A stretch of 60,815 nucleotides of DNA, filler included. It is 5 parts of 5 records of this genome, joined end to end, with 100 filler letters (N's around TTAATTAATTAA, not from the genome) between each part and the next. Parts side by side here need not be neighbours in the genome. Positions count along the whole stretch, not along the records: positions 1 to 23,166 come from DRR378314_1510; 4 more parts are not named here. One strand, given 5' to 3'. Positions 1 to 60,815 of the stretch are shown one piece after another (position 1 is the stretch's first letter; the number at the start of each line of letters is the position of its first letter). A program made the position numbers and the translations under genes. The notes beneath the pieces are model-generated. The model was not told where the DNA came from, ran no database searches, and worked only from the letters and a program-made list of their open reading frames with translations.

Positions 1-67
1 GAATGACGGTGCGGTGACTCGGGAATGACGTGCGGGGACTCGGGAATGACGGGACTCGGGAATGACG
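1..67. repeat. Clustered short repeat GACTCGGGAATGACG (3 full copies plus 1 partial), REP-like, at contig end
   Basis: Exact copies at 16-30, 37-51 and 53-67, partial copy at 1-8; lies just downstream of the gene ending at 82. Confidence 0.8.
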
Positions 68-81
68 GCGCGGTTTACGCA

Positions 82-516
82 TTACATCGTCGCGAGGCGT
101 TCTTCATCCAGTACGCCCGACATCCGCACCATGGCTAACGCTTCATCCAGGCTGGCCACTTCTTCCATCATCAATAATTCGTTTTCCAAGCTAATCGGCT
201 GTCCCGCTTTATCAGACAGCAGCTTTTCCAGCGAAGCTACGTCCATAGCGTCGTCTAAGTGGTGAATATCTACCGACGCACTGCTCGCACTTGGTAAGTA
301 GATAGTGCCATTAGAGAAATCCACGGCATAAGCGATAACGCCTGGCACAATAAAAAACAGTAAGCCGACACCGTTAGCGATCGCCACCACTGGGTCAACA
401 TTACCGCTTAATTGTCCTTTACGTTCAGGATGAAAAAGCGTTCCACAACCACTTAACGTTACAATGGAGACACCAACAATGGCCCCCGTTAACCAACGGC
501 GTACTGCTTGCTGCAT
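82..516 (-). CDS. Conserved hypothetical lipoprotein
   Basis: Signal peptide with lipobox LSGC, followed by a hydrophobic segment (GLLFFIVPGVIAYAVDF). Confidence 0.7.
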   Translation of the reverse strand: MQQAVRRWLTGAIVGVSIVTLSGCGTLFHPERKGQLSGNVDPVVAIANGVGLLFFIVPGVIAYAVDFSNGTIYLPSASSASVDIHHLDDAMDVASLEKLLSDKAGQPISLENELLMMEEVASLDEALAMVRMSGVLDEERLATM

Positions 517-759
517 GAAGGTTCCCTCAAAGTCCTAACGTACCGATAGCTGGAGAAGATGCGCTTGTTTGCCCACTGCTATCGAGCCACAAAACCGGGC
601 AAGTTTAACACATTTGCTTACCAGCACACGCCAAGCTGTTAACGTAGGGTTTTGCCGCCTTACTCGCTTAGCCGTACAATGCCGCATTCAGCGCTAGTTT
701 AAGCGCTACATTACTAAACGATTAAGCATCACCCCTACCAACAAGGAATGCTCACGCCC

Positions 760-2490
760 ATGCGCGCCAGCCAATTATTGATTGCGACATTAAAAGAAAC
801 CCCGGCCGACGCTGAAGTCATCAGCCACCAGTTAATGCTGCGCGCCGGTATGATCCGTCGTCTTACCTCTGGCCTCTATACGTGGCTGCCGCTTGGCCTA
901 CGCACGCTGCGTAAGGTTGAAGCCATTGTCCGCGAAGAGATGAACCGTGCCGGCGCTCAGGAAGTATTAATGCCCGCCGTGCAACCTGCTGACCTATGGC
1001 AAGAGTCTGGCCGTTGGGAGCAGTACGGCCCGGAGCTACTACGCCTGAAAGATCGCCACGAGCGTGACTACTGCGTAGGCCCGACCCATGAGGAAGTCAT
1101 TACTGATTTGGTGCGCAAAGAGATTGCCAGCTACAAGCAACTGCCGGTTAATTTTTACCAAATCCAAACTAAGTTCCGTGACGAGATTCGCCCGCGCTTT
1201 GGGGTGATGCGTTCTCGGGAATTCATTATGAAGGATGCTTACTCCTTCCACCTGGACGAAGCCTCCCTCAAAGAGACTTACCAGACGATGTATGATGCCT
1301 ATACACGCATCTTCACCCGCCTGGGTCTCGATTTCCGCCCTGTGATTGCTGATAACGGCTCGATTGGCGGCACGGGTTCTCACGAATTCCACGTGCTAGC
1401 AGAATCCGGCGAAGATGATATCGTGTTCTCCAACGCCTCCGATTACGCCGCTAATATGGAAAAAGCTGAGGCTCTGCCCGCGCCGCTAGGCAGCAACGCC
1501 GAGCGTGCAGCCCCCAGCGAAGAGATGCATCTGGTCGATACGCCCAACGCTAAGACAATTGCCGCCCTGGTAGAGCAGCATGGCCTGCCGATTGAGAAAA
1601 CCATCAAGACACTGATGGTGCATGCCGCTGAAGGTGGTTTGATTGCCCTGCTAATCCGAGGTGATCATGAGCTTAATGAAGTCAAAGCTGAAAACCTGCC
1701 CCAGGTAGCCACTCCGCTCACCATGGCGAACGAAGAAGAAATCCGCGCCGTGGTTGGCGCTGGCCCAGGCTCACTTGGCCCAGTTGGCCTAAACATGCCG
1801 ATCATTATTGATCACAGCGTGGCGCTTATGAGTGACTTTGGTGCGGGCGCAAACATCGATGGCAAGCACTACTTCGGCATTAACTGGGAGCGTGACGTGG
1901 CGCTGCCGCAAGTTGCCGATCTACGTAACGTTGTCGAAGGTGACCCTTCGCCGGACGGCAAAGGCACGCTGTCTATCAAACGTGGTATTGAAGTAGGCCA
2001 CGTCTTCCAGCTTGGACAAAAGTACTCCGAAGCAATGAACGCGACGGTGCTGGGCGACAACGGCAAAACCAGCCATCCGTGGATGGGCTGCTATGGCATC
2101 GGTGTTACCCGTGTGGTCGCTGCCGCCATTGAGCAAAACCATGATGATTCAGGCATTATCTGGCCAAACGCTATCGCACCGTTCCAAGTAGCGTTGGTGC
2201 CGATGAATGCCCACAAATCACAACGTGTGCGCGAAGAGTCCGAACGTCTCTATCAAGCGCTAACAGCCGCTGGCTTAGACGTGTTGCTTGATGACCGCGA
2301 CACGCGTCCCGGCGTCAAGTTTGCAGACCTGGAGCTTATGGGTGTGCCTCACCGTTTAGTGATTGGTGATCGTGGTTTGGATAACGGCGAACTGGAATAC
2401 AAAGGCCGCCGAGACAGCGAAGCGACCATGGTTCCTGCTGACACAATTGTTGATTTTCTACGCGAAAAAGCAGGACTGATCAGCGCATAA
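760..2490 (+). CDS. proS: Proline--tRNA ligase
   Basis: MRASQLL start, [10 protein letters not shown] motif 2, [18 protein letters not shown] motif 3, INS editing domain (start may be 748). Confidence 0.98.
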
Positions 2491-2501
2491 CCGTTTATAA
2501 C

Positions 2502-2577
2502 GGCCACGACTAGAACTGCATCGTGGCCAATAAAAGAGACACTGGCAGGCATCATCAGTTAGGTTGCCTCGCCAGTG
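2502..2577. terminator. Two hairpins between convergent proS and the kinase gene
   Basis: GGCCACGA...TCGTGGCC and CACTGGC-AGGCA...TGCCT-C-GCCAGTG inverted repeats. Confidence 0.45.
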
Positions 2578-2583
2578 CCAGCG

Positions 2584-3816
2584 CTAATCGGCGACAGGCT
2601 GCACTAATCCCAAGCTGACTAATTGGCCCAATAACTGGCAGATATCTCGCTTGATACTTTGCCTGCTAGCGCCAACAAAAAAAGCCATCAAGGTATCAAT
2701 AATTTCATCTTGGCATAGAGCCTCATGCTGCAGCAGTGCCCACACAGCTCTACTCGTCACATTCAAACGATGGATTTCGCCGCCCTCTTTAGCAATGACG
2801 AACAGCTCTTCACCCAATGGAAACTCGTGAGCCACCGGGCTGATTTGCCACCTGCGCGTGTCGTTTGCTGCCAGCACCTGGCGCTGTTTGAACGCCTCCG
2901 ACTCAGTTTGACGACGACACGGACTCGTCGCCACAGCACCGTCAAGAAATCCATCGCTATTTATCTCAGTTGCTAGCCACGTTGCCGCTTCGTAAGCATC
3001 TCGGTAACGCATTAAAAAACACGGTAAATCTTTTAAGAGTGGCAAAAAACGCTCAATCAAGGTTTGATCCGACTCATGCTCAGCGAAATTCTGCTGCAAC
3101 AACTGCCATAACCCATCTCCCGGCTGCAGACGAACCAGCTGTGGCTCACTGAGCGATTCATCGCGCTCAATAAGCAGTACGGCGCCTAGCGGACAACGCA
3201 CTCCATGCGATGCCAGCTGCTGCTCGTTTAACGCCAGGTAGCCATAGCGATCATCATGAGGCCCTAGGTGGTTAGCAACAAACTGATGAAACTCCGGCGC
3301 AAGGGTCTCTGGCAACGGCAAGCGCAGTCTAGGTGCAACGCCCAGCGCTATCCCTTCACCACAACTATTGAGTGCCAGCACATCATCGCCAAACACCCGA
3401 TAACCTGCCGCGGCGAACGCCGCCGTGAGCGTACTTTTACCCGCCCGATGACTATCCGGAAATATTACTAGCTGTTGATTAACCTCTACCGCCCCACAGT
3501 GAAGCCCAATATGCTCAGGATGATGTCGAAGATAAGCCCCCGCTAAATCAGCAATCACGCTGCATGCGGTTCCTGCCGGTGTATCTAATAACATGCCTCC
3601 CGGCAGGGCCGGCGCTTCCTGCCAGTAACCATTAGGATGACGCCAAACACAAATAGAGGGTGCGTGCTGCTGAACCTCACAGGGCATTAGCCGCCAGCCT
3701 GGCATGGCTTGATGAATCACTGGCAGTAGCTGCTCTGCATCAATCAAGCGTATGCAAGGGCCAACATTTTCCAGCGCATAATCGACAGCAATCGAAGTGG
3801 TAGACACGGCACCCAC
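2584..3816 (-). CDS. HPr-kinase-like P-loop kinase fused to a C-terminal PqqD-family (RRE) domain
   Basis: LHCGAV...SHRAGKSTL...G.RVFGDD HprK-type signature; the last ~80 aa (EELFVI...HRLNVTSRAVWALL...EIIDTL...DICQLLGQLVSLGLV) have the PqqD pattern. Confidence 0.8.
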   Translation of the reverse strand: MGAVSTTSIAVDYALENVGPCIRLIDAEQLLPVIHQAMPGWRLMPCEVQQHAPSICVWRHPNGYWQEAPALPGGMLLDTPAGTACSVIADLAGAYLRHHPEHIGLHCGAVEVNQQLVIFPDSHRAGKSTLTAAFAAAGYRVFGDDVLALNSCGEGIALGVAPRLRLPLPETLAPEFHQFVANHLGPHDDRYGYLALNEQQLASHGVRCPLGAVLLIERDESLSEPQLVRLQPGDGLWQLLQQNFAEHESDQTLIERFLPLLKDLPCFLMRYRDAYEAATWLATEINSDGFLDGAVATSPCRRQTESEAFKQRQVLAANDTRRWQISPVAHEFPLGEELFVIAKEGGEIHRLNVTSRAVWALLQHEALCQDEIIDTLMAFFVGASRQSIKRDICQLLGQLVSLGLVQPVAD

Positions 3817-3819
3817 CCC

Positions 3820-4161
3820 TTACCAGCGAGGTAATAAGCGGCTTATGCGGATCTCAATCACAGCGTCTCCATCCCAACGGGAGCGCTGTGGGCGAGCGTA
3901 GTAAGGACGTGAATGATGGGGACGTGAATGCCTGGGTTTAGAATAATGGGGTCTTGAATAGCTATGTCTTGAATAACGGGGCCTTGAATAGCTGGGCCGC
4001 GAGTAACGTGAACGGGAATGGTGATGTTCACGCGCTTCAGCTTGCCCCATGGAAAACAGCGTAGGGGCCACGTAAAGTGCAGCGGCACCAAGCCCTAAAC
4101 TTGCTAGCACTTGACGTCGTGAACGCCGTTTATTCAGCAGGGAATCGGCTTCATTGCTCAT
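3820..4161 (-). CDS. Tat-signal small protein with about 10 Ser/Arg/Pro/Tyr/His pentapeptide repeats; putative RiPP-like precursor
   Basis: SRRQVL twin-arginine motif, h-region, AEA cleavage site, GGAG RBS, stop codon 3 nt before the kinase start. Confidence 0.8.
   Translation of the reverse strand: MSNEADSLLNKRRSRRQVLASLGLGAAALYVAPTLFSMGQAEAREHHHSRSRYSRPSYSRPRYSRHSYSRPHYSKPRHSRPHHSRPYYARPQRSRWDGDAVIEIRISRLLPRW
3886..4020 (-). repeat. Degenerate 15-bp coding tandem repeat ([YH]S[RK]Px)
   Basis: HSRSR YSRPS YSRPR YSRHS YSRPH YSKPR HSRPH HSRPY YARPQ. Confidence 0.9.
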
Positions 4162-4308
4162 ATCAGCACTCCGGATTAATCGCTAGAAAGGTTATGAAAC
4201 ACTGTTTTAAAAACAATCCTAGCCTCGAAGCACACAGCAAACCACCGGCTGAGCGTCACTTTCCCATTGTTTACTTTTTTTAACTACACTCAGCGTTTTG
4301 TGGAAACA

Positions 4309-5469
4309 TTATGCAGCTGCAGTAATTTGCCAACCATTACGGCCGGCGCTCTTTACTCGGTAAAGCGCCTTATCAGCAGCTTTATAGGCACTTGGAAAGG
4401 TCGCATCCCCTGCGGTAAAGCATACTGCCCCAATACTCAAGGTGACCCTTTCATTGTGCGGATGCGCGGGGTGTTTGAAATCAGCCTGCTCTAAAACAGA
4501 CGTTAATTGATCACAGTAGCCAATCAATAACGCATCATCATCACAAGGCAATACTGCGGCAAACTCATCCCCGCCTAATCGGTATAGTTTTGCCTCTGCT
4601 CCCAGTACATATTTCAGCAGACTGGCTAAGCGCCGTAACAGTTGATCCCCCTCAGGATGCCCCAGTGAATCGTTGTACTGCTTAAAGAAGTCGATATCGA
4701 CCAAGATCAAAGCAAGCGCAGCCCCTTCTTTGGTAGCGACATCCTGATGCAGCGCACTGCGGTTACCTATCCCCGTCAGCGGATCACGCATCGCATGCTG
4801 CATCCAGGCTATGGTTTGCTTAGTCGCACGCTCTGTACGCCGTAACTGACGCTCATGCATTACCCAAAACAGCAGCCCTAGTGCAAAAATCACCATGCTC
4901 GAATAGGTGAGAATCTGATTATACCGTCGGGTGCTTTCGGAAAACTCATTAATTGCCATACCACGCAAGTCGAGCTGATTCATCTCAATGTTCGTTAAAC
5001 AATCAATTGGGCCCAACAGTTCAGCTGCAGCATCAAACGGTGTCACGGTAGTTTCTGTAAGGCGCTCTGTTAGTAAATTGAGGGTTTGTAAACTCGGCTG
5101 GGTACAGCTGTACCTTTGACGATATACCTCGACATCAATTAGCCCATAGGCAAGATCGAGATTAAGCCTAACCGTTTGTCGCTGTTCATCGTCAAAGGGC
5201 TGTTCGCTTAACAAATGTTGTTGGGCGAGCTGTAAATATGCCCGAGACCTGGTAGCCAATTGCTGCCCTGTCAAATTGCCTGTCTGGCTGAAGTAAGCCT
5301 GTATTTCGGGATATACCCAGCGCGCCTCATAAACAATAACTACCATCAATGCCATAAAACTCATGAGGCTCAATGATAACCACGTTACATAGCGGCGCTT
5401 CCTAGCGAAAGGAACGGGGGGTGGCAGTGGTACGGCAGGTGGAGAAGGCGGCGGCTCAATGATCACCAA
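4309..5469 (-). CDS. Membrane-bound diguanylate cyclase (2 TM, periplasmic domain, GGDEF)
   Basis: DPLTGIGNR, DIDFFKQYND..GH..GD, RLGGDEF, ADKALY..K..GRN. Confidence 0.93.
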   Translation of the reverse strand: MVIIEPPPSPPAVPLPPPVPFARKRRYVTWLSLSLMSFMALMVVIVYEARWVYPEIQAYFSQTGNLTGQQLATRSRAYLQLAQQHLLSEQPFDDEQRQTVRLNLDLAYGLIDVEVYRQRYSCTQPSLQTLNLLTERLTETTVTPFDAAAELLGPIDCLTNIEMNQLDLRGMAINEFSESTRRYNQILTYSSMVIFALGLLFWVMHERQLRRTERATKQTIAWMQHAMRDPLTGIGNRSALHQDVATKEGAALALILVDIDFFKQYNDSLGHPEGDQLLRRLASLLKYVLGAEAKLYRLGGDEFAAVLPCDDDALLIGYCDQLTSVLEQADFKHPAHPHNERVTLSIGAVCFTAGDATFPSAYKAADKALYRVKSAGRNGWQITAAA

Positions 5470-5975
5470 CGGGCCTCAATACTTCGAATCATCCATATCC
5501 AGTCGTTGAACTCACGCAGGCTCTTGATATCACGCTGATCATTATAAGCCAGATCAACCAGCCGCAATGGCCCCCGCGAACGCAATGTAAGTGGCTCTCC
5601 ACTCTCTGCCGTGACCATTAACCACTTAGGATCATCCCAGCCATCTAACGTCACTTCGTAATCATCCCATGTCGTAAAGTGCAATGCGGGAGGAACTTCG
5701 CCAAACTGATTAATGAGAAAGCGACGGAATTCAAGCCCATGCATCTCTAGTTCTCGGCCTTGAAAAGGATCAAATACTGGCGAGGTAATCGTAGATTGTA
5801 GGCGCAACTCATTAAGAGAGAGTGCTGTGGTTTTTTCACCATTAATGACGCTTAATGCTTGAGCATAGACCGGCATTGATAGCCAGCTAAGTAATAGAAG
5901 AATACAGGCAACACTAGCTTTGGGATAATGATGAGCGCAACAGCGTATGGCAACGATTGAATTAGCAGCATTCAT
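5463..5975 (-). CDS. Exported molybdopterin-oxidoreductase-fold-like protein, partner of the diguanylate cyclase
   Basis: Signal peptide (..PVYA), DDYEV, RGPLRLV and WIWMIRSIE motifs; overlaps the DGC start. Confidence 0.6.
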   Translation of the reverse strand: MNAANSIVAIRCCAHHYPKASVACILLLLSWLSMPVYAQALSVINGEKTTALSLNELRLQSTITSPVFDPFQGRELEMHGLEFRRFLINQFGEVPPALHFTTWDDYEVTLDGWDDPKWLMVTAESGEPLTLRSRGPLRLVDLAYNDQRDIKSLREFNDWIWMIRSIEARW

Positions 5976-6071
5976 GGCAAATGGCTTCCTTGCGGTACAA
6001 TGCCTTATTGTACAACTAGGTACTTTACCAGACGATTAATGCGAATACTCGAAAACATAGTTTTAATTAAT

Positions 6072-6097
6072 AAAAAAGCCGACCCAGCTGGGCCGGC
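6072..6097 (-). terminator. Rho-independent terminator of the ccoM-like gene
   Basis: Minus strand GCCGGCCC-AGCT-GGGTCGGC-TTTTTT. Confidence 0.75.
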
Positions 6098-6157
6098 AAC
6101 AGGAAGCTCGCTGTTAAAAGCAAGCTCCCTCCCCTGACGACGGTCACCACAACGGCG

Positions 6158-6283
6158 TTAATGCTTTTTACGTTCATCCTTACGGAGGTGGTCGCGTACA
6201 ATAAAACCTACCCAACCAACCATAAAAGCAATCATTAACGCGACAGTAACTAGACCGAAAATAACAGCATCATCCCAATACAT
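6158..6283 (-). CDS. ccoM: Small membrane protein, cbb3 cytochrome c oxidase subunit CcoM-like (41 aa; absent from the ORF track)
   Basis: MYWDDAVIFGLVTVALMIAFMVGWVGFIVRDHLRKDERKKH; GGAGGGG RBS; single TM with basic tail; FNR boxes upstream. Confidence 0.75.
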   Translation of the reverse strand: MYWDDAVIFGLVTVALMIAFMVGWVGFIVRDHLRKDERKKH

Positions 6284-6343
6284 GGTGATCCCCTCCTGCC
6301 GTGATGTATGACACCATCCTAGTGCGTTAATCGCGGCAGGAAG

Positions 6344-6407
6344 CTGACCTGGGTCAAGCTTTTCAGCGGGGTTATTTGCGGCCCATCAGGAACTTGATAT
6401 GGGTCAG
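6344..6407 (-). promoter_or_regulatory. Two FNR/ANR-like boxes upstream of ccoM
   Basis: CTGACCTGGGTCAA (6344-6357) and TTGATATGGGTCAG (6394-6407) versus TTGAT-N4-ATCAA; proximal box about 41 bp above a start inferred from a TAGGAT -10 (6316-6321). Confidence 0.7.
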
Positions 6408-6525
6408 TTTTTAACACTCAAAATACGCTGCAGCTTTAAAATACACTGTCAATTTTGAGCACGCCGAAGATTTAAGGCCTATGAAACTTAAAGTCTGTAA
6501 AACTTAAAGCCCCTAAAACTTGCAG

Positions 6526-7044
6526 CTAAAGCACTTTTCGATCTTCTACTTTGCTGTGTTCGGTTCCCGGCGGTAGAGGGTGGCCTTTCGCCAGCTCTGC
6601 ACGGGTTGCATCACGCACATCCAGCACGTTGACTTGATAGCGAAGCGTATGGCCTGCCAGCGGATGATTTGTATCGACCGTTACCATGTCCCCATCAACA
6701 CTAACCACCGTGACAATTTGCGGGCCTGCTTCACCTTCTGTTTGGAAACGGCTACCGGGTTCAAGCGCTGCGCTGCCAAACGACCCACGACTCACCTGTT
6801 GCACCAAGTCTTCATTACGGATGCCGTAGGCATCAGCAGGCGCAAGCGTGACACGCAGCTCATCTCCAGCGGCTTTATCTTCCAGAGCACTCTCTAAACC
6901 GGGCAAAATATTATCGTGTCCATGGAGGTACTCTAAGGGCTTATCACGTGCGTTGGAGTCATCTAGCACGCGGGTACTGCCATCGCTAAGCACATCGCTT
7001 AACACGTAGTGTAAAGTGACTACTTGATGGGCTGTAATCGACAT
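6526..7044 (-). CDS. slyD: FKBP-type peptidyl-prolyl isomerase SlyD
   Basis: PLEYLHG, AYG, VDTNHPLAG. Confidence 0.9.
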   Translation of the reverse strand: MSITAHQVVTLHYVLSDVLSDGSTRVLDDSNARDKPLEYLHGHDNILPGLESALEDKAAGDELRVTLAPADAYGIRNEDLVQQVSRGSFGSAALEPGSRFQTEGEAGPQIVTVVSVDGDMVTVDTNHPLAGHTLRYQVNVLDVRDATRAELAKGHPLPPGTEHSKVEDRKVL

Positions 7045-7150
7045 TGAAAACTCCTCTCCGGTAAGCTATCGGCTTTGTCATGGATATCAGGCCTAGTCTA
7101 CCACTGAGCGGTTTTTAGCGGGCCTCGATGCAGACGTTTTCTTTCCTGGA

Positions 7151-8533
7151 GTGTTAACCAACATGCCCACCCCTACTCCCCAGCGCAGCTGGCTGGATGC
7201 GCTAGGTATTTACTGTCGTGCACCTGTTATCACCATGCTGTTTCTAGGTTTTTCAGCAGGCTTACCTTTTTTGCTGGTGTTTTCGACTCTCTCTGCATGG
7301 CTACGCAGTGACGGCGTTGAAGTGGCCGCCATTGGCTTCTTCGCCTGGATTGGCATGCTCTACTCAATCAAGTTTTTTTGGGCACCTATCGTTGACCGAC
7401 TTGCCCTGCCGATCTTAACCCGCACGCTTGGCCAGCGGCGTGGCTGGATGCTGCTTGCCCAGGGGATGATTGCGGCAGGGCTAATTGGCTTAGCGGGAGT
7501 CAGTCCCGTAGGTAACCTAGGCTGGGTAGCAGCCTTTGCGCTGCTGGTAGCCTTTGGCTCGGCCACCCAGGATATCGCCATTGACGCGTATCGCATCGAA
7601 TCCGCCGATGACGATGTACAAGCAGCGATGGCCTCTACTTACATTATCGGTTACCGCGGTGGGCTGTTAGCGGCAGGTGCCGGGGCGCTGTATGTGGCCT
7701 CAGCGATTTCCTGGAACGCCGCGTACCTCTGCATGGCCGCGCTTGTGGGCATTGGCGTGCTCACCGTGCTGATTCGACCTGAACCAAAGCGCGCCTCGTT
7801 GACGGTTCAGCTCATTCACGAACCCAAGGTACGCGCCTTCATTCGTGCCAGCCGTGGACAACCGAAAGCTTTGCGACGTCTAGGTGCTTGGGTGATTGGT
7901 GCCATTGTGTGCCCTTTTACCGACTTCTTCCGCCGCTATGGGGTGAAGGCGTTGGGCATTTTAGTGTTTATCGCGGTGTTCCGAATTAGCGACCTTGCCA
8001 TGGCCTCTATGGCAAATCCGCTGTATATCGATTTAGGCTTTTCACTGGCCACCATCGCCAACGTCACCAATATTTTTGGTATTGCCATGAGTATAACGGG
8101 GGGCATTCTTGGCGGCTTGCTGGTTGCTCGCTACGGCATTGGGCCACTGCTGATCATTGGCGCAGGCTTTGTCATGGTGACCAACCTGCTGTTTGCCGCG
8201 TTAGCGTTGATAGGTAACCAACTCCCCATGCTGGTCGTCACCATTATTGGCGACAACCTTGCCAACGGCTTAGCCAGCGCTGTCTTTATCGCGTTTCTTT
8301 CCAGCTTAACGTCGCGAGCTTATACCGCCACCCAATACGCACTGTTTTCGTCGCTAATGACGTTACCAGGGAAGTTTCTGAGCGGTTTTGGCGGGCTGGT
8401 TGTCACGGCTCAGGGATACGCCACTTTCTTCATAGTGGCCACCCTGCTCGGTTTACCCGCCATTCTGCTAGCCATCTGGATCAGCCGGGATAAGCAGTTG
8501 GTGCCTACCCCAGTGATCGCAGAGGCCAAATAA
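7151..8533 (+). CDS. ampG: AmpG-family muropeptide MFS transporter
   Basis: LGFSAGLP, KFFWAPIVD, SATQDIAIDAYRIE, TATQYALFSS. Confidence 0.92.
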   Translation: MLTNMPTPTPQRSWLDALGIYCRAPVITMLFLGFSAGLPFLLVFSTLSAWLRSDGVEVAAIGFFAWIGMLYSIKFFWAPIVDRLALPILTRTLGQRRGWMLLAQGMIAAGLIGLAGVSPVGNLGWVAAFALLVAFGSATQDIAIDAYRIESADDDVQAAMASTYIIGYRGGLLAAGAGALYVASAISWNAAYLCMAALVGIGVLTVLIRPEPKRASLTVQLIHEPKVRAFIRASRGQPKALRRLGAWVIGAIVCPFTDFFRRYGVKALGILVFIAVFRISDLAMASMANPLYIDLGFSLATIANVTNIFGIAMSITGGILGGLLVARYGIGPLLIIGAGFVMVTNLLFAALALIGNQLPMLVVTIIGDNLANGLASAVFIAFLSSLTSRAYTATQYALFSSLMTLPGKFLSGFGGLVVTAQGYATFFIVATLLGLPAILLAIWISRDKQLVPTPVIAEAK

Positions 8534-8535
8534 AG

Positions 8536-10377
8536 CTAGCGGTGATCCGCCAACCACGCCAGCGCGCCTGGCGTGGTGCGCCACTGGTCACGCATCAATG
8601 TACGATACTGCCACGCTTCCGCACGGGAGCCGGGATCGACCTGACCATCCGCGTGAGGCATTGAAGGCCGCGGGTTCTCGGCACATAACAGCTCTATCGC
8701 ATGACGATTATGAGCGACCACATCTGCCAGCGCTGCTTCAGCGGCATCGTGCTTTTCCAATCGATACAGCGCCAGTGTACGGCCCATTAATAACCCCAAC
8801 TCTAAAGAGCCATCATCTTTTTGGGGCTCATCAGTGAGCGCTAGCGCTTCTTCATTGCGGTCATCACGCAGCAATTGATCAAGTACTAACTCTCTTAAGC
8901 CAAGACTATCTTCCTGGTCTATGGCTAGCAGCTCTTCAGCCAACTCACGGGAGTGCTGGCGCGCGCCGCGCTCCATGCCCACCACCAGCGCAAGGCCGGT
9001 GCGCAGTAGCATGGCGTTATCGGCATCGTCCCAACACAGGCTGCCGTCACCGGCTGCACGGGCCTGCTCAAGCCAGCGAGAAAGGCGCAGTGCCAGCGGT
9101 TCCAGCAAGCTCGGTGCCATCCACGGCAGGCTACCAAAGCGGCTGGTCAGTGCTAACGTTACATCTTGCACTACCTGGGGGGCATCCAACCATTCTGGGT
9201 GAGCACATAGCTCAGACATCCACTCTATCGCGTTGCCCCAGGGGTCATCGCGAAAGCCCAAGGCGACCTCTTCATCGACCATGACCTGAAACTGTTCGTG
9301 CCAAGCCGCAAACAGGGTTTCTTCGCGAGCAGTGGTGGTGTAGTGCAACCTACCGGAATCGGCATCTTGCTCAATGGTCAGCTTCGGTGCGATAGGAAGT
9401 GCCGCCAGCAGCGCCTGTAGCGATACCAGCGGCGTCGCCATATCTTCTTCGGCGCTCAACAACTGGTCGGCCAAAGTGGCACCAGGATTTTCAGCTAGAG
9501 CTGCCAGGAATTCGAGTTGCTCTTCATCCAAGTCGCCCTGGCGAACCAAGCGGCGGTACCAGAAGTTAGCTCGCTCTTTGGCCTCTTCCTCATGACCTTC
9601 ATGCAGCAGCAACATGGCTTCAATGTAGGCTAGCGTCGGTGAATCCGGTAGCGCCTGCTGGGCTTTCACGAACGCAGCGCGGGCGCTGTCTAAGTCGTCG
9701 TTATCCAGGTGCATTAGGCACAACCGCTCAAGCGCCACGCCACGTAAAAACAGTGGGCCGCGTTCCATAACGTCATCAAGCAGGTCAGCACGCTTGCGGG
9801 TAAAACCGCGCTCTTGATAGATATCTAACAGAATTTCAAACGCAGGCTCAGCCTGCTCCGGCAGCCGCGACCAATCACTGCCGTCGAACAGTGACTCAAG
9901 AATCTGCATTGAACGACCGGTTTGACCGCTTTCAGCAGCAATTAGCCCGGCTTCTAATAACGCCTGGGCAGGTGCTTGCTGGCTTTCCAGCGCCGCTTTT
10001 AGCGTTGCGCCTTTCCACTCACGCAGGGAAAGCATCCACATCATCTGCTCAGGGATATCCGTGGGGAAGTCAACGCGGTAGCAGCACTGTTTGAATTTAC
10101 GTCCTGAATCACACCAGCAAGGTTCGTTGCGCCCTGGGGTAGCCAACGGTTCGTTCGCAAAATTAAGCCGCTCTAGCGGCGTTTGCGACCATAAAATAGG
10201 CGCAAGCGCCTGGGCAGTTGCCACATCGCCATTAAACGAATCTGCGCCTTCGTCACGTACCCAGGTCATAAAATCGGGGTAGTGTTCCTGTTTCCTAATT
10301 GCCGAGAGTGCCCCAGAGGCAAATCCCAGCAGTTGATCGACCCATACCGCCAGCATTGCCGTCTCCACTGTCTTCAA
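8536..10377 (-). CDS. SEC-C zinc-motif protein with TPR-like helical repeats
   Basis: GRNEPCWCDSGRKFKQCC; repeated amphipathic helices. Confidence 0.75.
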   Translation of the reverse strand: MKTVETAMLAVWVDQLLGFASGALSAIRKQEHYPDFMTWVRDEGADSFNGDVATAQALAPILWSQTPLERLNFANEPLATPGRNEPCWCDSGRKFKQCCYRVDFPTDIPEQMMWMLSLREWKGATLKAALESQQAPAQALLEAGLIAAESGQTGRSMQILESLFDGSDWSRLPEQAEPAFEILLDIYQERGFTRKRADLLDDVMERGPLFLRGVALERLCLMHLDNDDLDSARAAFVKAQQALPDSPTLAYIEAMLLLHEGHEEEAKERANFWYRRLVRQGDLDEEQLEFLAALAENPGATLADQLLSAEEDMATPLVSLQALLAALPIAPKLTIEQDADSGRLHYTTTAREETLFAAWHEQFQVMVDEEVALGFRDDPWGNAIEWMSELCAHPEWLDAPQVVQDVTLALTSRFGSLPWMAPSLLEPLALRLSRWLEQARAAGDGSLCWDDADNAMLLRTGLALVVGMERGARQHSRELAEELLAIDQEDSLGLRELVLDQLLRDDRNEEALALTDEPQKDDGSLELGLLMGRTLALYRLEKHDAAEAALADVVAHNRHAIELLCAENPRPSMPHADGQVDPGSRAEAWQYRTLMRDQWRTTPGALAWLADHR

Positions 10378-10438
10378 AACGCTATTGAAAAGCGCAATAG
10401 TCTAGCATGACAGGCGGCGCTCCCGCAGCGGCAATTAG

Positions 10439-11686
10439 TTAGCGACTACGCGCCCAGGCTAGCAGTGGCTCGGTGCGGCTATGCATATCAAGACGCGCTT
10501 GCAGACGTACTAAGTTCCAGTAGTGCCCATTCAGTGCCCGGGAGAGCAGCAAGGTATCCGCAGGTGGTTGCAGTCGATCCATGGCAGCCCACACTTTGGG
10601 CGTTAGTTCGCGCAGGCGGCGGTGTACCCGCACATCGCTGAAGTCCTGCTCACCAAGGCAGAATAGTGGTGACACGCACTCGGCGGACTCTCGATAAAGT
10701 GCCAGCGGCGCGCCCTGCCCCTGGCGGCCGCCCATTTTCATTAACGCATCATCCATTGCCATCGGGTCTTGCGCCAAGGTGGCATCTAATAACTGCATCA
10801 TGGCTTTTAGACGCGCTTCGGGCACAGGTATCACTGCACCAAAATCGTAGATGATCAGGCGACCTTCAGCATCCGCTGCGAAGTTACCGGCGTGGGGATC
10901 GGCATGCAGCTCACCGTAGGTAAACAGCTCCTCGGTAATCCAATCAGCCAACGCCACGGCCACTTTCTGACGAGTGCCATCATCGGTGCTTTCTAAATCC
11001 CGCAGCGGTGTACCGTCTACAAAGCGCATAGCAAGGACATGTTGGCCAGATAACTCAAACAGTGGTTCGGGTATGACCAACTGAGGATTATCCTGATACC
11101 GCTCGCGATAGCGAGCCAGCGCTCGTGCTTCGGCGTGATAATCCAGCTCTTCACGCAGCCCTGCCGCTAACTCTTCAAATAGCGCATCCAAACGCGCTTG
11201 AGGCACTTTGAACCAGCGGCCCAAGCTCATGATCCGTTTGACCTGCTTAAGATCGCTTTCCAACACATCCGCAAGCCCAGGGTACTGCACTTTCAGCACC
11301 ACGGTTTCACCTGTATGGGTGACCGCTTTATGCACCTGTCCCATGGAAGCACTGGCAAACGGACGCTCTTCTATATCGCTAAAGTACTGATCAATATCGC
11401 CATATTGCAGCACCAACGCTTCACGGATACGCGGCCAAGGCATTGGCTCTGCTTGACGCTGCAAGCGAGCAAGCTCATTTGCCAGGTCTGGGGGCAGCAG
11501 GTCATCCCACTGGGACATAATCTGCGCCAGTTTCATGGCCGGGCCTTTTAACTCCGAAAGCCCTTCAAACAGCGCTTCACCTAGCGCCCGCCAATCCGCT
11601 TGACCACCTAGACGAGTTTTCAGCAGCGCCCCGCCCGTGCGGGCACCCAGACCCAATAAACGTCGTGTTCTGCCGCGTTCGCGCAT
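10439..11686 (-). CDS. ABC1/UbiB (AarF) atypical kinase
   Basis: KGPAMKLAQ, ASASMGQVHKA, VLKVQYPG, HADPHAGN, DFG. Confidence 0.92.
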   Translation of the reverse strand: MRERGRTRRLLGLGARTGGALLKTRLGGQADWRALGEALFEGLSELKGPAMKLAQIMSQWDDLLPPDLANELARLQRQAEPMPWPRIREALVLQYGDIDQYFSDIEERPFASASMGQVHKAVTHTGETVVLKVQYPGLADVLESDLKQVKRIMSLGRWFKVPQARLDALFEELAAGLREELDYHAEARALARYRERYQDNPQLVIPEPLFELSGQHVLAMRFVDGTPLRDLESTDDGTRQKVAVALADWITEELFTYGELHADPHAGNFAADAEGRLIIYDFGAVIPVPEARLKAMMQLLDATLAQDPMAMDDALMKMGGRQGQGAPLALYRESAECVSPLFCLGEQDFSDVRVHRRLRELTPKVWAAMDRLQPPADTLLLSRALNGHYWNLVRLQARLDMHSRTEPLLAWARSR

Positions 11687-11878
11687 GGAAATCGCCTCAT
11701 TAATTGCTTTTTGACAGCTTACTTAATTTGTTAATTTTATACAAAAACTATACAAAGAAATAAATCCATCCATTTACAAAACAACTCACTCACCATCTAA
11801 CACACAAGCTAGACGCTAACCTGTTGCGGGTTCTGCTAAGATGGCAACTTGTTGTTATCTGACAGGGCTAGACACTGT

Positions 11879-13795
11879 ATGCGCTTGATTATCGCCGAGA
11901 AACCCAGCCTTGCACGGGCCATAGCCGACGCACTGCCCGGCAGCGCAAAACGCCAGGATGGCGCTATGATTTGCGGCGACACCACCGTCACTTGGTGCCT
12001 AGGCCACTTGCTAGAACAAGCCCCCCCCGAAGCCTACGACCCTGCCGATAAACAGTGGCGGCTAGATCGGCTACCCATTGTGCCGCAGCAGTGGAAACTG
12101 ATGCCGCGCCCCAAGGCGCGAGGGCAACTGGCAGTGATTCGCAAGCTGATTAAGCAGGCCACCAGCGTGGTGCACGCTGGCGATCCAGACCGCGAAGGTC
12201 AGCTACTGGTGCAGGAAGTAATTGAGTACATGAAGTATCGCGGCCCCGTTCAGAGGCTACTGATCAGTGACCTTAACAAACCCGCCGTGAGCCGAGCACT
12301 TGCCAAGCTGCGCTCTAATATGGAACACCAGCCGCTGTTTCAAGCGGCCCAGGCGCGCTCGCGTGCTGACTGGCTGTATGGCATTAACTTAACCCGCGCC
12401 TGGACACTCACCGGCCGCCAAGCGGGACATGACGGCGTGCTTTCCGTTGGCCGTGTGCAAACACCAGTACTCGGATTGATCGTGCGCCGCGACAATGCTA
12501 TTCGTAATTTCAAGCCTCACCCGTTCTACCCGCTATGGGTGGATTTACAAGTGGCCCAAGGCCAGCTGCGCGCCTGGTGGGCACCTAAAGAGCACCAGCC
12601 CTTAGATGAGCAAGGACGGCTGATTGATCGCACTCCCGCCGATGCCTTAGCAGCACAGCTTCCCGGCGCACGGGGCACCCTAACCACCCTCGATCAACAG
12701 GAAAAACGCCAAGCGCCGCCGCTACCCTATTCGCTTTCCGCGTTACAAGTAGACGCCGCACGCCGCCACGGGCTCTCCGCACAGATGGTGCTGGATATTT
12801 GCCAGCGGCTTTATGAACAGCACAAGTTAATTACCTACCCCCGCTCCGACTGCCGCTACCTGCCCGAAGAGCATCTAGCGCTGGCCCAGCGTAGCTTTAG
12901 CAGCGCCTGCCAGAACGATGCTACGCTGCGTCAGTGGCTGGGTGGCGCTGACTTTACCCTGCGCTCAAAAGCCTGGAACGACAAACAGGTAGGCGCGCAC
13001 CATGCCCTAGCGCCCACCGGCAAGCCCGCGGACTTTAGCCAACTTTCCGCCACTGAAGGCCATGTATTTCGGTTGATTGTGCGTAATGTGATGGCGCAGT
13101 TTTATCGGCCGCTGCGCACCTTTGAGGTGAAAGCAGAGTTCACCCTGCTAGATGAAGCTTTCCGTGCCCGTGGCCAGAGCATTCTTGATCATGGTTGGAA
13201 GCCACTCTTCACCACCCGCGACGAAACCCCACCACTGCCGCCGCTCACTCAAGGGGAAGCCTGCCAAGCGCTGGGCGCAGGCGTTGAGGAGAAAGAAACC
13301 CGCCCGCCGGAACCATTCACTGATGCCAGCTTGATTAAAGCGATGATGAACATAGGCCGCTACGTGGATGACCCTAACGTGCGTCGCACGCTGCGTGACA
13401 CCGACGGCCTTGGCACCGAAGCAACCCGCGCAGGTATTATTGAAACGCTGGTGCAGCGTGGCTACTTGGTGCGGCAGCAAAAAGCCCTGCGCGCCACTAA
13501 ACTCGGCTGCGCGCTGATCGCCGCCTTACCCAGCGCCGTAAGCACGCCAGAACGCACCGCCCTTTGGGAACAGCGGCTTCGAGCGATCTCAGAACAGCAG
13601 GATGACCCCGGCGCGTTTCAGCAAGCACTCCTGGATGATCTACGTGGCCTACTCACCCACAGCGATGCGGCCAAGCTGAGACACAGCCTACAAACCGCCC
13701 AAGGTGAAGCCGGAGGCCCGGCAAAACGCACAACTAAGCCAAGAAAAAGTTATTCGAAAAGGAAGAGTACCGGGGCCAGAAAGAAGATGAGCTGA
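11879..13795 (+). CDS. topB: DNA topoisomerase III
   Basis: IAEKPS, GDPDREG, SVGRVQTP, catalytic ITYPRSD, GLGTEATR. Confidence 0.96.
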   Translation: MRLIIAEKPSLARAIADALPGSAKRQDGAMICGDTTVTWCLGHLLEQAPPEAYDPADKQWRLDRLPIVPQQWKLMPRPKARGQLAVIRKLIKQATSVVHAGDPDREGQLLVQEVIEYMKYRGPVQRLLISDLNKPAVSRALAKLRSNMEHQPLFQAAQARSRADWLYGINLTRAWTLTGRQAGHDGVLSVGRVQTPVLGLIVRRDNAIRNFKPHPFYPLWVDLQVAQGQLRAWWAPKEHQPLDEQGRLIDRTPADALAAQLPGARGTLTTLDQQEKRQAPPLPYSLSALQVDAARRHGLSAQMVLDICQRLYEQHKLITYPRSDCRYLPEEHLALAQRSFSSACQNDATLRQWLGGADFTLRSKAWNDKQVGAHHALAPTGKPADFSQLSATEGHVFRLIVRNVMAQFYRPLRTFEVKAEFTLLDEAFRARGQSILDHGWKPLFTTRDETPPLPPLTQGEACQALGAGVEEKETRPPEPFTDASLIKAMMNIGRYVDDPNVRRTLRDTDGLGTEATRAGIIETLVQRGYLVRQQKALRATKLGCALIAALPSAVSTPERTALWEQRLRAISEQQDDPGAFQQALLDDLRGLLTHSDAAKLRHSLQTAQGEAGGPAKRTTKPRKSYSKRKSTGARKKMS

Positions 13796-13908
13796 TGAGC
13801 ATTTAATCAGTGCGTAGCGCTTAACTTGTGTTGAACAGCGAGCAGGCAGCTTAGCGGTATTTATAGTTAGCACATGCAAGATAACGGTATAAAACTTATT
13901 CCATTATC

Positions 13909-14814
13909 TCAGTCCGATAACGTGCACAGCCCACCCGGTACTGCCAACACCCAATCACGAATAGCCAGAACCGTCGGATCATGACGTCGGCTTTCTGGGT
14001 AAACCAAAAAGAACGGCTTGCCTTCAAATTCCGGGCCAAAGGGCTGCACCAAGCGCCCCTCCTCCAATTCATCTTGAATCAACTGACGACTCATTAGCGC
14101 CACACCCTGCGCACCAACGGCGGCCGAAATAACGTGGGTTTCATCAGAAAATACCAACCCGGCACTCACGTCCAGCCCAGGAACTTTTGCCAACTTCTGC
14201 CAAACGCTCCAATCCAGTGGCGAAGACACCGCCCCTGGGCTGCGGAAATGGATAAGCGAGTGCCCAGGTAGCTGCGTTATATCGTGCAAGCCTAGGTGTG
14301 GACTACACGCTGGGATAAAGGTGTTATCCAAGAGTTTCTCTGCTATCAACCCAGGCCAACGGCCATCGCCATAACGAACAGCAAGGTCCGCCGTCACCCC
14401 ATCCAGAGCGACCGGCTCATGCGTCGCGTGGATACGCAGATCAATATCGGGATGCGCGTCACGCAGCATACATACCCAAGGTAGCAACCAGCGCACCGCT
14501 ATAGCTGGCGTTGTAGACAGCGTAATGGTTTGGCGAACAGGTACAGCGCTTAATCGATCGACCACACTACTGATACTGTCAAAAGCTGTTTCCAGCACTT
14601 GCTGAAGCTCACGGCCCTGAGCGGTCAGCTCCAACTGACGCGGTTTACGCAGAAAGAGAGGGACACCCAGCGCTTCTTCAAGCCCCCGGACCTGATGGCT
14701 AATGGCGGTAGCGGTGACCGACAGCTCTTGTGCGGCCTGCTTGGCGCTTTCATGGCGAGCAGCGGCTTCAAAAGCGCGAAGCGACGAAAGAGAGGGTAAT
14801 CGGCGATGGCTCAT
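13909..14814 (-). CDS. LysR-family regulator (GcvA-like)
   Basis: LRAFEAAAR...AAQELSVT..AISHQVR HTH; divergent from azoR. Confidence 0.93.
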   Translation of the reverse strand: MSHRRLPSLSSLRAFEAAARHESAKQAAQELSVTATAISHQVRGLEEALGVPLFLRKPRQLELTAQGRELQQVLETAFDSISSVVDRLSAVPVRQTITLSTTPAIAVRWLLPWVCMLRDAHPDIDLRIHATHEPVALDGVTADLAVRYGDGRWPGLIAEKLLDNTFIPACSPHLGLHDITQLPGHSLIHFRSPGAVSSPLDWSVWQKLAKVPGLDVSAGLVFSDETHVISAAVGAQGVALMSRQLIQDELEEGRLVQPFGPEFEGKPFFLVYPESRRHDPTVLAIRDWVLAVPGGLCTLSD

Positions 14815-14816
14815 GA

Positions 14817-14831
14817 ATGAGTTTTCCTCAT
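14817..14831. promoter_or_regulatory. LysR T-N11-A operator
   Basis: ATGAG-TTTTC-CTCAT interrupted palindrome next to the LysR start; related half-site ATAGATGAG at 14901-14909. Confidence 0.6.
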
Positions 14832-14936
14832 CTATAGCGGCAAGAAAAGATCGTTTGTTTAGGCCAAGAGGGCCAGACTAAGCTGAGCCTGTTGTTAATC
14901 ATAGATGAGTTCAGTTCAGATTAGGAGGCTATTACC

Positions 14937-15638
14937 ATGGCACATATACTGCACATAGACGCTAGCGCCCGGCCCGGTATTGCAGGAAAAGATAACCACG
15001 GCTCGCATAGCCGCCATTTGACCTATCAATTTGTCAGTCAATGGCAATTTGACCGACCGCAAGACACGCTCACCTATCGCGACATAGGTCAAAACCCGCC
15101 GTCTATTATTAGCCATGATTGGATTGCGTCTGCCTTCACCCCCGCAGAGCGTCGAGAAAACTGGATGCAGGAGACACTAACAGAGAGCGATCAACTGATT
15201 GATGAATTAGTTGCCGCTGATATTGTGGTAATTGGAACGCCGCTCTACAACTTCGGTATGCCTGCGGCCCTGAAAGCTTGGATTGACCAAGTCGTGCGGC
15301 CCGGTCGAACAGTCGATATCGATGAGTCGAATCAGATCGAACCCTATATACCCAAGCTAGCAGATCGAGAAAGGCATGCTGTTGTTCTTACCGCCAGGGG
15401 CGGAATAGGCTTTGACCCAGGTGGTGAGATGGCTCATCTGAATCATTTGGAACCAAATCTAGCCACAGCGCTTGGCTTTATCGGAATTACCCGTATCCAC
15501 TACATCGCTATCGAAGGCCAGGAAGTTGGTGGTGAGTTACTGGCGGCCTCGGTGAATGAGGCGTTAGGCAAGGTTGCAGCTCTGGTAGAGGCGTTACAGG
15601 AAACGGTGGAGGTCACTCCACTTGCCTCACCGGCCTAA
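14937..15638 (+). CDS. azoR: FMN-dependent NADH-azoreductase
   Basis: ILHIDAS.R, PLYNFGMPAALKAWID, ARGG. Confidence 0.88.
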   Translation: MAHILHIDASARPGIAGKDNHGSHSRHLTYQFVSQWQFDRPQDTLTYRDIGQNPPSIISHDWIASAFTPAERRENWMQETLTESDQLIDELVAADIVVIGTPLYNFGMPAALKAWIDQVVRPGRTVDIDESNQIEPYIPKLADRERHAVVLTARGGIGFDPGGEMAHLNHLEPNLATALGFIGITRIHYIAIEGQEVGGELLAASVNEALGKVAALVEALQETVEVTPLASPA

Positions 15639-15767
15639 ACATCAGGTGAAGCAGAACGCTGCCAAGCGCTGTTTTGTGCTTCCCACATCAATGAAGCTGG
15701 CTATTATTTGTTAGCTTTCCATACCCGTGATCAACACGCGCTTGGTCATGGGTAATAGCTGACTATA

Positions 15768-16487
15768 TTAGCCACCGGCAATCATCATATTACCGACTAA
15801 ACCGAGCAAAAAGCCTGTAACTGCTCCCACTGCGGGCATGCTTTTATGTGCAAGCTTAGATTCTGGTGCAATATCCTGGAAAACTAAGTAAAGAATTCCC
15901 GCACTAGCAAACAGCATTAAAGCGCCCATCAACTCCTCATACTGAGACAGCAAATAATACCCTGTGGCGGCAGAGGCAGGACCTACTAACGCTAAACCGC
16001 TAAAAGCCAGCACAATTTTATTTGCTGAGAGTTGAGAGTTACTACTTAACTCCTCAAAGGCATTAAACCCTTCCGGTAAGTTTTGCAAAACCATCAGCAA
16101 CGCCAACAAAAAGCCAGCACTTCCTCCCGAGGCAAAGGCCGCTCCTAAAGCAATGGCTTCGGGAACAAAATCAGAAAGCATTGCGACCAGTTGACCAACA
16201 GAACTGTTCAGCCTACTTAAAAAAGTATCCAACAGATAGAAACACACTCCTCCCGCAGCAAAACACAGCGCCGCGAATACAGGAGAAAGCTTGCCCGCCC
16301 CTTCAGGGACTAGCACCAAAGCGACTGCCGATATAAGCGCTCCCCCGCCAAAAGCAACAATAAAATGCCGCCATGCAGTACCTAAGAAATAGGGATGCAC
16401 AAGATCAAGTCGAGCAAGCAATGCCCCCGTGGGCATTGCCGCACCAGCCAGCAATGATAATAATAAGATATAGGTAATTTCAGTCAT
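15768..16487 (-). CDS. ZIP-family divalent metal transporter
   Basis: Multiple TMs; DFVPEAIALG and QNLPEG motifs. Confidence 0.8.
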   Translation of the reverse strand: MTEITYILLLSLLAGAAMPTGALLARLDLVHPYFLGTAWRHFIVAFGGGALISAVALVLVPEGAGKLSPVFAALCFAAGGVCFYLLDTFLSRLNSSVGQLVAMLSDFVPEAIALGAAFASGGSAGFLLALLMVLQNLPEGFNAFEELSSNSQLSANKIVLAFSGLALVGPASAATGYYLLSQYEELMGALMLFASAGILYLVFQDIAPESKLAHKSMPAVGAVTGFLLGLVGNMMIAGG

Positions 16488-16539
16488 TGATATTGGCGAT
16501 CACTTTCCTAAAGACCTCAATTTTCCAGCAATATTCTCT

Positions 16540-18510
16540 TTACTTTACAGCACCAGATCGCTCATCTATCAGCAGCGGCGGCATCGGACAGTCGAGGATA
16601 TCTGCTATTACCCGAAACAACTCAGCTTCGGCTGGGCGAATATGCCCGCTATGCTCAATGCAGCGCGCCATGGCTTGCAGAAGAACGGGCTTCTGCAAAG
16701 GCTTCAAGCGCCGTAAACGCTCCACGGCCAAGCTTAATGCCCGCATATCACTTACTTCGTCAGTGGCAGATAAGGCGAACGGCAGCTCGCTTTCCGCTGC
16801 GTTAAGCGCTGCGCTAATCTCTTCAGGGTTATCCTGGCCTGCTGCTGCCAGCACACTGAGTAGGCGCTGGCACTCTCGCTGTAAATCACCCAGTTTAAGA
16901 TGAGAGAGCCCGCTGTTCTTTTCGCCCAGATTGTTCAGTAGCAGCTGGTACAGCGCCCATTCAAACAAGCTGACGTGGCCATCCGCGTTAATCAATTGCT
17001 CCATACAGAGGCGAAAGTGCTGAGCCTGATCAACGGAAAGCGACTTTAAGGCTGGTAGTGCCAACTCAACCAGCGGTAGACGTAACTCGATATTCAGCCT
17101 CAATACCTCGGAACCAATGTCCATCAGCGCTTGATAAGTATCTGGCAAGGCAATTTGTTGTAATGCATCTAACTGCTGCTCACGAACTGACGGTTCATCA
17201 CTTAGCAGTAGTGCATAAATTAACGCACGGGCGGTATAGGGTTCCTGGGCCGCGGTTTTGATTCGTTCTGGCAGCGCATTTAGCGTTGCCCTGGCCTGCG
17301 CCAGGTGGCGTTGACTGGGCTGGCCGATGGCGTTAATAGCCGTTTGAGCAGAAGCTGCGGTTAATACAGCAGCCAACGTCCCTCTGCTTAGCTTCGCATC
17401 AGAACGGTCTTTACTGCCATCTTCACTATCATCTTCATTATCTACTGAACCAGGGGCGTCATGATCAGTGTGCTGCGGGGGCCAGCAAACCTCGAAGCGG
17501 CCATCCCAGTCTGGCATTACCCGCTGAATACGCTCTTTTAGTGGCGGGTGGGTCGCCATCATACGCGTAAATCCCAGCTTGATGCCCTGGCCGAAAAACA
17601 GGTGGCTGAATTCGGCTGCCTGTGGCGCTTTCAGGTAGGAACCCTGGCTATGCGAGCCAATCTTGACCAGCGCATTACCAATGCCATAGGGGTTACGGGT
17701 GAACTGTACGGCGGAAGCATCCGCCAGATATTCGCGCTGGCGGCTGACCGCTGACTTAATCAGATTGCCAAAAAAGGTGCCCGCATAGCCGACCACCATT
17801 AGCGCCGCTCCCAACCCCAAAATTACCGCCGCTGAGTTGTTACGTTTACTGCCCCCAGCACGCCGATAGCGCATGCTACGTAGCAAAGTACCGCCCAATA
17901 GCCCAATCAGCAGAATACCGTGGAGGATGCTGACCAAGCGTATGTTTAGCCGCATGTCGCCGTACAGAATATGGCTAAACTCATGCGCGACGACCCCCTG
18001 CAACTCTTCCCGTGTCAGGTTGCGGATGGTGCCACGGGTAATACCGATCACCGCATCGCTGGTTTGATACCCTGCCGCAAAAGCATTGATGCCCTCTTCC
18101 TCTACGATATAAACGGAAGGCACCGGCGTGCCCGATGCAATGGCCATTTCTTCAACGACATTGAGAATGCGGCGTTCATCGGGGTCCTGGGTCATTAGAT
18201 TAATCTCGCGCCCGCCGAGCGCTTCTGCGACTGCCCGACCACCACCACTGAGCTGACGTTGTTTGAATAGACCGCCTAGCACCACAACAGCCAGCACCCC
18301 GACAGCCACACCAGCGACTAGCTGGAATGAGAGCGCGGACCACATTCCCTGCGCCGAAAGGCTGGTTTGCTCTGCGCCGCGCATCAGCTGCAAGGCGATA
18401 GCAACCACCAATGTCGTCACGGCAACCAACGCCAGCACTGCTAGTACCAGCAAGACAACCAGATGCCAGGTTTTGCGCCGAGCGTGTTCCTGAGCAGTAA
18501 AAAAATCCAT
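16540..18510 (-). CDS. M48 (HtpX-like) zinc metallopeptidase with C-terminal extension
   Basis: INAFAAG, HEFSH, SRQREYLAD, THPPL..RI. Confidence 0.92.
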   Translation of the reverse strand: MDFFTAQEHARRKTWHLVVLLVLAVLALVAVTTLVVAIALQLMRGAEQTSLSAQGMWSALSFQLVAGVAVGVLAVVVLGGLFKQRQLSGGGRAVAEALGGREINLMTQDPDERRILNVVEEMAIASGTPVPSVYIVEEEGINAFAAGYQTSDAVIGITRGTIRNLTREELQGVVAHEFSHILYGDMRLNIRLVSILHGILLIGLLGGTLLRSMRYRRAGGSKRNNSAAVILGLGAALMVVGYAGTFFGNLIKSAVSRQREYLADASAVQFTRNPYGIGNALVKIGSHSQGSYLKAPQAAEFSHLFFGQGIKLGFTRMMATHPPLKERIQRVMPDWDGRFEVCWPPQHTDHDAPGSVDNEDDSEDGSKDRSDAKLSRGTLAAVLTAASAQTAINAIGQPSQRHLAQARATLNALPERIKTAAQEPYTARALIYALLLSDEPSVREQQLDALQQIALPDTYQALMDIGSEVLRLNIELRLPLVELALPALKSLSVDQAQHFRLCMEQLINADGHVSLFEWALYQLLLNNLGEKNSGLSHLKLGDLQRECQRLLSVLAAAGQDNPEEISAALNAAESELPFALSATDEVSDMRALSLAVERLRRLKPLQKPVLLQAMARCIEHSGHIRPAEAELFRVIADILDCPMPPLLIDERSGAVK

Positions 18511-18535
18511 CTAATCCTAGCTCCTGCGCAGTAGC

Positions 18536-19129
18536 TTAGAACGATACTTTGGGTGCCACCTGGATCTGGGCGCTATCTTCAAATTCTAGCAATGAGGCAT
18601 CTTGGCCATGCCCAAACATGCCAGCCACCGCCACTGGTGGGAAGCTCTGCCGATAAGTGTTGTAGTGCATCACCGCATCGTTAAATGACTGACGCGCAAA
18701 AGCCACCTTGTTTTCCGTGCTGGTGAGTTCTTCTGACAACTGCATCATATTTTGCGACGCTTTTAGGTCTGGGTAAGCTTCCATGACGACATTGAGTCGT
18801 CCCATCGCTTGAGTTAGCGCACCTTCAGCGCCACCAAGATCAGCAATTGCTTTGGCGCTACCAGGGTTCGCCGCCGCCGCTTTAAGTCCGGCCACTGCCG
18901 TGTTGCGAGCCTCAATGACCGACTGCAGCGTTTCCCGCTCATGGCTCAGATAGCCTTTGGCGGTCTCTACTAAGTTGGGAATTAGGTCGTGCCGCCGCTT
19001 AAGTTGTACTTCAATCTGGGCAAAGGCGTTCTCAAAGCGATTTTTCAACGAAACAAGACGGTTATAGATTCCGATAACGTAAAACGCGATAACGGCGACG
19101 ACTACCAAAACAATGATGAGTGTCAGCAT
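18536..19129 (-). CDS. lemA: LemA family protein
   Basis: QLKRRHDLIPNLV, EAYPDLKAS, ENKVAFAR. Confidence 0.95.
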   Translation of the reverse strand: MLTLIIVLVVVAVIAFYVIGIYNRLVSLKNRFENAFAQIEVQLKRRHDLIPNLVETAKGYLSHERETLQSVIEARNTAVAGLKAAAANPGSAKAIADLGGAEGALTQAMGRLNVVMEAYPDLKASQNMMQLSEELTSTENKVAFARQSFNDAVMHYNTYRQSFPPVAVAGMFGHGQDASLLEFEDSAQIQVAPKVSF

Positions 19130-19292
19130 TTGGGTCCATCCTTAGCGTTAGCTGTAGTTAGCGGAAAAGTGCTAGGGGAAAAAGTGCTAGCGGAAAAATA
19201 ATAGCAGTTGAGCGTCAGACGCGTATTAACGGAAGCGCGCATTTGGCCGCACAACAGACGCGCTGCCAGCCATTCGATCGACCATCGCAAAC

Positions 19293-19781
19293 TCATTGCC
19301 CCTTAAGCGCCGCCTCAATCTCAGCAATGTTGATTTTTCTCATTTGCATCATCGCATCAAAGGCACGCTTAGCGATGCTAGGGTCGGGATTGGTAATCGC
19401 GTTCATTAGTACCGCCGGTGTTATCTGCCAAGACACGCCCCATTTATCCTTACACCAGCCACAGGCACTTTCTTCACCACCGTTGCTAACAATGGCATGC
19501 CAATAGTGATCCGTTTCGGCTTGATCATTCGTTGAGACTTGAAAAGAGAACGCCTCATTGTGTGTGATCGCAGCTCCACCGTTGAGCCCAAGGCACGGAA
19601 TGCCCATCACGGAAAACTCGACGGTTAATACATCCCCTTGTTTACCCGACGGAAAGTCTCCCGGTGCATAATGAACGGCCTTGATGAACGAATCAGGAAA
19701 GGTATCCGCGTAAAAGCGTGCAGCCTCTTCTGCGCGACCATCGTACCAAAGGCAAATAGTGTTCTTTGCGAAGCTTGTCAT
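19293..19781 (-). CDS. VOC / 3-demethylubiquinone-9 3-methyltransferase (PhnB-like) protein
   Basis: LNGG, CGWCKDKWGVSWQI. Confidence 0.88.
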   Translation of the reverse strand: MTSFAKNTICLWYDGRAEEAARFYADTFPDSFIKAVHYAPGDFPSGKQGDVLTVEFSVMGIPCLGLNGGAAITHNEAFSFQVSTNDQAETDHYWHAIVSNGGEESACGWCKDKWGVSWQITPAVLMNAITNPDPSIAKRAFDAMMQMRKINIAEIEAALKGQ

Positions 19782-19897
19782 GAGGTTTCTCCAAGATATG
19801 CGGACCTAATTGCACCTAGGTTTTCAGCTTAACGCATCTGATCTGCTTCGCCAGAGGGGATTTAAGAGGATGAAATACGGTGGTGAATGGTGAACAG

Positions 19898-20692
19898 TTA
19901 TTGGCTAATGGCTGTAGGGATGGTTTCGTCGTCGCGAAGTGTTAACACTTCAAAACCAGATGAGGTGACCGCAATCGTGTGCTCCCACTGTGCAGACAAC
20001 TTCTTGTCACTGGTAACCACTGTCCAGCCATCTTTCTTAGTTTTTATTTTGGCTTTCCCCTGGTTAACCATCGGTTCTATGGTAAATACCATACCCTCTT
20101 GTAAAGTCAGCCCTTTGCCCTTCTTCCCATAGTGCAACACCTGGGGCTCTTCGTGCATTTCTCGGCCAATTCCATGCCCACAATACTCACGAACGATAGA
20201 GTAGCCCTGCTTTTCAGCATATTGCTGAATCGCGTAACCTACATCACCTAACGTTGCGCCAGGCCTAACCGCGTGTATCCCTTGCCACATGGACTCGTAG
20301 GTTTTATCGACCAGCCGCTTGGCATAGGGCTTTACATCTCCAAGAAGGTACATCTTGCTTGAATCTGCGATAAACCCGCCCTTCTCTAAGGTAATATCGA
20401 CATTAACGATATCGCCTGACTTAAGTTTTTGCGTTTCAGATGGAATGCCATGACAAACCACATGGTTGACTGACGCGTTCAACACATACTGATAGCCATA
20501 CTGCCCCTTGCTGGCAGGGCGAGCCTGTAAATGATCAACGATATAATCTTCGGCCCAATGATTAATATCCATCGTGGAGATGCCGGGCACTATTTGTTTA
20601 TCGAGATAACTGAAAACTGAGGCGAGTAGCCGCCCCGCCTCGCGCATTACGCGCAGTTCCTCTGCACTTTTCAGCGTTACCTTAGCCACCAA
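19898..20692 (-). CDS. map: Type I methionine aminopeptidase
   Basis: VCHGIP, DIT...DSS, GHGIG..MHE, EPM, QWEHT. Confidence 0.95.
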   Translation of the reverse strand: MVAKVTLKSAEELRVMREAGRLLASVFSYLDKQIVPGISTMDINHWAEDYIVDHLQARPASKGQYGYQYVLNASVNHVVCHGIPSETQKLKSGDIVNVDITLEKGGFIADSSKMYLLGDVKPYAKRLVDKTYESMWQGIHAVRPGATLGDVGYAIQQYAEKQGYSIVREYCGHGIGREMHEEPQVLHYGKKGKGLTLQEGMVFTIEPMVNQGKAKIKTKKDGWTVVTSDKKLSAQWEHTIAVTSSGFEVLTLRDDETIPTAISQ

Positions 20693-20888
20693 TCACCTTC
20701 CTTAGATCGACATCGGCTTGCTGCATTTGGTCACGCATAATTTCAGAGAAGGTCATGCCCGGATTAGCCTCCGCGAGCATCCCTACTTTTATCCAATATT
20801 CAGCTTGGGCATTGATGGAACGCACCATCACCGAACTAGCCTTGCGCACGTCTTCGTGCAGCTGATCATTTATTTTCACGATCCCCAT
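20682..20888 (-). CDS. ParD-like family (RHH-type) small protein
   Basis: MGIVKI...RSINAQAEYW.K.G; overlaps the map start. Confidence 0.8.
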   Translation of the reverse strand: MGIVKINDQLHEDVRKASSVMVRSINAQAEYWIKVGMLAEANPGMTFSEIMRDQMQQADVDLRKVIGG

Positions 20889-21028
20889 AGCACTCTCTCA
20901 AAATATACGAAATGAATATGAAACATATACGAATCATATATTATCAAACATTGAGCGACAAGCTTCCCTGCCATTAGCGCAGCAGGCCACACCAATGTAT
21001 TGCGCTTGGTTAGCCGGGTTCGAAGATA

Positions 21029-21448
21029 TCAGGATCTGAAAAAACTAACGGAAGTGTGATTTGGCCGCACGACAAACCAGCTAGCCAGCACCAAGCCACC
21101 AAACAGGGTATAAACCACGATAAATACCCATTCAGGCATAGTGAAATAGAGCAGGCTCTGCAACCAGTATTGAATAAAAGAGCCCGTATAAGTGCCCGCA
21201 CCAGCCTTGGCTCGTAGCGCCATTTCCCACGTGGTTAATGGGCAAACGATCCCAAACCACGCCTGCACGACCACATAACCAATGGCACATAAATGAATGA
21301 CCCGGAATGTTCGATGCCGCACCCACTGCCATTGCAGAAAATACCCTGCGTAGATGGCTAGCAGGCCGACAACAACAAACGCCACAAACAAAACGTGGAG
21401 AATTAAAATCAAATCTGCCAAGCGTAACAGTAGCGTTTGTTCAGACAT
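21029..21448 (-). CDS. DUF2784-like membrane protein
   Basis: LADLIL.LH..F..FVV.G, CPLT.WE..LR, SFIQYWL. Confidence 0.75.
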   Translation of the reverse strand: MSEQTLLLRLADLILILHVLFVAFVVVGLLAIYAGYFLQWQWVRHRTFRVIHLCAIGYVVVQAWFGIVCPLTTWEMALRAKAGAGTYTGSFIQYWLQSLLYFTMPEWVFIVVYTLFGGLVLASWFVVRPNHTSVSFFRS

Positions 21449-21470
21449 AGTAATCTACGTGATCCTCACC

Positions 21471-22712
21471 TTACCCCAGAGCTTGAAGCGCACTGCGCAA
21501 ATGCTGGGTTAGATGGTCGGGGTGGACATCAGTCAACGACACAGTATCACACTGCTGGAAATGACAAAACTGGGTGATGGCATCCACAAAAGCCGTTACG
21601 ACGAGCCCCTCATCAAACGTATGTGGTTCGAAATGTAAGAACTTGATCTCTAAATGACGGCTTTTTCGATGGGCTTTACAATCCATACGCCCAATAAAGG
21701 CATCGCGATAAAGTAGCGGAAGGCAAAAATAGCCATACTGACGTTTGGCTTCAGGCACATAACATTCCAATTGATAATCATATTGAAAAAGCGCCTTGAG
21801 CCGTTCGCGCTGAATAACACTGTTATCGAATGGGGAAAGAATCAGCAGCCGGTTTTTCAACCTAGGCAACGGGCTCTCAAGTGCCCCCGCTTCCACTAGA
21901 AAGACCTCGCCACTGCTTACCTTTACGCTTTCTAACGTTCTCTGCGCTAACCTTTCGTTTACCAGATGTTTCACTGCATTGCGCAGCTCAGAGCTACGCC
22001 GTAGATAGGTAAAACCTTTGAGTGATGCAAACCCATGACAGCGTAATTGCTGGTCGACCATATGCGTCGCAAACTCTTCCACGCTGGGCATTTGCGTATT
22101 GATATGAGCTGGAAGTACCCGCTCGGTTAGATCATAGTTTTTTTGAAAACCTTCGCGGTCGCTGACCATCAGGTCGCCCTGCATATACAACTGTTCCAGT
22201 GCCTTTTTGGCAGGTTTCCAGTCCCACCAGCCTGAGCGTTTCGTCGTCGTGTTTTCCAGGTCTCGAGAGCGCAGCGGGCCATCTGATTCTATACGAGCCA
22301 ATAGCTCACTCATCAGCTTTTTGTCAGGGTTTCTGAACCAGTGCGTTTGGCCACTTTTGATGGTGTGTTTGTAGGGTAACGAAAAGCGAAAATCGTCGAT
22401 GGGTAAGAAAGCAGCCGCATGGGCCCAATATTCAAAGATGTCTCTATTGATCAACAACTGATGAATCATGTCTGGTTTGAACCCAGGCACTCGCGAATGA
22501 ACCACATGGTGATGGGCTCGCTCGACCACTGATATGGTGTCGATCTGAACATAACCCAGGTGATTAATCGCAGCACGGGTTCCAGCCAAACCGCGCCCGA
22601 ACGGCTGAACTTGCAGCAACCCTTGCGCAGCCAGGGCAACGCGACGTAAGCGCGCCAACGCTTGCGGACGTTCAATTTCAATCATCGTCGTACTTGCCTC
22701 AACGCTCGCCAT
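21471..22712 (-). CDS. ycaQ: YcaQ/AlkZ-family (HTH_42) crosslink-repair DNA glycosylase
   Basis: VQIDT catalytic QxD, FEYWAH, WWDWK, YDLTERVLP, LSPFD, RQYGY. Confidence 0.85.
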   Translation of the reverse strand: MASVEASTTMIEIERPQALARLRRVALAAQGLLQVQPFGRGLAGTRAAINHLGYVQIDTISVVERAHHHVVHSRVPGFKPDMIHQLLINRDIFEYWAHAAAFLPIDDFRFSLPYKHTIKSGQTHWFRNPDKKLMSELLARIESDGPLRSRDLENTTTKRSGWWDWKPAKKALEQLYMQGDLMVSDREGFQKNYDLTERVLPAHINTQMPSVEEFATHMVDQQLRCHGFASLKGFTYLRRSSELRNAVKHLVNERLAQRTLESVKVSSGEVFLVEAGALESPLPRLKNRLLILSPFDNSVIQRERLKALFQYDYQLECYVPEAKRQYGYFCLPLLYRDAFIGRMDCKAHRKSRHLEIKFLHFEPHTFDEGLVVTAFVDAITQFCHFQQCDTVSLTDVHPDHLTQHLRSALQALG

Positions 22713-22777
22713 AAACTGCGCGAAAGACGAGCGCCTGACGACCGTACTTAGTGTATTTAATGCGCTTTACTCAACAG

Positions 22778-23166
22778 CTACACACCGAGAAGGGGCAAAT
22801 GCTTAAGCCTGTGATACTTCAGTGCCAACTCGATGCAATGCCCTAATGGGACTTGCGCAATATTCATGCCCAAAGGGATCACAATAGCTCTCTTGCCTTC
22901 ATACTCAAATTCACTGCGATATATCTCTTTGAACGTTTCAATCAAACGCGTTTGGCAGTGAAAAAACACCTTAATAGCATCTGGGTCTTTCGCTTTCCAA
23001 TCGATGCGAATGGTCGTGCCTCCTTTAACAAGGTAACTAGCCTCTCCCCATTTGAGCACTTCTTCGACATCGCCCAACCCATCTTCAGCCGCTATTGTCA
23101 GAATAAGCTGCCGCACACGCTCAAGCTGCCGCCGAGCGCTTTTCGGATAGGTTTCAAACTTAGCCT
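22778..23166 (-). CDS. DUF1801 (YdhG-like) protein, 5'-truncated by the contig end
   Basis: EEVLKWGEASY, FHCQT.LIETF; the reading frame runs to the gap. Confidence 0.75.
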
Positions 23167-23266
23167 NNNNNNNNNNNNNNNNNNNNNNNNNNNNNNNNNN
23201 NNNNNNNNNNTTAATTAATTAANNNNNNNNNNNNNNNNNNNNNNNNNNNNNNNNNNNNNNNNNNNN
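23167..23266. other. Artificial contig-join spacer
   Basis: N44-TTAATTAATTAA-N44 (stops in all six frames). Confidence 0.99.
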
Positions 23267-23294
23267 CCTTTCGCGGGCTGGGCCCGCTCCCACA
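23267..23294 (-). repeat. GTAG/GTGG-type REP palindrome
   Basis: TGTGGGAGCGGGCCCAGCCCGCGAAAGG on the minus strand. Confidence 0.85.
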
Positions 23295-23315
23295 ATAAGA
23301 GGAAAGGAGGCCTCT

Positions 23316-24273
<958 letters not shown>

Positions 24274-24274
<1 letters not shown>

Positions 24275-24846
24275 TGCGTCACCCTGCCCTGCCGGCGTTG
24301 CTTGTGATGCTGTTCGCCCTGTCCGGCTGCGCCGCCCTGACCAAGAACATGGCCCAGGAACCGGTCGACCGGGACCACGGCTCGCGCACCTTCGGCGCCT
24401 TCGTGGAAGACGGCAATATCGAGCGCAAGATCAAGGTGAACCTGGCCCGCGCCAGCGAGGCCCTGGATCAGAGCCACATCGTGGTGGTGAGTTTTAACGG
24501 CAACGTGCTGCTGGCCGGCGAAGTCACCAGCGACGACCTGCGCATGCAGGCGGAAAACATCGCCGCCCGCGTGCGCCATGTACGCCACGTGCACAATGAA
24601 CTGAAGCTGTCCGGCGACAGCGGCGTGCTGGCGCGCGTGAACGACGGCTGGCTGACCACCAAGCTGAAAACCCGCCTGTTCGTGGACGGCGATGCGCCGG
24701 GGATGCGCACCAAGGTGGTGACGGTAAGCGGTATTGTCTATCTGATGGGTTTGCTCACCCGCGACGAGGCCGACGCCGTGGTGGCGCAGGCCCGTGAGGT
24801 CGGGGGTGTTCAGAAGATCGTTAAGATTATCGAGTATATTGATTAA
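24274..24846 (+). CDS. Dual-BON-domain lipoprotein (DolP/YraP-like)
   Basis: LSGC lipobox, two BON repeats, synteny with yraN-gmhA. Confidence 0.9.
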
Positions 24847-25248
24847 TCACTTCACGACTTTGAGGTGACTGCCCTTGGAGGGTTTGTCGTCGTCGCTGGG
24901 GTCGGTCGGTGACGGCTGCGGCGGCGGGTCCTCGGGTTCGAAGGCCATGCCCTGGCCGTTTTCGCGGGCGAACACGGCCATCACCGCTTCCACCGGCACG
25001 CGCACCGTGCGCGGCACGCCGCCGAAGCGGGCGGAAAAGGTGATTTCCTGATTGCTGGCCTCGAAATTGGTCACCGCCCGCGGGGCGATGTTGAGTACGA
25101 TCTGGCCGTCCTGCACGAATTCCTGGGGCACTTCCGCCCCGGGAAAATGGGCGTCCACCGCCAGATGGGTGGTCAGGCCGTTATCGCAGATCCATTCGTG
25201 CATCGCCCGTATCAGATACGGGCGATTGGGGGTCATGTCATCATTCAT
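24847..25248 (-). CDS. sspB: ClpXP adaptor SspB
   Basis: RPYLIRA..EW, IVLNI, ARFGG, C-terminal LKVVK ClpX-binding tail. Confidence 0.95.
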   Translation of the reverse strand: MNDDMTPNRPYLIRAMHEWICDNGLTTHLAVDAHFPGAEVPQEFVQDGQIVLNIAPRAVTNFEASNQEITFSARFGGVPRTVRVPVEAVMAVFARENGQGMAFEPEDPPPQPSPTDPSDDDKPSKGSHLKVVK

Positions 25249-25251
25249 GGC

Positions 25252-25887
25252 TTACAGCTGGCGCAGTTCGCGCTCTGCTTCGGAAAGGCTGGCCTGGAAG
25301 GCGTCACGGTCGAACAACCGCTCGGCGTAGTCCAGCAGCGGCTTGGCCTGCTTGGGCGGCAGTTCAATGCCCAGTGCCGGCAACCGCCACAGGATCGGGC
25401 CCACGACGCAATCCACCAGGGTGAATTCTTCGCTCATGAAGAACGGCAGCTCGCTGAAGATCGGCGCGGTGGCGATCATCGCTTCGCGCAGCTCTTTACG
25501 ACGCTTGGTCAGGGCGGCCTCTTTCTCGTTGCCCGCCAGCAGGGCGTCCACATGGGCGCACCAGTCGCGCTCGACGCGGTGAATCAGCAGGCGGCTCTGC
25601 GCCCGGGCCACCGGGTACACCGGCAACAGCGGCGGATGCGGGAAGCGCTCGTCCAGGTATTCCATGATCACCGTGGACTGATACAGGGTCAGTTCCCGGT
25701 CCACCAGGGTGGGCACTTCGTTGTAAGGGTTCAGTGAGGCCAGATCTTCCGGCTTGTCACCATTGTCCACATCGACGATATCCACGGTGACGCCTTTCTC
25801 CGCCAGAACGATCCGCACGCGATGGCAGTAATGATCGTTCGGCGAGGAAAAGAAAGTCATTGAGGAACGTTTTGTCACCACACCCAT
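25252..25887 (-). CDS. sspA: Stringent starvation protein A
   Basis: [27 protein letters not shown]. Confidence 0.95.
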
Positions 25888-25992
25888 GGTTGAATCATCT
25901 CCACGCTACGTCTCTATATAACACAAACAGGGTAGCCGCTCGCGCGGGTACCCTGTTGCTCGCCGAAAAGCGTTCCGAGCGGTAATTTCCGC

Positions 25993-26652
25993 TTAGTGAA
26001 CGTCTTTCCAGTACTCTTTCTTCAGCAGGTATGCCGGAATCAGCAAAATACCCAGGAACACCAGCACGTACACGCCGATGCGCTCGCGGGTGGGAGCCAT
26101 CGGCTCGGCCGCGTAGGTCATAAAGTTGGCGATGTCGCCCATATTGGACTTGAACTCTTCCTCGCTCAACTCCTCCTGCATCCCGGCCATCACGTGGGGC
26201 ATGCCCACGTTGGGGAACACATGGTTGTTGTAACCGAAGGGCCGTTCCTCGTCCTCGTAGAAGCTGATCAGGTAAGAATACACCCAATCGGCGGAGCGGT
26301 GGCGGGCGGCCAGCGTCAGGTCCGGCGGGGTAACGCCGAACCACTGCTTGCCGTCTTCCTCGGCCATGCCGTTTTCCATCGGGTCACCGATCTTATCGCT
26401 GGTGAAGTTCAGGTTCTCCAACACCAGGTCATCGGGGATGCCCAGATCTTCCGCCATGCGCCCGTAGCGCAGGTACTCCATGCTGTGGCAGCCCATGCAG
26501 TAGTTGACGAACAACTTGGCACCGTTCTGCAGGCTTACCTTGTCCTGCAGGTTCACCGGTGCGTCCACCACGTATTCATTGTTGCCGCCGCCGGCGGCGA
26601 ACGACATCACCGGCAGGCAGCTGAAAAGCATTACCGCGACTAGCTTTCTCAT
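25993..26652 (-). CDS. petC: Cytochrome c1
   Basis: CMGCH heme motif, PPDL, MPHV, C-terminal TM. Confidence 0.95.
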   Translation of the reverse strand: MRKLVAVMLFSCLPVMSFAAGGGNNEYVVDAPVNLQDKVSLQNGAKLFVNYCMGCHSMEYLRYGRMAEDLGIPDDLVLENLNFTSDKIGDPMENGMAEEDGKQWFGVTPPDLTLAARHRSADWVYSYLISFYEDEERPFGYNNHVFPNVGMPHVMAGMQEELSEEEFKSNMGDIANFMTYAAEPMAPTRERIGVYVLVFLGILLIPAYLLKKEYWKDVH

Positions 26653-27938
26653 CAGTGACCCCCCGTTACGCGTTCAGGAACCGGCTTGGCTTTCTCGAAT
26701 CGGTGCGCCAGCGGCAGCCCGATAAAGAAGAAGGCGAAGTAGTACACCGTGCCGATCTGCGCCAGGGTCTTGGCCAGGCCCGAAGCGGGCTGGGTGCCGA
26801 GATAACCGAGCATCACGAAGTCGGCGGCGAACACGAGCAGCAGGAGCTTGCTGAGCCAGCCTTTGTAGCGAATCGATTTGACCGGGTGACGATCCAGCCA
26901 GGGCAGCAGGAACAGCACCACGATACCACCGCCCATGGCGATCAGGCCCCAGGCCTTGGACGACATGCCGAACCAGTCGATGGTGGTGGCCCGCAGCATG
27001 GCGTAGTAAGGACCGTAGTACCACACCGGTGCGATGTGATCCGGGGTCTTGAGCGGATCCGCCGGTACGAAGTTGGGCTTCTCGATCAGATAGCCGCCGC
27101 CGGTGGGGAAGAAGAACACCACCACGGCGAAGATGATCAGGAAGATGATCACGCCGGGCAGGTCTTTCACGGTGTAGTAGGGGTGGAACGGGATGCCGTC
27201 ACGCGGGATGCCGTTCTCGTCCTTGTTCTGCTTGATTTCCACGCCGTCCGGGTTGTTGGAACCGACTTCGTGGAGCGCAAGAATGTGCAGGAACACCAGC
27301 GCCACCAGCACCAGCGGAATCGCCACCACGTGCAGGGCGAAGAACTTGTTCACCGTGGCGGTGGACAGCAGGTAGTCGCCGCGCACCCAGGTGGTGAGGG
27401 CGTCGCCGATCTCCTTGGCGTCCTTGGCGTCGATGAACGGCAGGATGTCGAACGGAATCGCGCCGGCCAGGGAGATGATCACCTGGGCGCCCCAGTAGGA
27501 CATGTTGCCCCAGGGCAGCACGTAGCCGAGGAAACCTTCCGCCATCAGGGCCACGTAGATCAGCATGCCGAAGATCCACACCAGCTCGCGGGGCGGCTTG
27601 TAGGAGCCGTACAGCAGGCCGCGGAACATATGCAGGTAGACCACGGCGAAGAAGGCGGACGCGCCCACCGCGTGCATGTAGCGGATCAGCCAGCCCCACT
27701 GCACGTCGCGCATGATGAACTCGACGGACTCGAAGCCCTGGCTGGGGGAGTAGAACATGGTCAGCCAGATGCCGGTGAGCAGCTGGTTGACCAGCACCAC
27801 CATGGACAGCACGCCAAAGTAGTACCAGAAATTGAAGTTCTTCGGAGCGTAGTACTCCGACATGTGCTTCTTGTAAGCGTTGACGACGGGGAGACGCGCA
27901 TCCACCCAGTCGATCAGACCGTTCACCATTCTCATCAT
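26652..27938 (-). CDS. petB: Cytochrome b (bc1 complex)
   Basis: RYMH, YLHMFRG, PWGNMSYW, PVWY Qo motif. Confidence 0.97.
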   Translation of the reverse strand: MMRMVNGLIDWVDARLPVVNAYKKHMSEYYAPKNFNFWYYFGVLSMVVLVNQLLTGIWLTMFYSPSQGFESVEFIMRDVQWGWLIRYMHAVGASAFFAVVYLHMFRGLLYGSYKPPRELVWIFGMLIYVALMAEGFLGYVLPWGNMSYWGAQVIISLAGAIPFDILPFIDAKDAKEIGDALTTWVRGDYLLSTATVNKFFALHVVAIPLVLVALVFLHILALHEVGSNNPDGVEIKQNKDENGIPRDGIPFHPYYTVKDLPGVIIFLIIFAVVVFFFPTGGGYLIEKPNFVPADPLKTPDHIAPVWYYGPYYAMLRATTIDWFGMSSKAWGLIAMGGGIVVLFLLPWLDRHPVKSIRYKGWLSKLLLLVFAADFVMLGYLGTQPASGLAKTLAQIGTVYYFAFFFIGLPLAHRFEKAKPVPERVTGGH

Positions 27939-28522
27939 GCCTTGGTCTCCCCTTCTTCAGAGCCGACGATAACCACGGACTCGCTCAGGTAGGAATGGGG
28001 CGGCACCACCATGTTGGTCGGCGCCGGCACGCCCTGGTAGACGCGGCCCGCCAGGTCGAACTTGGAACCGTGGCAAGGGCAGAAGAAGCCACCCTCCTTG
28101 AGTTCTACGGTGGGTTCTTCTTCGTACAGAGGAGAACACCCCAGATGCGTGCAGATGCCGATCAGGATCAGATATTCTTTTTTGATCGAGCGCCACAGGC
28201 TGGACGCATAGGCAGGCTGCTGGTCTTCTTCGGATTGCGGGTCCTTGAGCTGGTCGTTCAGCTTGTCGAGCGCCGAGACCGTCTCTTCGGAGCGGCGGAT
28301 CACCCACACGGGCTGGCCTCGCCATTCCTGTACCACGCGCTGGCCCATCTCCAGCTTGCTGATATCCACCTGGACCGGGGCCCCCGCGTTTTCAGCTTTG
28401 GCGCTGGGCTGCCAGGATTTAACAAAAGGAACCGCCGCGCCTAATGCACCCGCGGCGCCGACTGCTGAGGTCAGGCCGATCAAAAAGGTGCGGCGGCTGG
28501 TGTTTACGCCGTCATTGCTCAT
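27935..28522 (-). CDS. petA: Rieske iron-sulfur subunit
   Basis: Tat SRRTFL, CTHLGC, CPCHGS. Confidence 0.97.
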   Translation of the reverse strand: MSNDGVNTSRRTFLIGLTSAVGAAGALGAAVPFVKSWQPSAKAENAGAPVQVDISKLEMGQRVVQEWRGQPVWVIRRSEETVSALDKLNDQLKDPQSEEDQQPAYASSLWRSIKKEYLILIGICTHLGCSPLYEEEPTVELKEGGFFCPCHGSKFDLAGRVYQGVPAPTNMVVPPHSYLSESVVIVGSEEGETKA

Positions 28523-28687
28523 TGAGAAGTTCTCCCCTTAAATCCCACGCTCGGGGGGTGATCCGAGACTCGAGGTCGGTCCTCGTGCTCCGGGCGGAGT
28601 AAGGCGGCGCAAATGTTAATGAAAAAGCCCACATCTGACAACCGGTTATTCCCCACGGGCAAACCGCTAAACCCCTGATTTGCACAC

Positions 28688-28717
28688 AAAAAAAGCCCAG
28701 CAAAGCCGGGCTTTTTT
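28688..28717. terminator. Intrinsic terminator after rpsI
   Basis: AAAAAAAGCCC...GGGCTTTTTT. Confidence 0.75.
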
Positions 28718-28746
28718 CGGGCGTAAAACGGCTCTGAACGGCCGTC

Positions 28747-29142
28747 TTAGCGCTTGGAGAACTGCGGACGCTTACGCGCCTTGTGCAGACCCACCTTCTT
28801 ACGTTCCACGGCGCGGGCGTCACGGGTGACGTACCCGGCGCGGCGCAGGGAACCGCGCAGCTCGCCGTCGTACTCCATCAGCGCACGGGTAATACCGTGA
28901 CGGATGGCACCGGCCTGGCCGTTGTTGCCACCGCCGCTGACGGTCACGTAGACGTCGAACCGGTCCAGCGCGTCGGCCAGCTCGAGGGGCTGACGCACCA
29001 CCATGCGGTTGGTGTCGCGACCGAAATAAACGTCAAGCGGACGACCATTCACGGTGATGTTACCGCTGCCCGGACGAAGAAAAACACGTGCGGCGGCCGT
29101 TTTGCGGCGACCTGTTCCGTAGTCGGCGTTTGCAGTTGCCAT
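28747..29142 (-). CDS. rpsI: 30S ribosomal protein S9
   Basis: [25 protein letters not shown]. Confidence 0.99.
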
Positions 29143-29153
29143 CGACTGACCTC

Positions 29154-29582
29154 TTAAATTTCCAGCTGCTGCGGCTGCTGAGCAGTGTGCGGATGCTCGG
29201 TGCCGGCGTAGACTTTGAGTTTGCGCAACATGTCGCGACCCAGGGGGTTACGCGGCATCATGCCTTTAACGGCTTTCTCGATCACCAACTGAGGCTTGGA
29301 ATTGATCAGCGTCTCGAAGTTGGCTTCCTTGATGCCGCCCGGGTATCCGGTGTGGCGGTAGTACATCTTATCGGTGGCTTTTTTGCCAGTGACCGCCACC
29401 TTTTCCGCGTTGATCACAACGATGTAATCGCCGGTATCAACGTGCGGGGTGTATTCCGGTTTATGCTTGCCACGCAGCCGGGTGGCGACTTCTGAGGCCA
29501 GCCGGCCCAGCGTTTTGCCGGAGGCGTCTACCACATACCAGTCGCGCTTTACGCTTTCCGGTTTGGCGCTGTAGGTCTTCAT
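29154..29582 (-). CDS. rplM: 50S ribosomal protein L13
   Basis: [27 protein letters not shown]. Confidence 0.99.
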
Positions 29583-29714
29583 GGGAGTCTTCCCTAAAAA
29601 TTGTGCCCTGAATTCATAACGTTACGGGTAATACCAACCCTCCGGCGAGAGCCCGCCGGGCAAGAGGGTGCGAATTGTACTGAACGCCCCCGGCAAAGAC
29701 AAGCGTAAAGACGC

Positions 29715-29741
29715 CCTTTCGCGGGCTGGGCCCGCTCCCAC
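29715..29741 (-). repeat. REP palindrome (same family as 23267)
   Basis: CCTTTCGCGGGCTGGGCCCGCTCCCAC at the contig end. Confidence 0.85.
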
Positions 29742-29841
29742 NNNNNNNNNNNNNNNNNNNNNNNNNNNNNNNNNNNNNNNNNNNNTTAATTAATTAANNN
29801 NNNNNNNNNNNNNNNNNNNNNNNNNNNNNNNNNNNNNNNNN
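29742..29841. other. Artificial contig-join spacer
   Basis: N44-TTAATTAATTAA-N44. Confidence 0.99.
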
Positions 29842-29866
29842 GGGAGCGGGCCCCGCCCGCGAAAGG
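29842..29866 (+). repeat. REP palindrome variant
   Basis: GGGAGCGGGCCCCGCCCGCGAAAGG at the contig start. Confidence 0.8.
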
Positions 29867-30010
29867 CCGGCTAAGCCGGCCGGCAGGATTCCAGAAACCT
29901 TTTTTACCGCACCCAAAACGAGAGCGCCCCGACCGCGGGAGAACGGTCAGGGCGCACAGGGAGGCACGACACCGCGCGGGCACGCGGCGAGGTGTGTTCG
30001 GGACGGGCCG

Positions 30011-30925
30011 TTATTCGGCGGCCATCACCGGCTTCACGTAGGAAATCGGTGCGTTTTCCGCGTCCTCGAAGGTCACCAGTTCCCAAGCGTCTTCCTGCTT
30101 GAGCAGCTCACGCAGGAGGGCGTTGTTGAGCGCGTGGCCGGATTTATGACCCACGAACTCGCCGATCAGGCTGTGACCGAGCTGGTACAGGTCACCGATG
30201 GCGTCGAGCATCTTGTGTTTGACGAACTCGTCGTCATAACGCAGGCCGTCCTCGTTGAGGATGCGGTACTCGTCCACCACGATGGCGTTGTCCACGCTGC
30301 CGCCCAGCGCCAGGTTCTGGCTGCGCAGGAACTCGATGTCGCGCATGAACCCGAAGGTCCGGGCCCGCGCCACTTCCTTCACGAACGACGTGGAGGAAAA
30401 GTCGATGCTGGCCACCTGGTTGCGCTCTTCGAACACCGGGTGATCGAATTCGATCGAGAACGTCACCTTGAAGCCATCGAACGGTTTGAAGGTGGCCACT
30501 TTGTCGTCCTCGCGGACGGTGACTTCCTTCTTGATGCGGATGAACTTCTTGGCGGCGTCCTGCTCCTTGATGCCCGCGGACTGCAGCAAGAACACGAAAG
30601 GACCGGCACTGCCGTCCATGATCGGCACTTCCGGCGCCGACAACTCCACGTAGGCGTTGTCGATGCCCAGACCGGCCATGGCGGAAAGCAGGTGTTCCAC
30701 GGTGCCCACTTTGACGCCGTCTTGAACCAGCGTGGTGGAGAGCGTGGTTTCACCGACTTTATCGGCGCCGGCGGGGATTTCCACCACCGGATCCAGGTCC
30801 ACCCGGCGGAATACGATGCCGGCGTTCGCGGGCGCCGGGCGCACCGTCAGGTACACCTTTTCACCGGTGTGAAGACCCACGCCGGTGGCGCGAATCACAT
30901 TTTTGAGAGTTCGTTGTCTGATCAT
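30011..30925 (-). CDS. lpxC: UDP-3-O-acyl-GlcNAc deacetylase
   Basis: TVEHL, ARTFGF, HKMLD, KSGH. Confidence 0.98.
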
Positions 30926-31034
30926 CGATCCGTCACAAATCCGTCGGTATCCCGGAGGATACGGGTATCCTCAACGCGAAATAAGGGGGCGATGATAGCA
31001 AATCTCCCCTTTTCGCACCATATTTCCAACGCCG

Positions 31035-32201
<1,167 letters not shown>

Positions 32202-32279
32202 GGTTGATCTCCCGTTAATGCTTCCCTGTTTACTGCTTTTCCCAAAACCGGCCGGACCATCCGACCGCTTCTGAAACCT

Positions 32280-33515
32280 TTAAAAATTGCCCTGGAACCA
32301 CTTCTTGAAGCGTTCCATCCAGTTCACTTCGCCGCCGCCGGCCTGGGCACGGGGGCTGCGTCCTTCCTTCTCCATGCGCTGGCCGTACAGCAGCAGGCCC
32401 ACGGAGGTGGAATAAATCGGGTTGCGCACCACATCGGTGAGCCCGGCCACGCCCTGCGGCGTGCCCAGACGCACCGGCATGTGGAAAATTTCCTCGGCCA
32501 GTTCCGCCGCGCCCTCGATCTTCGAGGAGCCGCCGGTGAGCACGATGCCGCCGGGAATCATGTCCTCGAACCCGGAGCGGCGGATTTCCGCCTGGATCAG
32601 GGTGAACAGCTCGTCGTAGCGCGGCTCCACCACCTCGGCCAGGTTCTGGCGGCTGAGGGTGCGCGGCGGCCGGTCGCCGACGCTGGGCACCTTGATGGTC
32701 TCGTCGGCGCCGGCCAGCTGGGTCAGCGCGCAGGCGTACTTGATCTTGATCTCGTCGGCGTGCTGCTTGGGCGTGCGCAGCGCCATGGCGATGTCGTTGG
32801 TGACCTGGTCGCCGGCGATCGGGATGTTCGCGGTGTGGCGGATCGCCCCCTCGGTGAAGATGGCGATGTCGGTGGTGCCGCCGCCGATGTCGACGATGCA
32901 CACGCCCAGCTCGCGCTCGTCCTCGGTGAGCACCGAGTGCGCGCTGGCCAGCTGCTCGAGGATGATGTCCTCCACTTCCAGGCCGCAGCGGCGCACGCAC
33001 TTCTCGATGTTCTGGGCGGCGTTCACCGCGCAGGTCACCAGGTGCACCTTGGCTTCCAGGCGCACGCCGCTCATGCCCACCGGCTCGCGCACGCCCTCCT
33101 GGTTGTCGACCACGTATTCCTGCGGCAGCACGTGCAGGGTCTTCTGATCGGCGGGAATCGCCACCGCCTGGGCGGCGTCGATCACCCGGTCGATGTCCGC
33201 CTGGGTCACTTCCCGGTCGCGGATCGCGACGATGCCGTGGGAGTTAAGGCTGCGCACATGGGAACCGGCGATGCCGGCGTAGACCGAATGGATCTGGCAG
33301 CCGGCCATCAGCTCCGCCTCTTCCACGGCACGCTGAATCGAGCGCACCGTGGCTTCGATGTCCACCACCACGCCCTTCTTCATGCCCCGCGAAGGCTGGG
33401 AGCCCAGACCCACTACCTCCACAACGCCTTCCTCGGTGATCTGGCCGACGATGGCCACGACCTTGGAGGTGCCGATGTCCAGGCCCACGATCATGTTGTC
33501 CACTGCATTCGCCAT
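32280..33515 (-). CDS. ftsA: Cell division protein FtsA
   Basis: LDIGTSK, DIGGGTT, C-terminal amphipathic helix. Confidence 0.98.
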   Translation of the reverse strand: MANAVDNMIVGLDIGTSKVVAIVGQITEEGVVEVVGLGSQPSRGMKKGVVVDIEATVRSIQRAVEEAELMAGCQIHSVYAGIAGSHVRSLNSHGIVAIRDREVTQADIDRVIDAAQAVAIPADQKTLHVLPQEYVVDNQEGVREPVGMSGVRLEAKVHLVTCAVNAAQNIEKCVRRCGLEVEDIILEQLASAHSVLTEDERELGVCIVDIGGGTTDIAIFTEGAIRHTANIPIAGDQVTNDIAMALRTPKQHADEIKIKYACALTQLAGADETIKVPSVGDRPPRTLSRQNLAEVVEPRYDELFTLIQAEIRRSGFEDMIPGGIVLTGGSSKIEGAAELAEEIFHMPVRLGTPQGVAGLTDVVRNPIYSTSVGLLLYGQRMEKEGRSPRAQAGGGEVNWMERFKKWFQGNF

Positions 33516-33539
33516 TAGAGGTACATCCTCTGTTTCTGC

Positions 33540-34358
33540 TTAAGCATTCTTGTCCGCTTCCGCGTCGCGCCAGGTCACCGCGATGCCATCGGCATAGCGC
33601 AAATCGACCCGCGCCACGCCACGGCTGTCGGTGCTCAGTACACCGCGATACAGGCGCGTGAAACGGCGTAACTTGCCCACGTAATTTTCCCGGTCCACCA
33701 CCAGCTGCATTTGGTTGTCCAAAGTCAGCCGGGCGGTCAGCCGGGCGTTCACTTCCATTCGTTCGATGCCCAGGCCCACGTCACGCAGCAGCTTGCCCAT
33801 GCTGTGGTAGAAGCTCATCACTTCCTCCAGGCGCTGGTCGGGGCCGTTGAGGCGCGGCAGCCCGGCCAGATCGTATTGTTTGAGCGCCTTGAACGGCTCG
33901 CCGTCGCGGGCCACCAGCACCGCTTCGTTCCACACCGCCACCGGCTCGCGCTCGGTGACGTCCAGGCTCACCGTGTCCGGCCACTGGCGGCGCACGGACA
34001 CCTCCGACACCCAGCTCAGGCCGCGGGCGCGCTGGTAGATCTGCTCCAGCGGCACCGAGAAGTAGTTGGCGTCGCGCACCAGCGAGGCCAGCGCGGTCTG
34101 CACCTGCTGCTGTCGGCGCACGTCGGTGACGCCGTCCACGCCCACCTGGCGGATCGGGTACTGATCCAGCACCCGCGGCAGCCAGATCACGCCGGCCACC
34201 ACGGTGATCGCCACCAGCCCGGCCAGCGCGCCGGGCAGCGCCGCCGCCAACCGCTCGCGGATCGGCACGGCGGGCGCCTGCCGCTTGGCGCGGGTCGCCT
34301 TGGGGGACGCGCCGCGTGTGCGGCGGGCGTCCGGTGTCTGGCGTCTGGCCTTAGCCAC
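33540..34358 (-). CDS. ftsQ: Cell division protein FtsQ
   Basis: Single TM, POTRA domain, DLRY motif; dcw position. Confidence 0.93.
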   Translation of the reverse strand: MAKARRQTPDARRTRGASPKATRAKRQAPAVPIRERLAAALPGALAGLVAITVVAGVIWLPRVLDQYPIRQVGVDGVTDVRRQQQVQTALASLVRDANYFSVPLEQIYQRARGLSWVSEVSVRRQWPDTVSLDVTEREPVAVWNEAVLVARDGEPFKALKQYDLAGLPRLNGPDQRLEEVMSFYHSMGKLLRDVGLGIERMEVNARLTARLTLDNQMQLVVDRENYVGKLRRFTRLYRGVLSTDSRGVARVDLRYADGIAVTWRDAEADKNA

Positions 34359-35346
34359 GGGGCTTGCTCCCTTTGCTCGCTTTGTTCGCCTTGCGCGGCG
34401 GAAACCGGTCCACCGCTTCCAACAGAATGCGTGCCACCAGGGTGGCGAAATCGTCGCCGTCGGCCTTGGCGGCCATCGGCACCAGGCTGTGATCGGTCAT
34501 GCCCGGCACGGTGTTCACTTCCAGCAGCTGCCAGTCGCCGTGTTCGTCGCGCATCACGTCGACGCGGCCCCAGCCCTGGCAGCCCACCGCTTCGAACGCC
34601 TTCAGGGCGAGCGCGCGCAGGGCCTGCTCGTCGGCGTCGTCGAGGCCCGCCGGGCACAGGTACTCGGTGCTGTTGGACTGGTACTTGGCCTCGAAGTCAT
34701 AGAACGCGTTGGGCGTCTTCAGGCGGATCGACGGCAGCGCGCGGCCGTCGACGATCGCCACGGTGTACTCCGGGCCGCGCACCCAGGCTTCCACCAGCAC
34801 GTCGCTGTCGTAGGCGCGGGCGTCTTCCAGGGCTTTGTTCAGTTCCGCCGCGCTGTCCACCTTGGCCATGCCGATGGAGGAGCCCTCGTGGGACGGTTTC
34901 ACCATCAGCGGGAAGCCGATATCACGGTCGTCCAGGCCGGCCACGTAGAACGGCGGCGTGGGCAGGCCGGCGCCCTTCCACAGTTGTTTGGTACGCACCT
35001 TGTCCATGCCGATGGCGGACGCCATCACGCCGGAGCCGGTGTACGGCAGTTTCAGATGCTCCAGCAGCCCCTGGATCACGCCGTCTTCGCCGCCCCGCCC
35101 GTGCAAGGCGATAAAGGCCACGTCGAAGCCCTTGAGGGTGTCCACGCCGCGCTCCGCCGGGTCCACCAGCTCGGCGATCAGGCCCAGCTGGCGCAGCGCC
35201 TGGTGCACCGCCGCGCCGCTCTTCAGGGACACGGAGCGCTCCGCGGAATCGCCGCCGGCCAGCACCGCCACCCGGCCGATGCGGGCCAGGCGCTGCTTCA
35301 TTTCGCTGGTCAGCGCCATGCCGGGCGCCTTGCCGCTATCGACCAT
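34351..35346 (-). CDS. ddl: D-alanine--D-alanine ligase
   Basis: [32 protein letters not shown]; start re-assigned to the ATG at 35346. Confidence 0.96.
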
Positions 35347-36781
35347 GGGCGCCTCCGTTGCCGTCGGTGGGTTCGATGCGCGCCGCCAGTTCGCGGGCGA
35401 TACCGCCCACGTTGCCGGCGCCCTGGGTAACCAGCAGATCGCCGCCCTGCAGCACATTGGCGAGCAGTTCGGGCAGCTTGGCCGGGTCGTCCACGAACAC
35501 CGGCTCCACACGGGCGCGCTGGCGCAGGCTGCGCATCAGGGCGCGGGTGTCGGCGCCGGGGATGGCGTCCTCGCCGGCGCTGTAGACTTCCAGCATCAGC
35601 AGTTGATCGACACCGCCGAGCACGTCCACGAAGTCCTCATAGAGGTCGCGGGTGCGGGTGTAGCGGTGCGGCTGGAACAGCATCACCAGCCGGCGGCCGG
35701 GCCAGCCGTCGCGGATCGCCGCGATGGTGGCGGCCACTTCGCGGGGATGGTGGCCGTAGTCGTCCACCAGGGTGGCGCTGCCGCCGTCGGCGCAGGGGTA
35801 CTCGCCGAGCACGTCGAAGCGGCGGCCGACCCCGGTGAAGCCGTTCAGGCCGCGCACGATGGCCTCATCGTCGGCGCCTTCGTCGGCGGCCACGGCGATC
35901 GCCGCCAGGGCGTTCAGCACGTTATGGCGGCCCGGCATGTTCAGGGTGATCTCCAACGACTCGCCTTCGGTGCGCACCACCCGGAAGGCGGTGCTCATGC
36001 CGGTCTGGCGCACGTTCTCGGCGCGCAGGTCGGCGTCGTCGCTGAAGCCGTAGCGGATCACCTGGCGGTTGACCCGGGGCAGCAGTTTGCGCACCACCGG
36101 GTCGTCCACGCACAGCACCGCCACGCCGTAGAACGGCAGGTTGTGCAGGAACTCGATAAAGGTGTTTTCCAGCCGCGCGAAGTCACCGCCGTAGGTGTGC
36201 ATGTGGTCGGCGTCGATATTGGTGACGATGGCGCTCATCGGCTGCAGGTGCAGGAAGCTGGCGTCGGACTCGTCCGCTTCGGCCACCAGATAGCGGCTCT
36301 GGCCGAGGCGCGCGTTGGTGCCGGCGCTGTTCAGGCGGCCACCGATCACGAACGTCGGGTCCAGCCCGGCTTCGCCGAGAATCGCCGCCACCATGGAGGT
36401 GGTGGTGGTCTTGCCGTGGGTGCCGGCCACGGCGATGCCGTGGCGGAAGCGCATCAGCTCGGCGAGCATTTCCGCGCGCGGCACCACCGGCACCCGGCGG
36501 GCGTGGGCTTCGGCCACTTCCAGGTTGTCGGTGTTGACCGCCGAGGAGGTCACTACCACGTCGGCGTCGCCGATGTTTTCGGCGCGATGGCCGATTTCCA
36601 CCCGCGCGCCCAGGGACCGCAGGTGGTCCACCACCGGCGATTCCTTGATGTCACTGCCACTGATGGCGTAGCCCTGGTTGGCCAGGACTTCGGCGATCCC
36701 GCACATGCCGGCGCCGCCGATACCCACGAAGTGGATACCGCGAATCCGCCGCATTTCAGGCACGGTATGTTTAATCGCCAT
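35336..36781 (-). CDS. murC: UDP-N-acetylmuramate--L-alanine ligase
   Basis: [28 protein letters not shown]. Confidence 0.97.
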
Positions 36782-37838
36782 GGGCGACCTCCTCGCATAG
36801 TTTCGCCACCCGGGCGGCACTGTCCGGCACCGCCAGCTGGCGGGCACGCCCGGCGATCTGCGCCAGGGCGTCCCGTTCCATCATTCCGGCCAGGTTGCGC
36901 GCCAGGGCACCGGCGTTCATCTCCGCCTGCGGCAGCATCAAAGCGGCGCCACGATCCACCAGCCAGCGGGCGTTCAGCGTCTGGTGGTCGTCCACCGCGC
37001 TGGGCAGCGGCACGAACAGCGCCGCCACCCCGGCGGCGGCCACTTCCGCCACGGTCAGCGCGCCGGCGCGGCACACCACCAGGTCGGCCCAGGCGTAGGC
37101 TTCGGCCATGTCATCGATAAATTCACTGACCAGGGCGTCCAGGCCCAGGGCCTGGTACACCGGCTCGGCTTCGCCGGTGCGGCCGGCGCCGCACTGGTGC
37201 CGAACCTGCAGGTTCGCGCCCAGGGACGCCAACAGCAGCTCCGGCAGATCCTGGTTCAAGGCCAGCGCGCCCTGGCTGCCGCCCAGCACCAAAATCCGCA
37301 GCGGCCCCTGGCGCCGGCCGTAGCGATCCGCCGGGTCGGGCAGCTCGGCGATTTCGCGGCGCACCGGGTTGCCCACCCAGATGCCACCGGGCAGCGCCCC
37401 TTCGAACCCTTCCAGGGTTTCCGTGGCGAAGCGCGACAGCATGCGGTTGGTGAGCCCCGGCGCGGCGTTCTGCTCGTGGATCACCAGCGGCACGCGGCAC
37501 AGTTTGGCGGCCAGGCCGCCGGGGGCACTGACAAAGCCCCCGAAGCCCACCGCCAGCACCGGACGCTCGCGGCGGATCACCGCCACCGCCTGCCACAGTG
37601 CGCGCAGCAACTGCAGCGGGCCGAGCAGCTTGCGTTTCACGCCACCGCCGCGCAGGCGCCCGACGGCCAGGCTGACGATCTCGAAGCCGTGGCGTTCCAC
37701 CAGCCGGGTCTCCATGCCGCCTTCGGCGCCCAGCCACAGCACCCGGTAGCCGGCGTCCTGCAGTTGCCGGGCCACCGCCAGGGCGGGGAACACGTGGCCG
37801 CCGGTGCCGCCGGCCATGATCAATACCGTGGCGCTCAT
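36771..37838 (-). CDS. murG: MurG glycosyltransferase
   Basis: AGGTGGH, HEQN, GGSQGA, RAGALT; true start at MSATVLI. Confidence 0.97.
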
Positions 37839-38989
37839 CGTTTGCTCCTCCCGCGTGCCTGCAGCCGCGATTGCTCGGTGCTGGCGCGCAGTACCAGCGC
37901 GATCATCACCGAACAGATCAGCAGCGAGGAGCCGCCGTAACTTACGAACGGCAGCGTCAGTCCCTTGGTGGGCAACACACCCATGTTCACACCCACGTTG
38001 ATGAACGCCTGGGCGCACAGCACCAGCGCGGTGCCGTACACCAGATAGGCGTGATAAAGAAAGCCGCGCTGCTCCAGGCCGCGGCCGATCACGAACAGAC
38101 GCCAGCCGAGCACCGCGAAGCCGACGATCATCGCCAGGGTACCGATCAGGCCCCATTCCTCGGCGAGCACCGCGAACACGAAATCGGTGTGTGCTTCCGG
38201 CAGGTAGAACAGCTTCTGCACACTGTTGCCCAGGCCCACGCCCAGCCAGTGGCCGCGCCCGAAGGCGATCAGGCTCTGGGTGAGCTGGTAGCCGGCGCCG
38301 TACTGGTCCGCCCAGGGGTCGGTGAAGCTCATCAGGCGCGCCACCCGGTAGGGCTCCGCCAGCGCCACCACGGCGCCCAGGGCCACCACGGCGAGGCCGA
38401 TGATCAGGAAGCGCAGGGTCGGCACGCCGGCCAGGAACAGCATGCCCATGGCGGCGATGCCCAACACCACCACGGCGCCGAAGTCCGGCTGCAGCAGCAG
38501 CATGAAGGTGAGCGCGGCGAGCACGCCCAGCGGCAGCAGGAAGGCCTTCCAGCCGCTTTCCAGGGCCGCCTTGTGCTGGGCGATGTAGCCGGCCAGGTAG
38601 AGCACGAAGCACAGCTTGACGATTTCCGAGGCCTGGATGGTCAGGCCCGGCAGCGCGATCCAGCGGGTGGAGCCGTTCACTTCCCGGCCGAGGCCGGGGA
38701 TGAACACCATCACCAGCGCCACCAGCGCCACCGGCAGCATGGCGAAGCGCAGCTTTTCCAGCAGGGTGAGCGGCACGCAGCAGTACACGAACACGCCCAG
38801 GCCGACGCTGGCGAGCAGGTAGATGCCGTGGCGCAGGCCGTAATGGAAGGGGCTGTCCAGGCGGGTTTCGGCGATCTGCAGCGACGCGGAGGTGACGATC
38901 ACCAGGCCGGCCAGGGCCAGCAGCGCCACGGTCCACAGCAGCGGGCGGTCGAGGCCCGGATCGCGTACGTCCACCAGGGCGCTAGCCAT
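37835..38989 (-). CDS. ftsW: Peptidoglycan polymerase FtsW
   Basis: LPEAHTDF, KGLTLPFVSYGGSS. Confidence 0.97.
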   Translation of the reverse strand: MASALVDVRDPGLDRPLLWTVALLALAGLVIVTSASLQIAETRLDSPFHYGLRHGIYLLASVGLGVFVYCCVPLTLLEKLRFAMLPVALVALVMVFIPGLGREVNGSTRWIALPGLTIQASEIVKLCFVLYLAGYIAQHKAALESGWKAFLLPLGVLAALTFMLLLQPDFGAVVVLGIAAMGMLFLAGVPTLRFLIIGLAVVALGAVVALAEPYRVARLMSFTDPWADQYGAGYQLTQSLIAFGRGHWLGVGLGNSVQKLFYLPEAHTDFVFAVLAEEWGLIGTLAMIVGFAVLGWRLFVIGRGLEQRGFLYHAYLVYGTALVLCAQAFINVGVNMGVLPTKGLTLPFVSYGGSSLLICSVMIALVLRASTEQSRLQARGRSKR

Positions 38990-40307
38990 GGGTCACCTCC
39001 CGGGCGCGGGCGGAGAAGTCGTCGCCACGGGCCACGTAGCTGTCGTACATGTCGAACGAGGCGCACGCCGGCGACAGCAGCACGGCGTCGCCGGGCTGGG
39101 CCAGTTGCGCGGCGCGCTTGACCGCCGCCGCCATGTCCGCGACCCGTTCGCAGGGCACGCCGGACAGGCCGTCGGCCACTTTGTCCGCGTCCTGGCCGAG
39201 CACCAGGGCGGCGCGCAGATACTGGCGCGCCGGCTCGCCCAGCGGCGAGAAGTCCTGGCCCTTACCCTGGCCGCCGGCGATCAGGATCACGCGGCCTTCG
39301 ATGGCCTCGCCGATACCGGTAAGCGCCGCCAGCGTGGCGCCCACGTTGGTGGCCTTGGAATCGTTGATCCAGCGGATGCGGGCGTCCTCCGCCACCAGCT
39401 GGCAGCGGTGCGGCAGGCCCTTGAACCGTTTCACCGTGGCCAGGGTGGTGGCGCGGTCGAAGCCCAGGGCGTCGGCCATGGCCAGCACCGCCAGCACGTT
39501 CATGGCGTTGTGGTGGCCGGTGAGCGCCAGCTCGTCCACGTGCAGCAGGGTCTCGCCCTGGTGGCAGAGCATCTGCTTGTCGGTATCCAGCTGGTAGTGC
39601 GCTTCCGGGTGGCTGCCGAAGGTGATTTCCCGGGGCACCTGGGTCTGCGGACGGGTGGCCAGGTCGTCGCGGTTCCACACCGCCACCTGGCAGCCGTCGT
39701 AAATGCGCTGCTTGGCGGCCAGGTAGTCGCTGAACTTGCCGTAGCGGTCCAGGTGGTCCTGGGACAGATTGAGAATCGAAGCGACCTGGGCGTTGAGGCT
39801 GTAGGTGGTTTCCAGCTGGAAGCTGGACAGCTCCAGCACGTACAGCTCCGCTTCCTCGCGCAGCAGATCCAGCGCCGGCACACCCAGGTTGCCGCCCACG
39901 CCCGGCTTGGCGTCGCAGGCGCGCGCCACTTCGCCGAGCAGGGTGACCACGGTGCTCTTGGCGTTGGACCCGGTGATGCCCACCAGCGGGCGGCTGGCGG
40001 TACGGGCAAACAGCTCGATGTCGCCGATCACTTCCTTGCCCTCGGCGATCTGCTCGGCGATGGCCGGGGTCGACACCGCCACGCCGGGGCTGACGATAAG
40101 ACGCTGGGCCCGCTTCATCCACGACGCCTTGAAGCCGCCGGTGTGAATCTTGAGCTTGGGATGCTGCTCACGCAGTTCGTCCAGACCCGCGGGCGCATCG
40201 CGGGTATCCAGGGCGCGCACGGGCATACCCTGATCCGCCAGGTAGCGGATCACGGAGCGGCCGGAAACACCCAGGCCAATAACCAGATCGAACGCGTCTT
40301 TCGCCAT
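38982..40307 (-). CDS. murD: MurD ligase
   Basis: TGSNAKST, ELSSFQL, DSKATN, SPACASFD. Confidence 0.97.
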   Translation of the reverse strand: MAKDAFDLVIGLGVSGRSVIRYLADQGMPVRALDTRDAPAGLDELREQHPKLKIHTGGFKASWMKRAQRLIVSPGVAVSTPAIAEQIAEGKEVIGDIELFARTASRPLVGITGSNAKSTVVTLLGEVARACDAKPGVGGNLGVPALDLLREEAELYVLELSSFQLETTYSLNAQVASILNLSQDHLDRYGKFSDYLAAKQRIYDGCQVAVWNRDDLATRPQTQVPREITFGSHPEAHYQLDTDKQMLCHQGETLLHVDELALTGHHNAMNVLAVLAMADALGFDRATTLATVKRFKGLPHRCQLVAEDARIRWINDSKATNVGATLAALTGIGEAIEGRVILIAGGQGKGQDFSPLGEPARQYLRAALVLGQDADKVADGLSGVPCERVADMAAAVKRAAQLAQPGDAVLLSPACASFDMYDSYVARGDDFSARAREVTHG

Positions 40308-40324
40308 ATACGTTTACGCCCGTC

Positions 40325-41407
40325 CTATCGAATCTTGAGGGTCGCCAGACCCACCAGTACAAGAATTACGGTAATGATCCAGAACCGAACGATGATCTTC
40401 GGTTCCGGCCAGCCCTTGAGCTCAAAGTGGTGATGGATCGGCGCCATGCGGAAAATGCGCCGGCCGGTGAGCTTGAACGAGGTCACCTGCAGCATCACCG
40501 ACACCGTCTCCATGACGAACACACCGCCCATGATGAACAGCACGATTTCCTGGCGGACGATCACCGCCATCACGCCGAGCACCGCGCCCAGCGCCAGCGC
40601 GCCCACGTCCCCCATGAACACCTGCGCCGGGTAGGCGTTGAACCACAGAAAGCCCAGCCCGGCGCCACACAGACCGGCGACGATTACCACCAGTTCACCG
40701 GCGCCGGCGATGTAGGGAATCTGCAGGTAGGTGGCGAACTCCGCGTGGCCGCTGGCGTAGGCGAAAATGCCCAGCGCCGCCGCCACCAGCACGGTGGGCA
40801 TGATCGCCAGGCCGTCCAGGCCGTCGGTCAGGTTGACCGCGTTGGAGGTGCCGTTGATCACGAAATAGGTCAGCACCACGTAGAACCAGCCCATGTTGAT
40901 CGCCACGGTCTTGAAGAACGGCACGATCAGCTGGGTTTCCTGCGGGCTCTGGGCGGTCCAGAACAGCGCCAGGCCGGCGCCCAGCGCGCCCACGGACTGC
41001 CAGAAATACTTCCAGCGCGCCGGTAGACCGCGCGGGTTCTTCTCGATCACCTTGCGCCAGTCGTCGACCCAGCCCACGGCGCCGAACACGACCAGCACGC
41101 CCAGGGTGATCCACACAAAGCGGTTGCTCAGATCCGCCCACAGCAGGGTGGAGATGGCGATCGAGATCAGAATCAGGCCGCCGCCCATGGTCGGGGTGCC
41201 GGCCTTGCTGAGGTGGCTCTTGGGGCCGTCGTCGCGGATCGCCTGGCCGACCTGCTTTTCCTGCAGCTTCTGAATCATGATCGGACCGATCCAGAACGCC
41301 AGGAACAGCGCCGTCAGCACCGCCAGAATGGCGCGCAAGGTAATGTATTGGACCACCAGGAATCCGGTATAAAACTCACCCAGCAGTTCCGCCAGCCAAA
41401 GCAACAT
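40325..41407 (-). CDS. mraY: Phospho-MurNAc-pentapeptide transferase
   Basis: [27 protein letters not shown]. Confidence 0.98.
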
Positions 41408-42759
41408 CAGTGCCCCCTCCCCTTATCGGTAAGCCGTTGCACCACTTGCTCCATGCGGGCACTGCGCGACCCCTTGACCAATACCGTGCCGCCCCGGGCC
41501 AGCGTTCCCGCTGCCCGCTCGGCGGCCTGATCGAAATGTTCCACCGGCTCGGCGCCGTCACCGAAGCCGCGGGCGGCAGCGTCGGCGCCGGGCAGGGTGA
41601 TCAGCCTGTCGATGCCGGCGGCCCGGGCGTTGGCGCCCAATTCCGTCACCAGCGTCTCGGCGCTGGGGCCCAGTTCCCCCATGGCGCCCAGCACCAGAGT
41701 GCGTGGTGACGGCCGCCCGGCCAGCCAGGCGATGGCCGCCCGTACCGAGCCGGGGTTGGCGTTATAGGTGTCGTCCACCAGGGTGCCGCCCTGGCAGTCG
41801 ATCACGTTCATGCGTCCCGGGACCGGCTTGAGCTGTTCCAGGCGCGGCGCCCGTTCCGCCAGGTCGACGCCCAGCGCCTGCACGGCGGCCAGCGCCATCA
41901 GCGCGTTGCTGATCTGATGCGCGCCCACCAGCGGCAGGCGCAGGGTCAGCCCCAGGGGCTGCAGCACGAAGTCGCAGCCCTGGTCGTCCAGGCGCACCGC
42001 GTCGGCGTGCAGGTCGCCCTGCTCGCGGCCCACGGTGACGATGTTCAGGCCGGCGGCGCGGGCCTGCTCGGTGAAGAAGGCGGCGTAGTTGTCGTCGCCG
42101 TTGATCACCGCGGTGCCGCCGGCGGCGCAGCCGGTGAAGATTTCCGCCTTGGCGCGGGCGATGCCGTCCATGGAGCCGAAGCCTTCCAGGTGGGCGCCGG
42201 TGACGTTGGTGATCAGCGCTACGTTCGGCTTCACCAGGCCGCTGGTCCAGGCGATTTCGCCGGGGGCGTTGGCGCCCAGCTCGATCACCGCCTGGCGGTG
42301 TTCGGCGGTCAGGCGCAGCAGCGTGAGCGGCACGCCGATGTCGTTGTTGAGGTTGCCGTGGGTGGCCAGGGTGCCCTCGCCCAGCAGCACGGCGATCATC
42401 TCTTTCACGGTGGTCTTGCCGGCGTTGCCGGTGACGGCCACGCGCGGCACCGGGAACTGGGCGGCGTAACCGGCGGCCAGGCGGCCGAGCCCCTGGCGGG
42501 TGTCGGCGACGCGCACGTCGGCGTCGAACACGCCGGCGTCGTTGCCGTCTTCGCCGTGGTAATCAATCAGCGCGGCCACCGCGCCGGCGTCCCGGGCCTG
42601 GGCCAGGAAGGCGTGGCCGTCGAATCGCTCGCCGCGCAGCGCCACGAACAGGCTGTCCGGGCCCAGCGTGCGGGTGTCGGTGCTGACCGCGCTCAGGGTG
42701 CGGTCTTCGCCGCGCATCTCGCCGGCGGTCCAGTCACGGATCTGGGACAGGCGCATCAT
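41407..42759 (-). CDS. murF: MurF ligase
   Basis: [27 protein letters not shown]. Confidence 0.96.
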
Positions 42760-44249
42760 GCGATCCCCCCTGCCGGGGCGGCCGGCGCCTGCCACGCGGC
42801 CAGGGCCTCGCGGGCCAAGTCGCGGTCGTCCATGGGGTGGCGCTTACCGGCCACCTCCTGATAGTCCTCATGGCCTTTGCCGGCCACCAGCACCACATCG
42901 TCGGCGCCGGCCTGTGACACCGCCAGCGCCACGGCGCGGCGGCGGTCGGTTTCCACCTGCACGGCGCCAGGGTGGTCGAGACCGGCGCGCATCTGTTCAA
43001 TGATCGCGTCCGGGTTCTCGCCGCGCGGGTTGTCGCTGGTGAACAGCACCCGGTCGGCGCCGCGCTCGGCGGCGGCGGCCATCAGCGGGCGTTTGCCGGT
43101 GTCCCGGTCGCCGCCGCAGCCCACCACGCAGTGCAGGCGGCCCGGAAAATGCTCGCGGGCCGCCGCCAGGGCTTTTTCCAGGCCGTCGGGGGTGTGCGCG
43201 TAATCGACGATGACGGTGGGCTTGCCCGCTGCGCGGACCGGCTCCATGCGGCCCGGCACCGGTGTAATGGCGGCCAGGGCGTCCGCCAGCGCGCAGGGCT
43301 CGACGCCGCTGCCGTGCAACGCCCCGGCCACCGCCATCACATTGCTGAGGTTAAAGGCGCCGAACAGCGGCAGGGTCACGTTCACGGCTTCGCCGCCCAC
43401 GGTGAGCCGCAGGTCCATGCCGTCCGGGTGCGGCTGCCAGGCCACGCAGCGCACGGTGGCGCCGGCCTGGGCGCCGTAGGTGATGCAGCGCACGCCGTCG
43501 TTGAGCCGGCCGAGCAGCACCGGGGCGGCGTCGTCGTCGCTGTTGATCACCGCTTCCTGGAGCTCCGGGCGGGTGAACAGCGCCACCTTGGCGAGCAGAT
43601 AGGCGTCCATGTCGCCGTGGTAGTCCAGGTGGTCGCGGCTCAGGTTGCTGAACACCGCGATGCGCACCGGGGTGCTGCCCAGGCGGTGCTGGTCGAGGGC
43701 GTGGGACGACACTTCCATGGCGACGCTGTCGGCGCCGGCGTCGCACAGGTCGAGCAGCGCTTTCTGCAGGGTAATCGGGTCCGGCGTGGTGTGGCCGGTG
43801 CTGCCCTCCTGGCCCTTGAGGCCGACGCCCAGGGTGCCGATCAGCCCGCAGGCGTGGCCCAGGGCGTTGAGCGCGTCACGCAGGAACCAGGTGATGCTGG
43901 TCTTGCCGTTGGTGCCGGTGACGCCGATCACCTTCAGGCGGCGTCCGGGCTCGCCGAAGTAGCGCGCCGCCAGCACGCCGACCTGGCGGCGCAGTTCCGG
44001 CACGGTGATGCGCACCGCGCCGTCGTGCGGATGCACGGCGAAGGCGTCGCCCTCTTCCACCACCACGGTGGCGCCGGCGCGGACCGCCGCGTCGATGAAC
44101 TGGCGGCCGTCCGCGTTGTGGCCGGGCACCGCCAGGAACAGGTCACCGGGGGTCACCGCGCGGCTGTCCAGGCGCAGTGCGTTGATGGTCAGGTCGCGCA
44201 GCCGTTCCGGCAGCGGCTGGTCGGGGAGCAGATGCCGCAGTGCGATCAT
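42756..44249 (-). CDS. murE: MurE ligase (meso-DAP type)
   Basis: [19 protein letters not shown] specificity motif, GKGHE. Confidence 0.97.
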
Positions 44250-46006
44250 GTGGCGTCCTCCCCGTCCAGTTTGCCGGCGATCAGGCCGTCGGTCTTGTCC
44301 GGCGGCACGTGCAGGGTGCGAAGAACGCCGCCGACGATGGCGGAGAACACCGGCGCGGCCACCAGGCCGCCGTAATAGGATTCGCCGCGCGGGTCGTCGA
44401 TCACCACCACCGCGGCCACCCGCGGGTTGGAGGCCGGGGCGATACCGGCGAACAGGCCGATGTAGCGGTCGTCGGCGTAGCCGTTGGCGGTGACCTTGTG
44501 CACGGTGCCGGTTTTGCCGGCCACCTGGTAACCGGAAATCTGCGCGCGGCTGGCGGTGCCCTCGATGCTGACCACGGTTTCCAGCATGCGCACGATGGAC
44601 TGGGCGCTGGCCGGCGCGATCACCTGCTCGCCCTCGGGCGGCTGGTCCACCTTGAGCAGGGACAGCGGCACCCGGCGGCCGTCGTTGGCGAGGATCGCGT
44701 AGGCCTGGGCCAGCTGCAGGGCGGTGGTGCTGACGCCGTAGCCGTAGGACAGCGCGGCGCGCTCCACGTCCCGCCAGCGGGCGCGCAGCGGCAGCATGCC
44801 GTCGCTTTCGCCGGGGTAGTCGATGCCGGTGCGCTGGCCGAAGCCGAAGCGCTCCAGGTAGCCGGGCAGCACCATGGCGTCCATGGACAGCGCCAGCTTG
44901 CTGACGCCCACGTTGGAGCTCTTGGTGAGCACGGTGGTGACGTCGATGACGCCGTAATCGCGGTGGTCACGGATGGTCTTGCTGCCCACGCGCAGATAGC
45001 CCGGGTGGGTGTTGATCGCCGTGGTGGGCGTGACCAGGCCCTGCTCCATGGCGGCGGCGACGGTGAACGGCTTGATCGTGGAGCCCGGCTCGAACAGGTC
45101 GGTGACCGCCCGGTTGCGCAGGCTGGCGGTGTCCAGGTTGCCCCGGTTGTTGGGGTTGTAGGCGGGCTGGTTGACCATCGCCAGCACTTCGCCGGTCTTG
45201 ATGTCGAGCACCACGGCGGAGCCGCCCCGGGCCTTGAAGCGGCGGGTGGCGGACAGCAGTTCTTTGTAGGCCAGGTACTGCAGGCGCAGGTCCAGGCTCA
45301 GGGTGATGTCCTGGCCGGGCGCCGCCGGTTCCAGCACTTCGATGTCCTGGATCACGCGGCCGAGCAGGTCGCGGACCACTTTCTTGCGGCCCGGCTCGCC
45401 GGACAGTTGCTCTTCGAAGGCCAGTTCCACGCCTTCCTGGCCGCGCTCGTCGATGTCGGTGAAACCGACCAGATGGCTGGTCACTTCGCCGGCCGGGTAG
45501 TAGCGGCGGTATTCGGTGAGCGGGTGGATGCCGGGCACCTGTTTGGCGAGCACGGTCTGCGCCTGTTCCGGCGCCAGGCCGCGGGCCAGGTAGATGAATT
45601 CCTTGCCCTTGTGGCTGTTGACCCGGCTGGCGAAGGCGCGGCTGTCGATGATCGGGTTGTTGCCCAGGCGCGCCCACTGCTCCTGGTGCTCCAGGGCTTC
45701 GCCGGGGTTGGCCCACAGGGTGGTGACCGGGGTGCTCACCGCCAGCGGCCGGCCGGCGCGGTCCTGGATCACGCCACGGTGGGCGGCCACCGGCTCCACC
45801 CGCAGATTGCGGATGTCGCCCTGGTCGGCCAGGAAGTCGTGCTGTACCACCTGCAGTTGCACCGCGCGCCCCACCAGAACACAGGCACAGCCGGCCCAGA
45901 ACACCAGCATGAAACGCCAGCGCAGGGAGCTGTTGGCCTGGCGCGCCGACGCCTTGGTGGCGGCTTTGCGCGTTGCCTTGGGTGTGGTTCTACGGGCGCC
46001 TTTCAT
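44246..46006 (-). CDS. ftsI: Penicillin-binding protein 3
   Basis: STIK (SxxK), SSN, KTG motifs. Confidence 0.97.
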
Positions 46007-46305
46007 GGCCGTATCAACACTCGCTCGTCGGTCTTCGGTAATTTCATGCCCAGCTCTTCACGAGCCAGGCGCTCCACCCGGGCGTAACTGCCCCAGGTGC
46101 TGTGTTCCAGCAGCAGCTGGCCCCAGCGGGTTTCCAGCTGCGCCTGCTGCCGCTGCGCCTGCTGGGCGCGGTCGGTGAGGCGGCGCGATTCGTGCACGCT
46201 GTAGGCCACGCCCACCGCGGACGCCACCACCAGCACCAGCAACAGCGGCGGCAACCAGCCGGCGGCGAGCACCGAGCCCGTGGCCTGGCCGCGGGCCGCG
46301 CTCAT
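46003..46305 (-). CDS. ftsL: Cell division protein FtsL
   Basis: TM plus coiled coil, L.LE..TW...RVE..A...LGM. Confidence 0.93.
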   Translation of the reverse strand: MSAARGQATGSVLAAGWLPPLLLVLVVASAVGVAYSVHESRRLTDRAQQAQRQQAQLETRWGQLLLEHSTWGSYARVERLAREELGMKLPKTDERVLIRP

Positions 46306-47243
46306 GCCACTTTCTCCGCCACCCGCAGCACCGCGCTGCGGCTGCGCACGTTGACGCGCAGTTCGTCCTTGCCGGCGTAGCGGGCCTTGCCCAGCGGCTT
46401 CAGCCGCTCCGGCGGTTCGTCCATCATCGGCAACCCGCCCCGGCCTTTCGGCGCCTGGCCGGAGTGATCGCGGATAAAGCGCTTCACCACCCGGTCTTCC
46501 AGGGAATGGAAGCTGATAACGACAAGACGCCCGCCGATGGCGAGCGTCTCCAGGGCCTGGTCCAGCGTGTTGCGCAACGCGTCCAGTTCCCCGTTTATAT
46601 GTATTCGTAACGCCTGAAAGCTGCGCGTTGCCGGGTGCTTGCCCGGCTCGCCGCGTCCCATCACCGATTGAATCAGGCCGGCCAGCTGCGCCGTGGTGCG
46701 GATCGGCTGCTGATCGCGGCGCTCGCAGATCGCCCGGGCGATGCGGCGTGATTTGCGCTCATCGCCGTACTGGTAGAGCACGTCGGCGATCTGCTTCTCG
46801 CCGGCCCGCGCCAGCCAGTCGGCGACGCTTTCGCCGCTGTCCGGGTCCATGCGCATGTCCAGCGGGCCGTCGCGCAGGAAGCTGAAGCCGCGCTCGGCGT
46901 CGTCCAGCTGCGGCGAGGACACGCCCAGATCCAGCAGCAGCCCGTCGATCTGGCGGTGCTCTTCCGCCACCAGCTCCGGCAGGCAATCAAAGCGGGCGCG
47001 GCGAATCCGGAAGCGGGTGTCTTCCAGGGCCAGCTTCTCGCCTTCCAGTACCGCCTCCGGATCGCGGTCCACACCGACCAGACGGGCGCCGGCGTCCAGC
47101 CGGGCCAGCAGCGCGCGGCTGTGACCGCCGCGGCCAAAGGTGCCGTCCACGTACAGGCCGTCGGTTCGGGTGGGCCACATTTCCAGTACCTCCTCCAGCA
47201 TTACCGGCTGGTGTTCGTACTGCCTGTTGTCGCTGTTCGCCAT
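46302..47243 (-). CDS. rsmH: 16S rRNA m4C1402 methyltransferase
   Basis: DGTFGRGGHS, DLGVSSPQLD, FHSLED (start 47243 or 47273). Confidence 0.97.
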   Translation of the reverse strand: MANSDNRQYEHQPVMLEEVLEMWPTRTDGLYVDGTFGRGGHSRALLARLDAGARLVGVDRDPEAVLEGEKLALEDTRFRIRRARFDCLPELVAEEHRQIDGLLLDLGVSSPQLDDAERGFSFLRDGPLDMRMDPDSGESVADWLARAGEKQIADVLYQYGDERKSRRIARAICERRDQQPIRTTAQLAGLIQSVMGRGEPGKHPATRSFQALRIHINGELDALRNTLDQALETLAIGGRLVVISFHSLEDRVVKRFIRDHSGQAPKGRGGLPMMDEPPERLKPLGKARYAGKDELRVNVRSRSAVLRVAEKVA

Positions 47244-47275
47244 GGCCGGTTGCCCTCGCTTGTTCGCTGCCAAAT

Positions 47276-47719
47276 TCAGAACGAGAGGGACTGCACACTC
47301 TCGGGCATGGCGTCCTGATCCAGATCCTGTTGTTCCAACTGATTCCAGGTTTCCTCGGCCCAGATTTCGAACCGGTGCATCAAACCCACCAGCATGGCGT
47401 GTTTTTCCAGGCCCACCACGGACCGCAACTCCGGCGGTACCAGCAGGCGGCCGTTGCCGTCCATTTCCATTTCCACGGCCTGCCCCAGGAAGCGGCGCTT
47501 GAGCGCCCGCACCTGAGAGTGGGAATCGCTTTGCGACGCCACCTGGCGGGCGATGTCACGCCACTCGGGGAAGGGGTACATCACCAGGCAGGCGTCGTAG
47601 GGGTGTTGCGTGAGCACAAGGCGACCGCCGCAAGCGCTGTTCAGCGACTCGCGGTAGCGGGTCGGCACGGTAAGCCGACCCTTGGCATCTAGATTGAGCG
47701 CCGTACGCCCGTTGAACAC
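47276..47719 (-). CDS. mraZ: Transcriptional regulator MraZ
   Basis: DAKGR and DGNGR repeats; GTG start at 47719 preceded by AAGGGGAAGG. Confidence 0.96.
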   Translation of the reverse strand: MFNGRTALNLDAKGRLTVPTRYRESLNSACGGRLVLTQHPYDACLVMYPFPEWRDIARQVASQSDSHSQVRALKRRFLGQAVEMEMDGNGRLLVPPELRSVVGLEKHAMLVGLMHRFEIWAEETWNQLEQQDLDQDAMPESVQSLSF

Positions 47720-47786
47720 TGGCCTTCCCCTTGCGTTGGGATCCGTCCCACTTTGTGCGTTTCTGGCGGCGGGATGGAGGATTTTT

Positions 47787-47811
47787 CCCACTTCATCCCA
47801 CTTTCCACCAC
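47787..47811 (-). promoter_or_regulatory. MraZ-binding direct repeats in the dcw promoter
   Basis: Minus strand GTGGTggaaa-GTGGGatgaa-GTGGG at 10-bp periodicity. Confidence 0.8.
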
Positions 47812-48100
47812 AATGCGACACTCTAGGTCCACGGGAATTACCAAGTCAAGCTCGGCGAAACCGGCCAATGTAAAAGAAAGTCTTTGCAAATCAGTTTGTT
47901 AGCTGCGTCACACTGGGGGTGAGCAAGGCGGGGGAAGAGGAGTTGTCAACGTAATCAGGGCGCTGCGGGGCGCAGCTAAGGAATCACTTTAAGAGTTAGA
48001 CTATTTTGGAATAAAGAAGGCGCAATAAATGAAGGGAATGCCATACTCAGGGTGAGTGCTGACTCTCGCCGCAGCCCACTGATGGCGGTAGGGGCGCCTT

Positions 48101-48126
48101 GTAGGAGCGGGCCCAGCCCGCGAAAG
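48101..48126 (+). repeat. GTAG-type REP palindrome
   Basis: GTAGGAGCGGGCCCAGCCCGCGAAAG at the contig end. Confidence 0.85.
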
Positions 48127-48226
48127 NNNNNNNNNNNNNNNNNNNNNNNNNNNNNNNNNNNNNNNNNNNNTTAATTAATTAANNNNNNNNNNNNNNNNNN
48201 NNNNNNNNNNNNNNNNNNNNNNNNNN
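48127..48226. other. Artificial contig-join spacer
   Basis: N44-TTAATTAATTAA-N44. Confidence 0.99.
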
Positions 48227-50074
48227 TCCAGAAAACTGGCAGAAGAGGAGGACGGGACGGAGAAGTACAATCGTCACATTGAGCATAAGAGTACGAGCTA
48301 CAAAGAACACGCATGTGCTGCTGCGGTGTCTCGGGTCGCCTCCGCGGGCGTGCGCACGAGCGCGCAGGGCGGCGCGACTCGCCACCCACCTCTCCCCCTC
48401 GCGCACCCCGCAGCACAGACCGCCGACTGCTCACGAACAAGCGCTCGACGCTACAAAACACCTACGCGAAGCTGCATTTGTGATACCGTATTGGAACACA
48501 AGATTGGCCTTCCAGCTCCTGTCTGGCCGGCCCATCCTCCGCTCGCCGGAGTGCGGCGGGCGGGGAAGGGAGCAGGGCACGCCCACGCGCACACCCCGCG
48601 AACGCGAAGAGGGCCCAGTTGGTCCCTCCGACGAGCGCGCGCTATGCCACCTCAACCCGGCTGCTTTCCAGGCCACAACGATCTATTGGCTGATCACATG
48701 CGCGTGTATCGCTACACAATGTACCTGTAGTCCACTGGAGGTGGCTCCGCATCGTGGATATCCGCCATTCCTGCCAGTCGCACAGTCCGCGTGCCCCGCT
48801 GCGGGCGAAGCGCCTCCGCAGGGCGTTGCCGCTGCGGACCGCCGGTACGGCAGGTCCACGAACTAGGGTGTAGTATTTTTCACTCCGCCCCCCGCCTCGC
48901 ACGGCTTCCCGGCGCGTGCGACGTCTTCCCGGGGCTATCTCTTGGAGTCGCAGACTTTGGCCAACATCGCGAAAGGCGAATGTGGCACGAGTATGCGCTC
49001 GTGCGTGCATTGGGGGGTTCGCTTCTCTGAGAGTCGGGTGCAGGCAGGCCGCGTCCAGCACGCGAGACCTAGCGGGTTGGTGGCTTTGTATTTTGTCTAC
49101 ACAGGTTCACGATGTCGGGTCGCCAGATGCCACAAGGGCAAGCGAACGGCGCTAATCGGTACTCAGGCGCGACCGCTTCACGCGTCGAGAAGCCCGGGGA
49201 ATAAGCTCTACACTTGCGCTCGGCGATATCGATTCCGTTCCGGCGTAGCTCGTCAGGAGCACGAGCGACAGGCGAATCTGGCACGATTCTGCAAACGGTG
49301 CACGTTGGCAACAGAACGCGAGCGCGATGGTCAGAATCTCTACCACAGGAGTTGAGCGCAGCGCAGTGCTTCGCGCCAGCATGTCTGTGCGATTTGATTT
49401 TTTTAAACAACAATAAGCATCATTCGCATCGGCAAACGGGAGAAAGCTGGCGCGCTGGTAGGTACGCATAGCAGCAAGGGGCGGGAGAAAAAGAGAACCG
49501 CACGCACCAGTCATATCCTTCACTGAGAGGAGGATGGTCTTGCTCACTTCCACCGTGTCAGGTCCCACAACAGACGCACGTTGCTGCGATAGTGGGAATA
49601 CTCGTTCAGCTCCTCCAGGAAAACCAACCTAAGGTCGGAAGACAGACAAATACAAAGGAATTCAGAGAAGGAAACAAGACCGAGAACAGCGCGTGCCAGA
49701 CAACAGCACCAGCGCCTTCAGCATCCGTGGGCAGCAGCAAAGCACACTCCATCGCTACACTAGGAATCACGCAAAAGATTACTTACATAATATCAAGCAC
49801 AGAAGTCAAGCATCCATACTAAAACAGATATTGCATAATTACAGCACCTGCTGTGCGCCCTTGCGTTTACACTGTGCAAATCCTTCTGCGATCCAAAGGT
49901 CGATGTTCCCGCGTCGGCAGCGCACGGCGCAGCATCCATCAAAGTCACCACACCAGCAGTACATCCTGCCAACGCAGCAACTACCGTCCGGCTTCATTGA
50001 AGCGCATTTGAGGCGCAAAAAAACACGCTCACAAACTCAAGGACATACAGTCGAAAGCAAACTGTCTCCGCCCT

Positions 50075-50331
50075 GACACGCTTGCATTCCATGGCAAGCG
50101 CTGTAACGAGCTCTCCTACTGCACGTTCGTAAACCAGACACACCTTGACTGCTACAGCGTGTGAAACGGAAAGTCCCGTGAGTCTTGCGACGATCGGAAC
50201 GGCCACTGGGCATTCAGCTGCGTACACGATACTCGGCGTTTCGCTTGGGCTGCGCGTCTTGTGCTGAACGAACACGTTTGCTCGCGCAATATCCAATCGG
50301 CCGATGGAATCTCGGGGAAATGACATTAACT
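50075..50331 (-). CDS. Probable downstream exon of the INTS4-like gene (boundaries approximate)
   Basis: TGCAG acceptor, then ...PSIVYAAECPVAVPIVARLTGLSVSHAVAVKVCL, a beta-rich stretch compatible with the INTS4 C-terminus. Confidence 0.35.
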
Positions 50332-51958
50332 CTGCATTCTGTACACCAGAGGACCAATCGTCACAAGCGCAGGTAGGGCAGGAAATGCAGGGAAGAGCCT
50401 ACGTGAGGGAAAGATCACTCGACTTGTCAACGGCGAGACACAGCTACCAGCACTCGGAGCTGGTTCGAGGCACGAGCACAGCACAGACGAGCCAAATGGG
50501 CGAATCTGGCGCTTCGCACGACCGATAATACGCAATCTGCGTATCCCTTTCACGACGGAAACTCGATCTCGTTCAAATGGACCGGGAATGAACCGTAAGC
50601 TATTTCTTCATCATGTGTTGGGAACGAGAGTGAAGCAAGCTTGTACACGCTGTTCACTCACAAGCACGAAAGCACAACGCCCTACGTTCGCTGGCAACTC
50701 GACAATTACTCACGCAGGGAAGATACAATAAGAGCTTTCACTAACGATCACAGGACGCATTCGCGATTCAAGATCGGAACGCGGCAGCGGAAAATTACCA
50801 GCAGGGTTGAAAGAAAAAGAAACCGGAAGAGGGAACAACCTATTCGCAAATGGAATACGCTTTTTCTGTTCAAGCGGACCTTGACAAAGTCCACAACGCC
50901 CTGAATACTCCGGTCCTGTACGCTCGCGAGAAGGCCGGAAAGTGCTGATTTCTTTCCGACGTACGACGCTGCAAAGTTCATATGGCTGCAATATGACGTA
51001 TTCAGAGAGAGTGAATTTATGTAAGAAATGACAAGCAAGGAACATAGGAGTACGCCCGAAACGGAGGAGAGGTCGAGCGAATGCACGCAAACGGTACGGA
51101 GAGTGAGAGCAAAGAGGATACTCGTCCACATAATTCCAGCTACTATTGCAACGGTGTATGGAGAAAGCGAAATTGATTCGTCTTGACGTTTGTTGGTTGC
51201 GACTGTAGCAGGAGTCTCCGCAGCTTCTTATAGTTGACCAGCCCCAATTTTACACTCAAAGTAAGGCGAGTATACCCAAGAACCTAATCTCGATCGCGAC
51301 GGCGAACAATCGTTGCGCCTAGACGCTTGCGCGGCTGCCGTGCTTCGTGCACAAGCAGCGCAGCAAAAATCACAGTTGCTTCGTGCGGGAGCGACAAAGA
51401 GTTGAAATATGGATACGATCGGTAGAACAAGAACATGTACGACAGGGTGAACCACGGAAAAAATCCAGGAAAATCACGGGGCGAGTTCGCAGTTGAAAAC
51501 CAGTGCGATGATGGGGAATGCAGTGGGAACGAAAGCACTGCCTGGTGGGTGAAACGCACGTTGCTGCTTCCAGGAGTATCTCCCACGCTCCGCAGCTGCT
51601 CGCGGATGTCTGGTGAGGCCGAACACGCCGTATGGGGTCCACCGAAAATAAGAATAACAACCATGACAAAATGAACAATCGCGGCTCTGAATGAACACTG
51701 ATTCTTTTCAAATACACAGCACTCGCGCTGTACATACAAACCAGGGAGTTGGACAAGGGGAGCCGAGCGCGGAGCGGTTCGGAATCTAGGTGTAATATCA
51801 GAGCTATCACTCTCCGCGCTTCACTGCGATCGCGATTGCGCTCCTTCCTTGTCAAGCTTCGACTCGGTGGTGCTTTAGCATACGGAAATCCGAAGAACGC
51901 AACATGCAAAATTCTTGCTTTACCTATGATACACTTAGCCGTAGAGCAGAAAACGTAC

Positions 51959-54220
51959 GTCAACGCCTTCTTCCGCGTGGGCAGAGAGCAAGAGAATCGC
52001 AAGACCGGTGACTATAGATTCGTGCGCGGCGAGATGGAACGACGCCGGCGCGCCAAGGCAGCGCAAACCGAGCCATCGAGAGGCAGCCAGAAGCTGCTTT
52101 CCATGCCGGCAGAGCACCTACAGATTGATCAAGTAGCAATGAAAATGGAGTACAAGATAAATATCGACAACATACCAAATTAAGCGAGGTGCGGACATTC
52201 AAGCTCGTGCCATGATCCAGACAGAGCGAGAAGGCCAAGGACGCACTCCAATCGTGACGCAAACTTGCACGCACATGAATGACCATAGAAACACAAAGAA
52301 AATGCGACTTACGGTAAATACAGGAAGATAGATGGACCACGCCGGGAATGTTATAAGACACACTCGCCCCCTTTCCACCTCGCGCGCGACCTTCAGAAGA
52401 ACCCCGGTCGGTACCACGTACGTTGGGATCCAGCGGATCGTCGCCGAGTGCGTCTTTCGCTCGATGCAGCGCCACAGCAGCGGCGGCGATGCGTTTCGCT
52501 GTTTCTCCGGCTGCTCGTGGTAGGCGATGCGCAGCAAGCGCGAGAGCGCGCGCGGACGAAACAACGTCTCCCGTGATCGCCAAGGTGCCGCCGAGTGAAT
52601 GGTCAGAGCTCGTCACCCGCGTATCCTCTCCCTTTTGAGGAACGTATGCCGCGAATCGTCGCGATACATACTGTATATCCGCGGCGGCGAACGATGGCAT
52701 GTGGAGCAGGAGTTCCGGACGCTGGTCGATCGCATTCGCAATCGCAATGAGTGTTGCCAAGTATCCCGATTCGTTCTGCTGCGGGCGCGTGTAGACAAGG
52801 AAAGGCTTCTCGGCATCGTTTCCGGCAATCGCGGGGATAACTGCGTCAAAGTGCGACGCGTTGCGCAGCCCGGTCTCGCGCATCGCCGCAAACACAGCTA
52901 ATCGCTCCTCCGGTCGCGATCCAGCATGCGCCTACACAAACGGAGTAGGAAAGAGTTCCCCCAAAGCGTATGAACATGCGCGAAAAGCGACAGAAACAGG
53001 TCAACTACGAGCAGCAGTACAACCGCAATCATGATCCAGACAAAAGGTATAGGACATTCAAAGGAGCAAGGAGTCCCTCTGCCTTTTCACAGGAAAACAT
53101 ATCGACACGAAACAACGGCGCTATTGCTCAGCGGGAAACCAATGATCTGAATACTCGGCAATCCCACGAGCGAAACAAGCAGAATCGGAGAAGTGGTTCA
53201 TTTCTGTTTCCACACAGATTCTTGAGTTCGTGGATATGAACTGCAGCCTCATGCCCTGGAGCAGTGATTCTCATTCTTTCTTACACTCGCGGTTCATACC
53301 CGAAGAATTTTGATGATTTCCAGCGCCTGATCGGCCGAATCCGCTTTCAAAACCCCAAGGAAGCGACAAGCGCTTTCGCGCACACGAGCGCACTTATCCG
53401 ACAGTAAATGCGACGCAGATTCCAGCTGATCACTCGTGGCAAATACTGGCTCCTCATCGTGATCACCATCGATACGCTGAACGATGGACGAGAGTGTGCA
53501 GAGAGTCAATTCGCGCACTTCGCTCGAGTCATCCGCTAAAACGTCGAACAGCAGCGGAACAGCCGCACGGGCGAATCGGCGCGATCGCTGCGCAGCAGAT
53601 CCAACGCTACACGAGAAAAAAATCAGAGAAGTCACAGACACAGACAAAGACGCAACGGTAAGAAAGAGCTGAAAAGGAGGATCACAACAGTTCGAGCCAG
53701 GGAGAAAATTACGCTCGATTTTATGATGATGTGGAAGTAAAGGGGAGAAATCACAATCGGCGGGCCATAAATCCGTGACTGCTTAGGCACAAACCACGAT
53801 ATAAGTAGATCTATGACCGCTCTTATCTTCTGCCCCATGATAAATAACACAAAGCAGAAACCATAAATGCAGAGGAAGTGCCGTTTCGCTGCGAGGAGAC
53901 GTGATTTTCCAGCGCCTGCCATTGTCATAGAGAGGAAAACCTTTGCTTGTCTCACGGATACGCCCATTGCGTCTCCGTGCAGCTGCATCGTTGTTTCCCT
54001 CTTGCTGGTGTGCTCTTGGCGACTGACGCCTACCCTTTTTCCTACAATGTACGGTGATAAGAGAGCGGTGTTGCATACCATAATTGAATCATCGTTGCAG
54101 AGTCGCACGATGCGCGACTGTAGAGCGATACATGCGACGTACCTGGTCACCGTTGCAGCTCGCACACCCGGAAGATCGTCTTCTACTCCATGGACAAACG
54201 CACCGTGTGCGACAGAATTT
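51959..54220 (-). CDS. INTS4: Eukaryotic Integrator complex subunit 4-like HEAT-repeat gene, spliced and partial; exons 54220-54143, 53606-53300, 52931-52422, 52117-51959
   Basis: GT-AG introns join in phase to give GAFVHGVEDDLPGVRAATVTSVGSAAQRSRRFARAAVPLLFDVLADDSSEVR...DQLE...RVRE...YLATLIAIANA, matching the INTS4/SIEL GAFVHGLEDE..EVR motif series from recall. Confidence 0.8.
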
Positions 54221-54586
54221 CTGCAACGACATGCGCAAATGGGACTGTCAGAACTGGCAATATGCATAAAAGTTCACAGTGTAAAGCGGGAGAAATTATG
54301 TGCGCCGACGTCCTCGAAGCGTTGGGATTTCGCACGCGCTGGCGCAAAAAACCGCCGCGCGGACAGAAGCCCGCGTGCGAAAAAAAGCATCACACAGATC
54401 GCACGACCGAACAGGCATTCTCACGCCGTAACAGAGGACGAATACCACGTGTTGGTAATGCGCAGAGCGCACGACGCACGGCATGTGCGGTCCGGCGCGT
54501 GCTACTCCCCCGCAAGGGGGGGGCTGGGGTCTGGGAGGGGGCGTATCTTCCCCACCCCGCCCTCGCGCGCCGTCGAGCACGCGCCG

Positions 54587-54686
54587 NNNNNNNNNNNNNN
54601 NNNNNNNNNNNNNNNNNNNNNNNNNNNNNNTTAATTAATTAANNNNNNNNNNNNNNNNNNNNNNNNNNNNNNNNNNNNNNNNNNNN
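54587..54686. other. Artificial contig-join spacer
   Basis: N44-TTAATTAATTAA-N44. Confidence 0.99.
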
Positions 54687-54723
54687 CGGAGGGCAGCGCT
54701 CTATCCAGCTGAGCTATGGGTGC
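54687..54723 (-). tRNA. tRNA-Arg(CCG), 5' half, truncated at the contig end
   Basis: GCACCCATAGCTCAGCTGGATAGAGCGCTGCCCTCCG: acceptor strand, D arm and anticodon CCG. Confidence 0.85.
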
Positions 54724-54854
54724 GAGCCGAAGCCGGTGAATACGGCATGCACGGGCCGAGTGCAACGCCGGATTGCCGTTCTGGCCGAGCTTGGCGCTTG
54801 CGTACCGGAAGGATTGGGATAGGTCTGGACCAACGAGGATTTCAGGAGTGACAT

Positions 54855-55856
54855 ATGCGGAGTTTATCCACGGCAATGACTGGCGCCGCGCTCGCGCTGC
54901 TGCTCGGCGTTTCAGCCTGCGGTTCGGAAAAGAGCGCGCCAGACGCCCCTGTTCAGGACGAAGCGGCAGACCGCGCCGCTCAGCTGGAAGCTCAGAAAGC
55001 CGCCTATGCGGACGCGCTCGCGCAAGCGCAGGCATCCCGTGGGGCAGGGGAGCCCGCGCTCTGGACGCTCAGCGATGAGGATACGACGCTTCACATCTTC
55101 GGCACGGTTCATCTGTTGCGGCCGGGACTCGATTGGCGGAGTGATGCGCTGGATGCGGCTCTGACAGACGCTGACACCATCGTCTTCGAGGCAGATGTCA
55201 CCAGCCAGGCCGCCGCGTCGGAGATGATGAAATTCATCTCGACCGAGGGCATGCTTGGCGGCGGGCAGCAATTGTCGAGCCTGCTCAGCGATCTGGAGAA
55301 AGCGGAGCTGCAAAAGGCGCTGGATCATGTCGGCCTGCCTTTGGGGGCGATCGAGCCGATGAAGCCCTGGTGGGCAGCGGTGAATCTGTCAGTGCTCCAG
55401 ATCCAGAGCGAGGGATATGATCCCAACTCCGGGGTCGAAATGGTTATTGGCGCCGAGGCGCGCGAAGCGGACAAGTCCTTCGAATATCTCGAGACGATTG
55501 ATGAGCAACTTGGCCGGCTCGCCAACATGCCGACAGATGTTCAGGTCGATTTCCTGATCAGTTCGGCGGAATCCATCGAAGAAGGTGGCGATGTGCTGGA
55601 CACGCTGGTCTCCGAATGGGTGGATGGCGATGTGAACGGGATCGGCCTTCTGATGTCCAATCCCGACATGATGGGATCGGATGAGGTCTACGACGCACTG
55701 CTCAAGGCGCGCAATGAAATCTGGGTCGGCAAGATCGAAGCGATGCTGGATGAGCCGGGCACAAGCCTGATTGCCGTGGGCGCAGGTCATCTGGCCGGCG
55801 ATGACAGCGTGATCAAGTTGCTTGAGGCGAAGGGCTACGAGGTGGAAGGCCCCTGA
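54855..55856 (+). CDS. TraB/GumN family lipoprotein
   Basis: VSAC lipobox, PALW, FGTVH, LETIDEQL, RN..W, AVGAGHL. Confidence 0.9.
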   Translation: MRSLSTAMTGAALALLLGVSACGSEKSAPDAPVQDEAADRAAQLEAQKAAYADALAQAQASRGAGEPALWTLSDEDTTLHIFGTVHLLRPGLDWRSDALDAALTDADTIVFEADVTSQAAASEMMKFISTEGMLGGGQQLSSLLSDLEKAELQKALDHVGLPLGAIEPMKPWWAAVNLSVLQIQSEGYDPNSGVEMVIGAEAREADKSFEYLETIDEQLGRLANMPTDVQVDFLISSAESIEEGGDVLDTLVSEWVDGDVNGIGLLMSNPDMMGSDEVYDALLKARNEIWVGKIEAMLDEPGTSLIAVGAGHLAGDDSVIKLLEAKGYEVEGP

Positions 55857-55859
55857 AGG

Positions 55860-56675
55860 TCAGGTTTCGGCTGAGCGCCGCAAGGCGAGCAGGGCCTGAT
55901 CCAGAATTTCCTGGCTTGCACAACAGACAATCTGGCCACCGAGCTTTGGCGGATTGCCGCGCCAGTCCGTGGCGAGTCCGCCCGCGCCGCGCACAACGGG
56001 AATCAAGGCCGCGACATCCCATGCCTTCAGGCCACTTTCCGCGACAAGGTCAATTGTGCCTGCAGCGAGCCGGGCATAGGCATAGGCATCCAGACCGTAA
56101 CGGCCGATGCGCGCGGTCGCGCGCAAATGCGTCCAGGCGCCTTCTTCGGCGGGTGTCAGGATGAACGGATCTGTCGTCGAGATAACAGCTTCGCGCAGAT
56201 CCTTGCAGTCAGACACGCGGATCGGGGTTTGCTGGCCATCCTGTTCCAATGCCGCGCCGTCAGGCCATCCCAGATAGCGTTCATCCAGAACCGGCTGGTC
56301 AATCACGCCGATAATTGGCGCTCCGGATGCGTCACAGAGCGCGATCAGCGTGGTCCAGCTTGGCAGTCCCGCGACGAAGGCACGGGTGCCATCAATCGGG
56401 TCCAGCAACCAGGTAAAGCCGTTCTTTGATGGCTTTGCGGGGAATTCTTCTCCGGTGATGCCGTGATCGGGTCTTTCCGCTTCGATCAGCGCGCGCATGG
56501 CCTCTTCGGCCGCGGTATCTGCTGCCGTGACAGGATCAAACGCGGATTGTGCCGCGTCCATCTTGTTGTCGACTGTATCCAGAGCGCGAAAATGCGGCCG
56601 GATCGCTGTCCAGGCCGCATCTGCGAGTCGCTTGGCAAAGGCGAGCTCATCTTCAAGGGAGAAGGTTTTTGTCAT
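55860..56675 (-). CDS. hisN: Histidinol-phosphatase, inositol monophosphatase family
   Basis: DPVTAAD, GEE, DPIDGT, WDVAA. Confidence 0.8.
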   Translation of the reverse strand: MTKTFSLEDELAFAKRLADAAWTAIRPHFRALDTVDNKMDAAQSAFDPVTAADTAAEEAMRALIEAERPDHGITGEEFPAKPSKNGFTWLLDPIDGTRAFVAGLPSWTTLIALCDASGAPIIGVIDQPVLDERYLGWPDGAALEQDGQQTPIRVSDCKDLREAVISTTDPFILTPAEEGAWTHLRATARIGRYGLDAYAYARLAAGTIDLVAESGLKAWDVAALIPVVRGAGGLATDWRGNPPKLGGQIVCCASQEILDQALLALRRSAET

Positions 56676-56708
56676 CGGAGCAGGGCTTGCCCCGCCCGGC
56701 GGCACCCG

Positions 56709-57104
56709 TCAAGCGACGCCGGAGCTGCTCGTGTCGCCTTCGAGCGCCTTGGCCAGTTCCAGCAGGCGTTTACGTGGGCGCTCACCCAGGCGGTAATAGG
56801 CGCGGACCAGTTCCAAAGTCTCTTTTTGTGAAAGAATGTCGCCTTCCATACGCTCTGCATCATTTGCCGCGTCGGGGGCGTTGGGCGAAGGGATACCGTC
56901 GAAGAAATACTGGACAGAAACATTCATTGCCTTGGCCAGCTCAAAGAGGCGGGAAGCTGTGATGCGGTTTGCGCCACATTCGTATTTCTGGATCTGTTGG
57001 AAGCGCACGCCTACCTGACTTGCGAGGTCCTGCTGGGTCATGCCCAGAAGGCGGCGGCGGCGGCGAAGGCGCTTGCCTACGTGAAGGTCTGTTTCATCAG
57101 CCAT
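56709..57104 (-). CDS. XRE-family HTH transcriptional regulator
   Basis: VGKRLR.RR..LGMTQ..LA..VGV.FQQIQKYE.G.NRI. Confidence 0.92.
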   Translation of the reverse strand: MADETDLHVGKRLRRRRRLLGMTQQDLASQVGVRFQQIQKYECGANRITASRLFELAKAMNVSVQYFFDGIPSPNAPDAANDAERMEGDILSQKETLELVRAYYRLGERPRKRLLELAKALEGDTSSSGVA

Positions 57105-57280
57105 ATTCAGCTCCTAGCGGATGGGACCGGTATCAGTCCCAAAACGGGATAGTTTGGCTGGAGCGACGCAAATGGTGTGCCGTTGGGCACAAATGCCCAT
57201 TTTTTGCCCTGTAATCTCAAAATGCAGAGAAATCCCGATTCAGTGGTTGCGTTTTGTGCGGCGCAACATAAACCTGTCCT

Positions 57281-57357
57281 TGCACTCCGGTGCAGACGCC
57301 TCTGGCGTTTCCTCCCTTTGACCTTGGCCGCGCTTTCGTAGCGCGGCCCTTTTTTTT
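57281..57357 (+). ncRNA. suhB / MmgR (alpha-r8)-like small RNA
   Basis: Short hairpin, UUUCCUCCCU core at 57308-57317, GC-rich terminator with U8; convergent on the N-formylglutamate amidohydrolase gene; 5' end approximate. Confidence 0.75.
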
Positions 57358-57394
57358 GAAAACAAGGTCTTGAGGTTGAAGTGCGTCTGTTGCC

Positions 57395-58333
57395 TCAGCG
57401 GGATGTGATGAGGTCGGCCACACTCAGGATCTGGGTGACAACGTCGGACAATTTTTGCTGCAGCGGCTCAAAGCCTGCGCTCTGCGTAACCGCATCCTCA
57501 TTCATATAGAGACCGCGATTGATCTCGATCTGTATCGCGTGGAAGCCGCGCTTGGGCCGGCCATAGCGACGGGTTGTATATCCACCGGCATAAGGCGCGT
57601 TGCGTGCGACGCTCAGCCCGAGCCCGCGGAACGCCCGTTCTATCCGGCTGGTCAGACGCGGATCGCAGCTTGATCCGAACCGGTCTCCAAGCACGATATC
57701 CGCCAGATTGCGTCGCCCGGGTTGTGTGCTGGGCATGGAGTGGCAATCGATCAGGAAGGCTTGACCGTGTCGCTCCTTCAGGCTGGCAAGTTCGGTGGCC
57801 AGGCACTGATGATAGACATCATGGATGCCAGCCAGGCGGGCTTCGCCCTCCGCCCGGGTGAGGAGGCGTGCATAAATGGCTTCGCCGCGGGCAGCGACCC
57901 GGGGCAGGCACCCCAGTCCTGCCTCAACTCTCGCTGTCGGCAGTCCGCAAGCACGCGGTACGCCGTCACTGAACATGCGGGGATCCAGTTCTCTGGGATC
58001 GCGGTTCAAATCTGTGACAGTCCGCGCATATTTTGCGGCAATCAGCAGGCCACCCTGTCCCGGAACGCTCGAGAACAACTGGTCCACGAAGGCATCTTCG
58101 GTGCGTCTGACGAGCGCAAGTGGTACGCAAAGGGCCGATTGCATGTCTTGCGGATAGAGGTTTCCGGAGTGCGGGGAGGCAAAAACAACAGGTGCACGCA
58201 TTTTTTCTGGCGGCTCTAGCCGGAATGGTATGGCGTATCTTGGCAGGCCACGCGTGTTGCCTTCTGGCGTTTGCGAGGTCTGAAAATCCTCAGACCTGTC
58301 AAGAAATTGCGGAGCATCTGTCATCCGGCGCAT
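57395..58333 (-). CDS. N-formylglutamate amidohydrolase
   Basis: SPHSG, ED..VD, DLNR, DCHSM, NAPYAGG, QIEINR. Confidence 0.92.
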   Translation of the reverse strand: MRRMTDAPQFLDRSEDFQTSQTPEGNTRGLPRYAIPFRLEPPEKMRAPVVFASPHSGNLYPQDMQSALCVPLALVRRTEDAFVDQLFSSVPGQGGLLIAAKYARTVTDLNRDPRELDPRMFSDGVPRACGLPTARVEAGLGCLPRVAARGEAIYARLLTRAEGEARLAGIHDVYHQCLATELASLKERHGQAFLIDCHSMPSTQPGRRNLADIVLGDRFGSSCDPRLTSRIERAFRGLGLSVARNAPYAGGYTTRRYGRPKRGFHAIQIEINRGLYMNEDAVTQSAGFEPLQQKLSDVVTQILSVADLITSR

Positions 58334-58474
58334 CGTTTCCCTGTTTGCTTGAAGGTCAAGCCTTTTCGCTGAGCTGCGCCGATATTTGAGCGGTGGATCC
58401 TGACAATATTCACGCCTGATTTACCGAACTGCGTCTTTATGCTTAGGGTTATATTGAGAAGAGGGACATTCAGC

Positions 58475-58834
58475 GTGACCAAGATTCTGCTGGCTGAAGA
58501 TGATGATTCCATGCGCATGTTCCTGGCCGCTGCCCTGCGCCGGGCGGGACATGAGATTCAGGACTATGCCGACGGCGAAAGCGCCCTGTCCGCGCTGGAG
58601 CGTGAAGTGTTCGACCTTCTTCTCACCGATATCGTGATGCCAGGCCTTGATGGCATTGAGCTGGCGCGGCGCGGCGCTGAGCTCGATCCTGCCATGAAAA
58701 TCGTCTTCATCACCGGGTTCGCTGCCGTTGCCCTGTCATCCGGTGCGCCGACGCCTGCGGGCGCCAAGGTCCTTTCCAAGCCCTTCCATCTCCGCGAGAT
58801 CGTGGATGAGGTGGACAAGGTCATGGCTGCCTGA
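58475..58834 (+). CDS. cpdR: Single-domain response regulator CpdR
   Basis: KILLAEDDDSMR.FL, TDIVMPG.DGIELA, ITGFAAVAL, SKPFHL; synteny with the amidohydrolase and tRNA-Val. Confidence 0.88.
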   Translation: MTKILLAEDDDSMRMFLAAALRRAGHEIQDYADGESALSALEREVFDLLLTDIVMPGLDGIELARRGAELDPAMKIVFITGFAAVALSSGAPTPAGAKVLSKPFHLREIVDEVDKVMAA

Positions 58835-59154
58835 TGGACCGGGGCGACTCCAACGAGACGCCCAAACTGCTGAAATCCGTGTCGCGTGATGCCGGGCGTC
58901 ATTTCTTTGATGCGCCCGCCAGAATGAATCTGGATGATTGTATTCTTCGGCTGAGACATCTCGCCGGCCTGGAGATCGTTTCTCTCACGCCGTCCGAACT
59001 TGGCCACTGGCTGTCTTTTCGGTTTGAAGGGCATGCCTTTTCCGCAAATGATCCATTCGGAGAGGTCTGGTTCTTTGCCGAAGATCCCGAGACGCCGGAT
59101 GCGCTACTGCAGAAAATTGCACTCTGCGTGGTTACAACGACAAAGCCGTCTTGA
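58834..59154 (+). CDS. Hypothetical protein
   Basis: 106-aa ORF coupled to the cpdR stop (TGATG). Confidence 0.6.
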   Translation: MDRGDSNETPKLLKSVSRDAGRHFFDAPARMNLDDCILRLRHLAGLEIVSLTPSELGHWLSFRFEGHAFSANDPFGEVWFFAEDPETPDALLQKIALCVVTTTKPS

Positions 59155-59198
59155 CGCCGGGCGCTGAATTATCCATTACCCCTGCTTCCGACTGGATC

Positions 59199-59273
<75 letters not shown>

Positions 59274-59338
59274 TTTTCCAAAAGCTGTGAAACAAATTCC
59301 TGTCCGCTGCGTAGGTTGCGAAAACAGCGGGTTTTCTC

Positions 59339-59614
59339 ATGCTTGATTCCGACTGGCCTCAGTCAGACATGTTTATCGTTTACTACAAGGGCGGCGACGT
59401 GCTGGAGGCGGAAAACGTCTCTCATTCGGCGCGCAAGCTGGAGGATCGTCTGTTTCTGGTGTCCACGCCGGAAACCCAGTCAAAGCTCTATCACCACGTT
59501 AAACGGCTGGCTCAGCCGGATGCGCTGTTCGTCGGGCGGTTGGCAGCCTTGCCCAAGTTCAAGGGCACGAAAGCCGGTACCACGAAATGGGTCGGAAGCC
59601 TGATGAGCGCCTGA
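59339..59614 (+). CDS. Hypothetical protein
   Basis: 91-aa ORF with typical codon usage, convergent with purA. Confidence 0.55.
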   Translation: MLDSDWPQSDMFIVYYKGGDVLEAENVSHSARKLEDRLFLVSTPETQSKLYHHVKRLAQPDALFVGRLAALPKFKGTKAGTTKWVGSLMSA

Positions 59615-59623
59615 GCGAGACCT

Positions 59624-60815
59624 CTAGGCCTCAAACGGGTCTTTCATCAGGATCACGTCTTCGCGCTCTGGCGAGGTGGAGACGAGGGCGCAGGGCTTTC
59701 CGACAAGTTCTTCTAGACGGCGAACATATTTCACCGCTTCGGCCGGCAGATCGGCCCAGGAGCGTGCGCCCTTGGTCGAATCTTTCCAGCCGGGCATGGT
59801 TTCATAGATCGGTTCGACAGCGGCCTGGTCGGTGAGGCCAGCAGGATAGTAATCGATTTCCTTGCCGTTCAGCTTGTAGGCGACGCAGACCTTGATCTCG
59901 TCAAACCCGTCCAGCACGTCCAGCTTGGTCAGGGCGAGGCCGTTGACGCCGGAGGTGGCGCAAGCCTGACGGACCATGACGCTGTCAAACCAGCCGCAAC
60001 GACGCGCACGGCCCGTGTTCACGCCAACTTCGCGGCCGATCGTGCCGAGGCGTTCGCCAATCTCATTGTCTTGTTCTGTGGGGAAGGGGCCCGCGCCGAC
60101 GCGGGTGGTGTAGGCCTTTGCGAGGCCGAGAACGTAGGAGATTGCGCCGGGGCCGACGCCCGATCCGGCAGATGCGTTTCCGGCGACCACGTTTGAAGAG
60201 GTCACAAAGGGATAGGTGCCGTGGTCAACGTCCAGCATCACGCCTTGAGCGCCTTCGAACAGGATTCGCTTTCCAGCGCGGACTTCCTCATCCAGCAGTT
60301 TCCAGACCGGCTGTGCGTAGGACAGGATCTTGTCAGCAATTTTCAGTAATTCAGCCTTCAGCGCCGGGCCGTCTGGCTCTGGCAGGCCAACACCGGCGCG
60401 CAGTGGGCGGTGGTGGGCGAGCAGGCGCTCGATCTTCAGGTCCAGTGCGGCCGGATCTGCCAAATCTGCGACGCGAATGGCGCGGCGGCCCACGCGGTCT
60501 TCGTAGGCCGGGCCGATGCCGCGCTTTGTCGTGCCGATCTGGCCAGCGCCGAGCGCGCCTTCACGGGCAGCGTCGATGTCCTTGTGCCAGGGCAGGATAA
60601 GGGAGGCATTATCAGACAGGATCAGGGTTTCCGGCGTCACATCAACGCCTTGCGCGCGGATGCCGTCGATCTCTTCCAGCATGTGCCACGGATCAACCAC
60701 GACGCCATTGCCAATGACCGAGAGCTTGCCGCCGCGCACGAGGCCGGAGGGCAGCAGCGCCAGCTTGAACGTCTTGCCGTCAATCACCAGCGTGTGGCCG
60801 GCATTGTGGCCGCCC
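59624..60815 (-). CDS. purA: Adenylosuccinate synthetase, 5'-truncated by the window end
   Basis: [47 protein letters not shown]. Confidence 0.98.

Follow-up and report, generated by a model that had tools for sequence, protein, structure and literature searches.

A two-gene cassette of Proteobacteria pairs a kinase-RRE fusion enzyme with a repeat peptide that carries a twin-arginine-signal-like leader

Introduction

How could a bacterium modify and export a peptide with a cassette of only two genes? RiPP pathways normally bring their own leader protease and exporter. The locus described here consists of a small gene for a Ser-rich repeat peptide and a gene for an enzyme in which an HPr-kinase-like domain is fused to a RiPP recognition element (RRE). 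This cassette appears to leave leader removal and export to the general Tat/signal-peptidase machinery, with the RRE-binding motif written into the signal peptide. A sequence-only reading had pointed out the pair as a possible RiPP-like system, and we followed it up by computational analysis.

Results

Gene pair and surroundings

All coordinates refer to the window, i.e. the whole 60,815-nt stretch of DNA that was analysed. The gene pair lies within its part DRR378314_1510 (positions 1 to 23,166), and the host is a Halomonas-type bacterium. The two minus-strand ORFs of the sequence-only reading were recovered, together with the twin-arginine-like N-terminus, the AEA and the approximately ten pentapeptide units of the first gene product (Table 1). 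The gap of 3 nt given in that reading depends on the first GTG of the fusion gene. The homologues in the database are 407 aa long, and the GTG at 3807 has a better-placed AAGGGG than the GTG at 3816. Therefore, the gene probably starts at 3807, leaving an intergenic gap of 12 nt instead of 3; the tight coupling of the two genes holds even with this gap. The ATG of the precursor gene is preceded by GGAG 7 nt upstream. Both genes together cover approximately 1.6 kb, and the host is a non-pathogenic halophile.

Table 1. Features of the cassette, with positions in the window
Feature	Position	Strand	Remarks
Precursor gene	3820..4161	-	ORF, 113 aa; residues 1-43 leader/signal, 44-113 core; stop 3820-3822
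Twin-arginine-signal-like leader	4033..4161	-	Residues 1-43; RR 4114-4119, hydrophobic stretch, AEA 4033-4041
YVAPTL, predicted RRE-binding motif	4057..4074	-	Residues 30-35, inside the hydrophobic core of the putative signal
(Y/H)-S-(R/K)-P-x array, ~10 pentapeptide units	3877..4020	-	Residues 48-95; candidate phospho-acceptor Ser in S-R-P
Conserved C-terminal tail WDGDAVIEIRISRLLPRW	3823..3876	-	Residues 96-113; conserved in the precursor alignment
Kinase-RRE fusion gene	2584..3816	-	ORF, 410 aa counted from the first GTG (3816)
N-terminal alpha/beta domain	3532..3816	-	Residues 1-95; belongs to the PEPCK-like two-domain body
HPr-kinase/phosphorylase-like P-loop domain	2947..3531	-	Residues 96-290; Walker A GKST 3430-3441
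Low-confidence linker	2857..2946	-	Residues 291-320; pLDDT block means 60 and 53
C-terminal PqqD-type RRE	2587..2856	-	Residues 321-410

A promoter scan returned 0 sites, and a terminator scan found 3 candidates against 2.5 expected, none of them at the operon end. Contigs from the RNA libraries of two studies cover both genes. One of 1529 nt spans 2705-4207, and one contig carries a 30-nt insertion within the repeat array. As such contigs cannot show transcription, strand or ends, they were not counted as evidence for an operon transcript.

Neighbouring genes in the window include proS and those for a GGDEF protein, an FKBP-type protein and an MFS transporter. The upstream GGDEF gene and a 170-aa ORF were considered as functional partners and rejected, because they are shared within the Halomonadaceae only. 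In agreement with the sequence-only reading, no lasso cyclase, B2 protease, radical SAM enzyme or ABC exporter was found near the pair, and no nucleotidyltransferase either, among the window neighbours or at 64 related loci. The macrolactam synthetase (C) and the B2 cysteine protease are absent within 16 kb in the window and do not recur at the 64 loci.

The pair is kept together across genera

At all 64 related loci, which come from gamma- and betaproteobacterial genera, the enzyme gene has an adjacent homologous small ORF. The co-occurrence of kinase homologues with repeat peptides, which had been named as a check, was thus found without exception, and the peptides have an RR leader. The pair is retained in Oceanisphaera, Guyparkeria, Thiopseudomonas and Paenalcaligenes, which have no other neighbour of it in common, and no third gene family common across genera was found within 6 kb on either side of the 64 loci. 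Intergenic gaps range from -1 to 87 nt and are mostly 2-17 nt. Recurrence across genus labels amounted to 57 loci and 11 labels for the enzyme, and to 46 loci and 10 labels for the small ORF; the counts of 57 and 46 are undercounts caused by the nested-ORF filter.

One could object that the small ORF is no real gene, or that its position reflects chance within Halomonas synteny. Further reading frames are also open over the repeat DNA of the precursor, and Pfam returned no family at E≤1 for the protein. This objection is refuted by the adjacency at 64/64 loci, including genera that share no other neighbour, and it also fits poorly with a near-invariant leader followed by a core that varies by in-frame 5-residue units, and with the presence of a good ribosome-binding site.

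The wider enzyme family comprises 278 clusters of 50% identity at E≤1e-30, mostly of approximately 400 aa. When the search was centred on a true carrier, the system was found in 48 of the 251 host-family genomes. A search around genome G001 gave 1 weak match in 61 genomes, a tally not used as prevalence because G001 is not kin here (its proS is only 70% identical). Fused or split relatives were detected in 36/401 genomes of another proteobacterial class. In the window and at the 64 loci, the kinase protein carries the RRE as its C-terminal domain, and split forms occur only in distant relatives. At 13 of 30 distant loci, an adjacent leader of the type RRxxLxRLGL..AYxAPxLL..A-x-A was present within the 1.5-kb flanks. 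The cores beside these leaders are hypervariable and of a Ser/Gly/Arg/Pro type, with Ser/Thr-Arg-Pro, Gly/Ser or Arg/Gly sequences. The Pfam family PF14907 was present in only 1 of 5 carrier genomes.

The enzyme has a kinase-like body of HprK/PEPCK type

The AF2 model of the fusion enzyme had a mean pLDDT of 92.9 and a pTM of 0.89. Its two-domain body aligned with PEPCK (1ii2_B; Z 14.4, rmsd 4.7, 284 aligned residues, model range 6-350), and by structure its likeness to PEPCK is at least equal to its likeness to HprK. HprK/P structures matched the model range 101-299 with Z values of 11.1-12.2 overall (3tqf, 12.2; 1ko7, 12.1; 1jb1, 11.7). Among 70 sequences with 27-76% identity, H106, G126, K127, S128, D145, R163 and R165 are invariant, as is W41. 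The H, GKS and DD of the LH..V...GKST...DD core align with the same motifs of the solved HPr(Ser) kinase 3tqf. The HPr-kinase-type core described in the sequence-only reading is therefore upheld by the HprK-like P-loop fold and by the invariance of H106, K127/S128 and D145.

Profile searches gave lower scores for this half of the enzyme. The NCBIfam model HprK_rel_A matched residues 98-160 locally (E 6.6e-11), with 41.8 bits against a cut-off of 200, and no Pfam HPr-kinase domain was listed for the enzyme at E≤1. A PDB profile search with the enzyme matched HPr kinases at E 0.004-0.05 only, a profile of 12 kinase-domain sequences reached HprK at E 0.2 only, and phmmer of the kinase domain alone matched no chain in the PDB. 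This weak sequence-level membership in a kinase family was counted against our main reading.

The RRE is predicted to hold the leader

The C-terminal PqqD-like domain, also described beforehand, was recovered by profile searches and by structure. Pfam PqqD (PF05402) matched residues 338-405 (E 1.7e-8) with 35.1 bits, above the cut-off of 23.4, in agreement with the PqqD check proposed earlier. In the PDB profile search, the best matches of the domain were lasso B1 proteins and LppB, namely TbiB1 (E 4e-12), LppB (9x8z_B, E 2e-9), PbaB1 (E 7.3e-8) and TfuB1 (E 2.5e-7). Its structural neighbours were the lasso B1 proteins TbiB1 (Z 12.7, rmsd 1.7, 84/84 residues aligned) and TfuB1 (Z 11.5), in line with the winged-helix fold and three-stranded sheet of PqqD domains. 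The linker that joins it to the kinase-like body varies in length in alignments of relatives.

A lasso-B1-type RRE of this kind goes together with a cognate leader motif here. YVAP[TSM][LFM] is present in all 64 adjacent precursors, in 56 of them as YVAPTL exactly. The RRE-binding motif of the leaders of lasso peptides and of the Linear Polyphosphorylated Peptides (LPP) is given as [Y/W]xxPx[L/V/I/F/A] (PMC13381572 section 6). By its sequence, YVAPTL in the hydrophobic core of the putative signal reads as the canonical RRE-binding leader motif [Y/W]xxPx[L/V/I], an assignment new here.

In the model of the RRE-leader complex, Y30-F36 of the leader docked on the RRE with an ipSAE of 0.61 in three runs, compared to 0.01 for the best control. 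Of 78 solved complexes, 51 reach this mark, as do 2 of 108 mismatched pairs. The runs share at least 91% of contacts, with a partner pLDDT of at least 64, and the lowest-error contacts link leader residues 29-36 with enzyme residues 349-358 and 380-395. Because similar complexes have been solved (TbiB1, LppB), part of this pass may reflect memory of lasso-type complexes. The model supports binding of the leader by the RRE at YVAPTL.

Tat chaperones, too, bind inside the signal peptide, and this is where the modelled docking site lies. The enzyme might thus be an NTPase chaperone that binds the signal peptide in the manner of TorD/DmsD, or it might phosphorylate or phosphorolyse another target, the peptide being exported unmodified; HprK/P itself is bifunctional, and the likeness of the enzyme body to PEPCK would suit such a role. 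We regard this as very unlikely. The invariant His106 and Asp145 beside Walker A align to the catalytic positions of HprK, which points to phosphotransfer to a hydroxyl, and the cores are Ser-rich in every lineage seen. In addition, the closest RRE-dependent relatives that have been characterised phosphorylate Ser in peptides, according to PMC13381572 section 7.

The leader is built like a twin-arginine signal

The N-terminal part of the precursor contains KRRSRRQVL and then a stretch rich in Gly, Ala and Leu, and residues 41-43 are AEA. By motif reading, this corresponds to the layout of a Tat signal (Z-R-R-x-hydrophobic-hydrophobic, moderately hydrophobic h-region, A-x-A), represented by SRRQVL, LGLGAAALYVAPTLF and AEA. 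The RR is present in 64/64 orthologues, always 14-15 residues ahead of the Tyr, and an A-x-A-type end follows 8 residues past the YVAP motif at 63 of the 64 loci. Outside its YxxPxL part, the leader reads RR...LGLGAAA...FSxGQAxA. The Tat component gene tatC was found in all three carrier genomes searched. No Tat-signal HMM of Pfam or NCBIfam matched the leader; two unrelated Tat-region NCBIfam families did so at E 0.03, far under their cut-offs. From the motifs, we infer Tat export of the precursor.

This HMM result would also suit an N-terminus that serves only as a docking sequence for the RRE or as a membrane anchor, with the modified peptide staying in the cytoplasm or at the inner membrane face. 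By the positive-inside rule, positive charge favours a cytoplasmic location, and the median net charge of the cores is +12. Moreover, the leaders of lasso peptides and LPP, as described in PMC13381572, do not have to act as signals. However, RR and A-x-A are kept at fixed distances and both recur in distant relatives, they are not needed for RRE binding, and the two combined amount to the n-h-c layout of a Tat signal. Nor was a dedicated exporter or leader peptidase linked to the pair at the 64 loci. Retention of the peptide inside the cell is therefore quite unlikely in our view, and Tat export remains the preferred reading. Tat delivers to the periplasm only. The cassette contains nothing for crossing the outer membrane.

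The core is an array of Ser-Arg-Pro repeats

The 70-aa core contains 13 Ser, 11 of which are followed by Arg or Lys, as well as 7 Tyr, 8 His and 8 Pro, and has a net charge of +14. At the DNA level, tandem repeats with a period of 15/30 nt extend over 3911-4008. We counted 305 occurrences of S[RK]P in 63 cores, compared to a mean of 18.7 and a maximum of 31 in 200 composition-preserving shuffles, and Ser precedes [RK]P at 90% of the 339 sites in these cores. The 101 precursor homologues have lengths of 96-178 aa. Their leader is near-invariant and the core varies, and among close homologues the copy number of the repeat shifts in frame by 5-aa steps. The C-terminal residue is Trp in 47/63 cores. 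The mechanism proposed below assigns no function to the conserved C-terminal tail.

Which serines would be modified? According to PMC13381572 (section 7) and PMC8498205, every HprK-like RiPP kinase characterised so far acts on one Ser, often repeatedly. The enzyme could likewise build a short phosphate chain on a single Ser, e.g. the first of the core, in the manner of LppK, SyanK or PadeK, and the array would then be payload and not substrate. The first core Ser stands 5-9 residues past the cleavage site in 48 of the 63 cores, and the cores of distant relatives often begin with Ser or have one within 5 residues. On the other hand, no element of the cores is better conserved than S-R-P, and S/T-R-P recurs in otherwise unrelated distant cores, as a recognition site used repeatedly would. 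With its length and flexibility, the linker would also let the kinase domain reach along the array. A single modified Ser is thus rather unlikely in our judgement, and phosphorylation within the S-R-P units is preferred; that many serines of the array are modified is a guess.

Discussion

The observed gene pair, with its folds, its conservation and its leader motif, can be read as a cassette in which the RRE holds a signal-like leader, the kinase domain phosphorylates core Ser, and export by Tat and trimming by signal peptidase I follow. We give this reading a probability of roughly 0.55, somewhat better than even; the phosphorylation and its sites, the Tat route, the cleavage and the biological role of the cassette are what we infer. 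Residues 1-43 of the 113-aa precursor would double as RiPP leader and twin-arginine signal peptide. In the cytoplasm, the C-terminal RRE of the 407/410-aa enzyme would bind YVAPTL in the hydrophobic core of the signal, and the flexible linker of approximately 30 residues would tether the HPr-kinase-like P-loop domain to the Arg/Ser/Tyr/Pro repeat core. The kinase domain would then phosphorylate core serine, most likely the Ser of S-R-P units. Once freed from the RRE, the signal peptide would go to TatABC, and signal peptidase I would cleave after AEA. The final product, a repeat peptide with phosphate groups and strong charge, would reside in the periplasm or cell envelope.

A wider reading is possible, but we put it forward only tentatively. 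It would make the cassette a widespread proteobacterial RiPP-like class in which the leader is a Tat signal whose hydrophobic core contains the lasso-type RRE motif, and in which housekeeping Tat and signal peptidase replace exporter and protease. The RRE of the fused kinase would act as a Tat proofreading chaperone and mask the signal until multi-site S/T-R-P phosphorylation has taken place. As products, one would expect phospho-Ser/Arg/Tyr/Pro polyampholytes in the cell envelope, of low complexity and hypervariable sequence, which might form a coacervate or an adhesive matrix, nucleate minerals, or serve as Pro/Arg-rich antimicrobials kept harmless in the producer through phosphorylation.

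If the proposed mechanism is true, HprK-like peptide phosphorylation extends from the lasso and LPP clusters of Bacillota to a minimal two-gene form in many Proteobacteria. The cassette would offer a simple model for the ordering of modification and export, and it would point to exported phosphopeptides, rich in repeats and so far unstudied, in which the core evolves through slippage of the repeats.

Comparison with known systems

TorD, DmsD and NapD are Tat proofreading chaperones that bind twin-arginine signal peptides. Like these, the enzyme is predicted to be a cytoplasmic binder that holds the signal of a dedicated substrate until maturation is complete. Their fold is unrelated to the RRE, and maturation means cofactor insertion instead of the phosphorylation proposed here, so that the analogy is one of mechanism only. 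HprK/P of carbon catabolite control has the P-loop catalytic fold and the H, GKS and DD motifs in common with the cassette enzyme, but its N-terminal domain differs and its substrate is HPr, compared to the presumed repeat peptide here.

The pairing of an HprK-like P-loop protein with a PqqD part is also seen in the NCBIfam system HPr-rel-A (TIGR04352, HprK-related kinase A; TIGR04353, PqqD-family chaperone), the function of which is, to our knowledge, uncharacterised. No NCBIfam models other than these two touch both enzyme halves. The enzyme scores far too low for membership (41.8 bits where the curated cut-off is 200, and 19.6 bits where it is 35), and in HPr-rel-A the kinase and PqqD parts are separate proteins and not fused as here.

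In paeninodin-type lasso systems (PadeK, ThcoK, SyanK), an HPr-kinase homologue acts on the linear precursor, as proposed for the cassette, and the YxxPxL motif of the leader is bound by the B1 RRE, as modelled for it (PMC8498205). These systems have a cyclase and a B2 protease; the cassette has neither, and therefore no lasso would be formed from it. The lasso kinases require a C-terminal Ser, and PMC8498205 reports no fusion of them to an RRE, whereas the cassette kinase is RRE-fused. Since the C-terminal residue is mostly Trp in the cassette cores, the site rule must differ from that described for lasso and LPP kinases.

The closest known system, as far as it is described in Popov et al. 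2026 (PMC13381572), is the LPP family of Bacillota (lppA-K-B-S-D-N). There, the HprK-like kinase LppK together with an RRE phosphorylates the precursor, and an enzyme of the signal-peptidase-I type removes the leader (section 7). Several phosphates are placed on one serine, S3 in LPP (section 7) and the C-terminal Ser in lasso precursors (PMC8498205). The claim of the sequence-only reading that the pair belongs to no standard RiPP class has to be qualified because the LPP published in 2026 share, on the account given there, an HprK-like kinase, an RRE and signal-peptidase-type leader removal. Both systems have, by that description, a linear non-lasso precursor, a YxxP RRE-binding motif in the leader, a lasso-B1-type RRE (LppB is the second-best PDB match of the cassette's RRE), an HprK-like kinase as primary modifier, and leader removal by signal-peptidase-I chemistry, which for the cassette is proposed. 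The likeness of the kinases rests on fold (Z ~12) and the H/GKS/DD motifs on our side and on the published description of LppK on the other.

The RRE of LPP is a discrete protein (LppB), whereas that of the cassette is fused to the kinase, and no SipW-like signal peptidase I, MsbA-like exporter or NTP transferase was found linked to the cassette. Of the LPP leader consensus YxxPxVLxHQxIxFETxxS, the cassette leader has the YxxPxL part only; unlike the LPP leader as published, it is built as a twin-arginine signal that ends in A-x-A. The cassette core is a Ser-Arg-Pro repeat array and the hosts are Proteobacteria, whereas LPPs are called restricted to Bacillota (section 12). The terms Proteobacteria, Pseudomonadota, twin-arginine and Tat do not appear in the main text of PMC13381572, and where it writes 'fused' or 'fusion', a kinase-RRE fusion is never meant. 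In the open-access main texts that our searches covered, neither a kinase-RRE fusion nor a Tat-type RiPP leader was found described. Measured against the LPP system as published, the two-gene cassette is a stripped-down, fused, Tat-leader variant of the same logic, and its product is probably a phosphorylated, exported peptide of a kind known so far only in a larger Gram-positive form.

A conserved pair of a small-protein gene and an enzyme gene

The cassette is real and strongly conserved. It consists of a small-protein gene (gene 1, encoding the candidate precursor) and an enzyme gene (gene 2), arranged in tandem, both on the minus strand.

Features of the window
Feature	Position	Strand	Remarks
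proS	748-2490		flanks cassette; convergent with it
Gene 2 (enzyme)	2584-3816	-	ORF, 410 aa counted from first GTG
Gene 1 (precursor)	3820-4161	-	ORF, 113 aa
GGDEF gene	4309-5469		flanks cassette, other side from proS
suhB/mmgR sRNA family	57291-57363		Rfam, 50.7 bits (gathering score 41)
tRNA	59199-59270		accompanies suhB/mmgR match

GGAG lies 7 nt ahead of the ATG of gene 1. The sequence-only reading described a two-gene operon with a 3-nt gap. The adjacent pair stands, but because annotated gene 2 homologues are 407 aa long and the GTG at 3807 has better Shine-Dalgarno spacing than the first GTG, a gap of 12 nt is more likely. In the organism of run X6 (an RNA-library run), the stretch separating proS from the enzyme gene (window 2479-2581) is swapped for 594 other letters.

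One genome per species was scanned, and 64 loci encoding enzyme relatives (38-94% identity) were found, in genera including Vreelandella, Halomonas, Bisbaumannia, Franzmannia, Oceanisphaera, Guyparkeria, Thiopseudomonas and Paenalcaligenes. As the sequence-only reading had anticipated for kinase homologues, a small ORF with an RR leader lies directly upstream of the enzyme gene in all 64 (gap -1 to 87 nt). When all ORFs within 6 kb were clustered, only these two recurred across genera; recurrence of proS, the GGDEF gene and other neighbours was confined to Halomonadaceae. In the host family, the enzyme occurs in 48 of 251 species genomes and 4 of 25 genera.

The enzyme resembles HPr kinase fused to an RRE

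A PqqD domain was detected by Pfam at enzyme residues 338-405, above the gathering score. The sole NCBIfam finding of an HprK-related kinase was a local match to HprK-related kinase A at residues 98-160, below threshold. An AlphaFold2 model built from 70 relatives reached a mean pLDDT of 92.9 and a pTM of 0.89, with uncertainty only in the linker (about residues 290-320). Compared with 48,161 solved chains, residues 101-299 resembled HPr kinase/phosphorylase catalytic domains (Z 12.2, 12.1, 11.7 and 11.1), residues 6-350 PEP carboxykinase (Z 14.4), and residues 321-408 the lasso B1 proteins TbiB1 (Z 12.7, rmsd 1.7) and TfuB1 (Z 11.5); Foldseek was in accord. The Pfam and B1 matches bear out the PqqD-like C-terminal domain proposed earlier. 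In a profile search with this RiPP recognition element (RRE), the best solved relatives were TbiB1 (E 4e-12), LppB (2e-9), PbaB1 (7.3e-8) and TfuB1 (2.5e-7), with PqqD itself (0.0022) ranking behind them.

Seventy sequences with 27-76% identity to the window protein all keep H106, G126-K127-S128, D145, R163 and R165, and the H, GKS and DD motifs line up with those of a solved HprK. Together with the fold matches, this makes the domain look like a functional phosphotransferase. The proposed HPr-kinase-type core is upheld by fold and motif alignment, but by score the domain belongs to no curated kinase family.

The leader combines a predicted RRE-binding motif with signal-peptide features

Gene 1 begins with KRRSRRQVLASLGLGAAALYVAPTLFSMGQAEA. 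In 64 of 64 upstream small ORFs, RR is followed 14-15 residues on by YVAP[TSM][LFM], and in 63 an A-x-A-type end lies 8 residues past this motif. According to Popov et al. 2026 (PMC13381572), RREs bind the leaders of lasso peptides and of Linear Polyphosphorylated Peptides (LPP) via [Y/W]xxPx[L/V/I/F/A]; the invariant YVAPTL of the cassette family is an exact fit. YVAPTL makes up the hydrophobic core of a leader whose other features read like those of a twin-arginine signal peptide.

When enzyme residues 318-410 were modelled in complex with precursor residues 8-50, all three runs scored 0.61 (best of three controls, 0.01); because homologous complexes are already solved, this shows likeness to these rather than independent proof. 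Of 78 solved complexes, 51 attain this mark, as do 2 of 108 mismatched pairs. Contact agreement was at least 91% and partner pLDDT at least 64; contacts were tightest between precursor residues 29-36 and enzyme residues 349-358 and 380-395.

The core is a serine-rich repeat array

The 70-aa core contains 13 Ser, 7 Tyr, 8 His and 8 Pro, with a net charge of +14. It comprises roughly ten (Y/H)-S-(R/K)-P-x units, whose coding DNA shows tandem repeats of 15/30 nt, in agreement with the pentapeptide repeats first read from the sequence. Over the 64 loci, core composition is 24.7% Arg, 16.1% Ser, 9.6% Tyr, 9.6% Pro and 8.0% His. In 63 cores there are 339 [RK]P sites, and at 90% of them the preceding residue is Ser; S[RK]P is counted 305 times in these cores, compared with an expectation of 18.7 from shuffled sequences. 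Close homologues measure 108, 113, 118 and 123 aa, i.e., they differ in five-residue steps, and a run X6 contig carries a 30-nt insertion at window 3949, equal to two more units; the array therefore appears to alter its length by slippage.

Gene 1 ends with WDGDAVIEIRISRLLPRW. This tail (window 3823-3876) comes in three conserved flavours across the 64 loci, GVIEIRISRLLPRW, DPxxIxEDxxxGPPRR and xLxISxxPSRW, and 47 of 63 cores end in Trp.

Proposed mechanism

We infer the chemistry and biological role of the cassette as follows. The RRE would dock onto the signal-like leader, and the tethered kinase domain would phosphorylate core serines, the S of S-R-P being the best candidate. After release, the peptide would be exported by Tat and cleaved after AEA by signal peptidase I. 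The putative Tat route rests on an RR that never varies and keeps a constant spacing to the motif, the A-x-A end, tatC (found in three of three carriers searched) and the absence of a linked exporter or peptidase within 6 kb at the 64 loci and near the pair in the window. Neither Pfam nor NCBIfam gave a Tat HMM match to the leader. Export by Sec would be hindered where a mature part begins with an Arg-rich stretch.

In LPP, as described in PMC13381572, precursor lacking phosphorylation is poorly cleaved, a precedent for modification ahead of processing. All characterised relatives covered there and in PMC8498205 load a single serine, which argues against multi-site phosphorylation of the core.

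The wider family

Enzyme relatives comprise 1,492 cluster representatives at E<=1e-3 and 278, mostly full length, at E<=1e-30. A 401-genome phylum sample gave near-full-length matches in four genomes only; in the class of one of these, matches at E<=1e-20 occurred in 36 of 401 genomes, either fused or split as adjacent kinase and PqqD genes. In this class, which is another proteobacterial one, kinase and PqqD are often encoded by separate, overlapping or adjacent genes (L069, 1402-2543, and many further loci), which suggests that the fusion arose or broke more than once, or is recent.

A small ORF whose leader follows the plan of the cassette family (RRxxLxRLGL..AYxAPxLL..A-x-A) was present in the short flanks of 13 of 30 class loci. 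The cores are very different, yet low-complexity (SRPSRP, TRPTRP, GSGG, RGRG). One distant locus, L105 (2562-3234, minus strand), has two tandem precursors with near-identical leaders and differing Arg/Ser/Gly cores. Leader and enzyme are thus conserved and the core varies freely, as is usual for RiPPs.

Elsewhere in the window

A block of about 25 kb (~23267-48114) matches a single contig of G001 at 98% identity; G001 is a comparison genome from another family whose proS is only 70% identical to that of the window. A 55-65-nt element (~23267-23295, 29709-29905, 48085-48126), of which G001 has dozens of copies throughout, borders the block and also interrupts it. Either the block is an island acquired by recent transfer, or the contig is chimeric.

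Comparison with known systems

Lasso systems have C and B2 proteins, whereas neither is present within 16 kb of the cassette in the window or recurrent at the 64 loci, and a lasso reading was rejected on this ground; the lack of a nearby lasso cyclase, B2 protease and exporter noted earlier is confirmed. Membership of the NCBIfam HPr-rel-A families was rejected by score. The view that the cassette fits no standard RiPP class needs qualifying: LPP of Bacillota (lppA-K-B-S-D-N) is the closest known system. The cassette departs from LPP in four of six testable features (discrete RRE; linked peptidase, exporter, transferase; extended leader consensus), and the main text of PMC13381572 reports no LPP in the cassette's phylum. 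The literature searches turned up neither a kinase-RRE fusion nor a Tat-type RiPP leader, although the supplements of PMC13381572 might list such relatives. Set beside LPP, the unusual twist of the cassette, which is open to testing, would be a leader with a second role as signal peptide.
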